A stretch of DNA of 64,000 nucleotides, from the NCBI GenBank assembly GCA_963828465.1, contig CAWHEU010000021.1, forward strand, positions 32,001 to 96,000. Direction: 5' to 3'. The notes beneath the pieces are model-generated. The model was not told the DNA's origin. It saw nothing but the letters and a program-made list of their open reading frames with translations, and did not search any database. Source of the DNA: an uncultured Acidobacteriota bacterium (GTDB taxonomy: Bacteria > Actinomycetota > Acidimicrobiia > Spongiisociales > ZC4RG35). The position numbers and the translations under genes were made by a program. Below, piece after piece: positions 1-64,000 of the stretch; the stretch's first letter is position 1; every line of letters starts with the position of its first letter.

Positions 1-506
1 CCGTCTGTTGGATCGGGTGTCGACGCGTCGACCCCGCTCAGAGACAGGGCGAGCGAGTTTGCCCATGCGCCATGCCCATCGGCGTTGTAGACGAGGACCG
101 GACGGTCGGGAACAACGGCGTCGAGAGCCTCCTTGGGAGGGCATCCACGTGGGAACCAGGTCTGATGCCAGCCACCGCCGAGGATCCATTCCGTTTCCGG
201 GTGATCAGTCGCATACCGGGCGACGTATGCGATGGCGTCCTCGGCACTGGCACACCCCTCGAACGAGCACCGGAGGAGGTCGAGACCACTGCTCCCGGGA
301 TGGCAATGAGCATCCTGAAATCCAGGACTGAGCATCCGGCCGGCGAGATCGACCACTCGTGTCGTCGGACCAATCGATTCGGAGACAGTGGCTTCATCTC
401 CCACGGCAGTTATCCGCTCCCCGGTGACGGCAAGGGCCCTCACGAACGAACGCGCCGGCCCGGCGGTGAAGACTGGCCCGTTGACGAAGACGAGGTCGGC
501 CGGCAT
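1..506 (-). CDS. Amidohydrolase family 3 (YtcJ-like), 5' part; runs off the window edge
   Basis: Absent from the ORF track because it has no stop in the window. Manual translation from ATG 506: MPADLVFVNGPVFT...ALAVTGERITAVG...VVDLAGRMLSPGFQDAHCHP...WILGGGW...DGHGAWANSLAL; the DxHxH metal motif is present. Confidence 0.9.
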   Translation of the reverse strand, partial: MPADLVFVNGPVFTAGPARSFVRALAVTGERITAVGDEATVSESIGPTTRVVDLAGRMLSPGFQDAHCHPGSSGLDLLRCSFEGCASAEDAIAYVARYATDHPETEWILGGGWHQTWFPRGCPPKEALDAVVPDRPVLVYNADGHGAWANSLALSLSGVDASTPDPTD

Positions 507-552
507 GGCGCGGCAGAGTACCCACGGTTTGCCACCGCTACCCTCGTCGCCC

Positions 553-1791
553 ATGTCCTCCTTCTGGCACCCGTTCGCGGAGATGAGCAAGGTGCAGCAC
601 GCGCCGTTCATCGTCGATCGCGGTGAAGGGATCTACGTCTACGACGAGTCAGGCCGGCGCTATCTCGATGCCGCCGCCTCCCTCTGGTACATGAACGTCG
701 GCTACGGCCGGACGGAGATCATCGACGCCATGGCGGAGCAGATGCGCAAGCTGCCCGCGTTTCATGCCTTCATCGACTACGGGACCAGGCCCGCAATCGA
801 CCTGGCGGACCGGATCGCGTCGGTCTCCCCGGACCCCGGCTCGAAGGTCTTCTTCGGATCGGGCGGATCGGATGCCGTCGACACCGCGGCCAAGATGACC
901 CGGCGCTATTTCAATGCGATCGGCCAGCCCGAGCGCACCGTCTTCATCTCCAGGGAATGGGCCTACCACGGCATGCATCCCTATGGCACGTCGCTGGGCG
1001 GGATGGAGCCCAATCGCGCCGGATACGGCGGCGACCTGGTGACCGACATCGTGATCGTCCCCCACGACGATGCCGAAGCCGTGGAGAAGGCGATAGACCA
1101 TGCCGGTGCCGACCGAATCGCCGGAATCTTCGTCGAGCCCGTCATTGGAGCGGGTGGAGTCCGCCCGGTCGAGGAGTCGTACTTCGGGGCAGTCCAGGAA
1201 CTGGTCCGCAATGCCGGTGGGCTCTACGTCTCGGACGAAGTCATCACCGGCTTCGGGCGGGTCGGGGACTGGTTTGCTGCCAACAAGTACGGTCTGGAGC
1301 CTGACCTGATCACGTTCGCCAAAGGCGTCACATGCGGGTACGCCCCTCTGGGTGGGGTGATCGCGTCTCCGAAGGTTGCCGCTCCGTTCTTCGACACGCC
1401 CGGACTCATGTTCCGCCACGGCTACACGTACTCGGGCCACACCACGGCCTGTGTTGCCGGCCTGGTCGTGATGGACATCCTGGAGCGGGAGGGACTCCTC
1501 GCTCGTGCCGCCGAGCTCGAAGACGAGCTCTATCAGGTCCTGCTCCCCCTCGAGGAGCTTCCGGTAGTCGATCATGTCCGACGGGGAGTAGGCGCGCTGG
1601 CGGCAGTTCAGATGGCTGTCGGTGAGGACGAGACACTCCCGTACAGGGCCGCCGCGTCATGCCGCGAAGCGGGTGTCCTGACCCGGGCGGTCGGGGGTGG
1701 CGGGCTTCAGGTATCGCCGCCGCTCATCATGACCCCGGATCAGGTGTCCGAGATGGCCTCACTCTTCCGGGTCGGCCTCGAGGCCATGTGA
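553..1791 (+). CDS. Class III PLP aminotransferase (putrescine/omega-amine type)
   Basis: FWHPF, YLDAAASLW, SGGSDAVD, YHG, FVEPVIGAGG, DEVITGFGR, DLITFAKG, HGYTYSGH. Start at ATG 553, preceded by a TACCCT -10 box. Confidence 0.92.
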   Translation: MSSFWHPFAEMSKVQHAPFIVDRGEGIYVYDESGRRYLDAAASLWYMNVGYGRTEIIDAMAEQMRKLPAFHAFIDYGTRPAIDLADRIASVSPDPGSKVFFGSGGSDAVDTAAKMTRRYFNAIGQPERTVFISREWAYHGMHPYGTSLGGMEPNRAGYGGDLVTDIVIVPHDDAEAVEKAIDHAGADRIAGIFVEPVIGAGGVRPVEESYFGAVQELVRNAGGLYVSDEVITGFGRVGDWFAANKYGLEPDLITFAKGVTCGYAPLGGVIASPKVAAPFFDTPGLMFRHGYTYSGHTTACVAGLVVMDILEREGLLARAAELEDELYQVLLPLEELPVVDHVRRGVGALAAVQMAVGEDETLPYRAAASCREAGVLTRAVGGGGLQVSPPLIMTPDQVSEMASLFRVGLEAM

Positions 1792-3056
1792 AGCACACTC
1801 CCTTCTGGGTCGAGGAGCACCCCAGGCCGGAGAACATCACATCCGATCTCCCCGGTGAGGCCGACGTCCTGATCGTCGGGTCCGGCCTGACCGGGCTCAC
1901 CGCCGCGTTACGTCTGGCCCGTGGCGGAAGGTCGGTAGTCGTGGTCGACTCGGGGGAGATCGCTTCGGGAGCGTCGAGTGTCAACGGTGGCATGGTCTCG
2001 CCGGACATCAAGGCAGGGATCAGGGTCATCTTCGAGCAATTCGGCCCGGAGCTGGGACGGGAGATGTGGCAGGCGACCGTGCGCTCGGTCGACATCGTCT
2101 CCGATCTGGCCGCTGCCGAATCGATCGACGCGAAGGTCATGCGTGGCGGCATGGCTGCGCTCGGTGTTGGGACCGATTCACAGGCCAGGTTCGAGCAGAG
2201 CGTCTCCTGGTATCGGGAGCACGTCGGAGTCGACTGGGAGGTGCTCGGCCCGGGTCGGGTGGGGGAGGTGATCGGACACGGGCCGTTCACGACCGCCATC
2301 TTCGAGCCGGAGGGCTTCGGGATACAACCGGCCCGATTCGTCTTCGGTCTCGCCTCCCGTGCCGCCGCGGCCGGAGCCCGGCTCGTGTCCCATTGTGAGG
2401 CGACATCTTTCGAGAAGGACGGTCCCGGGTTCCTGGTGCTGACCACGAAAGGCCCGGTCCGGACTGGCGAGATCGTCCTCGCCACCAACGGATACACCAC
2501 CGATCGACCCTCCGCCGAGCTCGCCCGGCGCATCGTCCCCGTGGGGTCCTACATCGTGGTCACCGAGCCGATCGCCGATCGTGCCCGCGAGATCTTTCCG
2601 GGCGGGGCGATGACCTATACCAAGAAGCGGCTGCTCAACTACATGCGGCGCACCCCGGACGGTCGAATCCTGATCGGGGGAAGGCGAAACCTCCACACCG
2701 GGCTCGATCTGGACGAATCCGCCGCCGCCCTCCGAGGCCAGCTCATCGGATATTTCCCCCAGCTCGAAGACGTGCCCCTGACACATGTTTGGGGAGGCAA
2801 GCTCGCCGTCCCCTTCGACCTCGTGCCCCACATGGGCCAGGTCGACGGTGCCTGGTATGCCCTGGGTTACGCCGGTCACGGAGTGGGTCTGTCCACACTG
2901 ATGGGTCACGAGCTGGCCGGGATGCTCTTGGGTGAGGAGCCGCCGAGCGTCTTCACCAAGGTGCCCCACCCCACGCGGTTCTACTACCGGGGCAATCCCT
3001 GGTTCCTCACCCCGGCCTCGATCCTCTATAGGACGCTCGATCGTCTGAACCGATAG
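1788..3056 (+). CDS. FAD-dependent oxidoreductase (PuuB/DAO-like)
   Basis: GTGA overlap with the upstream gene; DVLIVGSGLTG, GASSVNGG, VLATNGY, GYAGHGV motifs. Confidence 0.88.
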   Translation: MKHTPFWVEEHPRPENITSDLPGEADVLIVGSGLTGLTAALRLARGGRSVVVVDSGEIASGASSVNGGMVSPDIKAGIRVIFEQFGPELGREMWQATVRSVDIVSDLAAAESIDAKVMRGGMAALGVGTDSQARFEQSVSWYREHVGVDWEVLGPGRVGEVIGHGPFTTAIFEPEGFGIQPARFVFGLASRAAAAGARLVSHCEATSFEKDGPGFLVLTTKGPVRTGEIVLATNGYTTDRPSAELARRIVPVGSYIVVTEPIADRAREIFPGGAMTYTKKRLLNYMRRTPDGRILIGGRRNLHTGLDLDESAAALRGQLIGYFPQLEDVPLTHVWGGKLAVPFDLVPHMGQVDGAWYALGYAGHGVGLSTLMGHELAGMLLGEEPPSVFTKVPHPTRFYYRGNPWFLTPASILYRTLDRLNR

Positions 3057-3065
3057 GCTCGGGGC

Positions 3066-3374
3066 ATGAGCTTCCCACAAGAGTCGACCGCATATCCCGA
3101 GGCCAGTCAGGCCTCCACCGCCCTCGTCCTGGGCATCGTTGGCCTGGTCTGTTGCCAGATCCTCGGCATCGTGGCCTGGATCATGGCCAACAACGAGTTG
3201 GAAGCGATCAAGGAAGGGCGCCGCAACCCGCAGAACGAAGGCACGGCTACCGCCGCACGGATCATCGGGATAATCGCCACGGTGCTTCTCGGGCTCGGGA
3301 TCATCGCGCTGATCGTCGGGATCATCGCCGGTGTGGCGCTGATCCCCTTGTCGGACGAGTTCTGGCGGGAGGAC
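3066..3374 (+). CDS. DUF4190-like small membrane protein (stop codon unclear; reads through to 3530)
   Basis: ALVLGIVGLVCC...A.A.IIGII pattern with two TM segments. A GGAGG RBS plus ATG at 3375 suggests the next gene starts there. Confidence 0.65.
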
Positions 3375-3769
3375 ATGGTTCCGTTGACCAGGGCGTGGCG
3401 AGACCGACTCGTGTTGGCCGCCCCGTTGCGGTGCTCGGGCTCCTCGCCTCGATCAGGCCCCAAGGCGACGGTGTCACGATCTGCCCCTTCGCTCTATTCA
3501 CCGGGATGGCATGCCCGGGCTGTGGCATGACCCGGGCCGCCTCGTCCCTGATCCGGGGTGACCTGACCACCGCCCTCGGCTACCACCCCCTGGTGCCGTG
3601 GATCGCCCTGTTGTCGATCGGAGGATGGGCGTGGTTCCTGCTGCGTCGTTCGGGTCGGGTCGAACCCCTCCCGACGAGATGGGTGAACACCATCCTCATC
3701 GGCACCGGGGTCATGCTTCTTGGCGTATGGGCCGCCCGTCTTCTGAGTGGGACGCTGCCGCCGGTCTGA
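3375..3769 (+). CDS. DUF2752-like membrane protein, frameshifted near 3423
   Basis: CPFALFTGMACPGCGMTRA...YHPL motif lies in the 3152..3769 frame; the N-terminus MVPLTRAWRDRLVLAAP is in another frame. Confidence 0.75.
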
Positions 3770-4589
3770 CCCGCCGGCGAAATACGCGGAAGACGATCGC
3801 CGCAGCCATCGCGACCAGGCCGATGGTCAGCGGCACCATCCATTTCGAGTTTGCGAGGAGCGCGAAGCTCTCCCGGAACGGCGCCCTTCCGCCCTCCGGA
3901 TCGACAAGCCATGACCCAAGACGCAGCAGCACAGCGAACGAAAGCGCGCCGAGGGCGAAGCGGGTGAGCAGCGCCCTGAACGCTCGCATCCGATCCATCG
4001 ACATGACGATGTAGGCAGTTCCTGCAAAGAGCATGAGCAACGCGCCGAGCATCGCCGCTGTGCCGAGATTTGCCGCCAGTGGCGAGGACGCTCCAACGAA
4101 CGGCTGATCCGACGCGTCACGAATCACTAGCGGGTCGAGTCGGGCCAGGGCGGCTTCGACTTGCTCGTTGGTCACCGGCACACCGGCCTCGTTCAGCCCC
4201 GTCGTGATCTGGCCCGAAGCGGGGAGCAGGATGGCGGCAACATCGACCGTGCCACCACTCGGGTCGCCCGAGGCTGCCGCTTCCACACCCTCGGCCACGA
4301 GCTCCTCGAGGACCGGCCCTACCGACGGGTGGGCCAGCACCTGGTCGGCCGCGACCGAAGCGCCGACACCATCGACTCCGGCATTGACGAGCTCGGCCTC
4401 CAGCCATGTGGCAAGACGGTCCGACACCATGTCGCCTGCCGCCAGCGGACTGAGTGTGTCGGCCAGTTCATTGGTGTCGACCACGACCGCCCTGCCCCAG
4501 ATTCCGACCAGAAGCACGGTGGAGGCGAGGCCGAACACCCAACCCGCCACACCGATGGCAAAGCGTCTGCTGCGATTCCGGGAGCTCAA
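3711..4589 (-). CDS. Hypothetical integral membrane protein
   Basis: One N-terminal and three C-terminal hydrophobic segments; TTGA overlap with the Mrp gene stop. Confidence 0.75.
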   Translation of the reverse strand: MSSRNRSRRFAIGVAGWVFGLASTVLLVGIWGRAVVVDTNELADTLSPLAAGDMVSDRLATWLEAELVNAGVDGVGASVAADQVLAHPSVGPVLEELVAEGVEAAASGDPSGGTVDVAAILLPASGQITTGLNEAGVPVTNEQVEAALARLDPLVIRDASDQPFVGASSPLAANLGTAAMLGALLMLFAGTAYIVMSMDRMRAFRALLTRFALGALSFAVLLRLGSWLVDPEGGRAPFRESFALLANSKWMVPLTIGLVAMAAAIVFRVFRRRVRPAAASHSEDGRPIRQEA

Positions 4590-5665
4590 TTGATCACGAG
4601 CGCCGGGTTGGTCCTGATGCGGGGCCGCTTGTCGACGACCGCTTTGGCCAGGCCGTCGAACGCATCCGCTGCCTCGGACCCGGGAGCGGCGATCGAGACC
4701 GGATGCCCTTCGTCGGCGCCTCTCCCCATCGCCGGCAACAGCGGGATCTGAGCCATGAGGTCCACGCCCAACTCGGCGGCCAACGATGCACCGCCGCCGC
4801 TTCCAAACAACTCATAGCGCTTGTCGTCGTCCGCGGTGAACCACGACATGTTCTCCACCACGCCGATGACCTGCTGGTCGACCTCGGCTGCCATCAGGGC
4901 CGCACGCCGGGCCACCCTCTGTGCGGTTGGCTGTGGGGTGGTGACGAGCAGGACCTGGGCCCGGGGCAGGAACTGGGACATCGAGATGGCAATGTCACCG
5001 GTGCCAGGTGGCATGTCGACGATCAGGAAGTCGAGAGTGTCCCAGAACACGTCCTTGAGGAATTGCTCGATGGCCTTGTGCAGCATCGGGCCCCGCCAGA
5101 TCACCGCTTTGTCGTCACCGACGAAGTAGTCCATCGACATCACCTTCACCCCGTGGGCGGTGGGAGGCACGATCGCCTCGCCCACCATCACCGGGGGCTG
5201 CGTGACTCCGAGCATCCTCGGGATCGAAAAGCCCCAGATGTCACCGTCGACGATGCCGACACGGTGCCCGCCGCGTCGCAACGAGACCGCCAGGTTGGAG
5301 CTGACAGATGACTTACCCACTCCGCCCTTGCCGGAAGAGATCGCCAGCACTCTCGTCTGAGACCCGGGCTCGCCCAGCCCGGGCCCAGACTCGGCGCGCA
5401 ATTTGCCGATCCAATCGATCGCCATCTGCTCGGTCATGACCTCGACGGTCACGTCTGCGCCACGTCCGTAAGGCTCCAGCGCTTGTTGGAGACGCTCGTT
5501 CAGGATCTCGGGCGGGTTCGAATTGGGAAGCAGGAGGTCCACTTTCACCTTGCCGAGCTTCTTCTCGGCCGACTTGACGAGGCCGAGGCTGCCCAGCGTC
5601 CTGCCCACGAGAAGGGGGGATTCGATGGACGCGACCGCCTCGAAGATCTCGTCGTTGGAAGGCAT
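4586..5665 (-). CDS. mrp: Mrp/NBP35 (ApbC) Fe-S carrier ATPase
   Basis: SSGKGGVGKS, DIWGFSIPRM, VIWRGPMLHKA, DMPPGTGD, VVENMS. Confidence 0.93.
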   Translation of the reverse strand: MPSNDEIFEAVASIESPLLVGRTLGSLGLVKSAEKKLGKVKVDLLLPNSNPPEILNERLQQALEPYGRGADVTVEVMTEQMAIDWIGKLRAESGPGLGEPGSQTRVLAISSGKGGVGKSSVSSNLAVSLRRGGHRVGIVDGDIWGFSIPRMLGVTQPPVMVGEAIVPPTAHGVKVMSMDYFVGDDKAVIWRGPMLHKAIEQFLKDVFWDTLDFLIVDMPPGTGDIAISMSQFLPRAQVLLVTTPQPTAQRVARRAALMAAEVDQQVIGVVENMSWFTADDDKRYELFGSGGGASLAAELGVDLMAQIPLLPAMGRGADEGHPVSIAAPGSEAADAFDGLAKAVVDKRPRIRTNPALVIN

Positions 5666-5733
5666 CGATTTCCCCTATGCCGGCAGTGGTTAGAAGGCCT
5701 GGCCACTATAGTTTTCGCCGGTTGGTACCCCCG

Positions 5734-6453
5734 ATGGACACCAAAACCCTCGAAGCGAGGATCTCCGATCTGACCGCAGCCTTGGGCGATCCCACCCGGA
5801 GGGCCATCTACATCGCGGTCAGGGAATCGGCCGAGCCGCTGACCACTTCCACTGTCGCCGAGTTGTTCGGGCTCCATCCCAATGTCGCCCGTCATCATCT
5901 GGACCTTCTGGCCGACGAGGGCTATCTGAGAGTCAGCCATCGTCGACCATCCGGCAAGGGCGGGCCCGGGGCCGGCCGCCCGGCCAAGTGCTACGAGGCG
6001 ACCACCAAGGAGGTCTCGGTCCACTTCGCCCCACGCCGGTTCGAGATGCTCGTCGAGATGCTGATCAGGGTGCTCGACCAGGTTGCGCCGGAGAATGTCG
6101 GCCAGGTGGCCGAATCGGTCGGGCGCGCCTATGGGGCGGAGTTGGCCGCCGAGATCGGAGTCCCCGATGAGCCCGGCTACGACGGGGCGGTTCAGGCGGT
6201 CGCCAAGGCCATGACCGGGCTCGGCTTCTCCGTCGACCCGGACGTGCAGGGCCAACAGCTCCTGACCACCCATTGCCCGTTCGGCGAGGCCGCCACCAGC
6301 CACCCCGAGGTCATCTGTTCACTCGACAAGGGCATCGTCGCCGGGATGTTCGGCGCCCTCTCCTATGACTGCAATCCGGTCATCATCCCCCACATCGATC
6401 TCGAGGACGACTGCGTGACCCGGGTCCCGGTGGAAATAGGTTTTAGGTCTTAA
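5734..6453 (+). CDS. ArsR-type wHTH regulator, SufR-like
   Basis: ALGDPTRRAI, LHPNVARHHLDLL, GAGRPAKCY and a C-terminal HCPF...ICSLD...C...C cysteine pattern. Confidence 0.8.
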   Translation: MDTKTLEARISDLTAALGDPTRRAIYIAVRESAEPLTTSTVAELFGLHPNVARHHLDLLADEGYLRVSHRRPSGKGGPGAGRPAKCYEATTKEVSVHFAPRRFEMLVEMLIRVLDQVAPENVGQVAESVGRAYGAELAAEIGVPDEPGYDGAVQAVAKAMTGLGFSVDPDVQGQQLLTTHCPFGEAATSHPEVICSLDKGIVAGMFGALSYDCNPVIIPHIDLEDDCVTRVPVEIGFRS

Positions 6454-6535
6454 GTTTTAGGTTCCGGGTAAGAGCGGCCAGCCTTTCGAGTCAGGCTTGG
6501 ACATCGGATTCCCGCCCCCTCGGTAACCTTCGAAC

Positions 6536-9261
<2,726 letters not shown>

Positions 9262-9269
<8 letters not shown>

Positions 9270-9795
9270 AGATCCGGAGGGACCCCTCCAGGGACGCCGC
9301 TTCCTGCTCAGCGGGGTGTTTGTCGGCGTCGTTGTCATCGGACTCGCGGTGGCCTGGGCCATCGGCGACCGCGGCGTGGTCGCCCAGGCCGGCGAACCGG
9401 CACCCGACTTCACCGTCGACGTCCTCGACGGGGGCACCTTCTCCCTCTCCGATCACATCGCTGACGACGGCAGACCCCTGATCATCAACCTCTGGGCCTC
9501 CTGGTGTGCCCCCTGCCGGAAGGAGATGCCGGATCTCTCTGCCTTTGCCGGGGAGCACCCCGAAATCGAGGTGGTGGGCGTCGCCGTCGAGGATTCGTTG
9601 GAGGAGGCGAGGACCTTCGCAGCCGAGATCGATCCGGAGTACGCCCTGGCCTACGGCGACGAGGCCTTCGAAGAGGCGTACCACAATTTCGGCCTGCCGG
9701 TCACCTACTTCCTCGACGCCGATGGCACGGTCACCGAGGTCTTCAACGGCATCCTGACGCCGGAGAGGCTCGAGGAGATCACTGCCGGCGTTTAG
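9262..9795 (+). CDS. TlpA/ResA-type redoxin, membrane anchored
   Basis: NLWASWCAPCRKEMP and GLPVTYF. Start is either CTG 9262 (GAGGAAG upstream) or GTG 9316. Confidence 0.88.
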
Positions 9796-10463
9796 GCCGG
9801 CGCCGGGGCCGTTGCGAGCTGCTGCGCGTACTCGGCGTTGGGGCCCGCCACCAGCTCGGCAGTGACGATCAGGCGCTCCGTTGCCGAATACTTGGGATTG
9901 CAGGTGGTGAAAGTGAGCCAGGCCCCCGGCCTGCTATCGGTTACCCAGACGTCGGTTGGGGCGACAATGAACGACTCCCGGACCTCGTAGACGTGGGTCC
10001 CGATGCCGGTGTCGACCTCGACGCGGTCGCCGGGCACCAACAGGTCGAAGTCATGGAAGGGTCGGCCGTAGGTGGTCCGATGCCCTGAAATGACCGCGTT
10101 TCCGGGTTGTCCGGGAAGGGCCGTTCCCGGCATGTGGCCCGGGCCCTTGGCAAGGGTCGGTTTGGTCACGCCCTCGAAGACGACAGCCTCCAACCCGACC
10201 TTGGGGACCCGCAGCAGCGCGAACCCGACGCCGTCGCCAGGCACATCCTCCAGGACGTGCTCGACGACGACACCTTCCTCCTCGATTTCCTCGACTGCGG
10301 GGGTACCGACGTTCGCCATACGTCGCTCGAAAGTCGTCATCGCCTCCGTCTGGACCCGGGCGTTGAGGAGGTCCGTCCCATACAACTGCCAACCGAGGTA
10401 ACCGAAGAGGAAGATGCCGCTCCAGATGAGCGTCCACCCCAAGATCTGGACGTTCCGCCTCAT
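9792..10463 (-). CDS. Class E sortase
   Basis: N-terminal TM; GPGHMPGTALPG, NAVISGHRTTYGRPF, LTFTTCNP, ERL catalytic His/Cys/Arg. Confidence 0.92.
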   Translation of the reverse strand: MRRNVQILGWTLIWSGIFLFGYLGWQLYGTDLLNARVQTEAMTTFERRMANVGTPAVEEIEEEGVVVEHVLEDVPGDGVGFALLRVPKVGLEAVVFEGVTKPTLAKGPGHMPGTALPGQPGNAVISGHRTTYGRPFHDFDLLVPGDRVEVDTGIGTHVYEVRESFIVAPTDVWVTDSRPGAWLTFTTCNPKYSATERLIVTAELVAGPNAEYAQQLATAPAPA

Positions 10464-11308
10464 TTCTCCCCCCGCAGGGGGGAGTCCGGCGAAGCCGGGA
10501 GGGGGGATTCTTGCTCCCCCCGCAGGGGGGAGTCCGGCACAGGATTCCCTTTCCAATGAGGATCGCGTTTCTCCTGGAACGCGGCGATCCCCTCGGCGGC
10601 ATCCTCGCTCATGGCAACTGCGGTGAGCCCCGTCTGCAGTCGGTCGAGCGCCGCGTCGAAGTCGAGGTCGGCCATGCCGTAATAGGCATCCCGACCGATC
10701 ATGAGAATGGCCGCGCTCTTCGACTGCAACGCGGCGACGACCTCGTCCACGACAAGATCCAGGTCGGCGCGGGGCACGACGCGGGACACCGCGCCAAGCC
10801 GCTGTGACTCGTGGGCGTCGATCACCCGACCGGTGAGCATCAGCTCGAGAGCAGACTTGCGGGGCATCACCCGGGCGAGGAGCGCCGAGATCATCATCGG
10901 CCACAGCCCTACCCCGATCTCGGGTGCGCCCAATTTGGCATCGTCAACGCAGATCGTCACGTCGCAGGCGACGGCGAGCCCGAATCCGCCGGCGAGTGCA
11001 TGGCCGTTGACCCTTGCCACAGTGGGCTTCCCGCCCCGGATGATGAGCCGGAACAGGTCGGCGAAGACTCCCCTGGCCTTGTGCAACCCGACAGGGTCGT
11101 CGACGAAAGAGCCCGACAGGTCGCCGCCGGCAGAGAATGCCTGGTCCCCGGCTCCGGTGTACACGAGGACGCGCACCGCAGGATCGTCGATTGCCCGTCT
11201 GGTCGTGGAGTGGAGTTCTTCCATCGTCTCCACCGAGAGCGGATTGCGGCGGGTGGGATCAGAGAGCGTGATAGTTGCTCGACCCTCACCCACTTCGTAC
11301 TCGACCAA
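10460..11308 (-). CDS. Enoyl-CoA hydratase/isomerase with a repeat-derived C-terminal extension
   Basis: FSAGGDL, NGHALAGGFGL, PEIGVG, EGIAAFQEKRDP. Confidence 0.92.
   Translation of the reverse strand: MVEYEVGEGRATITLSDPTRRNPLSVETMEELHSTTRRAIDDPAVRVLVYTGAGDQAFSAGGDLSGSFVDDPVGLHKARGVFADLFRLIIRGGKPTVARVNGHALAGGFGLAVACDVTICVDDAKLGAPEIGVGLWPMMISALLARVMPRKSALELMLTGRVIDAHESQRLGAVSRVVPRADLDLVVDEVVAALQSKSAAILMIGRDAYYGMADLDFDAALDRLQTGLTAVAMSEDAAEGIAAFQEKRDPHWKGNPVPDSPLRGEQESPLPASPDSPLRGEK
10466..10538. repeat. REP-like palindromic repeat: two exact 25-bp copies with a 48-bp period
   Basis: CTCCCCCCGCAGGGGGGAGTCCGGC at 10466-10490 and 10514-10538, with a CCGGC-GAA-GCCGG hairpin spanning the end of copy 1. 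Confidence 0.85.
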
Positions 11309-11355
11309 TTCTCCGCCTTCGTCTGACTTGACACCCGGTATTACCGTCGTAGTAC

Positions 11356-11946
11356 ATGCTATGGCTGGCCATTGTCTTGTTCATCGCCTTGGCCATGGCG
11401 GTGCTGCGCGGGGGCCGTCTGACCAACCTGGGCGACATCGAGCTTCGGGCTTGGTGGCTCTTGCTGGTTGCCCTGGGCCTGCAGGTGGCGACCATCTGGC
11501 TGCCGGACTCGGATTGGGCAGAGGGTCTCGGGCTGGCCATGGTGCTGACCTCCTACGGGCTCCTCATGGCCCTGGTGGTGCTCAATCGCAACCGGACCGG
11601 GATGTGGCTCGCCGGTCTCGGGGTTCTGATGAACTTCACGGTGATCGCCGTCAACGGCGGGATGCCGGTGCTCGCCGAGGCGGCCGAGGTGGCTAGCGGG
11701 TTCACAGTCACCGTGCCTGATCTGTCCGGGTCGTTCAAGCACGTGATTCTCGACTCCGGTTCGAATCTCACCGCACTCGCCGATGTCATACCGCTCCGGA
11801 TAGGAGGGATCGGCCAGGTGATCAGCCTTGGTGATGTCTTCCTGGCGGTCGGCCTAGGCCGATTCCTGGAGCACGAGTTGCGCCGGCCACGTCGCTACTT
11901 CAAGCGCGGCGCCCACGCCCAGCCCGGGTCGGCGAGCAAGACCTGA
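11356..11946 (+). CDS. DUF5317-family membrane protein
   Basis: RGGRLTNL, G..MNFTVIAVNGGMPV, KH, LADVIP, SLGDVF; about 5 TM segments. Confidence 0.85.
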   Translation: MLWLAIVLFIALAMAVLRGGRLTNLGDIELRAWWLLLVALGLQVATIWLPDSDWAEGLGLAMVLTSYGLLMALVVLNRNRTGMWLAGLGVLMNFTVIAVNGGMPVLAEAAEVASGFTVTVPDLSGSFKHVILDSGSNLTALADVIPLRIGGIGQVISLGDVFLAVGLGRFLEHELRRPRRYFKRGAHAQPGSASKT

Positions 11947-11958
11947 CCGATCAATTGG

Positions 11959-13203
11959 TCAGGTGCGGACGGGGGTCAGCACCCCCCGGCTCTCCAGCAG
12001 CCGGCGAAGGGATGCCACGACCTCCGGGTCGTAGTCGTAGGCGGCGCCGGTGTGGAGGACCTCTAGGGCCTGCAGGGGGGAGAGCCCCTCGAGATGCACC
12101 TGCCAGTCATAAGCGGCGGCGACCTTGATTATCCGCGACACGATCGAGACATCCGGGTCGGTTTGCTCGCCCGGCTTGCGATAGGGCTCGTACTGATGGC
12201 GCACGTGGGTCGCCACTCGGCTCAAGTACGGCGACTCGGCGATGATCTCCGAGCTCCAGCGTGCGAGGTCGGTATCGCTGTAACCCATTCGCAGTATCTG
12301 CGGCTCGTTGAGGCTGACGCGCCCGATGTCGTGCATCAGCCCGGCGTACTCCACGTCTTCCACCTGGACCGGGCCTAGCCCGATCTCCTTGGCGATGGCC
12401 GAGGCGAGCTCGGTGGTGCGGTCAGCGTGACCATCGACCCCGAGCCCGGAGACCTCGGGGATGCGAGCCAGCGCACGGATGGTCTGCTTGTAGGTCACCT
12501 TGGTCTGTTGGAACCGTTTGAAGGCGAGGTGGGCAAACGAGTAGGGAAGCAGGGCGATGGGGAGTGCCCACCAACCAATCGCCGGTAGTAGTTCGCCGAA
12601 CAGTGCACCCGTGAGAGCCAGTCCGAGGAAGACATTGAGATCGTGTATCAGGGAGCGGGCCAGATAGCTGCGGGACAGCTCACGCTTGCCCACGACGAGC
12701 ATGGAGCGGGCGAACACCTCGACCGCGATCCAGGCGAGGAGGGCCACGACGAACGGGACCAGGTCCGCCCAGCCTCCGTTCAACTCGGCAAACGGCCCCA
12801 CACGGAGGGCGGAGTACACGGTCGCATAGACGACATAACCGGCGAATCTCCGCACCAGAGTGGGCAGAAGGTCGGTGTGCTTCTCCCCACGTGAGTAACG
12901 GAGTGCCCAGACGATGGCAAGGCCCAGTCCATAAACGGCAATGCACCCGGCCAGGTCCACATCCTGTGTCGAGCCGAGCACGAAGGGCACGGCGGCAGCC
13001 ACCGCCAGACCCACCGTGAACCTGTTCCCCGTGTTGGAGGCCGCTACCCCGACCATCGAGGCCAGCACCAACGCCGTCACCGCAACCAGCAATTTGATCG
13101 GATCGGTCACAGCAATGGTGGCCGCATAGAGACCAACCCCGGCGATAACGAGGACATACAGCCAGGAGACGATGGAGAGGGCGCGTGGGCTCCAGCTAGC
13201 CAC
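11959..13203 (-). CDS. Membrane HD-GYP-like protein with a degenerate catalytic site
   Basis: About 7-8 TM segments; GHADR, MHDIGR and YDPEVV are present, but HHE/GYP is missing and VAD reads VAA. Confidence 0.85.
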   Translation of the reverse strand: MASWSPRALSIVSWLYVLVIAGVGLYAATIAVTDPIKLLVAVTALVLASMVGVAASNTGNRFTVGLAVAAAVPFVLGSTQDVDLAGCIAVYGLGLAIVWALRYSRGEKHTDLLPTLVRRFAGYVVYATVYSALRVGPFAELNGGWADLVPFVVALLAWIAVEVFARSMLVVGKRELSRSYLARSLIHDLNVFLGLALTGALFGELLPAIGWWALPIALLPYSFAHLAFKRFQQTKVTYKQTIRALARIPEVSGLGVDGHADRTTELASAIAKEIGLGPVQVEDVEYAGLMHDIGRVSLNEPQILRMGYSDTDLARWSSEIIAESPYLSRVATHVRHQYEPYRKPGEQTDPDVSIVSRIIKVAAAYDWQVHLEGLSPLQALEVLHTGAAYDYDPEVVASLRRLLESRGVLTPVRT

Positions 13204-14587
13204 GAAGGGTCAACTCCGGCTCTTCGGCGAGACGACGGGCCATCTCCTCGTCGTTCACATGCGGGGCGCCCCAGCGACGACCGGTCTTGTTGAGCGCTCG
13301 CTCGAAAGCGTCGACCACCTCCGGGTGGAACTGGGCGCCAGAGTTGCGCCTCAACTCGGATATGGCGTATTGCTGTGAGAGTGCCATCCGATAGGACCGG
13401 GCCGAGGTCATCGCGTCGAATGCGTCGGCCGCGGCGACGATGCAAGCCTCGATCCGGGGAGGCTCACCCTGGCTGTGCCCGCTGCCGCCGTATCCACTCC
13501 CGTCGAAATTGCTGTGGTGGCCGGAGGCGATCTCGACCATGGGCTGGAGGAAGTCCACTTCGGCGAGGATCTCTTCGACGAGTTGAGCGTGGGCCTTCAT
13601 CTCGGCGTACTCGTCCTCGTCGAGCCGGCCCCTTTTCCGGATGAGCTCGGTGGGGACGGCCAGTTTGCCCAGATCGTGGATCAGGGCCGACCAGCGGAGA
13701 GTCTCGAGCTGGGTCCCACTGAAGCCCATCTCCTCGCCGATCATCTGTGAGAAGAACGCCACCCTTTCCGTGTGCCCTCTGGTGTACATGTCCTTGGCCT
13801 CGAGCGTCTTGACGAATCCGCGAATCGACCCGATGTGCGAATCACGCAATTGCGAGTAGGCGTAGAGGGACATGTGGCCAATGGCGTAGACGCCTACGAT
13901 GAAAACGATGATCGCTTCGCCGTCGGCGATGAGAAAAGCTGCGCCGATGAGCCCGCCGATGAGGCCCATGGCTACCTGACCGACAAACAGAGTCGGCATC
14001 TGGGACCAGGGCTCGAGATTGTCCCGGCCGAAAACGACCTTCACCGCATATCGAACCAGAACCGTCTGCACCGTGGCGTAGGCCAGGGCCGCGACCGCCG
14101 ACACGACCAGCACCCTGATCAGAGACCCGGCAGTGTCCGGGACGCCTTCGAGATATGTGTCGAGGATGAGGCCGCACACGGCGCCGGCAGTGACGATCTG
14201 CCCGAAGTTGGCCATCGGCTGGAACCAGCGCTTCTCTTTGAAGTCGAGCGGGGTGAACAGGGCGAGAGCACCCATCAGCGCCAGACCGAACATCGCGTCG
14301 GAATCGGGACGCATGGCCAGGATCACCCCGGCGCTCATCGCCACCATCACAGAGGCGGACTGCAGCATGCGATCGTTGACCTCGACCGCGAAGAACTCGA
14401 GCAGGACGAAGAGGACGGCGAATGGGGCCCAATACGCCCAGACCGGCATCTCGGAGTAGAAGAACGACCCGACGAGGGCGGCCAGACCCGCCAGCGAGTA
14501 GGGCACAGCGATCTTCAACCGGCGCTGCACCGTGGGTCGGAGACGACCGAACCATCCCCGCAACGGTTTTTTCCTACCAAGCCTCAT
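13196..14587 (-). CDS. Membrane HD-GYP phosphodiesterase (c-di-GMP)
   Basis: About 6-7 TM segments; KDMYTRGHTERV, LIHDLGK, HHSNFDGSGYG, ADAFDAMTSARSYR, QFHPEVV. GAGGGG RBS before ATG 14587 (alternative ATG 14605). Confidence 0.9.
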   Translation of the reverse strand: MRLGRKKPLRGWFGRLRPTVQRRLKIAVPYSLAGLAALVGSFFYSEMPVWAYWAPFAVLFVLLEFFAVEVNDRMLQSASVMVAMSAGVILAMRPDSDAMFGLALMGALALFTPLDFKEKRWFQPMANFGQIVTAGAVCGLILDTYLEGVPDTAGSLIRVLVVSAVAALAYATVQTVLVRYAVKVVFGRDNLEPWSQMPTLFVGQVAMGLIGGLIGAAFLIADGEAIIVFIVGVYAIGHMSLYAYSQLRDSHIGSIRGFVKTLEAKDMYTRGHTERVAFFSQMIGEEMGFSGTQLETLRWSALIHDLGKLAVPTELIRKRGRLDEDEYAEMKAHAQLVEEILAEVDFLQPMVEIASGHHSNFDGSGYGGSGHSQGEPPRIEACIVAAADAFDAMTSARSYRMALSQQYAISELRRNSGAQFHPEVVDAFERALNKTGRRWGAPHVNDEEMARRLAEEPELTLRG

Positions 14588-14636
14588 TGAGCCCCTCGAC
14601 GACATGTGTGACCGTTTGGTGAGCCGGCGTCGGTTA

Positions 14637-14714
14637 TCAGCCGATCCGGGTGCCGGCGAGCACTAACTCCAGGCTCGCGACACATCTGTGATTACGGGCC
14701 AGAAATGCCTTCAT
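14637..14714 (-). CDS. Small 25-aa peptide MKAFLARNHRCVASLELVLAGTRIG (candidate signal precursor)
   Basis: AGGTGA Shine-Dalgarno, TTG-ATG start and tandem TGA-TAA stop; lies directly upstream of and co-oriented with the HD-GYP pair; below the ORF-track size cutoff. Confidence 0.65.
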   Translation of the reverse strand: MKAFLARNHRCVASLELVLAGTRIG

Positions 14715-14847
14715 CAAGAACGCTCACCTGTTGGTGCCGTATTTCACCGGCGTTGTGTGCCGGTGTTGACGATCCGCTCCGCTGGGGTTGATGGGCGTCC
14801 AGTACAAGGCCGACGTCTGACGCCGGACTCACCGCTTTTCCCCGGCA

Positions 14848-14880
14848 AGTCTTGACGGGGAACCTTTAACATGTCAAAGG
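14848..14880 (-). promoter_or_regulatory. Putative sigma-70 promoter for the peptide/HD-GYP operon, overlapped by an 18-bp palindrome
   Basis: Minus-strand TTGACA-N18-AAGACT; imperfect palindrome CCTTTAACATGTCAAAGG at 14863-14880. Confidence 0.55.
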
Positions 14881-15055
14881 CCCCTGACTTCGCCCGCCAT
14901 TGGCCAGGCAGACGGGTCAGAGACCTCGGCTGCCCCACGTTTCCAATAATGCCTTCCAGCCCGCCGCAATCTAGAGCCTCTCGGTACCTTGAACAAGGGG
15001 AAATGCGGCGTGTTATCCCGATAGACCACTCCGGTTGGCTGTACGCTGGGAGGTC

Positions 15056-15676
15056 ATGGACCTAATCGCGCTCCAGGACAAGATCTGTCGCATCGACGGC
15101 GTCGAGGCGGCGAGGATCGTCGCCGGCAACGGCCATATCGAGGAAATACATGTCCTGGCCCGCCGAAACAAGCCGCCCAAGCAGGTCGTGAGAGACGTGC
15201 AGTCCCTGAGCCAGGCGCTGTTTGGCGAGGAGATCGACCGCCGGGTGGTCTCGGTCGTGCAGCTCGCCGACTCCGATCTCGATATGGGATTTCGTCCGGC
15301 GCTGGTCGACGTCAGTGAGACCCTCGACGGGTCCCGCGCAGTTGTTTCGGTGACATTGCGGTGGCAGAACGAGGTCTTCACCGGCTCGTCGAAGGGCGCC
15401 GCCGCGGTGACCACCCGATCTCGTCAGATCGCCGAGGCCACGCTCGAGGCCATCCGCCAGGCCATCCATCAGGAGGCGGCCCTCGCCGTCTCGTCGATGG
15501 ATATACCCGTGTTGGGGAGCCGCAAGGTGGCGGTGGCACAAATAGTCGTGGTCACCGAGGCGACCGAGCGACACCTCATCGGGTGCGCCTATGTCGAGGA
15601 CGAAGAATCGAGAGCGGTGGTCCGCTCAGTCCTCGATGCCCTCAATCGGGTGCTTCCCGACCTCAAGATATCCTGA
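15056..15676 (+). CDS. Conserved hypothetical protein with a LeuA-allosteric-like C-terminus
   Basis: GGAGG RBS; IEEIHVLA..PKQVVRDVQS..IDRRVVSVVQ N-domain and AVVRSVLDALNR C-terminal motif. Confidence 0.8.
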   Translation: MDLIALQDKICRIDGVEAARIVAGNGHIEEIHVLARRNKPPKQVVRDVQSLSQALFGEEIDRRVVSVVQLADSDLDMGFRPALVDVSETLDGSRAVVSVTLRWQNEVFTGSSKGAAAVTTRSRQIAEATLEAIRQAIHQEAALAVSSMDIPVLGSRKVAVAQIVVVTEATERHLIGCAYVEDEESRAVVRSVLDALNRVLPDLKIS

Positions 15677-17218
15677 CGCACGCGGTCTCCACCCCACATC
15701 ATTACTCCACGGATGCGGCCAAACGTGTGCTGATCGCTGGGGGCAATGCGGTGGACGCGGCGATCGCAGCCACCGCTACCCAGGGGGTCGTCGCACCGGA
15801 GACCTGCGGGGTCGGGGGTGATCTCTTCGCCATGGTTCACAGGCCGGGATGGGATGAGCCCCGTGCGCTCAATGCCTCCGGACGCGCCGGGTCCCATGCC
15901 GACCCCGGCCCCGTTCGGGACGTCAGGGTCATCCCGCGCGACCACCCGCTCTCCGTCACAGTGCCCGGTTGTGTCGACGGTTGGTCGGTCCTTTCTTCTG
16001 AGCTCGGCCGTCTCGCACTGAGTGAATGCGTCGCCCCGGCCATCGAGCTACGCCAGCGAGGGCTTCGAGGTCTCCACCGAGCAGGCTGGCGCCTTTCTCG
16101 ATCAGGCATCCTTCTACGCCGGGCAACGGGCGGTCCGAGAGTTCTATCCGGGTGGGGCAGCGGTCGTGCGAGGTGATGTCGTCAAGCGACCTGATCTCGC
16201 GGCCACTCTCCACGCTGTCGGCGAGCGAGGGCGAGATGCCTTCTATCTCGGGGATCCGGCCCAGGACATCGTCGAGGAATTGGGTGGCCTCATAACACAC
16301 GGCGACCTGGCCCGATCCCACGCCGACTGGGTGAGCCCGATCTCATGTGCGGTCGGGGACATGTTTGCCTGGACCCTCCCCCCCAACTCACAGGGCTATC
16401 TCGGCCCTGCCACGCTCGCGGTGTTCGAGATGCTGGGACCACCTTCGGACCCGGCCGACCCGGACTGGTGGCATCTGCTGATCGAGGCGTTTCGCTCGAT
16501 GGCCTGGGAGAGAGACGATCTCGTCGCCGATCCCGACCACGCACCCCTTCCCGGGCACCTCCTCCTCGATCCTGCCCGTTTGGGCCGAGCCGCCGACACG
16601 GTCGACCGAGCCGCAACGGGAGTCTGGCCCAGGAGAATGGGGTCCGAGTCGAGCACGGCGTACATGTGCATCGTCGACGACGAGGGCTTGGCCGTGTCCA
16701 TCATCCAGTCGAACTTCGAAGGGACAGGCTCCGCATTCGGCGCCGGCACGAGTGGGTTCTTGCTCCACAACCGGGGCAGCGGCTTCTCCCTGACTCCGGG
16801 ACATCCGAACGAGCTGCAGCCCGGGAAGCGCCCGCTGCACACCCTCTCTCCCACCCTCTGGACCCGCGATCGGGAGCCGACATGGGTGATCGGGACCCGA
16901 GGCGGCTCGGTGCAGCCTCAACTCGTGGCTCAGGTTGCGGCACGAGCCATCCTCGCCGGGAAGACCATCGAGGAGGCTCAGACCGCGCCGAGATGGGTGG
17001 TCCGGGAGTTCGGACCGTTCTCCGAGGCGCGTCTCCTGGTGGAGCCCGGTATCGCCGGGGCCACGCTCTCCAACCTGCGGTCGCGCGGGCACGTCATCGA
17101 AGAAGTGCCCGACCGCCAACCCGGTTGGGGGCCGGTGTCCATGATCAAAATCGACGGCAAGGACCGCACGACCCACCCGGACCCCCGCGTCGACACCACC
17201 AGCGCGATCGTTTTCTGA
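15673..17218 (+). CDS. Gamma-glutamyltransferase family protein (frameshift near 16050)
   Basis: GGNAVDAAIA, CGVGGDLF, LNASG, VTVPG, then LPPNSQG, STAY (Thr nucleophile), LHNRG, PGKRPLHTL, DPR. Confidence 0.9.
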
Positions 17219-18236
17219 CTAACGCCTTCAGCTTGCCTATGACCTCGCGGAGGGCCTCCGGCTCGGCGTCCAGAGTGGGCCCGATCGTGTAGAAGCCGAT
17301 CCGCTGCACTCGATCGCCGTAGCGCTCCCGAATGGCGTCAGCCAACCGGTCGGCTGTCGCCGCCACCCCCACGGTGAGCACGGCATCATCCGGTACCAGC
17401 GCGGCCATCTCCTCCCACAGGCCGCGCTTCGACATCGCGTTGAGCTCTCCGCCGAAATCCCATCCCTCTGCCTCCAGCACCGGCAGGTATGAGGGGGTGG
17501 ATGCGTAGAACGCAATCTGCTGCCGGACCGGGCCCATCGCCTGCTCGACATCGGAATCCGTCGCTCCGGTCATGACGAAAACGGTCGTGGCCAGCTCCAC
17601 GTCGTCCAGCGTCCGGCCAGAGCCCGCTGCCCCGGCATCGATCCCGGGCAGGACCACCTCATCGAGATAGCGCACCGTGTGGAAGGGATGGACATGGAAC
17701 CCCGAACAGAGCTCACCGGCGAGTCGGCTCAGATATGGGCCAACTCCGGCGATGTAGACCGGCACATCCGGATTCGGGATGGGGCCCGGGTTGAAGAACG
17801 GTGTGATCAGGGAGAACTGGTAGTAATCACCCTCGAAGGAAAGCGGGCTCGAGTCTTGAAACGATTCCCAGATCGCTCGAAGGGCAAGGATGTACTCCCG
17901 CAGACGGGGAACCGGGCGATCCCAGGTCGACGAGAAGCGCCGGACGATGTGCGCTCTGACCTGTGTCCCGAGGCCGAGGATGAACCGGCCGCGCGACATC
18001 CGGGCGAGATCCCAGGCCGTCATCGCGGTGATCATCGGCGATCTCGGGAAGGCGACGGCGATCGCCGTGCCGAGGTCGAGCCCGGGCTCCGCCACTGAGG
18101 CAAGGGCCAATGGCAGGAAGGGGTCATACTGGGTCTCGGCGGTGAAGAAACCGTCATAGCCGAGCTTCGCCGCGCCCTCCGCCGCCTCCGGAGCGCCCTC
18201 AGGGGGGCTCGGTGGGTAGTAGAAGTCGACTTTCAT
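17145..18236 (-). CDS. LLM-class F420-dependent oxidoreductase
   Basis: ETQYDPF, GTAIAVAFPRSP, GRFILGLGTQVRAH, HVHPFHT, QIAFYASTPSY; the 3' end overlaps the GGT gene. Confidence 0.88.
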   Translation of the reverse strand: MKVDFYYPPSPPEGAPEAAEGAAKLGYDGFFTAETQYDPFLPLALASVAEPGLDLGTAIAVAFPRSPMITAMTAWDLARMSRGRFILGLGTQVRAHIVRRFSSTWDRPVPRLREYILALRAIWESFQDSSPLSFEGDYYQFSLITPFFNPGPIPNPDVPVYIAGVGPYLSRLAGELCSGFHVHPFHTVRYLDEVVLPGIDAGAAGSGRTLDDVELATTVFVMTGATDSDVEQAMGPVRQQIAFYASTPSYLPVLEAEGWDFGGELNAMSKRGLWEEMAALVPDDAVLTVGVAATADRLADAIRERYGDRVQRIGFYTIGPTLDAEPEALREVIGKLKALVRKRSRWWCRRGGPGGSCGPCRRF

Positions 18237-18283
18237 CAGCCAGCCAGGGTAGGTCGGGCCACGGATGGGTACGATCACGACCG

Positions 18284-18604
18284 ATGAAGACACTGGCCAA
18301 AGTCGTGGGTGTCGTCGGCGCGGCGGCCGCCCTGGTGTGGGCGATGCGAGACCGATTCATCTCGGTCGCAGCGTCGCGCGAGCCGGAGCCGCCCGTCCTG
18401 CGGACCGCCGCTCCTGCTCCGACGGCTTCGGGGATCGACGCCATCGACGGGATCGGGCCTGTGTTCGCCAGCCGTCTGAAAGTCGCCGGGATCGACGATG
18501 TCTCCAAACTGGCCTCGGCGACTCCCGACACCATCGCCGAGGCAGCCGGCGTCAGCGGCGCTCGGGCCAGGACCTGGATCGAACAGGCCCGCTCGCTGGG
18601 CTGA
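18284..18604 (+). CDS. Small membrane-anchored helix-hairpin-helix protein
   Basis: N-terminal hydrophobic segment; IDGIGPVFASRLKVAGI...WIEQA. Confidence 0.75.
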   Translation: MKTLAKVVGVVGAAAALVWAMRDRFISVAASREPEPPVLRTAAPAPTASGIDAIDGIGPVFASRLKVAGIDDVSKLASATPDTIAEAAGVSGARARTWIEQARSLG

Positions 18605-18605
18605 C

Positions 18606-19652
18606 GTGCCCTACCTTCACCAGCCGGAGGATCTCGGCAACCTTCTCGAGGGTGAGCCCTCCTTTCGAGTCGACCAGTTGCGCGACTGGCTCTACAGGAC
18701 GCCTGTGCTGAGCAGCACGGACATGACCAATCTCCCGGCCGAGGTGAGGAGGAGGCTGGAGCCCCTCTGGCCGTTCGATGTGGAAGCGGAGCAGTCCGCC
18801 GACGGCGGGACCACCCGCAAGTGGCTGTTTCGTGCCCCGGACGGAGCCGCCATCGAGGCCGTCCTCATGGGCTATCCGCGCCGGGCCACGTTGTGTATAT
18901 CGAGCCAGGCCGGTTGTGCCCTCGGCTGCACCTTCTGCGCCACTGGCCAGTTCGGGTTCGAGCGACATCTCGATGCGGGCGAGATCGTGGCTCAGGTGGC
19001 CTACGCGCAGGCTTTCCTCCGACAGATCGGGATGCCGGGCACCCCCGATCATCTGACGAACGTCGTCTTCATGGGAATGGGAGAGCCCCTGGCCAATTAC
19101 GACCGGGTCAGGGAGGCGATCCGCCGGATGATCGAGGTGATGGGCATGTCGGCGCGATCGATCACGGTGTCGACCGTCGGCATCGTGCCGGGAATACGAC
19201 GACTGACCGATGAGCCGTGGCCGGTTTCGCTGGCGGTGAGCCTCCACGCCGCCGACGACCAGCTGAGGAGCACGATTGTCCCGATCAATCGGCGCTACCC
19301 GCTTTCGGACCTCGAGGAAGCGGCCGCCGGGTACTTCGAGAAGAAGCGGCGCCGGCTCTCGATCGAGTGGACGATGATGGATGGCGTCAACGACACGACC
19401 GACCAGGCAATAAAGCTGGCTGCGATCGCCCGTCGGCTCCACGCCCACGTGAACTTGATCGCGCTCAATCCGACGCCGTTGACCAAGGAGACGGCATCCA
19501 GCGAGAGGGCCATCGACGCATTTGCCCGGGAACTGGGTCGGCGCGGGGTCAACGTGACCGTCCGCAACACGAGAGGCCGAAATATCGACGCCGCTTGTGG
19601 CCAATTACGCCTTCTCGCCGGCAAACCGGGCCTGAAACCCGTGTCTGACTGA
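18606..19652 (+). CDS. rlmN: 23S rRNA m2A2503 methyltransferase (radical SAM)
   Basis: CISSQAGCALGCTFCATG, VFMGMGEP, SLHA, IDAACGQL. Confidence 0.95.
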   Translation: MPYLHQPEDLGNLLEGEPSFRVDQLRDWLYRTPVLSSTDMTNLPAEVRRRLEPLWPFDVEAEQSADGGTTRKWLFRAPDGAAIEAVLMGYPRRATLCISSQAGCALGCTFCATGQFGFERHLDAGEIVAQVAYAQAFLRQIGMPGTPDHLTNVVFMGMGEPLANYDRVREAIRRMIEVMGMSARSITVSTVGIVPGIRRLTDEPWPVSLAVSLHAADDQLRSTIVPINRRYPLSDLEEAAAGYFEKKRRRLSIEWTMMDGVNDTTDQAIKLAAIARRLHAHVNLIALNPTPLTKETASSERAIDAFARELGRRGVNVTVRNTRGRNIDAACGQLRLLAGKPGLKPVSD

Positions 19653-19738
19653 CGAAATCCCGTTTTGGTGGAAATTTCGCGATCTGCGGTTAGGGTGGAC
19701 CCGCGGACGGAACAGGGGCCTGAAGGAGTTGGACCTTC

Positions 19739-20884
19739 ATGCCAGTCAATCGACGCGCCCGCGCCATCGCTGTTGGCTCGGTTCTCGCCCTGACTGTGGC
19801 TCTATTTTCATTGGAGTACACCGTGAAGCGCGGAGACACCCTCAGCGAGATCGCACGTGACCACGACGTATCCCTATCCGATGTGATCGAGCTCAACGAG
19901 CTCTCGAATCCCGATTTGATTCGCCCAGGCCAGGTGATCCTCATCCCCGGTGTCGACGGCTCGGTGGAGCAGCTCCACGTGGTCAGCACAGGCGAGTCCT
20001 TGAACAAGATCGCCTCCATCTACGGCGCCACCGCCTCGGCGATCGCCGATGCAAACAGCATGGCCAATCCCGACCTGATCCGTCCGGGTCAGGAGATTCT
20101 CATACCCACCACCAGGAAGAAGTCACCGGGCTCAGGCACCCCGAGCGTCTCCGATGGCGAGAGCTCGTCGTCACGATCGGGTCGGTACCACATCGTTCAG
20201 AGTGGCGAGACCCTGGACTCGATTGCCGGGCAGTACTCGGGGCTTTCGCCCGATGTCATTGCCGACGCCAACGGGATCACCAACGGACAGGTCTACACCG
20301 GCACCCGGCTCTTCCTCGATGGCCCGGCCTTCGTAGGGACGGGGAGTGGGGGATCGGCCAGCTACGTGGTGAAGACGGGTGACCGTCTCGGCGACATCGC
20401 CGCCAGGCACGACACGAACATCTCGACGCTGGCCGACCTGAACGGGTTGTCCGACGTGAACATGATCAGGTCCGGCCAGACCCTCGCGGTACCGGGCGGG
20501 TCCAGCTGGGTTTGCCCGGTCGAGGGTGGCCGCTACTTCAACGACTGGGGCTTTCCCCGCGGCGGCTCACGGTTCCACGAAGGCAACGACATCTTCGCCG
20601 CAAAGGGCTCCCCGGTCAGGGCTCCGGTCTCGGGCACGGTCGAGGTCATCGAGGGCACCGTCGGTGGGCTCCAGTTCAATCTGTATGGAAGCGACGGGAT
20701 CGAGTATCTCGGCTCCCACCTGGACGCGGCAGGGGAAACCGGCGAGGTGAGTGCCGGGGACGTGATCGGCTACGTAGGGAGCTCGGGCAATGCGGCCGGG
20801 ACGACTCCCCACCTCCACTTCGGAATGTACGGGAAGGTGGGAGCGATGAACCCCCACCCGACGCTGGTCTCGAACGGCTGCTGA
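19739..20884 (+). CDS. Secreted multi-LysM plus M23 peptidase
   Basis: Four LysM repeats (YTVKRGDTLSEIA etc.); HEGND and PHLHF zinc motifs; AAGGAG RBS. Confidence 0.92.
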   Translation: MPVNRRARAIAVGSVLALTVALFSLEYTVKRGDTLSEIARDHDVSLSDVIELNELSNPDLIRPGQVILIPGVDGSVEQLHVVSTGESLNKIASIYGATASAIADANSMANPDLIRPGQEILIPTTRKKSPGSGTPSVSDGESSSSRSGRYHIVQSGETLDSIAGQYSGLSPDVIADANGITNGQVYTGTRLFLDGPAFVGTGSGGSASYVVKTGDRLGDIAARHDTNISTLADLNGLSDVNMIRSGQTLAVPGGSSWVCPVEGGRYFNDWGFPRGGSRFHEGNDIFAAKGSPVRAPVSGTVEVIEGTVGGLQFNLYGSDGIEYLGSHLDAAGETGEVSAGDVIGYVGSSGNAAGTTPHLHFGMYGKVGAMNPHPTLVSNGC

Positions 20885-20896
20885 CACGCAGGCAAC

Positions 20897-22555
20897 TCAG
20901 GCCATCACCTCGCGGAGATGATCGAGTCTGATCGCACCTGCCTCCAACAATCGTCGGTGAAAGTCCTTGCGGTCGAAGGAGGCACCGGCCTCCGTCATTG
21001 CCTGCTTCCGGATGTCGAGGATCTCCCGCTCCCCGACCTTGTACGAGATGGCCTGACCCGGCCAGCCGAGATACCTCAACACCTCCGACTCCGCCAGGTC
21101 TCTCGGCTGCCGGCCGATCTTCTCCATGTAATCCACGGCGAGGTCGTAGTTCCACACCTGACCCGCATGGAGAGGAGCGTCGTCCGGGATCCGCTTTTCC
21201 AGATGGGCCCCGATGTCCACCACGACCCTCGTTGACCTGAACAGCTGGCTGGCGAGCAGGCCCAATCGGTATTCCGGATTCTCGAAGAATCCGAGCTCCT
21301 CCATTAGCCGCTCGGCGTAGAGGGCCCATCCCTCTCCCGACCCCGGGTACCAGACGAACAACCGGTGAAACCGGGACAGTTTCTCTCGCTGCAGCACTGC
21401 GAGCCCGACCTGCAGGTGGTGACCGGGGAAGCCCTCGTGATAGGCAGTGGCGACCTCCTGCCAGTACGGGATCCGGGTTCTCTCGCCGAGGGCGTACCAG
21501 ATCGATCCGGGGCGTTCGAGATCCTCCGAGGGTGCCACGTACCACGCCCCGAGAGCGCCCCCCGAAGGAGCGAGATTCACCGTCACGTCGCACATCGGTG
21601 GCGGCACGTCGAAAGCCGACCCGTCCAGACGCTCGACTGCATGAGCCTGGATATCGCGGACGAAATCCGCAAATGCGCCATGATCGGGCGCCGAGCGACC
21701 AGGGTCGGTATCCAGCAGGTCGATCACTTCATCGATGTTCATATTGGGGTCGATCTCCGCCGCCGTGTCCTTCATCTCGCCGAGCAACCGGTGTACCTCG
21801 GACCATCCCCAGTCGTAGATCTCGTCCGGGTCGAGGTGCAACCCGAGGAAGCGCTCGGATTCCGCCGCATACCGGTCGAGACCGGCTGCATCGGAGGAGC
21901 TGGCTCGGGGCAGATAATCGGTCTCCAGCCAGTCTGCGAACCCGGCTGATGCGGACCTGGCCCGGGCGACGGCCGCCGCCACCTGATCCTCGTCGCCTCC
22001 GCCGGCTGCGGCGAGGGCAGGAAGCGCCGAGAAGCGCGACTCGGAGCCGGCAACCGAGCGCACCTGTTCGATGACGCTCAGCACCTGTCGTCGGGCCACC
22101 GTTTCCCCGCTCTCGAGCCCGACGAGGAGGCTGGCCCGATACCCATCCAGCATGTCGTCCCATGTCGAGAGTCGCACGGTCACGTTCTCCCACGCCTCGG
22201 GCCCGACCTTCGACACGATGTCGAAGGTGTCACGTGCAGTCTGAAACGGGCCGTAGATGTGGTTGAGATCCCGCTTCCAATGCCCGCTCTCGTAGAGGCG
22301 GCGCCCCGATTTCAGGTACCCACTCACGACACGTGCCGCGGTCGCCTGCACCGGGTCGGGGTGGTCGAGATGTGGCTCGAGATCCGCCACAGCCCTCGCC
22401 CTGAGCTCCTCTTTCGCCGCCTCACCGTCGGGCGAGAAGTCGTCCCACAGGTGATCGCGACCGGTAACGCCGGCCTCGGTGGCGGCGATCGGCGACAAGT
22501 CGGCATACGCCTCCGTCAAGCGATCGCAGATCTCGAAAGGTGTGGTCTCTGGCAT
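20897..22555 (-). CDS. DUF885-family protein (putative metallopeptidase)
   Basis: YHEGFPGHHLQ, EGWALYAE, RVVVDIG, PGQAISYKVG. Confidence 0.9.
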   Translation of the reverse strand: MPETTPFEICDRLTEAYADLSPIAATEAGVTGRDHLWDDFSPDGEAAKEELRARAVADLEPHLDHPDPVQATAARVVSGYLKSGRRLYESGHWKRDLNHIYGPFQTARDTFDIVSKVGPEAWENVTVRLSTWDDMLDGYRASLLVGLESGETVARRQVLSVIEQVRSVAGSESRFSALPALAAAGGGDEDQVAAAVARARSASAGFADWLETDYLPRASSSDAAGLDRYAAESERFLGLHLDPDEIYDWGWSEVHRLLGEMKDTAAEIDPNMNIDEVIDLLDTDPGRSAPDHGAFADFVRDIQAHAVERLDGSAFDVPPPMCDVTVNLAPSGGALGAWYVAPSEDLERPGSIWYALGERTRIPYWQEVATAYHEGFPGHHLQVGLAVLQREKLSRFHRLFVWYPGSGEGWALYAERLMEELGFFENPEYRLGLLASQLFRSTRVVVDIGAHLEKRIPDDAPLHAGQVWNYDLAVDYMEKIGRQPRDLAESEVLRYLGWPGQAISYKVGEREILDIRKQAMTEAGASFDRKDFHRRLLEAGAIRLDHLREVMA

Positions 22556-22597
22556 GCTCGGGTGAAGGAGCGTAGACCCCTGGATACCCTTCGACTG

Positions 22598-23644
22598 GTG
22601 GAAGAGGTCATCGAGGTCCGTCAGGACGAGCAATTCGATGTGCACCGCCTCACGGGCTGGATGGCCGGCAACGGGACGCTGCCCGATGGGTCTCCCAGGG
22701 TCCGTCAGTTCGCCGGTGGCAAGGCCAACCTCACATATCTTCTCGACTTCCCGGGCGGTGAGCAGCTCGTGCTGCGGAGGCCCCCCCTCGGCCCGGTCGC
22801 GGAAAGCTCCCACGACATGACACGGGAGTACACGGTCCTCTCCCGACTCTGGAACGGCTTCGACAAGGCGCCGCGGGCTATTGCGCTCTGTGAAGACCCA
22901 GACGTGATCGGTGCCCCATTCTTCCTGATGGAGCCCAAGCCCGGTGTCGTCATCCGGGACGTCGTCCCCGATGTCTTCGGTGGGGGCACGGACAAGGGGG
23001 CCAACCACAAGCTGTCAACCGTCGTGATCGACACCCTGGTCGAGCTCCACTCGGTTGACCCCGTCGAATGCGGGCTGGAAGACCTCGGGCATCCGGACGG
23101 GTTCCTGGAGAGGCAAGTCGAGGGATGGTGGCGTCGCTGGGAACGGGCCAAGGATGACGACGATCCGATTGCCGACGAAGTCGGCAGGTGGCTTCGGTCC
23201 GGTGTGCCGCAGTCGGGGCCCCCGACACTCATCCACAACGACTGGCGTCTGGACAATATGGCGGTGTCGCCGGCCGATCCGGGTGTCTGTGTGGCGGTCT
23301 ATGACTGGGACATGGCGACGAGGGGCGACCCTCTCGCCGACGTCGGAACGCTGATGGCGTCCTGGTACGACGAGGGAGAGGAGAAGTCGACCCTTGCGCC
23401 GATGCCCACCACCTCTCCCGGTTGGCTCGACAGGCGTGCAGCGCTCGACCGCTACGGAGAACGCTCCGGCAGGGACCTGGGCCAAGCCGACTGGTACGTC
23501 GTATTTGGGACCTGGAAGCTCGGGGTCGTCCTCCAGCAGATCTTCATCCGGTGGCTGAGGGGGCAGACCAAAGACCCCCGGTTCGAGCCGCTGGGAGAAG
23601 GCGCCCGGGCCTTGTTCCGCCTCGCAGCCCTCAGGATGCCCTGA
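22598..23644 (+). CDS. Phosphotransferase (APH/ACAD10-11-like)
   Basis: QFAGGKANLTY, VLRRPP, HDMTREY, HNDWRLDN, DWDMATRGDPLAD. Confidence 0.9.
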   Translation: MEEVIEVRQDEQFDVHRLTGWMAGNGTLPDGSPRVRQFAGGKANLTYLLDFPGGEQLVLRRPPLGPVAESSHDMTREYTVLSRLWNGFDKAPRAIALCEDPDVIGAPFFLMEPKPGVVIRDVVPDVFGGGTDKGANHKLSTVVIDTLVELHSVDPVECGLEDLGHPDGFLERQVEGWWRRWERAKDDDDPIADEVGRWLRSGVPQSGPPTLIHNDWRLDNMAVSPADPGVCVAVYDWDMATRGDPLADVGTLMASWYDEGEEKSTLAPMPTTSPGWLDRRAALDRYGERSGRDLGQADWYVVFGTWKLGVVLQQIFIRWLRGQTKDPRFEPLGEGARALFRLAALRMP

Positions 23645-23655
23645 ATTGCTTTCGA

Positions 23656-23700
23656 GTCAACTTGGGTTGACAACATCCCGGCTGTCAACCTAGGGTGACA
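23656..23700 (+). promoter_or_regulatory. Promoter with twin GTCAAC-N4-GTTGAC operators
   Basis: GTCAACTTGGGTTGAC (23656-71) and TGTCAACCTAGGGTGACA (23683-700) overlap TTGACA (23667) and TAGGGT (23691); ATG follows at 23704. Confidence 0.75.
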
Positions 23701-23703
23701 GGT

Positions 23704-23904
23704 ATGACATTCCCGAAGGTCGCCGGCGCGGACAGCGCCGACCCTGCTCAGGGCCTGCAGGCCGTGGTTGTTCTCCGACGCACGACAGAGAGGCTGGAGG
23801 CGATTCACGTGGAAGCCGCCCGGGCCCATGGCTGGACCTGGCAGGAGATCGGCGATGCACTGGGCGTGTCAAGGCAGGCGGTACACAAGAAGTATGGGAG
23901 GTAG
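23704..23904 (+). CDS. Small HTH DNA-binding protein
   Basis: ARAHGWTWQEIGDALGVSRQAVHKKY. Confidence 0.88.
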   Translation: MTFPKVAGADSADPAQGLQAVVVLRRTTERLEAIHVEAARAHGWTWQEIGDALGVSRQAVHKKYGR

Positions 23905-23906
23905 CG

Positions 23907-24383
23907 GTGTTCGAGCGATTCACCAAGAACGCCAGGCTCGTGGTGACTCACGCCGTCGAAGAGGCGGAGAGCCGTGGCGATACACGCATTGGCACCGAGC
24001 ATCTCCTCATCGGGGTGGCCCGTTCACGATCCCTCGAGGGTGTGATGCCCGACGTCGAGTCCGTCCGGGCCGAGCTCGACCGGCTGGACCGGGAGGCGCT
24101 GGCATCGGTGGGCCTGGACCCGGAATTGATCGAGTTGGCCGGCCCGGCACGTCATAGGAAATCCGCGCATATCCCGTTCACGAGCGGGGCCAAGGACATC
24201 CTCAAGGGCGCTTTGCGTGCCGCGCTGGATCTGGGTCACCGACATATTGGTGTCGAGCACATCGCCATCGCCCTGACCGCGATCGAAGGCCCCGATCGCG
24301 CCACCGGAATGCTCCACGGTCTCGACCTCGATCCTGATGCCCTCCGAGCGGTCCTGCTTCGCCACGCGCGCCAGGCATCTTGA
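23907..24383 (+). CDS. Stand-alone Clp N-terminal repeat domain protein
   Basis: MFERFT..AR, IGTEHLL, IPFTSGAK, HIGVEHI; no AAA+ domain; GGGAGG RBS. Confidence 0.9.
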   Translation: MFERFTKNARLVVTHAVEEAESRGDTRIGTEHLLIGVARSRSLEGVMPDVESVRAELDRLDREALASVGLDPELIELAGPARHRKSAHIPFTSGAKDILKGALRAALDLGHRHIGVEHIAIALTAIEGPDRATGMLHGLDLDPDALRAVLLRHARQAS

Positions 24384-24451
24384 TGCGAACCTGAAATAGG
24401 CCAAATAGGGCGGCGGGCAATGGTCGTGCCGTTGTTAATTTGGTGACTGTT

Positions 24452-27445
24452 ATGAATTCAGGAGACCTCCCCCTAGGGACGGTCAGCTTTCTCTTCTCCG
24501 ACATCGAGGGCTCGACGAGGATGCTGCAAGAGCTCGGCGATGCCTTTCGGCCTGTCCTGGAACGCCATAACACGATCGTGCACGAGGCGGCTAACAGCCA
24601 TCGCGGCCGGATCGTCAAGAACGAGGGTGATGGCTTCTTCGTCGCCTTTCAGTCCGCACTCGACGCGGTCTCCGGCGCCGTGGAGATCCAGCGCCAGCTG
24701 GCGGCGGAGGACTGGGAGTCGCCGCAAGACGTGAGGGTGAGGATTGGAGTTCACACTGGTGAGGGCCGGCTGGGTGGCTCCGACTATGTCGGCATCGACG
24801 TCCATCGGGCAGCCCGCATCGGGGACAGCGGGCACGGCGGTCAGACCCTCGTCTCCGAGGCGACGGCCCGCCTTGTCGAATACAACCTCCCCGAGGACAC
24901 ACGCCTCGAGGATCTAGGAACCCATCGACTCCGCGACCTGACCCACGAGGAGCACATCTTCCAATTGAGTGTGGAGGGGCTCTCGACCGAGTTCCCACCA
25001 TTGCGCACCCTGACCTCTTCCAAGGGCAACCTTCCCATCAGGGACCTCACGCTGGTTGGCCGTCAACTCGAGAAGGACTCTGTTCTCGTGGCCCTGGAGG
25101 AGTCGCGGCTGGTGACGCTCACCGGGCCTGGTGGCGTGGGGAAGACGACACTGGCGCTGAAGGTGGCCGAAGAGCTCGCCTCCAGGTTCGAGGACGGCGT
25201 GTGGTTCGTCGAGGTCTCGAGGGTGGCGGACGACAACCTCCTGGCGGCGGCCGTTGCTCGCCAACTCCACATCACAGAGAGCCCGCTCCAATCGATCACC
25301 GACACGCTGATCTCCCGCCTGGCCAAGGCCCACTCGCTGTTGATCCTCGACGGGTGTGAGCACCTGATCGACGCCGTCGCCAAGCTGACCGACCAGCTGC
25401 TCCAGGGCACCGAGACATTGAAGATCCTGGCCACCACGCGGGAGTGGCTTTCGATCAGGGAGGAGCACCTGGTCCAGATCTCCCCGCTGGCAGTTCCAGG
25501 CCCCGAAATCAGGTCTTTGGATGGGATCGCCTCGTTTCACTCGGTCGAGCTATTCGTGAACCGGGCACGACTGGTGAATCCGAACTTCGAGCTTGGCCTG
25601 GCCAATGCGCAACAGGTCGCGGAGGTCTGCCGGCGCCTGGACGGAATCCCCCTCGCCATCGAGCTAGCTGCAGCACGGCTGAAGGTGTTGTCGGTGGGAC
25701 AGCTCGTCGAACGGCTTGATCAGCAGTTCGCCCTCCTTGCCGGGACGGCTCGAGACCTGCCACCTCATCAGCAGACACTCGAGACCACTCTCGACTGGAG
25801 CTATGACTTCCTCGGGGGTGCAGAACGCGCGCTGTTCACTCGACTTTCGGTGTTCAACGGTGGCTTCACCCTGGAAGCCGCCGAGAGCGTCTGCTCTGGA
25901 GGCCTCGTGGCGCGGGAGCATGTGATGAACCTCCTAGGACGACTGGTCGAGACGTCTCTCGTAATGGCAACGGAGACCGACCCGATCCGCTACCGCCTCC
26001 TCGAGCCGATCAGCCACTACGCCCGGATGAGGCTGGACGAGGCCGCCGAGCTCTCGACGCTCCGTGACCGCCATGCCGAGTTCTTCCTGGCCATGGCGGA
26101 GGAAGGCGACAGTGAGATCCTGGACAACGAGCAGAACGTGTGGGCCGATCGTCTGGAGCGTGACCGTTACAACCTGCGTGCGGCCCTCACCTGGCTGCAC
26201 GAATCGGGCCGGGCTCAGGATGCGATGGCCATGGCCGGTGCCCTGCGCTGGTTCTGGGTCATGAAACGGGAGGTCAGCGACGGCACGGAATGGCTCGAGC
26301 GCACGCTCGCTCATCGGGAAGGCGTCGATCCATCGATAGTCGCCCGGGCGCTGAATGGCGCGGGGCTCCTGGCCAGTCGCCGGCTCGCGTTCGACGAGTC
26401 ATACGACGCCCTGACCGAGGCAATGGAGATCTACCGTCAGCTCGGGGATCGACATGGCGAGGCGCGCCAGGCTTATCAGCTCATGGCGACGGCATGGCTA
26501 CGGGACGACCTGGAAGAGGCGAAGCGTCTTGCCCCTGAAGCCGAGCGCATCAACCGGGACGTCGGTGACACCTGGATGCTGGCCTGGACCCTCGCCGTCT
26601 GGGCAACCATGGCGCGCCTCCAAGGAGATCTGGAAGAGGCACGGGAGAAGATGACCGAGAGCCATGGACTGTTTCTCGCTCATTCCGGAGTCCTCGACGT
26701 GGGGTGGTCGGCCCTCAGGCTCGGCGCCGTGGCCCGCGACGAAGGCAACTACAACGAGGCCACAGACAGATACACCGAGGGTCGTGACCTCCTCGTCATC
26801 GCCGGCGACTCATTGGGGGTGGCTCATGCGGACGCCGGGTTGGGGGCGATGGCCTGGCTCGCCGGCGACCACGACTACGCGTTGGAGCTGTTCAAGTCGG
26901 TGCTCGAGGGATTCAGCCTCTATGAGGAGACGGCCAACAACCTCTTCGAGATGAAGACGATGATCCAATCGAACCCGACGACAGCCGAGCTACAGAGAGT
27001 CGTGGAGCAGAACCGAAACCGGGCCACGGTCGTCAATGACAGAGCCGGTGCGAGAGCAGCCCTCGGGGAGTATCTGTACCACATGGGCAAGACCGCACAC
27101 CGGCAGGGCCAGTTCGAACGGGCCCAGGATGCCCTGGTCGAGAGTCTGGTGCTGTCCGATGGCGCAGAGGACATGCGAGGTGTGGGCATAGCCATCGCAT
27201 CGCTCGCCGTCGGGGCCCATGCTCAGGGCCGCGACGTGGTCGCCGCCCGTCTCTTCGGGCTCGCCGACTTGGTCGCAAGCAAGCACCGCGTCGCAATCTG
27301 GCCGCCACCGGAGGAGCACGATTACGCCACCCAGGTGGCGTCCACCCAGGAGAGTCTGGGCAGCCAGGAGTTCGCCCACGCCACGGTGGCGGGTGAATCT
27401 CTCACCGTCGAGGGTGCGATCGCCCTGGTGCGCCGCGGGTCCTGA
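24452..27445 (+). CDS. Class III adenylate/guanylate cyclase plus STAND NTPase plus TPR protein
   Basis: FLFSDIEGST, KNEGDGFF, RIGVHTG, DVHRAAR; Walker A GPGGVGKT; LDGIPLAIELAAA; C-terminal helical repeats. Confidence 0.92.
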   Translation: MNSGDLPLGTVSFLFSDIEGSTRMLQELGDAFRPVLERHNTIVHEAANSHRGRIVKNEGDGFFVAFQSALDAVSGAVEIQRQLAAEDWESPQDVRVRIGVHTGEGRLGGSDYVGIDVHRAARIGDSGHGGQTLVSEATARLVEYNLPEDTRLEDLGTHRLRDLTHEEHIFQLSVEGLSTEFPPLRTLTSSKGNLPIRDLTLVGRQLEKDSVLVALEESRLVTLTGPGGVGKTTLALKVAEELASRFEDGVWFVEVSRVADDNLLAAAVARQLHITESPLQSITDTLISRLAKAHSLLILDGCEHLIDAVAKLTDQLLQGTETLKILATTREWLSIREEHLVQISPLAVPGPEIRSLDGIASFHSVELFVNRARLVNPNFELGLANAQQVAEVCRRLDGIPLAIELAAARLKVLSVGQLVERLDQQFALLAGTARDLPPHQQTLETTLDWSYDFLGGAERALFTRLSVFNGGFTLEAAESVCSGGLVAREHVMNLLGRLVETSLVMATETDPIRYRLLEPISHYARMRLDEAAELSTLRDRHAEFFLAMAEEGDSEILDNEQNVWADRLERDRYNLRAALTWLHESGRAQDAMAMAGALRWFWVMKREVSDGTEWLERTLAHREGVDPSIVARALNGAGLLASRRLAFDESYDALTEAMEIYRQLGDRHGEARQAYQLMATAWLRDDLEEAKRLAPEAERINRDVGDTWMLAWTLAVWATMARLQGDLEEAREKMTESHGLFLAHSGVLDVGWSALRLGAVARDEGNYNEATDRYTEGRDLLVIAGDSLGVAHADAGLGAMAWLAGDHDYALELFKSVLEGFSLYEETANNLFEMKTMIQSNPTTAELQRVVEQNRNRATVVNDRAGARAALGEYLYHMGKTAHRQGQFERAQDALVESLVLSDGAEDMRGVGIAIASLAVGAHAQGRDVVAARLFGLADLVASKHRVAIWPPPEEHDYATQVASTQESLGSQEFAHATVAGESLTVEGAIALVRRGS

Positions 27446-27471
27446 CAACGCATCAGGTATCGAGCCCATGC

Positions 27472-28041
27472 TCAGTAGTCGATGCCTCGTCTCGCCATGA
27501 CTCCCTGGTCGAAGACGTGCTTCACTTTCTTCATCTCGGTCACCGTGTCGGCCACCTCGATCAGGGCAATGGGGGCATCACGGCCGGTCAGAATGAGATT
27601 CAGCCGGCTGGGACGATTGGCGATCGCGCTCAGCACGTCGTCGATGTCGATCCAGCCCCAGTTGATGGGGTAGGTGACCTCGTCCAGGATCAACAGGTCA
27701 TACTCATCAGAGCCGATTCTGGTCTTGGCGCTGAGCCACGCCTCACTGGCTATCGCCTCGGATTCGTCGATGTCGTCAGAGTCCCACGTGAACCCATCGC
27801 CCAGGGCCCACCAGTCGATCCCCAGCCTCCGGCCCACATCCTCCTCACCGACCTTCCACTCCCCCGACTTGAGGAACTGGACGACACCTACCTTCCAGCC
27901 ACGGGCTACTGCCCGCAGTGCCGTGCCGAAGGCGGCAGTCGACTTCCCCTTGCCTTCGCCGGTGTTGACCAGGACGAGCGAGGGCAACCGCTTGTGCGCC
28001 GCCGGAGGTGACTCAGTCGGTGGGCTGGATTGATCGGTCAC
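27472..28041 (-). CDS. cobO: Cob(I)yrinic acid a,c-diamide adenosyltransferase
   Basis: NTGEGKGKSTAAFG, QFLK, ILDE, LTGR, ADTVTEM, KH...GIDY. Confidence 0.93.
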   Translation of the reverse strand: MTDQSSPPTESPPAAHKRLPSLVLVNTGEGKGKSTAAFGTALRAVARGWKVGVVQFLKSGEWKVGEEDVGRRLGIDWWALGDGFTWDSDDIDESEAIASEAWLSAKTRIGSDEYDLLILDEVTYPINWGWIDIDDVLSAIANRPSRLNLILTGRDAPIALIEVADTVTEMKKVKHVFDQGVMARRGIDY

Positions 28042-28789
28042 TCTGTCTCCGTGTGGGGATGACGGTCGGACCATCGCCATTGGTCACGACTCGGATCCCG
28101 GCACCGTAGCTGGGGATGAGAGTGCCCTCGGTCAGCACCTTCGAGGCAGTCCCTTCGGCAGCTACTTGCCCGTGGTCGAGGAGGACGAGGCGATCGGCGA
28201 ACCGGCCGGCCAAGGTCAGATCGTGGAGTGCCGTGACCACCGTCAGCCTTTCGTGGTGCCGCAGCTCATCGAGTATCTCGAGAACCTCCAGGGCATGACC
28301 GATGTCGAGGCTCGATGTCGGTTCGTCGAGCAGGAGAACGGGTGCCTCCTGAGCCAAGGCCCGGGCCAGGACAGCCCGCTGCGCCTCGCCCCCAGACAGG
28401 GTGGACAGGTTGCGATCGGACAGTTCGATCAGGTCGAGGCGCGATACCGCCCGTCCAACAGACTCCAGGTCGTGGCTTCGCTCCGATCCCACGTAGCCGA
28501 GGTGGGGGGTCCGGCCGAGGAGGACGTAGTTGGCAACGGTCATCTCGTCCGGCAGCAACGGTCGTTGTGGCATCCAGGCGATGTCGGCTCCCGCCCGGCG
28601 CTCACGGCCGCCCAGATCGACAGACCCTTGGTGGGGGACGATGCCGACGGCTGCCTTGAGAAGAGTCGACTTCCCGGCGCCGTTGGGCCCGATCAAGCCC
28701 ACCCATTCGCCATCGTCCACCGTGAGAGAGACCGGGCCGACGACGGTCACGCCGCTGAAGGAGACAACGACGTCGCGCCAGGAGATCAC
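28013..28789 (-). CDS. ABC transporter ATPase (BtuD/FecE-like)
   Basis: GPNGAGKS, LSGGEAQR, LLLDEPT, LHDL. Confidence 0.92.
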   Translation of the reverse strand: MISWRDVVVSFSGVTVVGPVSLTVDDGEWVGLIGPNGAGKSTLLKAAVGIVPHQGSVDLGGRERRAGADIAWMPQRPLLPDEMTVANYVLLGRTPHLGYVGSERSHDLESVGRAVSRLDLIELSDRNLSTLSGGEAQRAVLARALAQEAPVLLLDEPTSSLDIGHALEVLEILDELRHHERLTVVTALHDLTLAGRFADRLVLLDHGQVAAEGTASKVLTEGTLIPSYGAGIRVVTNGDGPTVIPTRRQSDRSIQPTD

Positions 28790-29829
28790 GAGGAACCCCG
28801 CATCGAGCGGAGGACGAGCAGGAAGAACGGAGCGCCCAGGAAGGCAGTGACAACACCGATGGGGAGCTCGGCCGGCGCCACCACGGTTCGCGCACCGAGG
28901 TCGGCGAGGATGAGAAACGAGGCGCCGTACACCAGGGAAAGCGGAATGATCACCCGGTAGCTCCAGCCGGTGAGCAGCCGGATGGTGTGGGGCACGATGA
29001 TCCCGACGAAGGCGATCAGGCCGCTGACACTGACGGCGGCTGCCGTGGCCAAGGTCGCGGCGAGGACGACCAGACGGCGGACGCGCATCACGTCGACGCC
29101 GAGGCCCGCAGCCTCTTCGTCGCCCAGGCCGAGCACATCGAGCAGGCGACGCATGAGGACAAGTACGGTCGCGGCCGCCAGAGCGTAGGGGATGAGGGTC
29201 CAAACCTCGCTCCAGCCAACTGTCACCAATCGCCCGAGAATCCAGGAGTACACCTCTCGCAAGGTCTCGTAGTTGCGCTGGAGCAGGAATGTCTGAACCG
29301 CCGTGGCGAACGCGGCAACGGCGACACCCGCCAGGATCAGAGTGGTGGTTGTCCTGCCACCAACGGTCCGACTGAGTGCATATGTTGCCCCCACCGCGGC
29401 GATGCCGCCCACGAAGGCCACCAACGGGATTGCAGCCGAGCCGGCACCAAGTCCGATCACGGCGGTCGCTCCGAGACCCGCCCCTGCGGCCACACCGAGC
29501 AAATAGGGGTCGGCTAGAGGATTCCGGAAAACACCCTGGTACCCCGCACCGGCAACGGCCAGGACCGCCCCGACCAGGCCGCCGATCACGACACGGGGCA
29601 TTCTCAGCTCGAAGAGGAGCCTGATCTCGACCTCGCTCAGCCCGTGCTCCACAGTCACGAACGGGAGTCGATCGGCAAGTGCCTTGATCACCTCCGCCGG
29701 TGAGAGGGCCACCGAACCAACCAGCACCCCGGCCAAGGCCGCCACGACCAGGATGGCCGCCGCCACCAACCACCGCCCGGCGCCAATTCGCGCCGGAGTG
29801 ACGGCGGGCGGGGACGGCACCTCGCTCAA
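28786..29829 (-). CDS. FecCD/BtuC-family permease
   Basis: RMPRV, FRNPLADPYLLGV, SGLIAFVGIIVPH, ELPIGVVT. Confidence 0.92.
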   Translation of the reverse strand: MSEVPSPPAVTPARIGAGRWLVAAAILVVAALAGVLVGSVALSPAEVIKALADRLPFVTVEHGLSEVEIRLLFELRMPRVVIGGLVGAVLAVAGAGYQGVFRNPLADPYLLGVAAGAGLGATAVIGLGAGSAAIPLVAFVGGIAAVGATYALSRTVGGRTTTTLILAGVAVAAFATAVQTFLLQRNYETLREVYSWILGRLVTVGWSEVWTLIPYALAAATVLVLMRRLLDVLGLGDEEAAGLGVDVMRVRRLVVLAATLATAAAVSVSGLIAFVGIIVPHTIRLLTGWSYRVIIPLSLVYGASFLILADLGARTVVAPAELPIGVVTAFLGAPFFLLVLRSMRGSS

Positions 29830-30806
29830 GAAGCGGACACGATCCCTGTCACCGATTCGGCGATCAACCCCAGCAACTCGACAACACGCGGCCCCCAATT
29901 CGAAGCTAGATAGGCCTCCAACGGGACGATCGCATCGTTCTGAACCGCACTCATCTCAGCCCATCCCGGCCGCTCGCTGAGGCTTTCGGGTGTCACCCCA
30001 AAGTCGACATCAGCGAGATAGATGATGTCCGGGTCCTGGCTGACGATGTACTCGGAGGCGAGTTGCGGGAAGCCGGTGCCGTCGGTGTCCGCCTCGTCTG
30101 CGATGTTGGTCAAACCGAGCAGCCCGTAGATCTGGCCGAGGAAGCTGTTCGAGGACGCCGAAAACAAGGTGGCATCGACCTCGTGATAGAAAGTCACTCC
30201 CGCAGGAATGCTGGTCGTCGCCACGATCTCATCGATGTCCGCCTGCATTTGAGCTACCGCCTCCGCCGCCTCTCCGACATGTCCGGTCGCCGAGCCCAGG
30301 ACCTCCAATTGGGTGTATGAGTCGTCGAGGCTCAACGCTGTCGGGAGAAGGAGGGTCGGCACCCCGACCGCTTCGAGCCCCGACACGAGCTCACCGGGGT
30401 CGAACGAGATCACGACCAGGTCGGGCTCGTAACCCACTATGGCTTCGATGTTCGGGGTGAAACCGGAGAGGTCGGTGATCGGTGCCTCTGTCGGGTAGGT
30501 GGAGAACTCGTCCACGGCGACCACTTGCTCGCCGGCGCCGATGGCGAAGAGCATCTCCGTGCCTGTCGAGGACAGCGAGACGATGCTCTCCGGCATGGCC
30601 TCGATGGTGACCGCGCCGCTGGCATCGCTCACCTCCACCGGGAACCCTGCATCGGCGGCAGTCGTGGTCGGGTCGGGCTCTGCAGTGGTCGTCGGGTCGG
30701 ACGCCACCGTCGTAGTGGCGACCTCGCCGGTCGTGGTGGTGCTCCCACCCTCGGCCGAACACGCAACGATCGCCAGCAGGGTGAGGATCAGCATGATCCT
30801 TCGCAT
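29826..30806 (-). CDS. Cobalamin-binding lipoprotein (BtuF-like)
   Basis: Lipobox IVAC, Thr-rich linker, IVSLS..TEMLFAIG, PNIEAI, WGPR; sits downstream of the B12 riboswitch. Confidence 0.9.
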   Translation of the reverse strand: MRRIMLILTLLAIVACSAEGGSTTTTGEVATTTVASDPTTTAEPDPTTTAADAGFPVEVSDASGAVTIEAMPESIVSLSSTGTEMLFAIGAGEQVVAVDEFSTYPTEAPITDLSGFTPNIEAIVGYEPDLVVISFDPGELVSGLEAVGVPTLLLPTALSLDDSYTQLEVLGSATGHVGEAAEAVAQMQADIDEIVATTSIPAGVTFYHEVDATLFSASSNSFLGQIYGLLGLTNIADEADTDGTGFPQLASEYIVSQDPDIIYLADVDFGVTPESLSERPGWAEMSAVQNDAIVPLEAYLASNWGPRVVELLGLIAESVTGIVSAS

Positions 30807-30812
30807 ATGACA

Positions 30813-30834
30813 CATCCTCCGTTATCGGAGGATG
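30813..30834 (-). promoter_or_regulatory. RBS-sequestering hairpin (riboswitch expression platform)
   Basis: Minus-strand CATCCTCCG-ATAA-CGGAGGATG buries the GGAGG of btuF; an upstream GGATGAAGA can pair instead with TCTTCATCC. Confidence 0.75.
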
Positions 30835-30894
30835 AAGAGGCCGGTGGCTTCCCTGAGCCCACGCTTCCGTCTTCATCCGAGACTTTCGTCGTGG

Positions 30895-30988
30895 CCCTGG
30901 AGATCAGGCGACCTGGCTCGTCCCCCGTGAGGGGGCTTCACAGTTGCGGGACAGCACCGGGGTCAAACCGGCTTCGCTGTCTCCGGGG
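30895..30988 (-). ncRNA. Cobalamin riboswitch (compact AdoCbl-variant type)
   Basis: Minus-strand GAAGCCGGT-TTGAC-CCCGGTGCTGTCCCGCAACTGTGA...GAGCCAGGTCGCCTG closed by a CCxGGAGA/TCTCCAGG stem, upstream of btuFCD-cobO. Confidence 0.9.
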
Positions 30989-31003
30989 CAACCCACCATA
31001 TGA

Positions 31004-31036
31004 CAGTGGGCCCGGCCAGCATAGCCGGGCCCACTG
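31004..31036 (-). terminator. Hairpin after the htrA-like gene
   Basis: 13-bp perfect stem CAGTGGGCCCGGC/GCCGGGCCCACTG; no U tract. Confidence 0.6.
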
Positions 31037-31076
31037 GGAGGAGCCTCTGTCCCCCGTAGGGGGAATTTCTCTTCGA

Positions 31077-32306
31077 TCAGCCGAGGTCGGCTGGGCGTTC
31101 GCTCATGGTCACCGGGACCGTTACTTCGTTCCCGTCACGGACGACCACGAGATCGATGGTGTCGCCGGGCTGATGGGTCTGCACCTGAGCTGCGAGATCG
31201 CCGCCATCCTGAACCGGGGCGCCGTCGATGGAGATGACCAGGTCACCAACCTGGAGACCGGCCTCGTCGGCACCGGTGCCCGCAGTGACTTCGTCGATCA
31301 GGGCGCCGCCCTGACCCGACTCGACCACGCCGAGGGATACCCCGAGGTACGCGGTCTGGATCTCCTCACCGGCCACGAGACTCTCGGCAATGCCGTTTGC
31401 GATGTCGATCGGCACGGCGAACCCGACACCGTCGTTGGCGCCGGACAGGCTGAAGATCGAGACATTGATCCCGATCACCCGACCCTGACGGTCGACGAGC
31501 GGGCCACCGGAGTTGCCCGGGTTGATGGCGGCATCGGTCTGTAGAACTGCACGAGCGGAAGCCCCTTGCGGGATGGCCTGGTCGACAGCGGAGATGATTC
31601 CTGAGGTGACAGTGCCCTGTAGGCCCCACGGGCTGCCCACCGCGATTGCCATCTGGCCCACCTGCGGGGCGTCGTCGAGCGCCAGCTCGGCTGCGGGTAG
31701 GTCAGTCCCTTCGACCTGGATCACGGCCACATCCGCGCCAGCGGTGCCACCGAGGACGGTGCCCTCGACCTGCTCACCATCGGCGAAACGGACCGTGACG
31801 GTGTCTGCGCCCTCGACCACGTGGGCCGCAGTCAGGATCAAGCCGCTGGCGTCGTAGATGACACCGGAGCCAACGCCCTGGCCGGCCTGGATCTGGACCA
31901 CCGAGGGGAGGATGACCGCGGCGGCGTCGGCTACCGGCTCCTCGCCGGGGATCACATCAGCGGAGGCCTCTTGCTCATCGGACCCGGGCTCGGCCGTCTG
32001 GGCCGCGGGTACCTCGTCGTCGTTGTCGATCGTGGTGACCAGATAGGTCGCGGCGGATGAGCCGACTACGAGCAGCACGGCCAGAAAGGCGACTAACCAC
32101 GGAGACGTGCGGGCTGAGCCAGTCTTCGCCGGCTGGGTCGGCTCGGCGGGAGCAGGAACCTGAGCCGGCTGTGGGGTGTCAGGAATCTCTTGTGTGGACG
32201 GCGCCTCGGTGGCGACAGAGCCGTGAAGGGTGGGGTTCTCGTCGCTGACCGGGCTTTGCTCGGTTGTCGACGGGGCTGGATGCTGTGTCATGTCCTCGTT
32301 TGTCAT
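31077..32306 (-). CDS. HtrA/DegP-like membrane serine protease with PDZ domain
   Basis: One TM; TAAHVV, DVAVI, DAAINPGNSGG; C-terminal PDZ. Confidence 0.93.
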   Translation of the reverse strand: MTNEDMTQHPAPSTTEQSPVSDENPTLHGSVATEAPSTQEIPDTPQPAQVPAPAEPTQPAKTGSARTSPWLVAFLAVLLVVGSSAATYLVTTIDNDDEVPAAQTAEPGSDEQEASADVIPGEEPVADAAAVILPSVVQIQAGQGVGSGVIYDASGLILTAAHVVEGADTVTVRFADGEQVEGTVLGGTAGADVAVIQVEGTDLPAAELALDDAPQVGQMAIAVGSPWGLQGTVTSGIISAVDQAIPQGASARAVLQTDAAINPGNSGGPLVDRQGRVIGINVSIFSLSGANDGVGFAVPIDIANGIAESLVAGEEIQTAYLGVSLGVVESGQGGALIDEVTAGTGADEAGLQVGDLVISIDGAPVQDGGDLAAQVQTHQPGDTIDLVVVRDGNEVTVPVTMSERPADLG

Positions 32307-32348
32307 CGTGTTGAAAACCTCCTGGCACCGAACCTAGGACCCGGGAGA

Positions 32349-33504
32349 TCAAGCACCCGTAAATGGCGTGAAATCCGGTGGGGAACCTGTGGTATCGCCT
32401 TTCGGGATCCAGATTGTCATCGTGGTGCCCGCGCCATCGGGGCCGGTCGCCGAGACCAGGGCGCCCTCGTGACCCTGTGCGATCTGCTCCACGATGGAGA
32501 GCCCGAGGCCGATGCGCCCGCCCTCCGGCTCCTCAGGCAGCCCCGGGCCCTGGTCGGACACCGCCATCCAGGCCCATTCGTCCACGACTCCTGCCCCGAT
32601 CCTTATCCGTGATCCGGTGCCCGATACACCGATCGAATTGTCGAGGAGGTTGGTGAGGGCACGGTCGAGGGCGACAGGGACACCTTCGACCAAAGCTGGA
32701 GATACGCCGCTCTCGAGGACGATTCCCTTCTCCGCCAGGGGTTTCTCGTATTCGGAGGACTTGGCGCTCACGATCTCGGCCAGATCGAGGGCGACGGCCT
32801 GCGCCTTGCCGGTCTGAAGCCGCGGCAGTGGCGAGAAGGCCATCGATCATCTCGGACATCTTCTCCGCGTTGCGCCGGACAATCCCTCCCACCTCCTGCC
32901 AGTCGGTCACGGTCGCAGCATCGTCATCGGCCACCACTTCGACATTGGAACGAATCACGGCAAGTGGTGTCCGGAGATCGTGGCTGGTGTCGGCGAGGAA
33001 CCGCCGCTGACTGGCAAATGCTCGGTCAAGCCTCTCGAGCATCCCGTCGAAGGTGTCGGCAAGCCGGGTGATCTCGTCGTCGGGGCCTTCGAGAGCGATG
33101 CGGCGGCTCAGATCCGAGGCCTGGATCTCCCGGGCCACGTTGGTGATCTCAATCACCGGTCTGAGAACCCGGCCCGACATCACCCAGCCGACCACGATGC
33201 TCAGCAGGAACAAGGCGACAAGGGCGAGGATCGTCGCCTTGGCGACCTCGTTGAGGACGATCTCGTTGTAGACCGACTCGATCATCCGGACCTCGCGGGC
33301 GGCGAGGGAAGGGAGCACCCCGATTTGGACGCCGTCCTGGATGACGGGGCGGCCCGACCACACGTATTGGGTCATGGTCTGACCCCGCAACCAGTTCCTG
33401 AGGGCCATATAAACCAGGCCCAGCAGGGCGCCTCCCAGACCGAAGACGATGGCCGAGTACTGCACCGAGAGGCGAAAGCGGATCGAGTTCCAGGCCTGCA
33501 TCAC
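32349..33504 (-). CDS. HAMP sensor histidine kinase (frameshift near 32822)
   Basis: Two TMs, HAMP, SHDLRTPL; the HATPase boxes NLLDNS, DQGPG and GLGL are in the other frame. Confidence 0.9.
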
Positions 33505-34175
33505 TCACTCAGCCTGTAGCCGCGTCCGGGCACCGTCGAAATCAGCGGCGGGTCACCGAGCTTCTTCCGCAAGTTGCTCACCGTGACCCGGACCACGTTG
33601 GTCATCGGGTCTGCCATCTCGTCCCATACGTGCTCGAGGAGGTGCTCCTGGCTGAGCACAAGACCGGCATGGGACATGAAATAGTGGAGGAGAGAGAACT
33701 CCTTGGCAGTGAGATCGAGGGCTTCGCCACCCCTCGAAGCTTCGAAACGGGCAGGATCGAGCCGCAACGGGCCGACCTCCAGAACCGGGTCGGTGCCATC
33801 GTCTCTCCGGAGCAGTGCCCGCACCCGTGCCGACAGCTCGGCGAAGGCGAAGGGCTTGACCAGGTAGTCGTCGGCCCCTGAGTCGAGACCGGTCACCCGG
33901 TCCTCGACGCCGTCACGTGCGGTGAGCATCAGGATCCGGGGACGCTCGCCCTCGAGCGTTGGCAGCTCACCGCTAACCAACCGGCGGCAGAGAGTGATAC
34001 CCGAGCCGTCGGGCAGGCTCCAGTCCAGGCAAACGAGGTCGTACGTGGCGGTGCGAAGCTTCATATCGGCGTCGGAGGCAGTCAGGGCCGTGTCGACTGC
34101 ATGACCGTCGCGTCTGAGACCTCTGGCGATCGCATTGGCCAGGTCCGGCTCGTCTTCAACTACTAAAAGGCGCAC
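33501..34175 (-). CDS. OmpR-family response regulator
   Basis: LVVEDE, CLDWSLP, MLTARD, ADDYLVKPF, TVPGRGY. Confidence 0.94.
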   Translation of the reverse strand: MRLLVVEDEPDLANAIARGLRRDGHAVDTALTASDADMKLRTATYDLVCLDWSLPDGSGITLCRRLVSGELPTLEGERPRILMLTARDGVEDRVTGLDSGADDYLVKPFAFAELSARVRALLRRDDGTDPVLEVGPLRLDPARFEASRGGEALDLTAKEFSLLHYFMSHAGLVLSQEHLLEHVWDEMADPMTNVVRVTVSNLRKKLGDPPLISTVPGRGYRLSE

Positions 34176-34309
34176 TATTCACCAAGCTAAGGGGCCGTGG
34201 GTAACGAACTGATAAACCAAGAGTCACCCTTGCTCGATACCAGTATGGGTCCAGCGACCCAACTGATAGTGAAACCGAGTGACGATGATGAGAGTCAGAT
34301 GCTTTGCAA

Positions 34310-34486
34310 ATGGTCGTAACTTTCATAACCCAAGATCAAGACGGATTCCACACGTACACAGGCCATGTGGTCTCACGTGGGCCAGCGACCATCGTGGTGA
34401 TGCTGACCGAGCCATTCAGCATGGCAGGACGCTCGGTCCAGTTTCCCATGAAGGTCGTCGTCGAGGAGAAGGTCGTCTCAGCCTGA
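34310..34486 (+). CDS. Small hypothetical beta-rich protein (58 aa)
   Basis: GC-rich third codon positions; fills an otherwise empty intergenic gap. Confidence 0.5.
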   Translation: MVVTFITQDQDGFHTYTGHVVSRGPATIVVMLTEPFSMAGRSVQFPMKVVVEEKVVSA

Positions 34487-34532
34487 GACACTCCATGGCT
34501 TCATCGGCTCCTCGAAAAGTAGGTGAGTCGCC

Positions 34533-34796
34533 GTGTTCCTAGACGCATCCACCTGGCAGGCGCTCGCCATTTGCGGCGCCGTAGGCGGCGTGGCTGGGCT
34601 CCTTGCCGGGTTCGTCGCCAACGCCACCAGTCTCATCGGTGCAATCCTCATCGGGATCATCGGTGGCATCGTTGCGTCGGCCATCATGAGGATCGCCGGT
34701 GCCCCGGCTATAGCCTCGGTCGGAGACGGGTTCTCCCTTGTTTGGGCTGCAGTCGGCGGTCTGCTCCTCGGCTACGTCGTCGGCCGCTCCAGCTAG
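34533..34796 (+). CDS. Small Gly-rich membrane protein (GlsB/YeaQ-like)
   Basis: Three hydrophobic Gly-rich helices; AGGTGA RBS. Confidence 0.7.
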   Translation: MFLDASTWQALAICGAVGGVAGLLAGFVANATSLIGAILIGIIGGIVASAIMRIAGAPAIASVGDGFSLVWAAVGGLLLGYVVGRSS

Positions 34797-36094
34797 CCAC
34801 TCCCCCGGTCGGGCTCTTCGTCGTCCGTTGCGGTTATCTCGACCTCCCCGACCCGCCGCCCCTCGGTGCTGCGGACACGCAATCTCCAGCCCTGGTCCTC
34901 GATCACGTCGCCACGGCGCGGCAGGCGCCCGAGACGTTCCATGACGAGTCCACCGATCGTCTCGTAGTCACCTGACGGCAGCTTCACACCGAACTTGACC
35001 AACTCATCGGGCCTCATAGTGCCTGCGGCGACGATCCGACCGTTCGGCTCCACCGATACCAGTTTCTGCCGGGGATCGTGCTCATCCGCGATCTCGCCGA
35101 CCAGTTCCTCGGCGATGTCCTCCATCGTGATGATGCCTGCCGTGCTGCCGTGCTCGTCGACCACGACGGCGAGATGGGACCGGGCATGTCGCATCTCGTC
35201 GAGAACGGATCGAAGGGGGGCAGTTTCCGGGACTACCAGGGGCTCCCTCAGGCGCTCGGGGGGCAGGGGCGCATCCCGCTCGACCTCATCCGTCATCAGG
35301 TCCTTCACATGGATCAACCCCGCGATGTTGTCGAGATCACCCTGGTAGATCGGGATGCGGGAATGACCGGTGACCCTCATCAACTCCTGGATCCCGGACA
35401 CGAGCGTCTCGGAGGGTGCAGCCACGATGTCAGGTCTGGGAACCATGACCTCGGAGGCATCGAGATCCCCAAAGATGATGGCGCCGGTGAGCAGTCGGTG
35501 GGCAAAGTCCTCGATGACCCCTTCCCTCCTGCCGGTGCCGATTATCACGGAGAGGTCTTCCGCCGAATGACCGACGTCGAGGGCGTCCGTCGGCCGCACC
35601 CCGAAGAGACGGAGCACTCCGTTGGCACTGGCATTGAGGAGGGCGATAAGGGGCCGGAAGAGGAGGATGAACCCACGAAACGGCATAGCGAGAAGCACCG
35701 CTGTTCGCTCTGGCGCGGAGATGGTGATGTTCTTCGGCGCCATCTCGCCCACGACCATGTGGAGGAACACCACGATGAGAAGGGCAATGACCAGCGAGAT
35801 GCCGTGAATCACGTTCTCCGAGAGCGGGAGGAACCCGAGCCCGAATTCGAAGATCGAGGCCACCGCCGGTTCGGCCACGGCGCCGAGCAACAGTGAGGCC
35901 ATCGTGATGCCGAGCTGCGCCGCGGCCAGACTGAGTGTGAGGTTCCTGTTCAGGCCGACGGCGATCTGGGCCGACCTTCGCGGTATCTGCTCCAGCACAT
36001 TGCGCCGAGCCGTGATGTAGGCGAACTCTGCGGCGACGAAGAACCCGTTGGCGAGGAGGAGCAGGACCAGCCAGAGAAGAGCCGGCCAGTTCAC
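34793..36094 (-). CDS. CNNM/DUF21-CBS-CorC (hemolysin-like) protein
   Basis: NGFFVAAEFA, QLGIT, GEMAPKN, HSRIP, VVDEHG, EDIAEELVGEIADEHD. Confidence 0.92.
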   Translation of the reverse strand: MNWPALLWLVLLLLANGFFVAAEFAYITARRNVLEQIPRRSAQIAVGLNRNLTLSLAAAQLGITMASLLLGAVAEPAVASIFEFGLGFLPLSENVIHGISLVIALLIVVFLHMVVGEMAPKNITISAPERTAVLLAMPFRGFILLFRPLIALLNASANGVLRLFGVRPTDALDVGHSAEDLSVIIGTGRREGVIEDFAHRLLTGAIIFGDLDASEVMVPRPDIVAAPSETLVSGIQELMRVTGHSRIPIYQGDLDNIAGLIHVKDLMTDEVERDAPLPPERLREPLVVPETAPLRSVLDEMRHARSHLAVVVDEHGSTAGIITMEDIAEELVGEIADEHDPRQKLVSVEPNGRIVAAGTMRPDELVKFGVKLPSGDYETIGGLVMERLGRLPRRGDVIEDQGWRLRVRSTEGRRVGEVEITATDDEEPDRGSG

Positions 36095-37386
36095 CTGTCG
36101 TCCCCTTCGCGTTCGCTGTACCGGGTGACACGCACCTGGTCGACACGGTGCCCGTCCATCGACAGAACCTCGAAGGACGTGTCCCTGACCCGTATCACCT
36201 CGCCGACATGCGGGAAACGCCCCAGCTCGGCGACCAGGAAACCCCCCAGGGTCTCGTAGCGTCCATCGGGCCACTCGAACTCGATCAACTCCTCGACCTC
36301 ATGACGATGCAGGAGCCCGGATAGGACCTCGACCTCTCCCTTCTCTGAATCCGAGACCGGCTCGGCGTCGTATTCGTCTTCGATCTCCCCGAATATCTCT
36401 TCGAGGAGGTCTTCGATGGTGACAATGCCGGCGGTGCCCCCGTACTCGTCGACGACGACCGCCATGCCCCGCCCTGCTGATTGGAGTTGGGTGAGCAGGT
36501 ATTCGAGAGTGCTCGTCTCGGGGACCTGGAGCGCAGTATTGGTCAGCTCCCCGACCGGGGTGAGCGGAATCCGCGATTCGGGGACGTTGAAGCTGTCCTT
36601 GACGTGAACGACGCCGACGATGTCGTCGAGGTCCTCATCGAATACCGGGAAACGCGAGTGACCGGTCGCAGCAGAGGTCCTGCGTAGCTCGGCGACCGAG
36701 TCGTGACGGCTGAGGCCCACGACCGAGACCCTGGGCACCATTGCGTCCGCCGCGACCTTCTCGGTGAAGGTGATGGCCCGGGTCAACAATTCCATCTCGT
36801 CGTCGTCGAGGCGGCCTTCCTCACCCGATGATCGGATCATCAGCTCGAGCTCCTCCATCGAGCGAACTCCCGCCAGTTCCTCTCTCGGCTCGATGCCCAG
36901 CTTTCGGACCGTCCAGTTCGCCGACTCGTTGAGGAAGAGGATCAGCTGACGGAGCACCCTGTTGACCACCTGCAGCGGTATGGCAAACCAAACCCCGGTG
37001 AAGTAGGGCCTGGCGATGGCCAGATTCTTGGGGACCAGCTCACCGAACACCATGGCGGCCCCTGTGGCGAGGATGAAGGCGATCACAATCGACACGGCAG
37101 GAGCGGATGTCTCGGTGACGAACGGGAGCGACGAGATCGCGGGCCGGATCAACGTCGCCACCGTCGGCTCGGCGATAGCGCCGAGGATCAGCGATGTGAC
37201 CGTTATCCCGAGTTGCGCCCCGGACAGCTCGAAGGAGAGGTTTCGCAGGGAGGCGAGGATGCGCCTCGCCGACCGGTCACCATCCTCCGCCCTTCGCTCC
37301 ACATTGCTGCGGTCCACGGCGACGAGGGCGAACTCCGCAGCCACGAAGAACCCGGTGAGCAGGATGAGCAGGACGACCGCGCCCAA
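36091..37386 (-). CDS. CNNM/DUF21-CBS-CorC (hemolysin-like) protein, paralogue
   Basis: FFVAAEFAL, QLGITV, GELVPKN, HSRFPV, VVDEYGG. The true start may be GTG near 37423 across an indel. Confidence 0.92.
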   Translation of the reverse strand: MGAVVLLILLTGFFVAAEFALVAVDRSNVERRAEDGDRSARRILASLRNLSFELSGAQLGITVTSLILGAIAEPTVATLIRPAISSLPFVTETSAPAVSIVIAFILATGAAMVFGELVPKNLAIARPYFTGVWFAIPLQVVNRVLRQLILFLNESANWTVRKLGIEPREELAGVRSMEELELMIRSSGEEGRLDDDEMELLTRAITFTEKVAADAMVPRVSVVGLSRHDSVAELRRTSAATGHSRFPVFDEDLDDIVGVVHVKDSFNVPESRIPLTPVGELTNTALQVPETSTLEYLLTQLQSAGRGMAVVVDEYGGTAGIVTIEDLLEEIFGEIEDEYDAEPVSDSEKGEVEVLSGLLHRHEVEELIEFEWPDGRYETLGGFLVAELGRFPHVGEVIRVRDTSFEVLSMDGHRVDQVRVTRYSEREGDDR

Positions 37387-37501
37387 CCCGAGGTAGGTAC
37401 TAATGGATTGGCTCCGGGCTCACGGTTCGCACAAGGATAAGTCTGACGGGGTGCCGCGTGGTTTGTGCCCGTGATGGCGGTGGTAGGTGCTGGCGGAAGC
37501 C

Positions 37502-37858
37502 ATGCCCAAGTACCTGGTCAACGAGGCCGCTGTGGCCAAGGCCGAAGAGCTGATCGAGGCGCGTCGATACGTGGTTCGCAGCGAATGGTCGGAGGTCCAG
37601 CCGAGTGCTGCGTCGGAGAACGACTTCCTCGATCGCAACGACTGGGAGGCCTACTCCCTGTGGCACCTCGGGTTGACGGACGGTGCTCAGGACGAGACCA
37701 AGGCCCGCTATGCCTTCGTGTTCGGTGACCTGCACCGTCTCCATCGCAGCGGGCTGATGGCATGCCGCTTCCGGGCAACGCAGTGGGATCACAAGGAAAT
37801 CGAGCTGGCATCCCACGAGTTGATCCAGAAAATGGATGCACGACGCGGCAAGACCTAG
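37502..37858 (+). CDS. Conserved hypothetical protein
   Basis: Normal codon bias; WHLG...ETKARYAFVFGD...HRSGL. Confidence 0.75.
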   Translation: MPKYLVNEAAVAKAEELIEARRYVVRSEWSEVQPSAASENDFLDRNDWEAYSLWHLGLTDGAQDETKARYAFVFGDLHRLHRSGLMACRFRATQWDHKEIELASHELIQKMDARRGKT

Positions 37859-37868
37859 AACCTACGAC

Positions 37869-39320
37869 TTACGACCTAGAACGCTGACACGACTTCGTCG
37901 TGTCAGCCTTTATGGCCCCCGCCTCCGCCATGTTGAGCTCGATGAGCCGGTTCATCTCTACCGCGTACTCCATCGGTAGCTCCTTCACGATGGGCTCGAT
38001 GAACCCGGCCACGATCATCGAAGTCGCCTGATCCTCGGTCAGCCCACGTGACATCAGGTAGAAGAGCTGCTCTTCACCGACCTTGGACACCGTGGCCTCA
38101 TGGCCGATCTCGGCGTCGTTCTCCTCGATCTCCATGTACGGGTAGGTGTCGGAACGACTGTGCTCGTCGAGGATGAGTGCGTCACAGCGCACGAATGACT
38201 TGGCGTTCTCGGCGCCCGGCTCGACCCGCACCAGGCCCCGGTAGCCGGCCCGCCCGCCGCCCTTCGAGATCGACTTGGAGACGATCGTGGAGGTGGTGTC
38301 GGGGGCAACGTGGATGATCTTGGCCCCCGCGTCCTGGTGCTGTCCCTCGCCGGCGAAGGCGATGGAGAGGACCTCGCCATGGGCGCCAGGCTCCATCAGC
38401 CACACTGCCGGATACTTCATCGTGAGACGGGACCCCAGGTTGCCGTCAACCCATTCCATGGTGGCGTTTCGGTAGGCAGCGGCACGCTTGGTCACCAGGT
38501 TGAACACGTTGTTGGACCAGTTCTGGATCGTGGTATAGCGACAGCGAGCACCCTCCTTGACGACGATCTCGACCACGGCCGAATGAAGCGAGTCAGTGGT
38601 GTAGACCGGCGCGGAACAACCCTCGACGTAGTGAACGTAGGCGCCTTCGTCGACGATGATCAGGGTCCGCTCGAACTGGCCCATGTTCTCGGAGTTGATC
38701 CGGAAGTAGGCCTGGAGCGGCTGATCGACGTGGACCCCTGGCGGCACGTAGATGAACGAGCCACCGGACCAGACCGCCGAATTCAGCGCGGCGAACTTGT
38801 TGTCGTTGGGTGGAATGATCGTCCCGAAGTACTCCTTCACGATCTCGGGGTAATCGCGGAGAGCGGTGTCCATGTCGGTGAAAAGGACGCCGAGCTTCTC
38901 CAGGTCTTCCCGATTTCGGTGGTAGACGACCTCGGACTCATATTGCGCGGTGACTCCGGCCAGGTACTTCCGCTCGGCTGCGGGGATGCCCAGCTTCTCG
39001 TAGGTGGCCTTGATCGACTCGGGGACCATGTCCCAATCTTTCTGCTGCTCACCCGCCGGCTTCACGTAGTAGTAGATGTCGTCGAAGTCGATCGTGTTCA
39101 GGGCACCGCCGCCACCCCATTGGGGCATCGGCTTGCGCAGGAACCTCTTATAGGCCTTGAGACGGAAGTCGAGCATCCACTCGGGCTCCTTCTTCATGGC
39201 CGACATATCGCGGATCACGTCTTCGTCGAGACCCTTCCGCGGTGTGAAGGCGTACTCGATGTCGTCCCGCCAGCCGAGCTGGTAGGCGCCGAGATCCAGT
39301 TCAACGGTGGCCACAGGCAA
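37869..39320 (-). CDS. sufB: Fe-S cluster assembly protein SufB
   Basis: [60 protein letters not shown]. Confidence 0.96.
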
Positions 39321-39465
39321 TCACCTCGATAATTCGCTTCTACAGGCCTCTTATGTAAACGGGAGTATGGGGTCTCGAATTTCCACTATCCCGGTAGTGC
39401 GATTGTACCGGATGGGTACTAATGACGAAACCAGGTCAGCTGCCACCAAACGTTAGGTTCGGGGC

Positions 39466-39909
39466 ATGCCGGTGATTGTGGTCGGCGCCGACACGCCGCA
39501 AGGTCGGGCGGTTGCAGAAGGATTGGCGGAGCCGGGGCGGGAGGTCCGCGCCTTCGTCACGGACCCGATTGTCGGTGCCGAGTTGAGACACATGGGTGTC
39601 AAGGTCGCGCTGGGGGATGTGTCCGACGACAGCCATATCCAGGGCGCATGCACAAATTGCTTCACGGCCGTCTTGGTCACTGAGGCGGCGCGCGATCGGC
39701 GAGAGCGTTCCTTCGCGGCGAACGAACATCAGGTCCTGGAGGGATGGGCTGCGGCGGCAGCCGCATCAGGTGTCACCCGTGTGATCTGGGTCCACGACGG
39801 CGAGCTACCGCCCGTGCGGGTGAGGGAGGTGCGAACGGTTTCCCCCGATCACCCCGACCTCGTCGGCGAGGTAGCGGCCCTGGACGACGCGCGCTTCCTC
39901 CCCTCATAG
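39466..39909 (+). CDS. Short NAD(P)-binding Rossmann-like (NmrA-like) protein
   Basis: VIVVGADTPQG, EVRAFV, VALGDVSD. Confidence 0.7.
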   Translation: MPVIVVGADTPQGRAVAEGLAEPGREVRAFVTDPIVGAELRHMGVKVALGDVSDDSHIQGACTNCFTAVLVTEAARDRRERSFAANEHQVLEGWAAAAAASGVTRVIWVHDGELPPVRVREVRTVSPDHPDLVGEVAALDDARFLPS

Positions 39910-39914
39910 AGAGA

Positions 39915-40542
39915 TCAGGACAGCTTGGCGTCTCCGTAACGCATCCCCCAATGAGCCATGGCTGCACGCAACTCCATGGCCCGCTCGTAGGCGTCCTTGA
40001 GGACGGGATAGGGATCGACTTCCCCTCCATCGTGGGCGAGCTCGAAATGGGTATGGGGCCCTGTCCACTCTGCGTTCCCGGAGTCACCGACGTAACCGAT
40101 GTGCTGGCCCGCCTCGACATGACTTCCCACGTCCAGGCCCGGGACCAGCGTCATCGACCAGTCGGCCTGCCCATTGTCCGTGCCGGGGTCATCGTTGTTG
40201 AGATGCAGGTAGCGGGTCGACCATCCCGCCTGGTGCTGGATTTCGATGTACCTGCCGGCGCTGCCGTGGGTGTCGATCACGCGTGACGATCCCTGCCGCC
40301 GCCGCGTAGACGTGTGTCAGCTTGGGGGCCATCAGATCGTTGCCCTGATGACGGCGACCGCCTGACCTGGCGGCACCGAATGTCGACGAGAAGACTGTCG
40401 ATGGGGCGTCCTGAGGAAAGTCGACGGCAAAGGGAGGGTTACTCGCGGCCTGGGCCGGGGTAGCTGGGACCATCGCGCCGGCGACGAACAGTGCCGACAG
40501 CGTCAGGGTCAGAAATGGCGTGACCTTTCCTCGGAACGTCAT
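39915..40542 (-). CDS. Secreted M23 peptidase (frameshift near 40281)
   Basis: Signal peptide ending AQA; HQGNDL; second frame [21 protein letters not shown]; AGGAG RBS. Confidence 0.88.
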
Positions 40543-40564
40543 TGAATCTCCTAGCAAATTGGGG

Positions 40565-40597
40565 AAAACAAAACGAGGGACTTTCCTGGGTCCCTCG
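40565..40597 (-). terminator. Intrinsic terminator just upstream of the M23 gene RBS
   Basis: CGAGGGAC-N8-GTCCCTCG followed by TTTTGTTTT on the minus strand. Confidence 0.75.
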
Positions 40598-40700
40598 CAG
40601 CCGTGGAACCCTATGAGGGCCCCGATTGCTACGCCAACTCCGCGCGGAGAGTGACGAGTGCGCGCGCAGCGCGCACAACGGTGAGACAACCCTTACAGGA

Positions 40701-41156
40701 TCAACTGGAGCCTTGCTCGGTGGGTCTGGCCCGGACGCTGAATCGGAGACGTGACAACGGGTCCCCGTCGACGGATATCACGAACGAGTAGGACCCCTCG
40801 CGAGCGAAGAGCAAGTTGTTGAAGGTGAACGAACGGACGACGCCGAAGTCGGTTGGAGACGGCAACTGACGCTGCACTGGCAGTTTGACCTGATGAGCGA
40901 GCGGCTTGGAGAGCAACGGCGCTCCGTCGGCATCCTGCAACTCGACCGACAGGTCGAGCGTGTCCTCTCTCCATGACGTCGGGACCCGGAGTCGCAGACC
41001 GATAGCCATGCTCGGATGGCGGGCCGGGAACGACCTGACCCACAGCGTGTCCCAGCCCCCACCGAGCACGAAGAGCTTCCCTCGCACCGCCTGCACCGCG
41101 TCGGCCAGCAGCGCCACGTCGATGGTCGGGCCGATCGAGTCGGGGGCACGATCCAT
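40701..41156 (-). CDS. DUF6941-like hypothetical protein
   Basis: LLADAVQAVRGKLFVLGGGWD...F..EG.Y.F.I..DG. Confidence 0.75.
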   Translation of the reverse strand: MDRAPDSIGPTIDVALLADAVQAVRGKLFVLGGGWDTLWVRSFPARHPSMAIGLRLRVPTSWREDTLDLSVELQDADGAPLLSKPLAHQVKLPVQRQLPSPTDFGVVRSFTFNNLLFAREGSYSFVISVDGDPLSRLRFSVRARPTEQGSS

Positions 41157-41227
41157 GCGGGAACCTTATTGCAGCCGGGGTTCGGTTCCGACACCCCTCT
41201 CCCCTATCGTTTCGGGCAGGAGGTTTC

Positions 41228-42550
41228 ATGTCCCCAAGTCAGCAGCCCGCCCCCGCAACGGGGAAGCTCGGGATCCTCACCCCCGGGATGGGCGCAGTCG
41301 CCACCACGTTCATTGCGGGCGTTCTCGCCGCCCGGAAGGGGTATGCCCACCCGTTTGGCTCACTCACCCAGATGTCGCACATACGCCTTGGCAAGAGAAC
41401 GGACGGGCGGAACCCACTGATCAAGGATTTCGTGCCTCTCGCCGGGCTCGACGACCTCGAATTCGGCGGATGGGATCCCTTTTCCGACGATGCGTACACC
41501 TCTGCGATGAAAGCGGGCGTCCTGGACCCCAGGGACATCGAAGGGATTGGCGACGAACTGCGATCGGTCAAGCCGTACCCGGCGGTCTTCTCCAACCGGT
41601 GGGTGAAGAACCTCGATGGTGTCGACCAGGTGAACGATGCTGCCACCCACATGGACCTCGCCGAAGGCCTGATGGAGGACATCGACCGCTTCCGCGGCGA
41701 GAAGGCCGTGGACCGCCTGGTGATGGTCTGGTGCGGGTCGACCGAGGCCTACGAGGAGCCTTCCGAGGTCCACTCCGACCTGCAGACATTCGAGCAGGGC
41801 CTCAAGGACAACGACCCTGCAATCAGCCCTTCCCAGATCTACGCCTATGCCGCCCTCAAGATGAAGGTCCCGTTCGCCAACGGGGCACCCAATCTCACTG
41901 TGGACATCCCGGCCATGGTCGAGCTCGCCGCACTGGAAGGGGTCCCAATCTCAGGCAAAGACTTCAAGACGGGCCAGACGCTGATGAAGACGATGGTGGC
42001 CCCGGGGCTCAAGGTCCGGATGCTGGGCGTCAAGGGATGGTTCTCCACCAACATCCTCGGCAACCGAGACGGAGAGGTCCTCGACGACCCGGACAGCTTC
42101 CGATCCAAGGAGGTCTCCAAGCTCGGAGTTCTGGAGCAGATCCTCCAACCCGAGGTCTATCCGGAGCTGTATGGCGACCTGTACCACAAGGTGAGGATCA
42201 ACTACTACCCACCAAAGGGCGACGACAAGGAGGGGTGGGACAACATCGACATCTTCGGGTGGCTCGGGTACCCGATGCAGATAAAGATCGATTTTCTGTG
42301 CAAGGACTCGATCCTGGCCGCCCCCATCGTCCTCGACCTCGCACTGTTCATGGATCTCGCCGCACGCGCCGGTCGAAACGGCGTCCAGGAGTGGCTCTCC
42401 TTCTATTTCAAGAGCCCTCAGGCTGCCCCCGGCCTCTACGCCGAGAACGACCTGTTCATCCAGCACACCAAGCTAAAGAACAACCTGAGGCACATGATGG
42501 GCGAGGAGTTGATCACCCATCTCGGCACCGAGTACTACGAAGAGGGGTGA
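41228..42550 (+). CDS. ino1: myo-Inositol-1-phosphate synthase
   Basis: GMGAVATT, FGGWD, STE, NGAPN, GKDFKTGQT, NILGNRDG, GDDKEGWD, DSILAAPIVLDL. Confidence 0.93.
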   Translation: MSPSQQPAPATGKLGILTPGMGAVATTFIAGVLAARKGYAHPFGSLTQMSHIRLGKRTDGRNPLIKDFVPLAGLDDLEFGGWDPFSDDAYTSAMKAGVLDPRDIEGIGDELRSVKPYPAVFSNRWVKNLDGVDQVNDAATHMDLAEGLMEDIDRFRGEKAVDRLVMVWCGSTEAYEEPSEVHSDLQTFEQGLKDNDPAISPSQIYAYAALKMKVPFANGAPNLTVDIPAMVELAALEGVPISGKDFKTGQTLMKTMVAPGLKVRMLGVKGWFSTNILGNRDGEVLDDPDSFRSKEVSKLGVLEQILQPEVYPELYGDLYHKVRINYYPPKGDDKEGWDNIDIFGWLGYPMQIKIDFLCKDSILAAPIVLDLALFMDLAARAGRNGVQEWLSFYFKSPQAAPGLYAENDLFIQHTKLKNNLRHMMGEELITHLGTEYYEEG

Positions 42551-42954
42551 CCACTCGTGGGATCACCGTCGGATCCTGGCTGATCCCCGAGTCCGAGATC
42601 GAGGAGCGATTCGACACCTCGGGTGGCCCTGGCGGGCAGCACGCCAACAAGAACGAGACGGCGGTCACCCTTCGGGTGGAAATCGCCGCCTCGTCGCTGC
42701 CGGACGAGATCAAGGAGCGCCTCGGGCGCCGGTTGGGATCCCACGTCGAGGTGACGGCGTCGGACACCCGGTCACAATGGCGGAACCGCGAGATCGCCCG
42801 CGAGCGTCTCACCGAGCGGATCGAACGGGCATTGATCCAGCCGAAGCCGAGAAAGAAGACCAAGCCATCACCACAATCGAAGGAACGCCGGCTCGCCGAG
42901 AAGAGGTCGAGGTCGGCGATAAAAAAGGGCCGTCGGCCTCCCGACGCCGACTGA
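42547..42954 (+). CDS. arfB: Alternative ribosome rescue peptidyl-tRNA hydrolase
   Basis: SGGPGGQHANK, RSQWRNRE and a basic C-terminal tail; GTGA overlap with ino1. Confidence 0.92.
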   Translation: MTTRGITVGSWLIPESEIEERFDTSGGPGGQHANKNETAVTLRVEIAASSLPDEIKERLGRRLGSHVEVTASDTRSQWRNREIARERLTERIERALIQPKPRKKTKPSPQSKERRLAEKRSRSAIKKGRRPPDAD

Positions 42955-43029
42955 CATCCGGAGAAAACCGCCCGGAATGTCTTGCTGCGAACTGATGTTC
43001 GAGTGATTGTGCAGAATCAGAGAGATCGT

Positions 43030-43968
43030 GTGAAAAGAGAAGACGCGACGCTGGTCGACGAGACCGGACGTCTCACCAGTGACTCCCTGAGCCAGTATCT
43101 GGCGGGGATCGGTGGGCGACCCCTGCTCACCGCTGAAGACGAGGTTCGGCTCGCTCAGGCCATGGAAGCCGGCGCCGAGGCGCGCCTCGCCCTCGATGAA
43201 GGCGTTGCCGACCCCGTCGAGCGATCGCGCCTCGAGCGCGTATCCCGCGAAGGACTGCGGGCTCGTCAGGACTTCATCCAGGCCAACCTCCGCCTCGTCG
43301 TGTCGAACGCCCGTCTCTACTCCGGGGCCAAGTTGGACATGCTCGACCTGATCCAGGAGGGGAACCTCGGCCTGATTCGGGCCGTGGAGAAGTTCGACTG
43401 GCGCAAGGGGTTCAAGTTCTCCACGTACGCAACCTGGTGGATTCGCCAGGCGCTTCAGCGTGCCCGCGCCGATCAGAGCGACGCCATCCGCATCCCCTCG
43501 GCTCTGTTCGACATCCTTCCCGTCGTTCGCGGCGCCGCCGAAGAGCTGCGGACCAAGCTCGACCGGGCACCGACCCACGAGGAGATCGCCGAAATCACAG
43601 GGATCGCCATCGGTGATGTCGACAAGGCACTGTCGGTTGCCACCACGGTCGCCCTCGAATCCCCGATTGGTGAAGACGGGGCGCTTCTCGGCGATTTCAT
43701 CGCCGACACCGAAGCTGTCGACCCGTCCACCGAGGTCGAGCAGCGAATCGTGGAGGAGCGCCTGCGGCAAAGCCTGGCCCATCTGTCCGATCTGCATCGG
43801 CAGGTGCTCGAGCTCAGGTTCGGGTTCGGCGACGGCGTTCCCGCCGCTTTCTCGACGGTTTCGAACATCACCGGTGTGCCGGAGGCCGAGGTGCGTGAGC
43901 TCGTGGCCGAGGCTCTAGTCCTGCTCGCCGCCGATCTCCGTGCCGTCGAGGACATGGTCGCTGCCTGA
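43030..43968 (+). CDS. Group 2-like sigma-70 factor with a divergent region 4.2
   Basis: [54 protein letters not shown]. Confidence 0.9.
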
Positions 43969-44043
43969 CGCGGGGCCCGAGATCGGCAAATCCACCGGAG
44001 CCCGACCGATCTGGCCGTCGTCGATTTGACCTAACGTCGAGTC

Positions 44044-44694
44044 ATGGCAGAGATGACCCCCGAGACCTGGGATTTCATCAACGAGTACTCGCGGGACGTA
44101 TTCGGCGACCAGGACGAGCATCTGGCCGGCCTCATGGACGAGGCGACGGCCGCCGGCCTCCCTGCCATCGCGGTGGGGCCCGACGTCGGCCGATTGCTGA
44201 TGATCCTCACCTCGATGACAAAGGGCAGGCTGGCTATCGAGGTCGGGACCCTGGCCGGGTACTCAGGGATCTGGATCACCCGTGGGCTGGCTCCCGATGG
44301 CCGGCTGATCACGATCGAGTACGAGCCGCGGCACGCCGATTTCGCCCAACGACAGTTCGAGCGCGCCGGACTGGCAGATCGCGTTGACCTCAGACGGGGC
44401 GCAGGCCTGGCTGTGCTGTCCGACCTGAGCCAGGAGCTGGAGCCAGGAAGCGTGGACTTGCTGTTCATCGACGCCCACAAGCCGGAGTACATCGATTACT
44501 TCGAGAGAACCAGGCCCCTTGTCGCCGTTGGCGGCCTGGTCATCGCCGACAATGTCTATGGCATCGGCACCGGGTGGATCGACCAGGGATACGGCACCGA
44601 CGAGTTCAACCGTCATATCGCCGCCGACCCCGAGTTCGAGGCAGCGGCATTCCCGTTCCGCGAGGGCGTCCTCGTCGCCCGACGGATCAGCTGA
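44044..44694 (+). CDS. SAM-dependent O-methyltransferase (family 3)
   Basis: EVGTLAGYSG, LFIDAHK, VIADN. Confidence 0.92.
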   Translation: MAEMTPETWDFINEYSRDVFGDQDEHLAGLMDEATAAGLPAIAVGPDVGRLLMILTSMTKGRLAIEVGTLAGYSGIWITRGLAPDGRLITIEYEPRHADFAQRQFERAGLADRVDLRRGAGLAVLSDLSQELEPGSVDLLFIDAHKPEYIDYFERTRPLVAVGGLVIADNVYGIGTGWIDQGYGTDEFNRHIAADPEFEAAAFPFREGVLVARRIS

Positions 44695-45878
44695 ATAAGC
44701 GAGCGGCCTCGTCGCGATCGGGTTTTCCCATCGGTGTCATGGGAAGTCCTGCGACCTGCCGCCAGCGCTTGGGGATCATGAAGCCGGGCAGAATCTGCCT
44801 CAATGCGGTCTCGACCTGGGCTGGATTCGCCTGCCCGACATAGAGACACACCACCTCCATCCCCCACTCTTCGCTGGTCAGGCCGGCCACTAAGGCTTCA
44901 TGGACACCCTCTACCCGGAGCAGAGCCGCTTCGACAACGGCCGGATCGATGTTCTCACCACCACTGACGATGATCGTGTCGGCGCGCCCTGTCACCCGAA
45001 GCGCCCCGTCGTCATCGATCGTCCCCAGGTCCCCCGTGACCAACCAGTCCTCGGCACCCCGATCAGGCTCCCCGACATAGCCAGGGCTGAGCATCGGGCC
45101 GCGGACCGCGATCCGGTCGTCGGGATCGATACGGATGTTGACTCCGGGCAGCGGATGAGCCTTGTTCTCGAGAGGCGCTCCCGGTTTTAGCGTCGCTACC
45201 TGACCGGCGGTCTCGGTGAGGCCATAGGTTGGAAGCACCGGAAGCCCCGCCGCACCGGCTCGATCCAATACGCGATCGGGGATAGGTCCTCCGCCGAGGA
45301 GAACCGCCCTGAGGCCGTCATACGGCCCCGGGTCGACGTCGAGAACCCGGCTCACCATGGTCGGCACCATCGAGGCAACGGTGACCCCCCGCCGGAGATG
45401 GGTGGCAAATGTGACGGGGTCAAAGCCGGGGAGCATGCGCACGCACTCCACCCGCGTAGGCCGACCTGACGAGGATCGAGAGCCCGGCCACATGATGGAG
45501 GGGCAGGGCGAGCAGCCAGGTGTCGGCAGGCCCGTGACCTAGATGCTGCATCGAGGCACTGGCGGCCGCCTCCCAATTGTCGATCGTCAGGCGCACGCCC
45601 TTGGGCCGCCCCGAGGTCCCCGAGGTGAAGAGCACCGAGGCGGCATCGGAGGGCTCGATGGCGGCCGTCTCAACAGTGCCAGTGACGACCGCCGAGCCCT
45701 TGGACATCACCGCCAGCAGGTCTATCACCGATTGGATGTCGAGACCCGGCCGTACCACCTCGATGCCATCCACCGGGCGGTCCCTGACGGCATCGGCGAT
45801 CTCCCCGAAGGTCAGTGTGTCGTCGGGGGTCTCGATGAACACCCGCGCCGGGTCGTGTCGCCTCAGCCAGTCGAGCAT
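44687..45878 (-). CDS. menE: o-Succinylbenzoate-CoA ligase (frameshift near 45445)
   Basis: FTSGTSGRPKG, LPLHHVAG, then YGLTET, TGDLG, GRAD, SGGENI, GKPDR; divergent from menB. Confidence 0.85.
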
Positions 45879-45924
45879 GCGCCGCGAATCTTCACACGAC
45901 GATTCTGCCTCTTATCCTCCGCCG

Positions 45925-46824
45925 GTGATCTCCGCGCTGTTCGACGAATCATCATGGGATCAGGTGCCGGGATTCGAGTTCTCCGACATCACGTATCACA
46001 AGGCGATCGGGCATGGTGTGGTTCGGATCGCCTTCGATCGACCCGAAGTGCGGAACGCATTCCGACCGCACACCGTCGATGAGTTGTTTGCCGCCCTCGA
46101 CCATGCACGCCAGTCACCCAAGGTCGGGTGTGTCCTCCTCACCGGGAACGGCCCATCTCCCAAGGACGGGGGGTGGGCGTTTTGTTCGGGTGGCGACCAG
46201 AGGATCAGGGGCCGTGACGGCTACAAGTACGCCGACGGGGATGCAAACGAGACGGTGGATTCCGCGCGACTGGGCCGCCTCCACATCCTCGAAGTGCAGC
46301 GTCTCATCAGGTTCATGCCCAAGATCGTGATCGCCGTCGTACCGGGATGGGCCGTCGGAGGAGGTCACTCACTCCACGTCGTCTGCGATCTGACCCTCGC
46401 CTCTGAGGAGCACGCCATCTTCAAGCAGACCGATGCCGATGTCGCCTCCTATGACGCCGGGTACGGCTCTGCCTATCTGGCCCGGCAGATCGGCCAGAAG
46501 CGAGCCCGGGAGGTCTTTTTCCTGGGGCGCGAGTACTCGGCGGCGGAGGCGTACGAGATGGGAATGGTCAACGCCGTGGTGCCCCATTCCGAGTTGGAGA
46601 CGGTCGCTCTCGAGTGGGCCCAGGAGGTCATGTCGAAGAGCCCCACGGCCCAACGCATGCTCAAATTCGCCTTCAATCTGATCGACGATGGATTGGTCGG
46701 CCAGCAGATCTTCGCCGGAGAGGCGACCCGTCTCGGCTACATGACTGACGAGGCCCGGGAGGGGCGTGACGCGTTCCTGGAGAAGCGGGAGCCCGATTTC
46801 GGTCAATATCCCTGGCATTTCTGA
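45925..46824 (+). CDS. menB: 1,4-Dihydroxy-2-naphthoyl-CoA synthase
   Basis: RPEVRNAFRP, FCSGGDQRIRG, GGGHSLHVVCD, SYDAGYGS. Confidence 0.96.
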   Translation: MISALFDESSWDQVPGFEFSDITYHKAIGHGVVRIAFDRPEVRNAFRPHTVDELFAALDHARQSPKVGCVLLTGNGPSPKDGGWAFCSGGDQRIRGRDGYKYADGDANETVDSARLGRLHILEVQRLIRFMPKIVIAVVPGWAVGGGHSLHVVCDLTLASEEHAIFKQTDADVASYDAGYGSAYLARQIGQKRAREVFFLGREYSAAEAYEMGMVNAVVPHSELETVALEWAQEVMSKSPTAQRMLKFAFNLIDDGLVGQQIFAGEATRLGYMTDEAREGRDAFLEKREPDFGQYPWHF

Positions 46825-46828
46825 CCCC

Positions 46829-47707
46829 GTGACCACATTCCAGGCCTGGAAGACGGCAGCCCGCGTCCACACTCTCCCCGCGGCCGTGGTGCCGGTTGTG
46901 GTCGGCTCGGCCCTCGCCCAGTCAGATGGCGTGTTCCGTTGGGACGTCTTTCTCTATGCCCTGTTGGCCACGGTCGCAATCCAGGTGGCGGCCAATTTCG
47001 CCAACGACGTCTCGGATGCGCGCCGGGGGGCAGATACCGGTGACCGGGTGGGTCCGCCGAGGATGGTTGCCCTGGGACAGATCACGGCGAGGCAGATGTG
47101 GGTCGGAGTGGTGGCGGCACTGGTGATAGCCGCCGGCGCCGGCATCGCGCTCGCAGTGATCGGCGGACCGGTGATCCTGGTCATCGGCGTGGTGTCCGTC
47201 ATCGCGATGCTCGGCTACGTCGGTGGCCCATTCCCGTACGGGTACCGGGGGCTCGGGGAGGTGTTCGTCTTCCTCTTCTTCGGCGTGGTGGCCACGGTGG
47301 GCAGCCGATACATCTATGACATGACAGCGCCGCTCCCGGCGTGGCTCCTCTCGATCCCGATTGGTCTGCTGGCGGCGGCGATCCTCGTGGTCAACAACTA
47401 CCGCGACCTCGACACCGATCGGGCGGCAGGAAAACGGACACTGGCCGTGATCATCGGACCGGACAAAACGAGGACGCTGTTCGTCACGCTGGTCTACGGC
47501 GCCTTCTTCCTGATCGCCGTGTTCGCCGTGCTGCGATGGACCCCATTCCCCACGATCTTCGCCGCCCTGATCGCTCCTTACGCCATGGGCCCGGTGCGGA
47601 TCATCTATGGCAAGAGCGACGGCCCCGCTCTGATCCGTGCATTGAAAATGACTGCCCGTCTCCACCTGTGGACCGGGTTGGTGATCGCAGCCGGCGTGCT
47701 GATCTGA
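46829..47707 (+). CDS. menA: DHNA polyprenyltransferase
   Basis: ARVHTLPA, NFANDVSD, GYRGLGE, NNYRDLDTD..AGKRTL. Confidence 0.94.
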   Translation: MTTFQAWKTAARVHTLPAAVVPVVVGSALAQSDGVFRWDVFLYALLATVAIQVAANFANDVSDARRGADTGDRVGPPRMVALGQITARQMWVGVVAALVIAAGAGIALAVIGGPVILVIGVVSVIAMLGYVGGPFPYGYRGLGEVFVFLFFGVVATVGSRYIYDMTAPLPAWLLSIPIGLLAAAILVVNNYRDLDTDRAAGKRTLAVIIGPDKTRTLFVTLVYGAFFLIAVFAVLRWTPFPTIFAALIAPYAMGPVRIIYGKSDGPALIRALKMTARLHLWTGLVIAAGVLI

Positions 47708-47744
47708 GTGGAACCGTTGGGGAGTGCGTAGCGTCGAAAGGACC

Positions 47745-48191
47745 ATGAGAAGAGCAATTGCCCTCGCCGCCATCCTTGCCATCGCCCTCACTGCCTGCGC
47801 CGACCCCGGCGAGGAGGGTGCATCCGATCCGACGGCCAACGCCTGGGTCCTCGAGGCCGGCACGCTCGACGGAGCCGACATCCCGATCGTCGACGGGTTC
47901 CCGATCACACTGATCTTCGACCAGCCGGAGGGGACCGCCGGGGGAAAGTCGGCCTGCAACCAGTGGTTTGGGGGTTACACCCTGTCCGGGAACGAACTGA
48001 CCTTCACCGATCTCGGCGGGACCATGATGGCCTGTGTCGACGAAGGGGTGATGGAATCTGAGGCGGCATTTCTCGACGCCATGGGCCAGGTGGAGCTATT
48101 CACCATCGAGGGTGACGAGTTGAACCTGACCGGCGAGGCCGTGGACCTTCTCTTCGTGGTCGACGAGACAGCCACCACGACCACCTCCTGA
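47745..48191 (+). CDS. META/HslJ domain lipoprotein
   Basis: Lipobox LTAC; ACNQWFGGY, GTMMAC. Confidence 0.88.
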   Translation: MRRAIALAAILAIALTACADPGEEGASDPTANAWVLEAGTLDGADIPIVDGFPITLIFDQPEGTAGGKSACNQWFGGYTLSGNELTFTDLGGTMMACVDEGVMESEAAFLDAMGQVELFTIEGDELNLTGEAVDLLFVVDETATTTTS

Positions 48192-48201
48192 TCCGTCGCC
48201 G

Positions 48202-48976
48202 ATGAGGAGCCGGCGTTTCGCCACACTGGGCTGTGTGATCGCCTTGCTCGCCGGCTGTGCCGAGGCCAGAACGGTACGCCGGCTGCGGAACTGACCGATG
48301 TTCCCTGGGAATTGGTCTCAGGCACGGTCGACGGTTCAACCATCCCCTGGTCGACGGACTCCCCAATCACGCTGACCATCGTCGAAGGGCACCGCGACCG
48401 GCACCGCCGCCTGCAACGGATACGGAGCGACAGTCACCACCTCTGGCGCCGATGATCACATTCTCAGGACTGGGCGGCGACCGAGATGGCCTGCTCACCC
48501 GAAGGTCATGGAATCGGAGAGGGCGGTACCTCGAGTCTCTTCCCCGGGTGGAGACATGGTCGAGCACAGAGGGCAACCTCACCCTCAGCGGCGACGGAGT
48601 CGAGTTGCTGTTCCAGGCGCTTCCGCCAGTCCCCACCGCCGAGCTGACTGGGATGGTCTGGGTGCTGGAAAGCCTCGTCGACGGAGACTCTGTCTCGAGC
48701 GTCGGCGGCGAGCGGGCCACCCTGGAACTGTTCAGTGACAACTCGATGCTCGGCTCCACCGGCTGCCGTGATCTCCACGGACGATATGAAACGACAGGTG
48801 CCGACGTGACGATGCCGGAAATGGCTGCCGAAGGCGACTGCCCGCCAGATCTCCAGGCTCAGGACAGCCACGTGATCACGGTGCTCGGCGACGGGTTCCG
48901 GGCATCCGTGGAGGGGCAGGTGCTGAACCTCTCGTCGTCTGGCGGTCTGGGCCTGGTCTACCGAGCCGAGCCCTGA
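48202..48976 (+). pseudogene. Two-META-domain lipoprotein with several frameshifts
   Basis: Lipobox LAGC; fragments WELVSGTVDG, ACNGYG and TEMAC fall in different frames; second META domain intact (GSTGCR...DCP). Confidence 0.7.
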
Positions 48977-49035
48977 TCCAGTCGTTCTAAAAGCCATCAC
49001 TATGGTTGAAAGAAACCGGAGCGAAAGGAACGCCG

Positions 49036-50577
49036 ATGGCCGAGACGAAGGTGACCGGGCCGGACCTGGTCGACGACGGCATCCCGTTGGACTCCCTGAC
49101 CTTGAACGAACCGGTCAAGGGCCAGGTCGACGGGAAGCAGGTCATCGTGGTCCGCACCGAGAGCGGTTTGTGCGCCGTCGCCGGGCATTGCAGCCACTAC
49201 GGAGGCCCTCTCGGTGATGGCCTGTGCGTCGACGGCCAGGTGCACTGCCCCTGGCATCACGCAACGTTCGACCTGACAACCGGTGAAGCCGTCGGGGCAC
49301 CAGCCCTCAACCGGCTCAAGGTGTACCAACCGGCAGAGCGAGACGGTCGCGTCTTTGTCACCGGTCCCATCGAATCTCCCGCTCCCGATCGGCAGCCCCT
49401 GGTAACACCCGAGTCAGTCGTGATTGTGGGAGCCGGGGCCGCCGGTGCTGCCGCCGCAGAGATGCTTCGTCGGCTCGGCTACAAGGGATCGGTGTCGATG
49501 ATCGGTCTCGAGGCGCCTGTCGATCGGCCCAATGTCTCCAAGGACTATCTGGCGGGAACGGCGCCCGAGGACTGGATGCCGTTGCGGAGCCCGGATTTCT
49601 ACGAGAAGCACGACATCACGCTCATCACCGGGGTCGAGGTCACGGCGATCGATGCCGGTGAGCGGACGGTGGCGCTTGAAGACGGGCGGAGCATCGCGTA
49701 CGAGGCGTTACTCCTCGCACCGGGAGCGGAGCCGAAGCGCCTCCCCACACCCGGAGCGGACCAAGACCACGTCCATTACCTCCGGACACTCGAGGACAGC
49801 CGCTCGATCATCGCTGCTCTGGAGGGGACAGACAATGCTGTCGTAATCGGAACCGGGTTCATCGGGTTGGAAGTCGCTGCGTCGCTGCGCCAGCGTGACG
49901 TGGCGGTGACCGTGGTGGCGCCAGAGGAGGTGCCACTGGTGCCAATCATCGGCGAGAAGCTGGGCCGCTTCGTCCAGGATCTCCACGAGGAGCACGGCGT
50001 CGAGTTCCGTCTGGGTCACACGGTGGCGGAGATCAAGGAAAAGGAGGTCGTGCTCGACGACGGGAAGGCCGTCCCTGCCGACCTGGTGGTGATCGGTGTC
50101 GGCGTGGTTCCCAACACCGGTTTGGCCGAGCAGGCCGGGCTCAACGTCGATAACGGGGTCGTGGTCGACGATCGTCTCCGGACCAGCGATCCCAACATCT
50201 GGGCGGCCGGCGACGTCGCCTCTTATCCCGATCAGAACGCGGGCCGGGTTCGGATCGAGCACTGGGTGCTGGCTCAGCGACAAGGGCAAGCAGCAGCCCG
50301 GAACATCCTCGGGCATGACACCCCATTCACAGATCCCCCGTTCTTCTGGAGCCAGCACTACGACATCCCAATCAACGTCGTCGGCAACGCCAAGGAATGG
50401 GACGAGGAGATCGTCCGGGGCGAGGCAGCGGACCATGACGTGATGGTCGGCTATCGAAAGGATGGCTCCATCCAGGCCGTGGCCTCGATCTATCGGGACC
50501 TGGAATCGTTACGCGCCGAGTACGCGTTGGCCAACCAGGATCAAGAGGCGCTGCAGGAGCTCTTCGGCGAGGGTTGA
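49036..50577 (+). CDS. Rieske 2Fe-2S plus FAD/NAD oxidoreductase (AIF-like)
   Basis: CSHYGGPL...CPWHHA Rieske motif; VGAGAAG, GTGFIGLE, AAGD, PFFWS. Confidence 0.93.
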   Translation: MAETKVTGPDLVDDGIPLDSLTLNEPVKGQVDGKQVIVVRTESGLCAVAGHCSHYGGPLGDGLCVDGQVHCPWHHATFDLTTGEAVGAPALNRLKVYQPAERDGRVFVTGPIESPAPDRQPLVTPESVVIVGAGAAGAAAAEMLRRLGYKGSVSMIGLEAPVDRPNVSKDYLAGTAPEDWMPLRSPDFYEKHDITLITGVEVTAIDAGERTVALEDGRSIAYEALLLAPGAEPKRLPTPGADQDHVHYLRTLEDSRSIIAALEGTDNAVVIGTGFIGLEVAASLRQRDVAVTVVAPEEVPLVPIIGEKLGRFVQDLHEEHGVEFRLGHTVAEIKEKEVVLDDGKAVPADLVVIGVGVVPNTGLAEQAGLNVDNGVVVDDRLRTSDPNIWAAGDVASYPDQNAGRVRIEHWVLAQRQGQAAARNILGHDTPFTDPPFFWSQHYDIPINVVGNAKEWDEEIVRGEAADHDVMVGYRKDGSIQAVASIYRDLESLRAEYALANQDQEALQELFGEG

Positions 50578-50671
50578 AGCGGCCGAGATTTCGCAGATTT
50601 CTTTTGTGGATGGCGTGTTTCTGACCCATTTCTGTCACCGGCTCCCGATACGTTGGGTGACATGGAGAGGG

Positions 50672-51801
50672 ATGTATTCGAGTGATCAGGCGGATGCGGG
50701 GATTGGCCATTTTCTGGTCTTGGCGGCGGCGCTGGCGCCGATTGTGAATGGATTATCGAGGCGGATCGGGGTCAACGGTTCCTGGCGGATGGGGCACGGA
50801 ATCTTCCAGAATGGGTTTCGGCCCGATTTGGCCTGCGGCATTCGACTGCGGCGCAGTTGGTTCGGGTGGCGCGGAGACTGGAGGATCTGCCTGTCTTGCG
50901 TTCCCGGTTTGCGGCTGGTGAGTTGTCGTTGGATCAGGTGGATTCGATTTCGAAGCTGGCGACTGCGGAGACCGAGGAAGCGGTGATTTCCGAGTGTTCG
51001 GGTTTGTCGAATGCGGCCCTGGATCGTGCCGCCCGCCGGGCCAATCCTGCCATCTACTGAGGATGCGGTCGATGTCCTGGCGGGTGCGTTGGTTGTCGAT
51101 CCAATACACCCTGGATGGGATCAGAGGCAATCTTCACGCCGATCTGCCCGGTCCCGACCTGGCCCAGGTGGAATCAGCGATCCGAGAGAAAGCGGACGAA
51201 ATACCGGTGAATCCAGAGTCGGGGATGTTCGATCCGTATCCGCAGCGGATGGCCGACGGATCTAGTCGAACTCTGTTCCACCACCGGAGATGAGAACGGT
51301 TCGGCTCCAACTCAAATCGTGGTTCATGCCGATCTCGACGCGCTGATCGAGAACTCTGAGACCGGAGTGGCCGAGATCGAGGGTGGTCCGGTCATCGCCA
51401 ATGAGACGGCCCGCCGATTGTCCTGTGATCCGATCCTCCAATGTGCCGTCTATGACCACAGGAAAGTGCTCGGGATCGGTCGGAGATCGAGGCTGATCCC
51501 GGCCTGGTTACGTCACCAGCTCTGGCATCGGGACGGGAACTGTCGGTGGCCTGGCTGTCCGTTCAAAGGTTGGCTCCACGCCCATCACAAGACCCATTGG
51601 GCCGATGGCGGACCGACCGATCTGGACAATCTCATCCTCTTATGTGGCTACCACCACCGGTTCTTACATGAACACGGATGGACGATCGAAAACGACGGAT
51701 ACGGCAAACCGGTCTTCCGACGACCCGACGGACGCATCTACCCACCGGCCCGACCCGTACTCGACCCCCGACTCCGGCAACTCGTCGGACAACGAACCTA
51801 G
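50672..51801 (+). mobile_element. DUF222 plus HNH endonuclease (REP13E12-like), multiply frameshifted
   Basis: GELSLDQV, QRMADG, VVHADL, ETARRLSCD, RDGNCRWPGC, HHKTHWADGGPTDLDNLILLCGYHH. Confidence 0.8.
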
Positions 51802-51935
51802 GGGCCACGCCCCCACCACCGCCTCACTCCGGCTTCGTACCCTCTGAGCATGACCTCGGCACTGGGTCTCCTGTTGAAGGCGATGGCCCATCAGGACCAG
51901 GAGGCATTGGCAGGACTGTTCGACGCCGAGGGCAG

Positions 51936-52397
51936 CTAAGCGTCCACCAGCTCGACGGTTCCTCTGGACCGGTCCACCTCAGCGCCGACAACCATCGCCG
52001 CCGAGAGGAGGACAAGGTTCTTGAGCACGAACTCGCCCTCGACCGTCAACATGAACGGGTTGCCACCTGCAAAGGCGACATCGGGGAGCACGACGAAGAC
52101 GAGAAACGTGCCGAGCATCTGGGCGATAAGGGCCAGCAACACGATCCGCAGACCGATCCTCGCTGCCAATCCAATGCCGATCAGCACTTCGATCACACCC
52201 AAGACCGGCACGAACCATCCTGGGTCGACCCAGTAGACCGTGGATGCAACGAGATCGACGACAGGTGAGACACCAAGCACCTTGAGCGCACCGAACCAGA
52301 TGAAGACGATGGCGAGCGACCAGCGCAGGGCGGGAAGTGACCACCGTTGAAGGAACGGGATCAGGACGGCATCCAGACGGTCGACCAACTGCCTCAC
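51936..52397 (-). CDS. DoxX/DUF417-like membrane protein
   Basis: LRWSLAIVFIWFGALK, GVIEV, EGEFVLKN. Confidence 0.8.
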   Translation of the reverse strand: MRQLVDRLDAVLIPFLQRWSLPALRWSLAIVFIWFGALKVLGVSPVVDLVASTVYWVDPGWFVPVLGVIEVLIGIGLAARIGLRIVLLALIAQMLGTFLVFVVLPDVAFAGGNPFMLTVEGEFVLKNLVLLSAAMVVGAEVDRSRGTVELVDA

Positions 52398-52491
52398 CCC
52401 GCCATGTTCCCCGGATGACCCGATGTGGCGAAATCCACCAGGCGAGCGGGTCGAGGCATCGCTCAGGGATCGGCCGGTTAGGTTCCGATTG

Positions 52492-54207
52492 ATGCAGACG
52501 CCGATGCGAATCGAACGGGATGTGCCGATCCGGATGGACGATGGAGTCGTGCTCCGAGCAGATCTGTTCATCCCAATCGAGGACGGCGAGTACCCCACCC
52601 TCCTCAGTTACGGGCCGTACGGCAAGGGCCTCGCCTTCCAGGAGGGCTACAAACCGCAGTGGGATTACATGATCGAGAAGTATCCCGAGGTCGCCGAAGA
52701 CACCAGCAACGAGCACCAGAACTGGGAGGTGGTCGACCCGGAGAGGTGGGTGCCCGCCGGGTATGTGTGCGCACGGGTCGACTCCAGGGGCACCGGGCGC
52801 TCCCCCGGCTACGTCGACGTCTGGTCGGGAAGGGAGACGGTCGATCTCTACGACTGCATCGAGTGGGCGGCGTCGCAGCCTTGGAGCAACGGCCGAATCG
52901 GTCTGGCCGGCATCTCCTACTACGCGATGAATCAATATCAGGTCGCTGCCCTGCAGCCACCACATCTGGCGGCAATCTGTCCCTGGGAGGGCGCATCGGA
53001 CTGGTATCGGGACTTTGCCCGACACGGCGGGATCCTCTGCGAGTTCGCTCAGGACTGGTACCCACGCCAGGTCGAGAATGTCCAACATGGGGTCGGCGAG
53101 CGGGGATTCTTCAGCGCCGTGACCGGCGAACCCGTCTCCGGGCCGGACACCGAGGCGCCCGAGGTGCTGGCATCGAGACGAGCCGACCTGGGTCAGGATG
53201 TGAAGAGCCGCCCCCTGTTCGACGCCTGGCACCTGGAGCGCAACCCCGATTGGTCGCGGGTGAGAACGCCAATGCTCTCTGCGGCGAACTGGGGCGGCCA
53301 GGGTCTGCATCTCCGAGGCAATGTCGAGGCGTTCACCCAATCGGCGGCCTCCGACAAGTGGTTGGAAGTCCATGGCGACGCGCACTGGGTCGACTTCTAC
53401 ACGGACAGGGGTGTCGCCCTGCAACGCCGATTCTTCGACTACTACCTGAAGGGTGAGGACAACGGCTGGGATTCGGAGCCCAAGGTCCAGCTCCGCATTC
53501 GACACGTCGACGGCACCTTCACCGATCGAGCCGAGAACGAGTGGCCCCTCGCTCGTACCACCTGGACCCGCTATCACCTGACCGGCGAGGGAAGCCTGGC
53601 CGAGGAGGCTGCGGCGAATTCTTCGGCAGTCGAGTACGACCCCACCGGTGGCGGCGTGACCTTCACTACCGACCCAGCGACAGAGGAGATGGAGCTCACC
53701 GGGCCGATGGCCGCCAGGATCTTCGTCTCGTCGGAGACTGCCGATGCCGACCTCTTCCTGGTTGTGCGGGTATTCGACCCAGATGGTGCCGAGGTCACGT
53801 TCATGGGCGCGCTCGACCCCAACACCCCCATCGCCCAGGGCTGGCTGCGCGCCTCACATCGGGCGCTCGACCCGTCCATGTCGCTGCCGTTCCGTCCGTA
53901 TCACTCCCACGACCGGCTCGAACCTCTCGTCCCGGGCGAGACCTATGAGTTGGAAGTCGAGATCTGGCCGACATCCGTCGTCATCCCGGCCGGGTATCGT
54001 CTGGGGCTCACGATTCGGGGCAACGACTATCGATACGAGGGTGAGCTGTCCGACTTCGCCCGGGAGTTTCATTACGCCGGACGAGGGGTAGGGCCTTTCA
54101 AACATGCCGATCCCGACGACCGCCCGGCGGATGTTTTCTCGGGGCGGGTGAGCATCCATGTCGGCGGTGAGACCGACTCATACCTCCTTGTCCCGCTCAT
54201 TCGTTAG
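52492..54207 (+). CDS. CocE/NonD family hydrolase
   Basis: MDDGVVLRAD, PYGK, DSRGTGRS, WSNGRIGLAGISY, GWLRASHR, EIWPTS. Confidence 0.93.
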   Translation: MQTPMRIERDVPIRMDDGVVLRADLFIPIEDGEYPTLLSYGPYGKGLAFQEGYKPQWDYMIEKYPEVAEDTSNEHQNWEVVDPERWVPAGYVCARVDSRGTGRSPGYVDVWSGRETVDLYDCIEWAASQPWSNGRIGLAGISYYAMNQYQVAALQPPHLAAICPWEGASDWYRDFARHGGILCEFAQDWYPRQVENVQHGVGERGFFSAVTGEPVSGPDTEAPEVLASRRADLGQDVKSRPLFDAWHLERNPDWSRVRTPMLSAANWGGQGLHLRGNVEAFTQSAASDKWLEVHGDAHWVDFYTDRGVALQRRFFDYYLKGEDNGWDSEPKVQLRIRHVDGTFTDRAENEWPLARTTWTRYHLTGEGSLAEEAAANSSAVEYDPTGGGVTFTTDPATEEMELTGPMAARIFVSSETADADLFLVVRVFDPDGAEVTFMGALDPNTPIAQGWLRASHRALDPSMSLPFRPYHSHDRLEPLVPGETYELEVEIWPTSVVIPAGYRLGLTIRGNDYRYEGELSDFAREFHYAGRGVGPFKHADPDDRPADVFSGRVSIHVGGETDSYLLVPLIR

Positions 54208-54300
54208 ACCGGGAGGGGCCCTCGAGGTCGAAAGACGTGTCGATCTTTCGCCGCTCGCCTCATTGAGGCCGACAGCGCGATCGTTAACTTCATTGGACTG

Positions 54301-56938
54301 ATGCCGCATCTCTACGACTTCTCGGCCACCGACGGGTCGGATCGCGACCTGCTCGGCGGCAAAGGGGCAGGTCTGGCCCGCATGACGTCACTCGGGCTAC
54401 CGGTTCCCCCCGGGTTCACGATCACCACCGATGTGTGCCGGGCCGCAATGGCCACCGGTGAGATGCCGGATGACCTCTGGCCAGAAGTCGAGGATGCAGT
54501 CGCCCGACTGGAGAAAACCAGTGGTCGAAACCTCGGGTCCGGACCTGCTCCCCTGCTCCTCTCGGTCCGGTCCGGCGCCAAGTTCTCGATGCCGGGGATG
54601 ATGGACACGGTCCTCAACCTGGGCATCAACGACGATGTGGTGAAGGCGCTGATCGAGTGGTCCGGCGACCCTCATTTCGGCTGGGATGCCTACCGCCGCT
54701 TCGTTCAGATGTATGGGGATGTGGTGCTCGGCGTTCCCGAGCACCGCTTCCAGGACGTCCTGACCGAGCTGAGACGGTCGAGAGGCGTCGAGGACGACTC
54801 GGAGCTGAGCGCCGAGGACCTGGAGACGGCCACTGACTCGATTCCGCGACATCGTCGAGCAGGAGCGCCCTGGTGAGTTGCCCGAGGACCCGATGGAACA
54901 GGTCAAAGGGGCGATCACCGCCGTCTTTCTGTCGTGGAACACGAAGCGCGCCGTCGAGTACCGCAGGATTCACTCGATCCCGGATGATCTGGGGACTGCA
55001 GCCAACATTCAGATGATGGTCTTCGGCGACCTCGGTGACGATTCGGGCACCGGAGTCTGTTTCACCCGTGACCCCGGCACCGGCGAGAAGGTGATCTACG
55101 GCGACTACCTACCCCGGGCCCAGGGCGAGGACGTCGTAGCCGGCATTCGCAACACCTTGACTCTCGACCAGCTGGCCGACCTCCATCCCGAGTGTCATCG
55201 CCAGCTGCTCGAGATCATGGATGGTCTCGAAACCCACTACCGCGACATGTGCGACATCGAGTTCACCATCGAGAAGGACGTTCTCTACATCCTGCAGACG
55301 CGGGCAGGGAAGAGGACGGCAGCGGCCGCGGTGAAGATGGCTGTGGCCATGGTTGGCGAAGGTCTCATCGACCGGGAAACTGCTGTCACCAGGGTCGAGC
55401 CTGACTCCCTGGAACAACTCCACCGCCCCCGGATCGCTGATCGCGTCAAGGGATCTGCACCGCTCGTGGTCGGCGTGGCCGCGTCCCCCGGCGCCGCCAC
55501 CGGGAAGGTGGTCTTCTCCTCCGAGGAGGCGGTGGAGCAGGCACGGAACGGGGTGGAAGTCATCCTGGTTCGGCCGGAAACGACCCCGGACGACATCCAC
55601 GGCATGGCGGCGGCGGTCGGCATCCTCACCAGCCAGGGGGGCAAGACATCACATGCTGCCGTGGTGGCTCGGGGCATGGGCAAGCCCGCCATCACCGGGG
55701 CGGCCAAGCTGCAGGTCGATTCCGAGGCGGGCATCGCCTCCACCGGGAGTGTCGATGTCCGACGTGGTGAGGTCATCACCATCGACGGGACGACCGGAGC
55801 CGTCTATCAGGGCGAGATCGAGCTCGTCCCGCCGGAAGTCCCCCCCGAGCTCGGTGACCTGCTCGAATGGGCCGACCAGTTCCGCAATCTCGGAGTCAGG
55901 GCCAACGCCGACACGGCAGAAGACGCCACGCTGGCCCGAGGCCACGGGGCGGAGGGCATCGGGTTGGCGCGGACCGAGCACATGTTCCTCGGCGAGCGTC
56001 TCGCCATCGTCCAGAGGGTCATCCTCTCCACCGATCCGACCGATAGGGAGGAAGCTCTCGGTGATCTGGAACGACAGCAGATAGGGGACTTCGAGAGTCT
56101 GCTCGAGGCGATGGATGGGCTGCCCGTGGTAATCCGGCTCCTGGACCCGCCACTCCACGAGTTCCTCCCCTCCCGTCTCGAGCTGGAGCACGAGATGCTG
56201 CGTCGGGTCCGGGCCGGCCGCCCCATCGACGACTTACAGGCGATGTCTGACCAGGTCGCTCGCTGGGAGGAGGACAACCCCATGCTCGGCCTGCGCGGGG
56301 TCAGGCTCGGGTTGATGCTCAAGGACCTCTATCGGATGCAGGCCCGCGCCGCCACCACCGCGCTCACCCGTCGCATCCAGGCTGGCGGCAATCCCCATCT
56401 GGAGATCATGATCCCTCTGGTCGCCGCCGCCGAGGAGCTCATCCGGATGCGGGAGATGATCGAGGAGGAAATCGCCATCGCCACCGCAGGTTCTGGTGTG
56501 GAGTTGGACATCCCGATCGGGACGATGATCGAGCTGCCCCGGGCCGCGTTGACCGCGGGCGAGATTGCCGGAGTTGCCGACTTCTTCTCATTCGGCACCA
56601 ACGACCTGACCCAGATGACCTACGGGCTCAGCCGCGATGACGCCGAAGGGTTGTTCCTCAGCGATTATCTGGAGCAGGGCATCTTTACCTCGGACCCGTT
56701 CCAGACTCTCGACAGGGCAGGGGTCGGGCGTCTGGTCCGCGTGGCCACCAACGAGGGGCGGGAGGCCAACGAGGACCTGGTGGTCGGGCTATGCGGCGAG
56801 CATGGTGGCGATCCCGATTCCATCTACTTCGTCCACTCACTCGGCCTCGACTACGTGTCGTGCAGCCCTCCCCGTGTCGAGGGGGCCAGGCTCGCAGCGG
56901 CCCAGGCCGCCCTGCAGTCGGACCGCAACGACGTCTGA
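54301..56938 (+). CDS. ppdK: Pyruvate, phosphate dikinase (frameshift near 54838)
   Basis: [60 protein letters not shown]. Confidence 0.95.
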
Positions 56939-56939
56939 A

Positions 56940-57656
56940 TCAGCGGATCACGTCGACCAGCTCGGGCACTCCCTCGCCTGAGATCGCGGCGGTGATCAGC
57001 ACCGGCGCATCGGAGCCGCCCAATCTCTCCAAGAGGGCGCGGTGCACGGTGTCGACGCCGGGACGGTCTCCCTTGTTGACCACGAACACATCGGCGATCT
57101 CGACGATCCCGGCCTTGTCGGCCTGAATCTGATCCCCCCAGCCGGGCCCCAGCACCAGGACGACCACGTCGACATGGTCCATCACCTCCAGCTCGGACTG
57201 GCCGACTCCCACAGTCTCAACGAGAACGATGTCGAAACCTGCCCGGGCCATCGCGGCGATGGCTGGAGCGGCGGCAACCGACAGGCCACCGAGGTGCCCT
57301 CGGGAGGCCATGGAACGGACATAAACCCCCGGGTCTCCGGTGTGGTCCTGCATCCGGATCCTGTCGCCGAGCAGCGCCCCGCCTGTGATCGGGCTGGAAG
57401 GGTCGACGGCGAGCACCGCCACGGTGTCTCCCTTCGACCTCAGGTCGGCGACGATCGCATTGACGAGCGTCGACTTCCCGGCCCCAGGTGGGCCGGTGAT
57501 GCCGACCCTCCGGGCAGGCGTATCCGACGAGTCGATGAGTGAGGTGACAACGGCCTCACCGATGGGATCCCCGGTCTCGAGCGCGGTGATCAGCCGAGCC
57601 AGGCTTCGTCGATCACCATCCCGGACGCGCCCGGCAGCCAGATCGGTGTCGCTCAT
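56940..57656 (-). CDS. meaB: MeaB/ArgK-family GTPase (short form)
   Basis: GITGPPGAGKS, DPSS..GGALLGDRIRM, ETVGVGQSE, NKGD. Confidence 0.88.
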   Translation of the reverse strand: MSDTDLAAGRVRDGDRRSLARLITALETGDPIGEAVVTSLIDSSDTPARRVGITGPPGAGKSTLVNAIVADLRSKGDTVAVLAVDPSSPITGGALLGDRIRMQDHTGDPGVYVRSMASRGHLGGLSVAAAPAIAAMARAGFDIVLVETVGVGQSELEVMDHVDVVVLVLGPGWGDQIQADKAGIVEIADVFVVNKGDRPGVDTVHRALLERLGGSDAPVLITAAISGEGVPELVDVIR

Positions 57657-57677
57657 CGGCGACAGGTTAAGGGTGTG

Positions 57678-58016
57678 TCAGAGAGCGGGAAGGGTGATGC
57701 CGTTGGGGCTGTCGAGCTCATCGAGACCGGGCGCATCGGCGCTGGCATGAACCTCGACGACTCCTGGGACGCGGTCCATCAGGATTCGCTCGATGCCGGC
57801 TTTCAGGGTCATCATCGAGAGCGGGCAACCACCACAGGCGCCGACCATCTGGATGTCGACCCTGCCCCCGTCTGTCCCGAGCAGAACGAGATCACCCCCG
57901 TCGGCCTGGACTGCAGGCCTTATGTACTCGAGGGTCTCCCGCAGCTTGTCGACGTCGATCGGGCCTTCGTCGACCTTGACACTGCTCGAAATGGTCACCG
58001 GTGTTGTCTCTGGCAT
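57678..58016 (-). CDS. NifU/Nfu-type Fe-S carrier
   Basis: IRPAVQADGGD, GACGGCP, TLKAGIE. Confidence 0.92.
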   Translation of the reverse strand: MPETTPVTISSSVKVDEGPIDVDKLRETLEYIRPAVQADGGDLVLLGTDGGRVDIQMVGACGGCPLSMMTLKAGIERILMDRVPGVVEVHASADAPGLDELDSPNGITLPAL

Positions 58017-58075
58017 CGCCTTGAAGAACCCTTGCCTAGTGGGGATTTGTTCCGGATTCTACCGTGCGCCGGGGC

Positions 58076-59365
58076 TCAGAACTCTTCTGGCCGGCCCGAA
58101 GGTAGGGGGCGCACCGGCTGGATGACCTGCAGGACACCATCGACCCATAGGAATCCCCAGGATCCTGTTTCGGTCGTTTCGACTTGCACGCCGTCGACGG
58201 CGACATCCAAGGGTGAGTCGGACTCGATCCTCACGAACTCCGAGCCGACCACCAGGCCAACTGCAAGTTGCTCGGGGAGGAACTGGTCACCGGGAACCGG
58301 GGTGAGCCCTCCGTAGTAGTGGGCCAGGATGTCGGGATACGCCGAACCGGCTTCGGCCATGGCCTGAGCGCCGTACTGGGACATGCCAATGAGGTGCCCC
58401 CAGCCAGCCCCCTCGACCACGTAATAGGGAACAGCGATGGCCAGGGCATCGCCACCAATCCGGCTGGCACGCACTTCACGGCGAATCGAGAACTCCGGAC
58501 TGAGGATGGTGTCCGGATAGTCGACCCCGTCCGGTCGCTTCGCAGGCAGGAGGCCGGGCAAGATCGCCGCGGCCTCGTTGATCTGGGACCGAAGGGCCCA
58601 GGTATCCATGGATACCGTGCCCGCGTCGGAGACGATGTCGATCACCCACGGGCCCTGGCCGTCCTCGGTCGTTCTGGTTGCGATCGAATGGACATCCCCA
58701 TCGGCCACGTCCGCCTCCTGGAGCACCTGTTCCATCTGATAGCCGGGGAGCTCCCATGACCAGGTGACGAATGGGCTGTCCTCACCGGGCGAGGGGACAC
58801 CGACCAGATACGGCGCTGGCTCGGAACCGGGCCATATGTCCTCGATGTTCCTGGTGCGGAGACCCGTGGTCGACGAGTAGAAGGCTCGGGCCGGCTCTCC
58901 CTCGTGCACCAGGATCTCACCCGTGGTCTGGCTCACCGCCTGGCGCCAGCGATCCCCGTCCTCGCCGAGCACGGCGTCCACCCCGGCATAGACCTGGCAC
59001 GCCGCCGTCGCGCAGATGTCGTACCCGATGCGGCTGCCGGTCTCGGAACGCCCCCCCAGAAGGGTCCAGGCGAGATATGTGCGAGCTGCGACGACCTGGG
59101 CCGCCAGGGCGTCCTCGTGCCAGCTGAACGGGACCTCTCGAATGCCCTCTAGATAGGCGTCGAGCGACGCCACCTCGACCACCGCAACGCCATCGGATTC
59201 TGCCGTGACCCTGAAGGGCCCCCGGTAGCGCCGATCACCCATCTCCAAGTATGCGTTGTCCGGCACCGAGACTTCGACCACTGTGCCCTGCGGTCGGGCA
59301 GCCATGGCCGGTGGCGCCAACAGGAGTACGAACGCAAGGACGGCCAGTGCCCGGCGAGCGATCAC
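58076..59365 (-). CDS. SpoIID/LytB domain protein
   Basis: Signal peptide; YRG, YLEGIREVP, ALAAQVVAARTY, CQVY, GWGHLIGMSQYGA, ILAHYY. Confidence 0.9.
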   Translation of the reverse strand: MIARRALAVLAFVLLLAPPAMAARPQGTVVEVSVPDNAYLEMGDRRYRGPFRVTAESDGVAVVEVASLDAYLEGIREVPFSWHEDALAAQVVAARTYLAWTLLGGRSETGSRIGYDICATAACQVYAGVDAVLGEDGDRWRQAVSQTTGEILVHEGEPARAFYSSTTGLRTRNIEDIWPGSEPAPYLVGVPSPGEDSPFVTWSWELPGYQMEQVLQEADVADGDVHSIATRTTEDGQGPWVIDIVSDAGTVSMDTWALRSQINEAAAILPGLLPAKRPDGVDYPDTILSPEFSIRREVRASRIGGDALAIAVPYYVVEGAGWGHLIGMSQYGAQAMAEAGSAYPDILAHYYGGLTPVPGDQFLPEQLAVGLVVGSEFVRIESDSPLDVAVDGVQVETTETGSWGFLWVDGVLQVIQPVRPLPSGRPEEF

Positions 59366-60612
59366 GCTCTCTCGATTCTCGCTCCCAGCGATCGGAGTCG
59401 CTCCGGGAACTCCTCGTAGCCCCTGTCGATGTGGCTCGCCTCGCCGACCTCGGTCGTCCCCTCCGCGCGCAGGCCAGCGAGCACCAGGGCTGCCCCGGCT
59501 CGGATGTCTGGTGCCAGGACCGGACAGCCCGAGAGCCGCTCGACGCCCCGAATGATGGCGTGTTGTGCCTCGGTGGTGATATCGGCGCCCATACGTGCCA
59601 GCTCGCCGACGTAGCGGAACCGGGAGTCGTAGAGATTCTCGGTGATGACCGACGTGCCGGTCGCCACCGACAGCAGGGCGACCATCTGAGGGTGCATGTC
59701 GGTGTGAAATCCGGGGAACGGGAGGGTGGCGAAGTCCACCGGGGTCGGTCGCTCTGGTCCTCTGACCCGAAGCCACCCGTTACCCTGCTCGACCTCGCAA
59801 CCTGTCTCCTCGAGCTTTCTCAGCTCCATTCGCAGGTGCTCCGGCAAGCAGCCGGTCACCGTGACATCGCCGCCTGTGATTGCCGCGGCTGCTGCGTAAG
59901 TCCCTGTCTCGAGGCGATCGGGTACGACGTGGTGCTCGGCCGGCGAAAGATGATCCACGCCGTGAATCGTGACGAGTGAAGTTCCGCCGCCGGTGATTCT
60001 GGCTCCCATCTCGGTCAACTGAGTGATGAGGTCTTCGATCTCAGGCTCGCGGGCGGCATTGACTATGACCGTGTCGCCTTCGGCGAGCACACCGGCGAAC
60101 AAGAGGTTCTCGGTAGCGCCCACCGAGGGAAAGGGCAGCTCCACTTCGGTGCCCTTGAGACGGCCGTCGACCCGGCCCACCAATTCTCCATGGACCAACT
60201 CGAAGTCGACCCCCATCGCCTCCAGGCCATTGAGATGCATGTCGATCGGCCGGGCCCCGAGGTCGTCACCGCCGGGCAGGGCGACACGCGCCTCGCCACA
60301 GCGGGCGAGGAGGGGACCGAGCACCACGATCGAGGCCCGCATCTGCCGCACCAGCTCGATCGGCGCCTCGGGGAGGAGCTGGTCGGGAACGACCACCCAG
60401 AGCTCGTGATCGCCTTGCTCCACCCTGCAGCCGGTGTGCTCCAAGACCTCACACATCAGCCCGACGTCGAGGATCGACGGCACATTGGTCAGACGGTGCC
60501 GGCCCGGGGCGAGCAGTGCAGAGACCATCTCCTTGAGCACGGCGTTCTTGGCCCCCAGCACGCCGACAGTCCCCTGGAGACGCGCTCCGCCCTCGACAAC
60601 CAACTTGGACAT
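59362..60612 (-). CDS. murA: UDP-N-acetylglucosamine 1-carboxyvinyltransferase
   Basis: GAKNA, MRAS, LPGGDDLGARPID, SVGATEN, AAREPE, PGFHTD, DIRAG, HIDRGYE. Confidence 0.96.
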   Translation of the reverse strand: MSKLVVEGGARLQGTVGVLGAKNAVLKEMVSALLAPGRHRLTNVPSILDVGLMCEVLEHTGCRVEQGDHELWVVVPDQLLPEAPIELVRQMRASIVVLGPLLARCGEARVALPGGDDLGARPIDMHLNGLEAMGVDFELVHGELVGRVDGRLKGTEVELPFPSVGATENLLFAGVLAEGDTVIVNAAREPEIEDLITQLTEMGARITGGGTSLVTIHGVDHLSPAEHHVVPDRLETGTYAAAAAITGGDVTVTGCLPEHLRMELRKLEETGCEVEQGNGWLRVRGPERPTPVDFATLPFPGFHTDMHPQMVALLSVATGTSVITENLYDSRFRYVGELARMGADITTEAQHAIIRGVERLSGCPVLAPDIRAGAALVLAGLRAEGTTEVGEASHIDRGYEEFPERLRSLGARIERA

Positions 60613-60689
60613 TCAGGCGAATGTAGTTAGGTGTGGGGCCAACCCCATGCAGGGACGGGGCGGGTGGTCTGGCTACCCTGCCGCCCGAG

Positions 60690-61130
60690 ATGAGAATCGC
60701 ACTCGGCTCCGACCACGCCGGCTATCCGTTGAAGGAGCACTTGTCGACGTGGCTCGCAGAGTCCGGTCATGCCGTGTACGACCTGGGCACGCACTCCGCC
60801 GAGCCGGTCGACTATCCGGACTATGCGGCCGCCGTGGCCCAAGCCGTCTTGGACGGCCGCGCCGACCGGGGCATTCTCATCTGTGGCTCCGGCGCAGGGG
60901 CGGCAGTGGCCGCCAACAAGCTCCAGGGGATCAGGGCGTCGATTGCCCACGACACTTACACCGCCCATCAAATGGTGGAGCACGACGATGTGAACGTGCT
61001 CAGCCTGGGGTCACGCGTGATCGGCGAGTCGCTGGCGGAAGAACTGGTCACGACGTTCCTCGAGGCGAGGTTCTCGCGCGAGGACCGGCACGTGAGACGT
61101 CTGGAGAAGATCAGGTCCATGGAGGCCTGA
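60690..61130 (+). CDS. rpiB: Ribose-5-phosphate isomerase B
   Basis: [26 protein letters not shown]. Confidence 0.94.
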
Positions 61131-61136
61131 TCGGCG

Positions 61137-61793
61137 TCACTGGCCCCCGGATTGGGCCAGCGCAACTAGGGCCTCGATCCCTTCAGTGCCGATCTCGCCC
61201 GACACCCGGCCCAGATTGGTGTTCTGACCGTCGAGCACGACGTAGAAAGGAGTGCCGGACATCCCGTAGTTGCCGGCGACGGTCCCGATCTGGTCGTCCA
61301 TGATCACCGGGGCGGTCCAGCCCTCCTCCTCTAGCCAATCCTGGGGTGGCCAGTTGGGACGGAGCCTGTCGGTCGCAGTGGCGACGGAGATCACTTCGAC
61401 GTCGTCTGGCAAGTTGCCATCGTTGATCCACTGCTGGATAACAGGCACGTCTGCCTGGCAATGAGGGCACCAGTGGGCGAGGAAGGCGATGATCTTCGGA
61501 GTGCCATTGGGCTCGATCGTGACCGGGTTTCCTTCCCAATCGGCTCCTTCGACGGTGGGGGCGGTAAGTCCGACCGAGACATCCTCCTGTCCCGCGGCAT
61601 AGACAGGCAGCGGGTCTCCGGTGACGGTCGGGTCGCCGTAACCGAGGCTCTCGTCGACCGGCTCCTCGCCTGCGATGGACCATGCGAGGGCGACGATCAG
61701 GCCGAGACCGACTATGCCACCGAGGATCCACCACAAAGTCGAGTTGTTCTTCGTTTCCTTGGCACCGGGCTTGGGTTTCTTTGTCGCAGTCAT
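61137..61793 (-). CDS. Membrane-anchored thioredoxin-like (TlpA/DsbA-type, CPHC) protein
   Basis: One TM; AHWCPHCQ, GTPF; ATGA overlap with the DsbB-family gene. Confidence 0.88.
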   Translation of the reverse strand: MTATKKPKPGAKETKNNSTLWWILGGIVGLGLIVALAWSIAGEEPVDESLGYGDPTVTGDPLPVYAAGQEDVSVGLTAPTVEGADWEGNPVTIEPNGTPKIIAFLAHWCPHCQADVPVIQQWINDGNLPDDVEVISVATATDRLRPNWPPQDWLEEEGWTAPVIMDDQIGTVAGNYGMSGTPFYVVLDGQNTNLGRVSGEIGTEGIEALVALAQSGGQ

Positions 61794-62317
61794 TCGGAGG
61801 CTTTCGTGTAGAAGGCGAGTAAGACGGCGATAACGATAAACCCAATTCCAGCCATAAATGGCAAGTCCATGAAGCCAAACATCTCGATGCTGCGGGCGGA
61901 GCAGGGCACCGCCGGGTCGCACGACCCGCCCTCGAGACTGGGGAAGAACTGAACGAAGTTGTGGTAGATGGAGATGGCGAGCCCGATCAGGGCGAGAGGC
62001 AGGGCGTAGAACTTGACCACTGCCTCACGCCTGATCGCGCCCACCAAAAGGACGATGGTTAGTGGGTACATCGCGATGCGCTGGAACCAGCAGAGACGGC
62101 AGGGCACATAGTGGAAAGCGTCGGAGTACAACAGCGACCCGACGGTGGCCACCAGGGCAACGGTGAAGGCGAGCCAGATCGCCTTGTCCCCGAGCAATGC
62201 CGCCGCCTCGGGCCCTTTCACTGCCCGGTACACGAGGAGAGCGATGGACCCGGCCGCGGCGATCAGGGTGAGGATGGCGAAGAGGTTGTTGAAGACGAGG
62301 ATGGTCTCGACCGACAT
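61790..62317 (-). CDS. Disulfide bond formation protein DsbB/BdbC family
   Basis: GSLLYS, PCRLCWFQRIAMYP, second Cys pair SCDPAVPC. Confidence 0.92.
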   Translation of the reverse strand: MSVETILVFNNLFAILTLIAAAGSIALLVYRAVKGPEAAALLGDKAIWLAFTVALVATVGSLLYSDAFHYVPCRLCWFQRIAMYPLTIVLLVGAIRREAVVKFYALPLALIGLAISIYHNFVQFFPSLEGGSCDPAVPCSARSIEMFGFMDLPFMAGIGFIVIAVLLAFYTKASE

Positions 62318-62330
62318 GCGCTTTCCTGGC

Positions 62331-62406
62331 TGGCAGTCCCGACCGGATTCGAACCGGCGTTTCCGGCTTGAAAGGCCGGCGTCCTAGGCCACTGGACGAC
62401 GGGACC
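62331..62406 (-). tRNA. tRNA-Glu (anticodon TTC)
   Basis: GGTCCCG acceptor stem, CCGGC-CTTTCAA-GCCGG anticodon arm, GGTTCGAATCC T-arm, encoded CCA. Confidence 0.97.
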
Positions 62407-62447
62407 TCGCGGTCACGACAGGTTAACGGGTGACACGGACCTACTCC

Positions 62448-63872
62448 CTAACCGGCAAGCTCGCGCAGCGCCTGCTCCAGACGCGCCAGCGTCTTCTCCT
62501 GGCCCAGGGCAGCGAGAGACTCGAACAACGGTGGGCTCACCGACGTGCCCGTGACGGCCACGCGAATGGGCTGAAGACCCTTGGCCGCGCCGAGACCCAT
62601 CTCCTCCAGCATCCCCCGTAGAACCGCTTCGATGTCAGCGGCGGCCCAGTTGTCGACAGAGGCCAAACGCTCCTGGGCGGTCTTCAGGATCCCGGGCACC
62701 CCATCCTTGGCCATCACCTTGTCCCATGCCGCCTGGTCGTAATCCTCGAAGTCCTCGAACAGGAACACCACTTGCTCGCCTGCCTCGGGAAGGAATCGGG
62801 TGCGCTCCTGCACCAGATCGGACACCTCCTCGAACCGGGACCACTCCTCTTCATCGAGGCTGCGCCCGACTGCCGCCTCGACGTGGGGCCGGGCCATGAC
62901 CCGAAATTCTTCAGGGTCCGTCGCCCGGATGTACTCCCCGTTCATCCACGACAGCTTGTCGGGATCGAAAACGGCCGGATTGCGGGAGACATCGACCAGG
63001 TCGAACGCGGCGATCGCCTCGTCCCTCGTGAAGATGGTCCGGTCGCCGTCTATCGACCAGCCGAGGAGGGACAGGTAGTTGAAGACGGCATCAGGCAAAT
63101 ACCCCTCATCGCGATATGTGGACAGGGACTCGGCGCCGTGGCGCTTCGACAGCTTCTTGCCGTCGGTCCCGAACAGAAGCGGGAGATGGGCGTACCCGGG
63201 CTCGCCGGCTCCCAGGGCCCTGGTGATGAGGATGTGCTTCGGGGTCGAGGGAAGGAGGTCCTCGCCGCGGGCGACGTGGGTGATCTCGTAGTCGACATCG
63301 TCCACGGTCGATGCCAGGTGGTAGGTAGGAGTGCCGTCGCTCCGCAAGATCACGAAGTCGTCGATGTCACGCGCTTCGAAGCTGATCTCGCCCCGAACCA
63401 GGTCCTCGAAGACCACCGGTTGGTCCGGGGGGACCGAAAGCCTGACCGCACCCTCGGCGACGGCCTTCTCGGGACGTCTTATGTAGTGACCCGGGTGCAG
63501 GTGCTCCGCTTCTGCTCGGCGGCGAAGCGCCTCGAGCTCGTCAGGCGAGCGGTTGTCGTAGTAGGCCGCCCCCGACGCCACGAGGTCCGCGGCCGCCTGC
63601 TGGTAGCGCTCATAACGGCTGGACTGCCGGTAGTCGCCATGCGGCCCGCCCACTCCGACACCCTCGCCCCAGTCGAGCCCGAGCCATCGGAGTGAGTCGA
63701 GGATGTCCTCCTCGTACGCGGCGGTCGATCTCTCCCGATCGGTGTCATCGATCCTCAGGATGAACGTGCCTCCGTGATGGCGCGCATAGAGCCAGTTGAA
63801 CAGGGCCGCACGGGCCGTCCCGACATGGAGGTGCCCGGTGGGTGAGGGAGCGACCCTCACGCGGACCGTCAT
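62448..63872 (-). CDS. gltX: Glutamate-tRNA ligase
   Basis: [42 protein letters not shown]. Confidence 0.96.
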
Positions 63873-64000
63873 CGCGCCGCCACGACTCGATTCTGGAGGA
63901 CCCCGATCCCGTCGACCTCGACCTCCATCAGGTCGCCAGGCTCAACCTTGCTCACCCCGGCAGGCGTGCCGGTGAGGATCACGTCACCGGGAAGAAGCGT
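63869..64000 (-). CDS. Fumarylacetoacetate hydrolase family protein, 3' end
   Basis: Manual translation [16 protein letters not shown]...GIGVLQNRV; ATGA overlap with gltX. Confidence 0.88.

Follow-up and report, generated by a model that had tools for sequence, protein, structure and literature searches.

A micro-ORF ending in Arg/Lys-Ile-Gly-stop lies within a conserved structured leader upstream of a membrane HD-GYP gene

Does a reading frame of only 25 codons in front of a membrane HD-GYP gene represent a gene, and if so, does it act through its peptide or through the RNA in which it lies? An initial annotation of the window, i.e. the whole stretch of 64,000 nucleotides analysed here, had described this frame as an ORF with a signal-peptide-like layout, from which a short C-terminal peptide might be released. 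The arrangement on the minus strand was read exactly as described there: AGGTGA (14729-14724), six bases, TTG (14717-14715), ATG (14714-14712), 24 further sense codons and a double stop consisting of TGA (14639-14637) and TAA (14636-14634). AGGTGA stands 9 nt from the ATG, and the ORF listing also gives a 26-aa version (14637..14717, minus strand) that uses the alternative TTG start at 14717.

14637..14714, minus strand: micro-ORF, 25 codons plus TGA, product MKAFLARNHRCVASLELVLAGTRIG
14724..14729, minus strand: Shine-Dalgarno-like AGGTGA of the micro-ORF; CAGGTGAGCG is invariant in 24/24 orthologues of the genus

The same or nearly the same peptide is encoded in independent assemblies (L004, L005, L098 and L120), and contigs assembled from soil RNA (see below) differ from the window inside 14637-14714 by substitutions only (14664-14666 and 14685), with zero indels. 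This agreement contradicts the earlier caveat that compensating indel errors might mask a more hydrophobic core. Among 24 same-genus orthologues the 25-aa frame is retained in 18; in the six species in which it is broken, a start codon and a short frame running into RIG-stop are still found. The selection test suggested for this ORF came out negative, with a pN/pS of 1.20 in the genus of the window (off-frames 1.48 and 0.70) and a codon-position entropy of 0.39/0.43/0.32. This genus carries a degenerate form without amino-acid-level constraint along the peptide. The peptide of the window has a basic N-terminus (K2, R7 and R10) and a hydrophobic core interrupted by RNHRC; its best 15-residue Kyte-Doolittle mean is 1.34, i.e. 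weakly hydrophobic, and it lacks the roughly 10-15 hydrophobic residues that follow the basic N-terminus in signal peptides. As there is no Cys after LAG, the peptide has no lipobox, and at the proposed A-G/T cut position -3 is Leu instead of a small residue. For the window copy, neither cleavage as a signal peptide nor release of a peptide has support. When ten peptides of the micro-ORF family were looked up exactly in the protein collection, three were present, with at most the name 'hypothetical protein', and the window's own peptide was absent.

For comparison with relatives we used 81 unique related leaders, 77 of which have the micro-ORF site. The third codon before the stop (-3) specifies Arg or Lys in 76/77 and uses all eight Arg/Lys codons reachable with [C/A][G/A]N, the other eight being absent. 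Codon -2 is ATC in 76/77 and GTC in 1/77, and codon -1 is a Gly codon in 77/77, with GGC, GGT and GGG all used. The stop is TGA in 70 leaders, TAG in four and TAA in three. Shown to be selected throughout is just the [Arg/Lys]-Ile-Gly end, complete in 76/77 and followed by the stop; selection on amino acids along the whole peptide was found only in a 29-aa form. This canonical form is a hydrophobic peptide, MKARLVRILAAAASLAALIAAGSAxx[RK]IG, with a pN/pS of 0.28, a codon-position entropy of 0.35/0.21/0.86 (26 unique sequences) and TCG/AGC serine switches. Three N-terminal basic residues and an Ala/Leu core of 15-17 residues give it a layout resembling a signal peptide or a transmembrane segment, and small residues (G/A-S/A-A) precede the last five (GSA before Sx[RK]IG). 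The signal-peptide-like layout proposed for the ORF holds for canonical forms (Kyte-Doolittle maxima over 15 residues of 2.26 and 2.17), but not for the window copy.

Micro-ORF profile matches by family amounted to 26/35 in f1, 7/7 in f12, 3/3 in f5 and 3/3 in f6. Within the order, three further families have the micro-ORF before the orthologous HD-GYP gene, three examples lying directly before the orthologue. For genus g28, BLASTN detected the leader in 0/8 and the profile detected the micro-ORF in 4/4. Several lineages hold mini-ORFs of 6-13 codons that end in [RK]IG, e.g. MSGSSRIG, MSARIG and MAGNTKIGNTKIG, and hydrophilic versions occur in other genera, e.g. MRVTRSKRREVTASWRHVATTNTKIG. Frame, start codon and ribosome-binding site are kept before the same gene across species, and the conservation on which the initial annotation had made its reading depend (RBS-like site, frame and xRIG end before orthologous HD-GYP genes) is present in relatives. 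Because ORF, RBS-like site and C-terminal tripeptide recur in this way, the 25-codon ORF is a real, diverged local copy of a small gene ending in Arg/Lys-Ile-Gly-stop, beyond chance.

The micro-ORF is followed by two genes for membrane proteins of the HD type, the first belonging to the c-di-GMP phosphodiesterase type:

14585..14597, minus strand: start region of the HD-GYP gene, with the ribosome-binding site GAGGGG at 14597-14592 and the likely true ATG at 14587-14585, the aligned ATG being where orthologues begin (M[RK]L...)
13196..14587, minus strand: hdgA-like membrane HD-GYP-type protein, 463 aa, Pfam HD_5 at 1.9e-27
11959..13203, minus strand: hdgB-like second membrane HD-domain protein with degenerate motif, Pfam HD_5 at 4.1e-10

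The hdgA-like protein matches PF13487 (HD_5) with 96.5 bits against a cut-off of 27.2, and hydrophobic segments occupy its first ~245 residues. Its motif GHHSNFDGSGYGG has GYG in place of the GYP of the reference motif HHExxDGxGYP, as is the case in 12/12 aligned orthologues. In the hdgB-like protein the HD dyad is present and the HHE...GYP stretch absent. NCBIfam matches of both proteins were below the curated cut-offs. At all 21 leader loci examined, the next ORF opens with the conserved HD-GYP N-terminal motif; 18 of these ORFs are 462-504 aa long, two are cut by a contig end and one has 159 aa.

As judged from sequence comparison, the region before the membrane HD-GYP gene is a structured leader of about 375 nt, with the micro-ORF in its 3' part. 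BLASTN finds it in 110 of 201 genomes of the family; an nhmmer search with the family leader profile gave no match in the upstream regions of three orthologues from other families. Its upstream boundary is suggested by a promoter-like element:

14968..14996, minus strand: promoter-like TTGTTC (14996-14991), 17-nt spacer and TAGATT (14973-14968), based on conservation and on the ends of RNA contigs

TAGATT is invariant in 44/44 aligned leaders and was found in 80/81 unique leaders, the single exception being cut at its 5' end. Transcription would start at about 14967-14959. A scan for promoter and terminator consensus sequences returned 0 promoters and 0 intrinsic terminators, the promoter-like box matching 7/12 consensus letters. 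Rfam covariance models had 0 matches at E values up to 10 in 14570-15010, and within 13000-16500 a single chance-level match (HCV_SL1412, E 2.4) inside a coding region.

The conserved elements of the predicted leader structure are:

14869..14875, minus strand: 5' strand of long-range helix LR2 (GACATGT), pairing with 14607-14601; 84.5% of cells paired, both-side change in 1/7 pairs
14838..14862, minus strand: hairpin UUCCCCG...CGGGGAA with variable loop length, 77-82% paired, with compensatory changes
14819..14833, minus strand: 5' strand of long-range helix LR1 (GGTGAG, one base, CCGGCGTC), 14 pairs with 14631-14618
14808..14814, minus strand: 5' strand of the Gly-stop helix (GTCGGCC), 7 pairs with 14642-14636
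14745..14765, minus strand: hairpin CACCGGC...GCCGGTG, 89.0% paired, both-side changes in 6/7 pairs
14618..14631, minus strand: 3' strand of LR1 (GACGCCGG CTCACC), starting 5 nt past the micro-ORF stop
14601..14607, minus strand: 3' strand of LR2 (ACATGTC), partner of 14869..14875

Over 76 leaders, the consensus helices are paired in 89.1% of cells, compared with 23-44% when partners are slid, and changes on both sides occur in 29/51 pairs; 0 of 500 shuffles reached the observed values. LR1 (92.1% paired, both-side changes in 9/14 pairs) and the Gly-stop helix (88.5%, 4/7 pairs), which spans the Gly codon, the stop codon and the next base, are stacked, with 5' strands ~170-215 nt upstream of their 3' strands. 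The spacing from the stop to the 3' strand of LR1 is 4-7 nt in 72/77 leaders. Alternatively, the 5' strand of LR1 can form a local hairpin with 14816-14810 (81.9% paired). The ORF overlaps alternative RNA structures at the Gly-stop, at the bases 5-18 nt past the stop and through the competing hairpin. In the consensus fold, AGGTGA of the micro-ORF pairs with ORF codons 12-15 (85.4% paired, both-side changes in 3/8 pairs), and the HD-GYP start region can pair with a 5' GUGGGGC (77.4% paired). In thermodynamic folds of 62 leaders the HD-GYP start was not clearly masked (mean unpaired probability 0.42 for the RBS and 0.41 for the AUG, with diffuse partners). Single-sequence folds, in which forcing the stop region open changed little, were dropped as evidence for start masking.

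The earlier reading of the locus had missed the large, conserved and structured RNA around the ORF, in which the last codons of the ORF are themselves part of helices. ATC for Ile (76/77) and the bases of Gly-stop are under constraint as RNA too, and part of the 'RIG' conservation may be at the nucleotide level.

RNA contigs covering the leader were obtained from 4/4 runs examined, taken from four soil metatranscriptome studies (X15-X18):

14599..14959, minus strand (as deduced from the G-U pairs that the helices contain): region with cover by discrete RNA contigs

The contigs span 14614-14959 (X15), 14629-14948 (X16), 14645-14948 (X17) and 14599-14878 (X18). Their 5'-side ends across runs lie at 14948-14959, with no cover upstream, and the X17 contig carries adapter letters at both ends. 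Leader contigs had a depth of 175 in X17 and 253 in X18, as compared with 10-13 for CDS contigs in both runs; contig depth is a poor measure of abundance, strand cannot be read from the contigs, and those of the CDS in X17 and X18 have more mismatches and may derive from relatives. Stretches within 14400-15100 that lacked RNA cover in X15 and X16 were not counted as absence. These observations hint that a discrete leader RNA of some 300-350 nt accumulates.

The 5' domain of the leader contains a further conserved block:

14879..14898, minus strand: 20-mer GGCGGGCGAAGTCAGGGGCC, invariant in the genus and nearly so in 76 leaders

Around the 20-mer there are two well-kept alternative pairings (94.5-98.1% versus 93.6%), the latter being the helix with an upstream strand (alignment columns 52-74 with 93-112). 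The genome of the window has a second copy, identical at 19/20 positions (G000:C22:557397-557416), on the strand opposite mraZ and rsmH. By hand count, the leader 20-mer is complementary at 20/21 positions, with one A.C position, to a hairpin before rsmH (mraW). It recurs between mraZ and rsmH in four genomes of two other genera. The rsmH-side copy was present in 35/35 family genomes searched, and a one-letter variant in 16/16 (f2), 6/7 (f12) and 2/2 (f11); the reversed pattern used as control gave 0-1 matches per genome. Rfam returned chance-level matches only on four mraZ-rsmH loci. A third 20-mer-like site in the same genome (C24, 2 mismatches) lies within a long ORF and was taken as chance. 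The duplex energy of leader and rsmH leader was uninformative as a control (-126.7 versus a shuffled mean of -114.2).

On balance, and with moderate confidence, we take the ORF to be a translated cis-regulatory upstream micro-ORF in the structured 5' leader of the hdgA/hdgB-like pair, which acts by re-folding this leader. A ribosome arriving at RIG-stop, and probably pausing there, would cover the 3' strands of the long-range helices. The leader would then leave its closed long-range fold and adopt the local-hairpin fold, and this switch would decide whether transcription or translation proceeds into the HD-GYP gene. Possible routes are an unmasking of the start region or, as in tnaC, the hiding of a C-rich site for Rho entry, the dependence on Rho being a guess. 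The folds without a clearly masked HD-GYP start, together with the failure of the scan to find an intrinsic terminator, speak against this reading. In most of the order the 29-aa peptide probably has a membrane role of its own as well, which may have decayed in the genus of the window leaving just the cis role and the RIG end.

The strong conservation of the 29-aa peptide over four families, more than a cis role obviously needs, is an observation against a purely cis-acting function and would fit a membrane peptide acting in trans. It is conceivable, though rather unlikely, that the peptide itself is a membrane-inserted or exported partner of, or signal for, the adjoining membrane HD-GYP sensor, either as an MgrB-/KdpF-like subunit or as a signal peptide releasing the C-terminal pentapeptide xx[RK]IG; the RNA helices would in this case only couple translation to the operon, and the window copy would be a decaying relic. 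The canonical form, with its basic start, its Ala/Leu core (2.26), the small residues before the last five and purifying selection along its length (pN/pS 0.28), is consistent with such a product, as are the retention of the micro-ORF in four families (including g28, where BLASTN finds no leader) and the mini-ORFs that retain exactly the last 5-8 residues. However, the peptide of the window's genus is too weakly hydrophobic (1.34), unconstrained and frame-broken in 6/24 species, and elsewhere there are hydrophilic or 6-10-aa versions devoid of an export signal, yet RIG-stop and its placement in the helices persist. Translation of a chain of 25-29 aa finishes while the chain is still within the ribosome tunnel, and co-translational targeting is therefore unlikely. 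A complex prediction for the 29-aa peptide and the first 255 HD-GYP residues (0.09 and 0.10 versus a mark of 0.32) was uninformative either way. At the other extreme, we consider it very improbable that the ORF is untranslated and its open frame persists only through RNA-structure constraint on its bases. The window's genus does lack codon periodicity and has a pN/pS of ~1 and the frame breaks just mentioned, the invariant blocks include wobble positions (GCGAGCCTG and GTGCTCGCCGGC), and by eye, uncounted, changes in the ORF seem to compensate one another in a hairpin at 14683-14650. Against this stand the eight codons at -3 that all specify Arg or Lys (76/77), three different stops at the same place and varied Gly codons, the third-position bias and pN/pS of 0.28 in the 29-aa form, AGGTGA conserved at proper spacing, and the start and RIG-stop frame kept by broken-frame species.

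The 20-mer raises the alternative, in our view unlikely, that the hosting RNA is mainly a trans-acting, dual-function RNA, whose 20-mer would pair with the apical part of a long hairpin burying the RBS and start of rsmH; the micro-ORF would then be of secondary importance, or would switch the trans activity. RNA contigs bounded to the leader in four studies, the 19/20 copy on the opposite strand between mraZ and rsmH with its 20/21 complementarity, the recurrence in two other genera and the rsmH-side copy in all 35 family genomes would agree with this. The 20-mer could be either exposed or hidden, since it has two well-kept alternative pairings. On the other hand, pairing is suggested by sequence complementarity as the sole evidence; by eye, the similarity runs slightly past the 20-mer (CCAAT..GG before it), which could reflect shared ancestry or a protein-binding DNA site common to both places, for which the strand is irrelevant. 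Furthermore, the strand of the abundant RNA was deduced, not read, and the micro-ORF also occurs in families with an rsmH-side 20-mer only, or with none. Distinctly unlikely, finally, is a combined reading of the leader as a stable ~350-nt riboregulator with two outputs, in which the [RK]IG-stop switch gates the HD-GYP operon in cis and the same flip exposes the 20-mer for pairing with rsmH in trans. If true, c-di-GMP turnover would be tied to division (rsmH heads the dcw cluster) across a family of uncultured soil Acidimicrobiia.

Each of the three categories considered here (leader peptide, small membrane protein, dual-function RNA) is known; the leader family described here is absent from Rfam, and our literature search found no paper joining HD-GYP genes to a leader peptide or micro-ORF. 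The cis-regulatory reading can be set beside tnaC, where a Rho step acts through a plain Rho entry site past the stop. Both tnaC (E. coli tnaCAB) and speFL are reported to be leader ORFs of 24-34 codons with selected residues including the very end; the stop codon is where the ribosome is held, and the bases just past it decide whether transcription continues (PMC8450073, 10.1101/604074). As in these cases, the peptide end and a true stop are conserved here, and C-rich conserved RNA begins 5 nt past the stop. In contrast to both systems, there is no sequence likeness and no known ligand, and the leader is far larger (~375 nt); unlike in tnaC, the bases past the stop are a strand of a covarying 14-bp long-range helix and not a plain Rho entry site. 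Arrest motifs of the SecM or RAPP type consist of R-A-G/P with Pro in the A site. By analogy, the Arg here stands two residues before the Gly that would occupy the P site (R-x-G), but a stop codon, not Pro, would be in the A site, and so short a chain could not serve as a pulling-force sensor. MgrB with PhoQ and KdpF with KdpABC exemplify small membrane-protein partners of membrane sensors or pumps. The canonical 29-aa form resembles them in being a predicted single hydrophobic helix whose coding sequence immediately precedes the gene of a membrane sensor, whereas the hydrophobic core is lost in the genus of the window and in others, and binding is putative.

Reported dual-function RNAs include AzuCR with the 28-aa AzuC, VcdRP with the 29-aa VcdP, and SgrS/SgrT (PMC8915982, PMC8672173, PMC12612679). 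They share with the present leader an abundant structured RNA with an ORF of 25-29 codons and a separate conserved segment that appears complementary to the 5' region of another mRNA. Here, unlike there, the RNA doubles as the 5' leader of an operon, the putative pairing with rsmH is a matter of complementarity, and in the window's genus the peptide evolves free of constraint. The locus would offer a comparative case in which a micro-ORF is a conserved hydrophobic peptide in most lineages and a three-residue end plus stop in others, which allows the cis part of a small ORF to be separated from its trans part. A further gain would be a large structured RNA that is new, contains long-range helices and is expressed in soil. 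For the genes downstream, the closest layout is that of hdgA-hdgB of Streptomyces venezuelae, a 6TM-HD-GYP protein and a 6TM-degenerate HD-GYP protein in one operon; the available part of that report contains no mention of a leader RNA or micro-ORF (PMC6205966). Likened by this layout, as far as that source describes it, the pair in the window is a membrane HD-GYP protein followed by its degenerate paralogue, with GYG and not GYP in the window-type proteins, and the leader would provide a lead on the control of the poorly understood membrane HD-GYP sensors of the hdgA/hdgB type.

The 25-codon micro-ORF that the initial annotation had placed on the minus strand was found as described, with AGGTGA, TTG, ATG, TGA and TAA all read. 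Its peptide is MKAFLARNHRCVASLELVLAGTRIG, and an ORF listing reports it as 14637..14717 (-). The next gene, beginning fifty bases 3' of it, encodes a membrane protein of 463 aa in which Pfam detects an HD_5 domain (HD-GYP-type, 1.9e-27); a second HD_5 protein with a weaker Pfam match (4.1e-10) follows.

Micro-ORF and first HD gene (window positions)
14729-14724, minus strand: AGGTGA, Shine-Dalgarno-like, followed by six bases, TTG and then ATG 14714
14714-14637, minus strand: micro-ORF, ATG 14714 plus 24 sense codons, TGA 14639-14637, then TAA (read in the sequence)
13196-14587, minus strand: HD-GYP-type gene; ATG 14587, with GAGGGG before it, is the likely true start, because orthologues begin there

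Divergent from the leader runs a 206-aa ORF (15056-15676, plus strand), which shows gap-free conservation across the genus and matched no Pfam or NCBIfam family. The gamma-glutamyltranspeptidase gene at 15361-17218 (plus strand) is split over the overlapping frames 15361..16176 and 16022..17218, and around 16050 its Pfam match passes from one to the other, owing to either a frameshift or an indel in the assembly.

Relatives were found to conserve the ORF, its ribosome-binding-like site and its C-terminal motif, the condition that the initial annotation had set for its proposal, and the observation stands. After removal of duplicates 81 unique leaders were available, four of which are cut before the site and were left out. 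Codon -3 from the stop specifies Arg or Lys in 76 of the remaining 77 (CGG 19, AAG 18, AGA 9, CGA 9, AGG 9, CGT 8, AAA 3, CGC 1), and is followed by ATC (76; GTC 1), a Gly codon (GGC 70, GGT 6, GGG 1) and a stop at the same place (TGA 70, TAG 4, TAA 3). The sole exception at codon -3 is leader L027, in which a frameshift near the micro-ORF end results in an in-frame fusion to the HD-GYP ORF (504-aa frame). Eight codons of one meaning, together with three kinds of stop at a single position, mark translation and not RNA structure, which makes it very improbable that the ORF is an untranslated by-product of the fold. Comparative evidence indicates that the micro-ORF is a real, translated small gene, of which the window carries a degenerate copy. 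In several lineages (leaders L031, L105, L032, L037, L059 and L119) the last codons and the stop are tandemly duplicated, e.g. ...SARIG-stop then ATG-SARIG-stop, GSSKIGSSKIG or GNTKIGNTKIG; here the RIG-stop module (Arg/Lys-Ile-Gly before the stop) is itself being copied.

Among the leaders, the commonest peptide is a canonical form of 29 residues, M[KR]xRLVRILAAAASLAALIAAGSAxx[RK]IG, present in 30 leaders; its 26 distinct coding sequences have codon-position entropies of 0.35/0.21/0.86 and a pooled pN/pS of 0.28. ORFs of 29 codons also stand at the equivalent place in three orthologous loci from other families of the order, two encoding MKAKVARFIAIASSLSALIVAGAASFKVG and MRTKMIRLMAVAASLAATLVAGGASFKVG and the third having an RVD end. 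A 13-peptide profile matched 50 of 301 genomes of the class in a six-frame search, with strong matches in families f1 (26/35), f12 (7/7), f5 (3/3) and f6 (3/3); outside the order, these 301 genomes gave only weak matches, mostly within long ORFs. Three of ten peptides are present as predicted proteins in a 15-billion protein collection, at most named 'hypothetical protein'; a look-up of the window's own peptide there found none.

The 25-aa form of the window's genus can be aligned with the 29-aa form, though it leaves a gap of four residues and its core contains polar ones; the best 15-residue hydropathy is 1.34 for the window peptide vs 2.26 for the canonical form. The 15 distinct coding sequences (21 leaders) give a flat codon-position entropy (0.39/0.43/0.32), and a pN/pS of 1.20 is no better than those of the off-frames (1.48 and 0.70). 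The initial annotation had read the ORF as a signal peptide releasing a TRIG-like peptide, which hydropathy and pN/pS leave unsupported for the window copy; for the canonical form it may hold. That a membrane or exported peptide acting in trans is what the gene is for, we regard as rather unlikely. Five of the first 24 species carry a 2-nt deletion altering the C-terminal half and one has AAG for ATG; in these species only an 8-codon M/V/L-SGS[ST][RK]IG is left in the RIG frame. Hydrophilic versions of 25-27 aa occur in other genera, as do mini-ORFs, for example MSARIG and MAGNTKIGNTKIG. Since all these forms vary otherwise, sequence comparison leaves translation ending in [RK]IG-stop as the sole feature kept everywhere at this site.

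With a 501-nt query covering the intergenic region, matches were obtained in 23 of the 24 other genomes of the genus and in 0/16 genomes of other families; Rfam scans gave no match for the leader stretch. Column identity in the genus alignment is 0.80-0.95 across 14621-14980 vs 0.73-0.85 in flanking coding DNA, indels of 1, 2 and 4 bases being confined to short variable patches. BLASTN across the family located the stretch in 110/201 genomes and 18/38 genera, a count that takes in the window's genome and the unpublished genome G114. All 20 distant loci compared with a profile built from the genus alignment matched it almost end to end. At these and in the window (21/21), the next ORF starts with the N-terminal motif conserved in the HD-GYP protein; it measures 462-504 aa in 18 cases and 159 aa in one, and is cut by the contig end in two. 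A search of 185,579 species genomes for an exact two-block leader pattern yielded 77 loci, all in metagenome-assembled genomes, most of which are labelled Acidimicrobiia.

Six soil metatranscriptome runs contain part of 14400-15100; four of these, from four studies, were compared with the window.

RNA contig cover in soil metatranscriptome runs (window positions; strand not readable, depth only rough)
14614-14959: run X15, depth 5
14629-14948: run X16, depth 6
14645-14948: run X17, depth 175, adapter letters at both ends
14599-14878: run X18, depth 253, adapter letters before 14599

None of the four has cover within 14960-15100; the edge on this upstream side agrees with transcription starting a few bases beyond the invariant TAGATT (14973-14968), a box that a consensus promoter scan did not call. 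The coding region in X17 and X18 is on separate contigs with more mismatches (depth roughly 10-13). The supported helices contain many G-U pairs, from which we infer that the leader RNA is on the minus strand. At position 14836, in a non-coding part of the leader, an A-run is one base shorter than in the window in the RNA contigs of three of the four runs; it also varies among genus relatives.

Helices placed by hand on an alignment of 76 leaders (A2) were paired in 89.1% of cells vs 23-44% with partners slid by 1-3 columns; both sides change in 29 of 51 pairs, and 0/500 shuffles did as well. The strongest support is for LR1, a long-range helix.

Helices of the leader (A2; window positions)
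14833-14819 with 14631-14618, minus strand: LR1, 14 bp, GGUGAG.CCGGCGUC with GACGCCGG.CUCACC, 92.1% paired, 9/14 pairs compensatory
14814-14808 with 14642-14636, minus strand: Gly-stop helix stacked on LR1, GUCGGCC with GGCUGAU, 88.5% paired, 4/7 compensatory
14875-14869 with 14607-14601, minus strand: helix outside LR1, GACAUGU with ACAUGUC, 84.5% paired

The 3' strand of the Gly-stop helix takes in the Gly and stop codons plus a single further base, and the LR1 3' strand begins 4-7 nt 3' of the stop in 72/77 leaders. An alternative local hairpin of the 5' strands, CCGGCGU-CAG-ACGUCGG, is 81.9% paired (31-51% after sliding) and covaries less strongly. The RNAalifold consensus pairs GUGGGGC, close to the 5' end, with the region of the HD-GYP start (77.4%), and the micro-ORF's own AGGUG with its codons 12-15 (85.4%). 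Thermodynamic folds did not clearly show the HD-GYP start to be masked, and a consensus terminator scan gave no site. At loci L122 and L123, from other families, a short hairpin of GC pairs and a run rich in T were seen by eye right after the micro-ORF stop (ATCTTTCC; CTCTTTTTCC); this terminator-like element would stand where the window's family has its long-range helix.

Because the Gly-stop helix and the LR1 3' strand lie at the micro-ORF end, a switch may operate here: a ribosome finishing the micro-ORF has to melt the Gly-stop helix and would sit over the 3' strand of LR1 too. The best explanation, and in our judgement a reasonably probable one, is a cis-regulatory micro-ORF that forms part of a leader RNA which is new, large and expressed. 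The leader may also have a partner elsewhere in the genome.

14898-14879, minus strand: invariant 20-mer of the leader, GGCGGGCGAAGTCAGGGGCC

A second copy, identical at 19/20 positions, is found in the window's own genome (G000:C22:557397-557416; locus L167, around 1500-1520). It lies between mraZ and rsmH/mraW (identified by Pfam), in the apical portion of a long hairpin and on the strand opposite these genes. This makes the leader RNA complementary to the 5' region of rsmH (20/21 positions by manual count), where the hairpin stem includes the rsmH GGGGGG box and AUG and buries the ribosome-binding site and start of that gene. Four genomes of two other genera have the same arrangement; the rsmH-side copy is present in 35/35 family genomes searched and, as a one-letter variant, in three other families, with 0-1 matches per genome for a reversed-pattern control. 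Within the leader, the 20-mer can pair with an upstream strand (93.6%, one-sided C/U changes facing invariant G), which can instead pair further upstream (94.5% and 98.1%, G-C to A-U changes). The complementarity to rsmH makes this a candidate interaction that may matter; that the leader is mainly a trans-acting dual-function RNA seems less likely than even the trans-acting peptide. The cis-regulatory micro-ORF, the peptide and the dual-function RNA are not mutually exclusive.

At the level of titles and the openings of abstracts, we found no literature on leader peptides or micro-ORFs preceding genes of the HD-GYP type. The first HD protein reads GHHSNFDGSGYGG at about residues 358-372, with GYG in place of the expected GYP, as in 12/12 aligned family orthologues, and the second is without a GYP-type motif altogether. 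As excerpted from Al-Bassam et al. (PMC6205966), who named the Streptomyces pair hdgA-hdgB, a 6TM-HD-GYP protein is followed there by a 6TM-degenerate HD-GYP protein; on this description, the HD gene pair of the window has the same layout.
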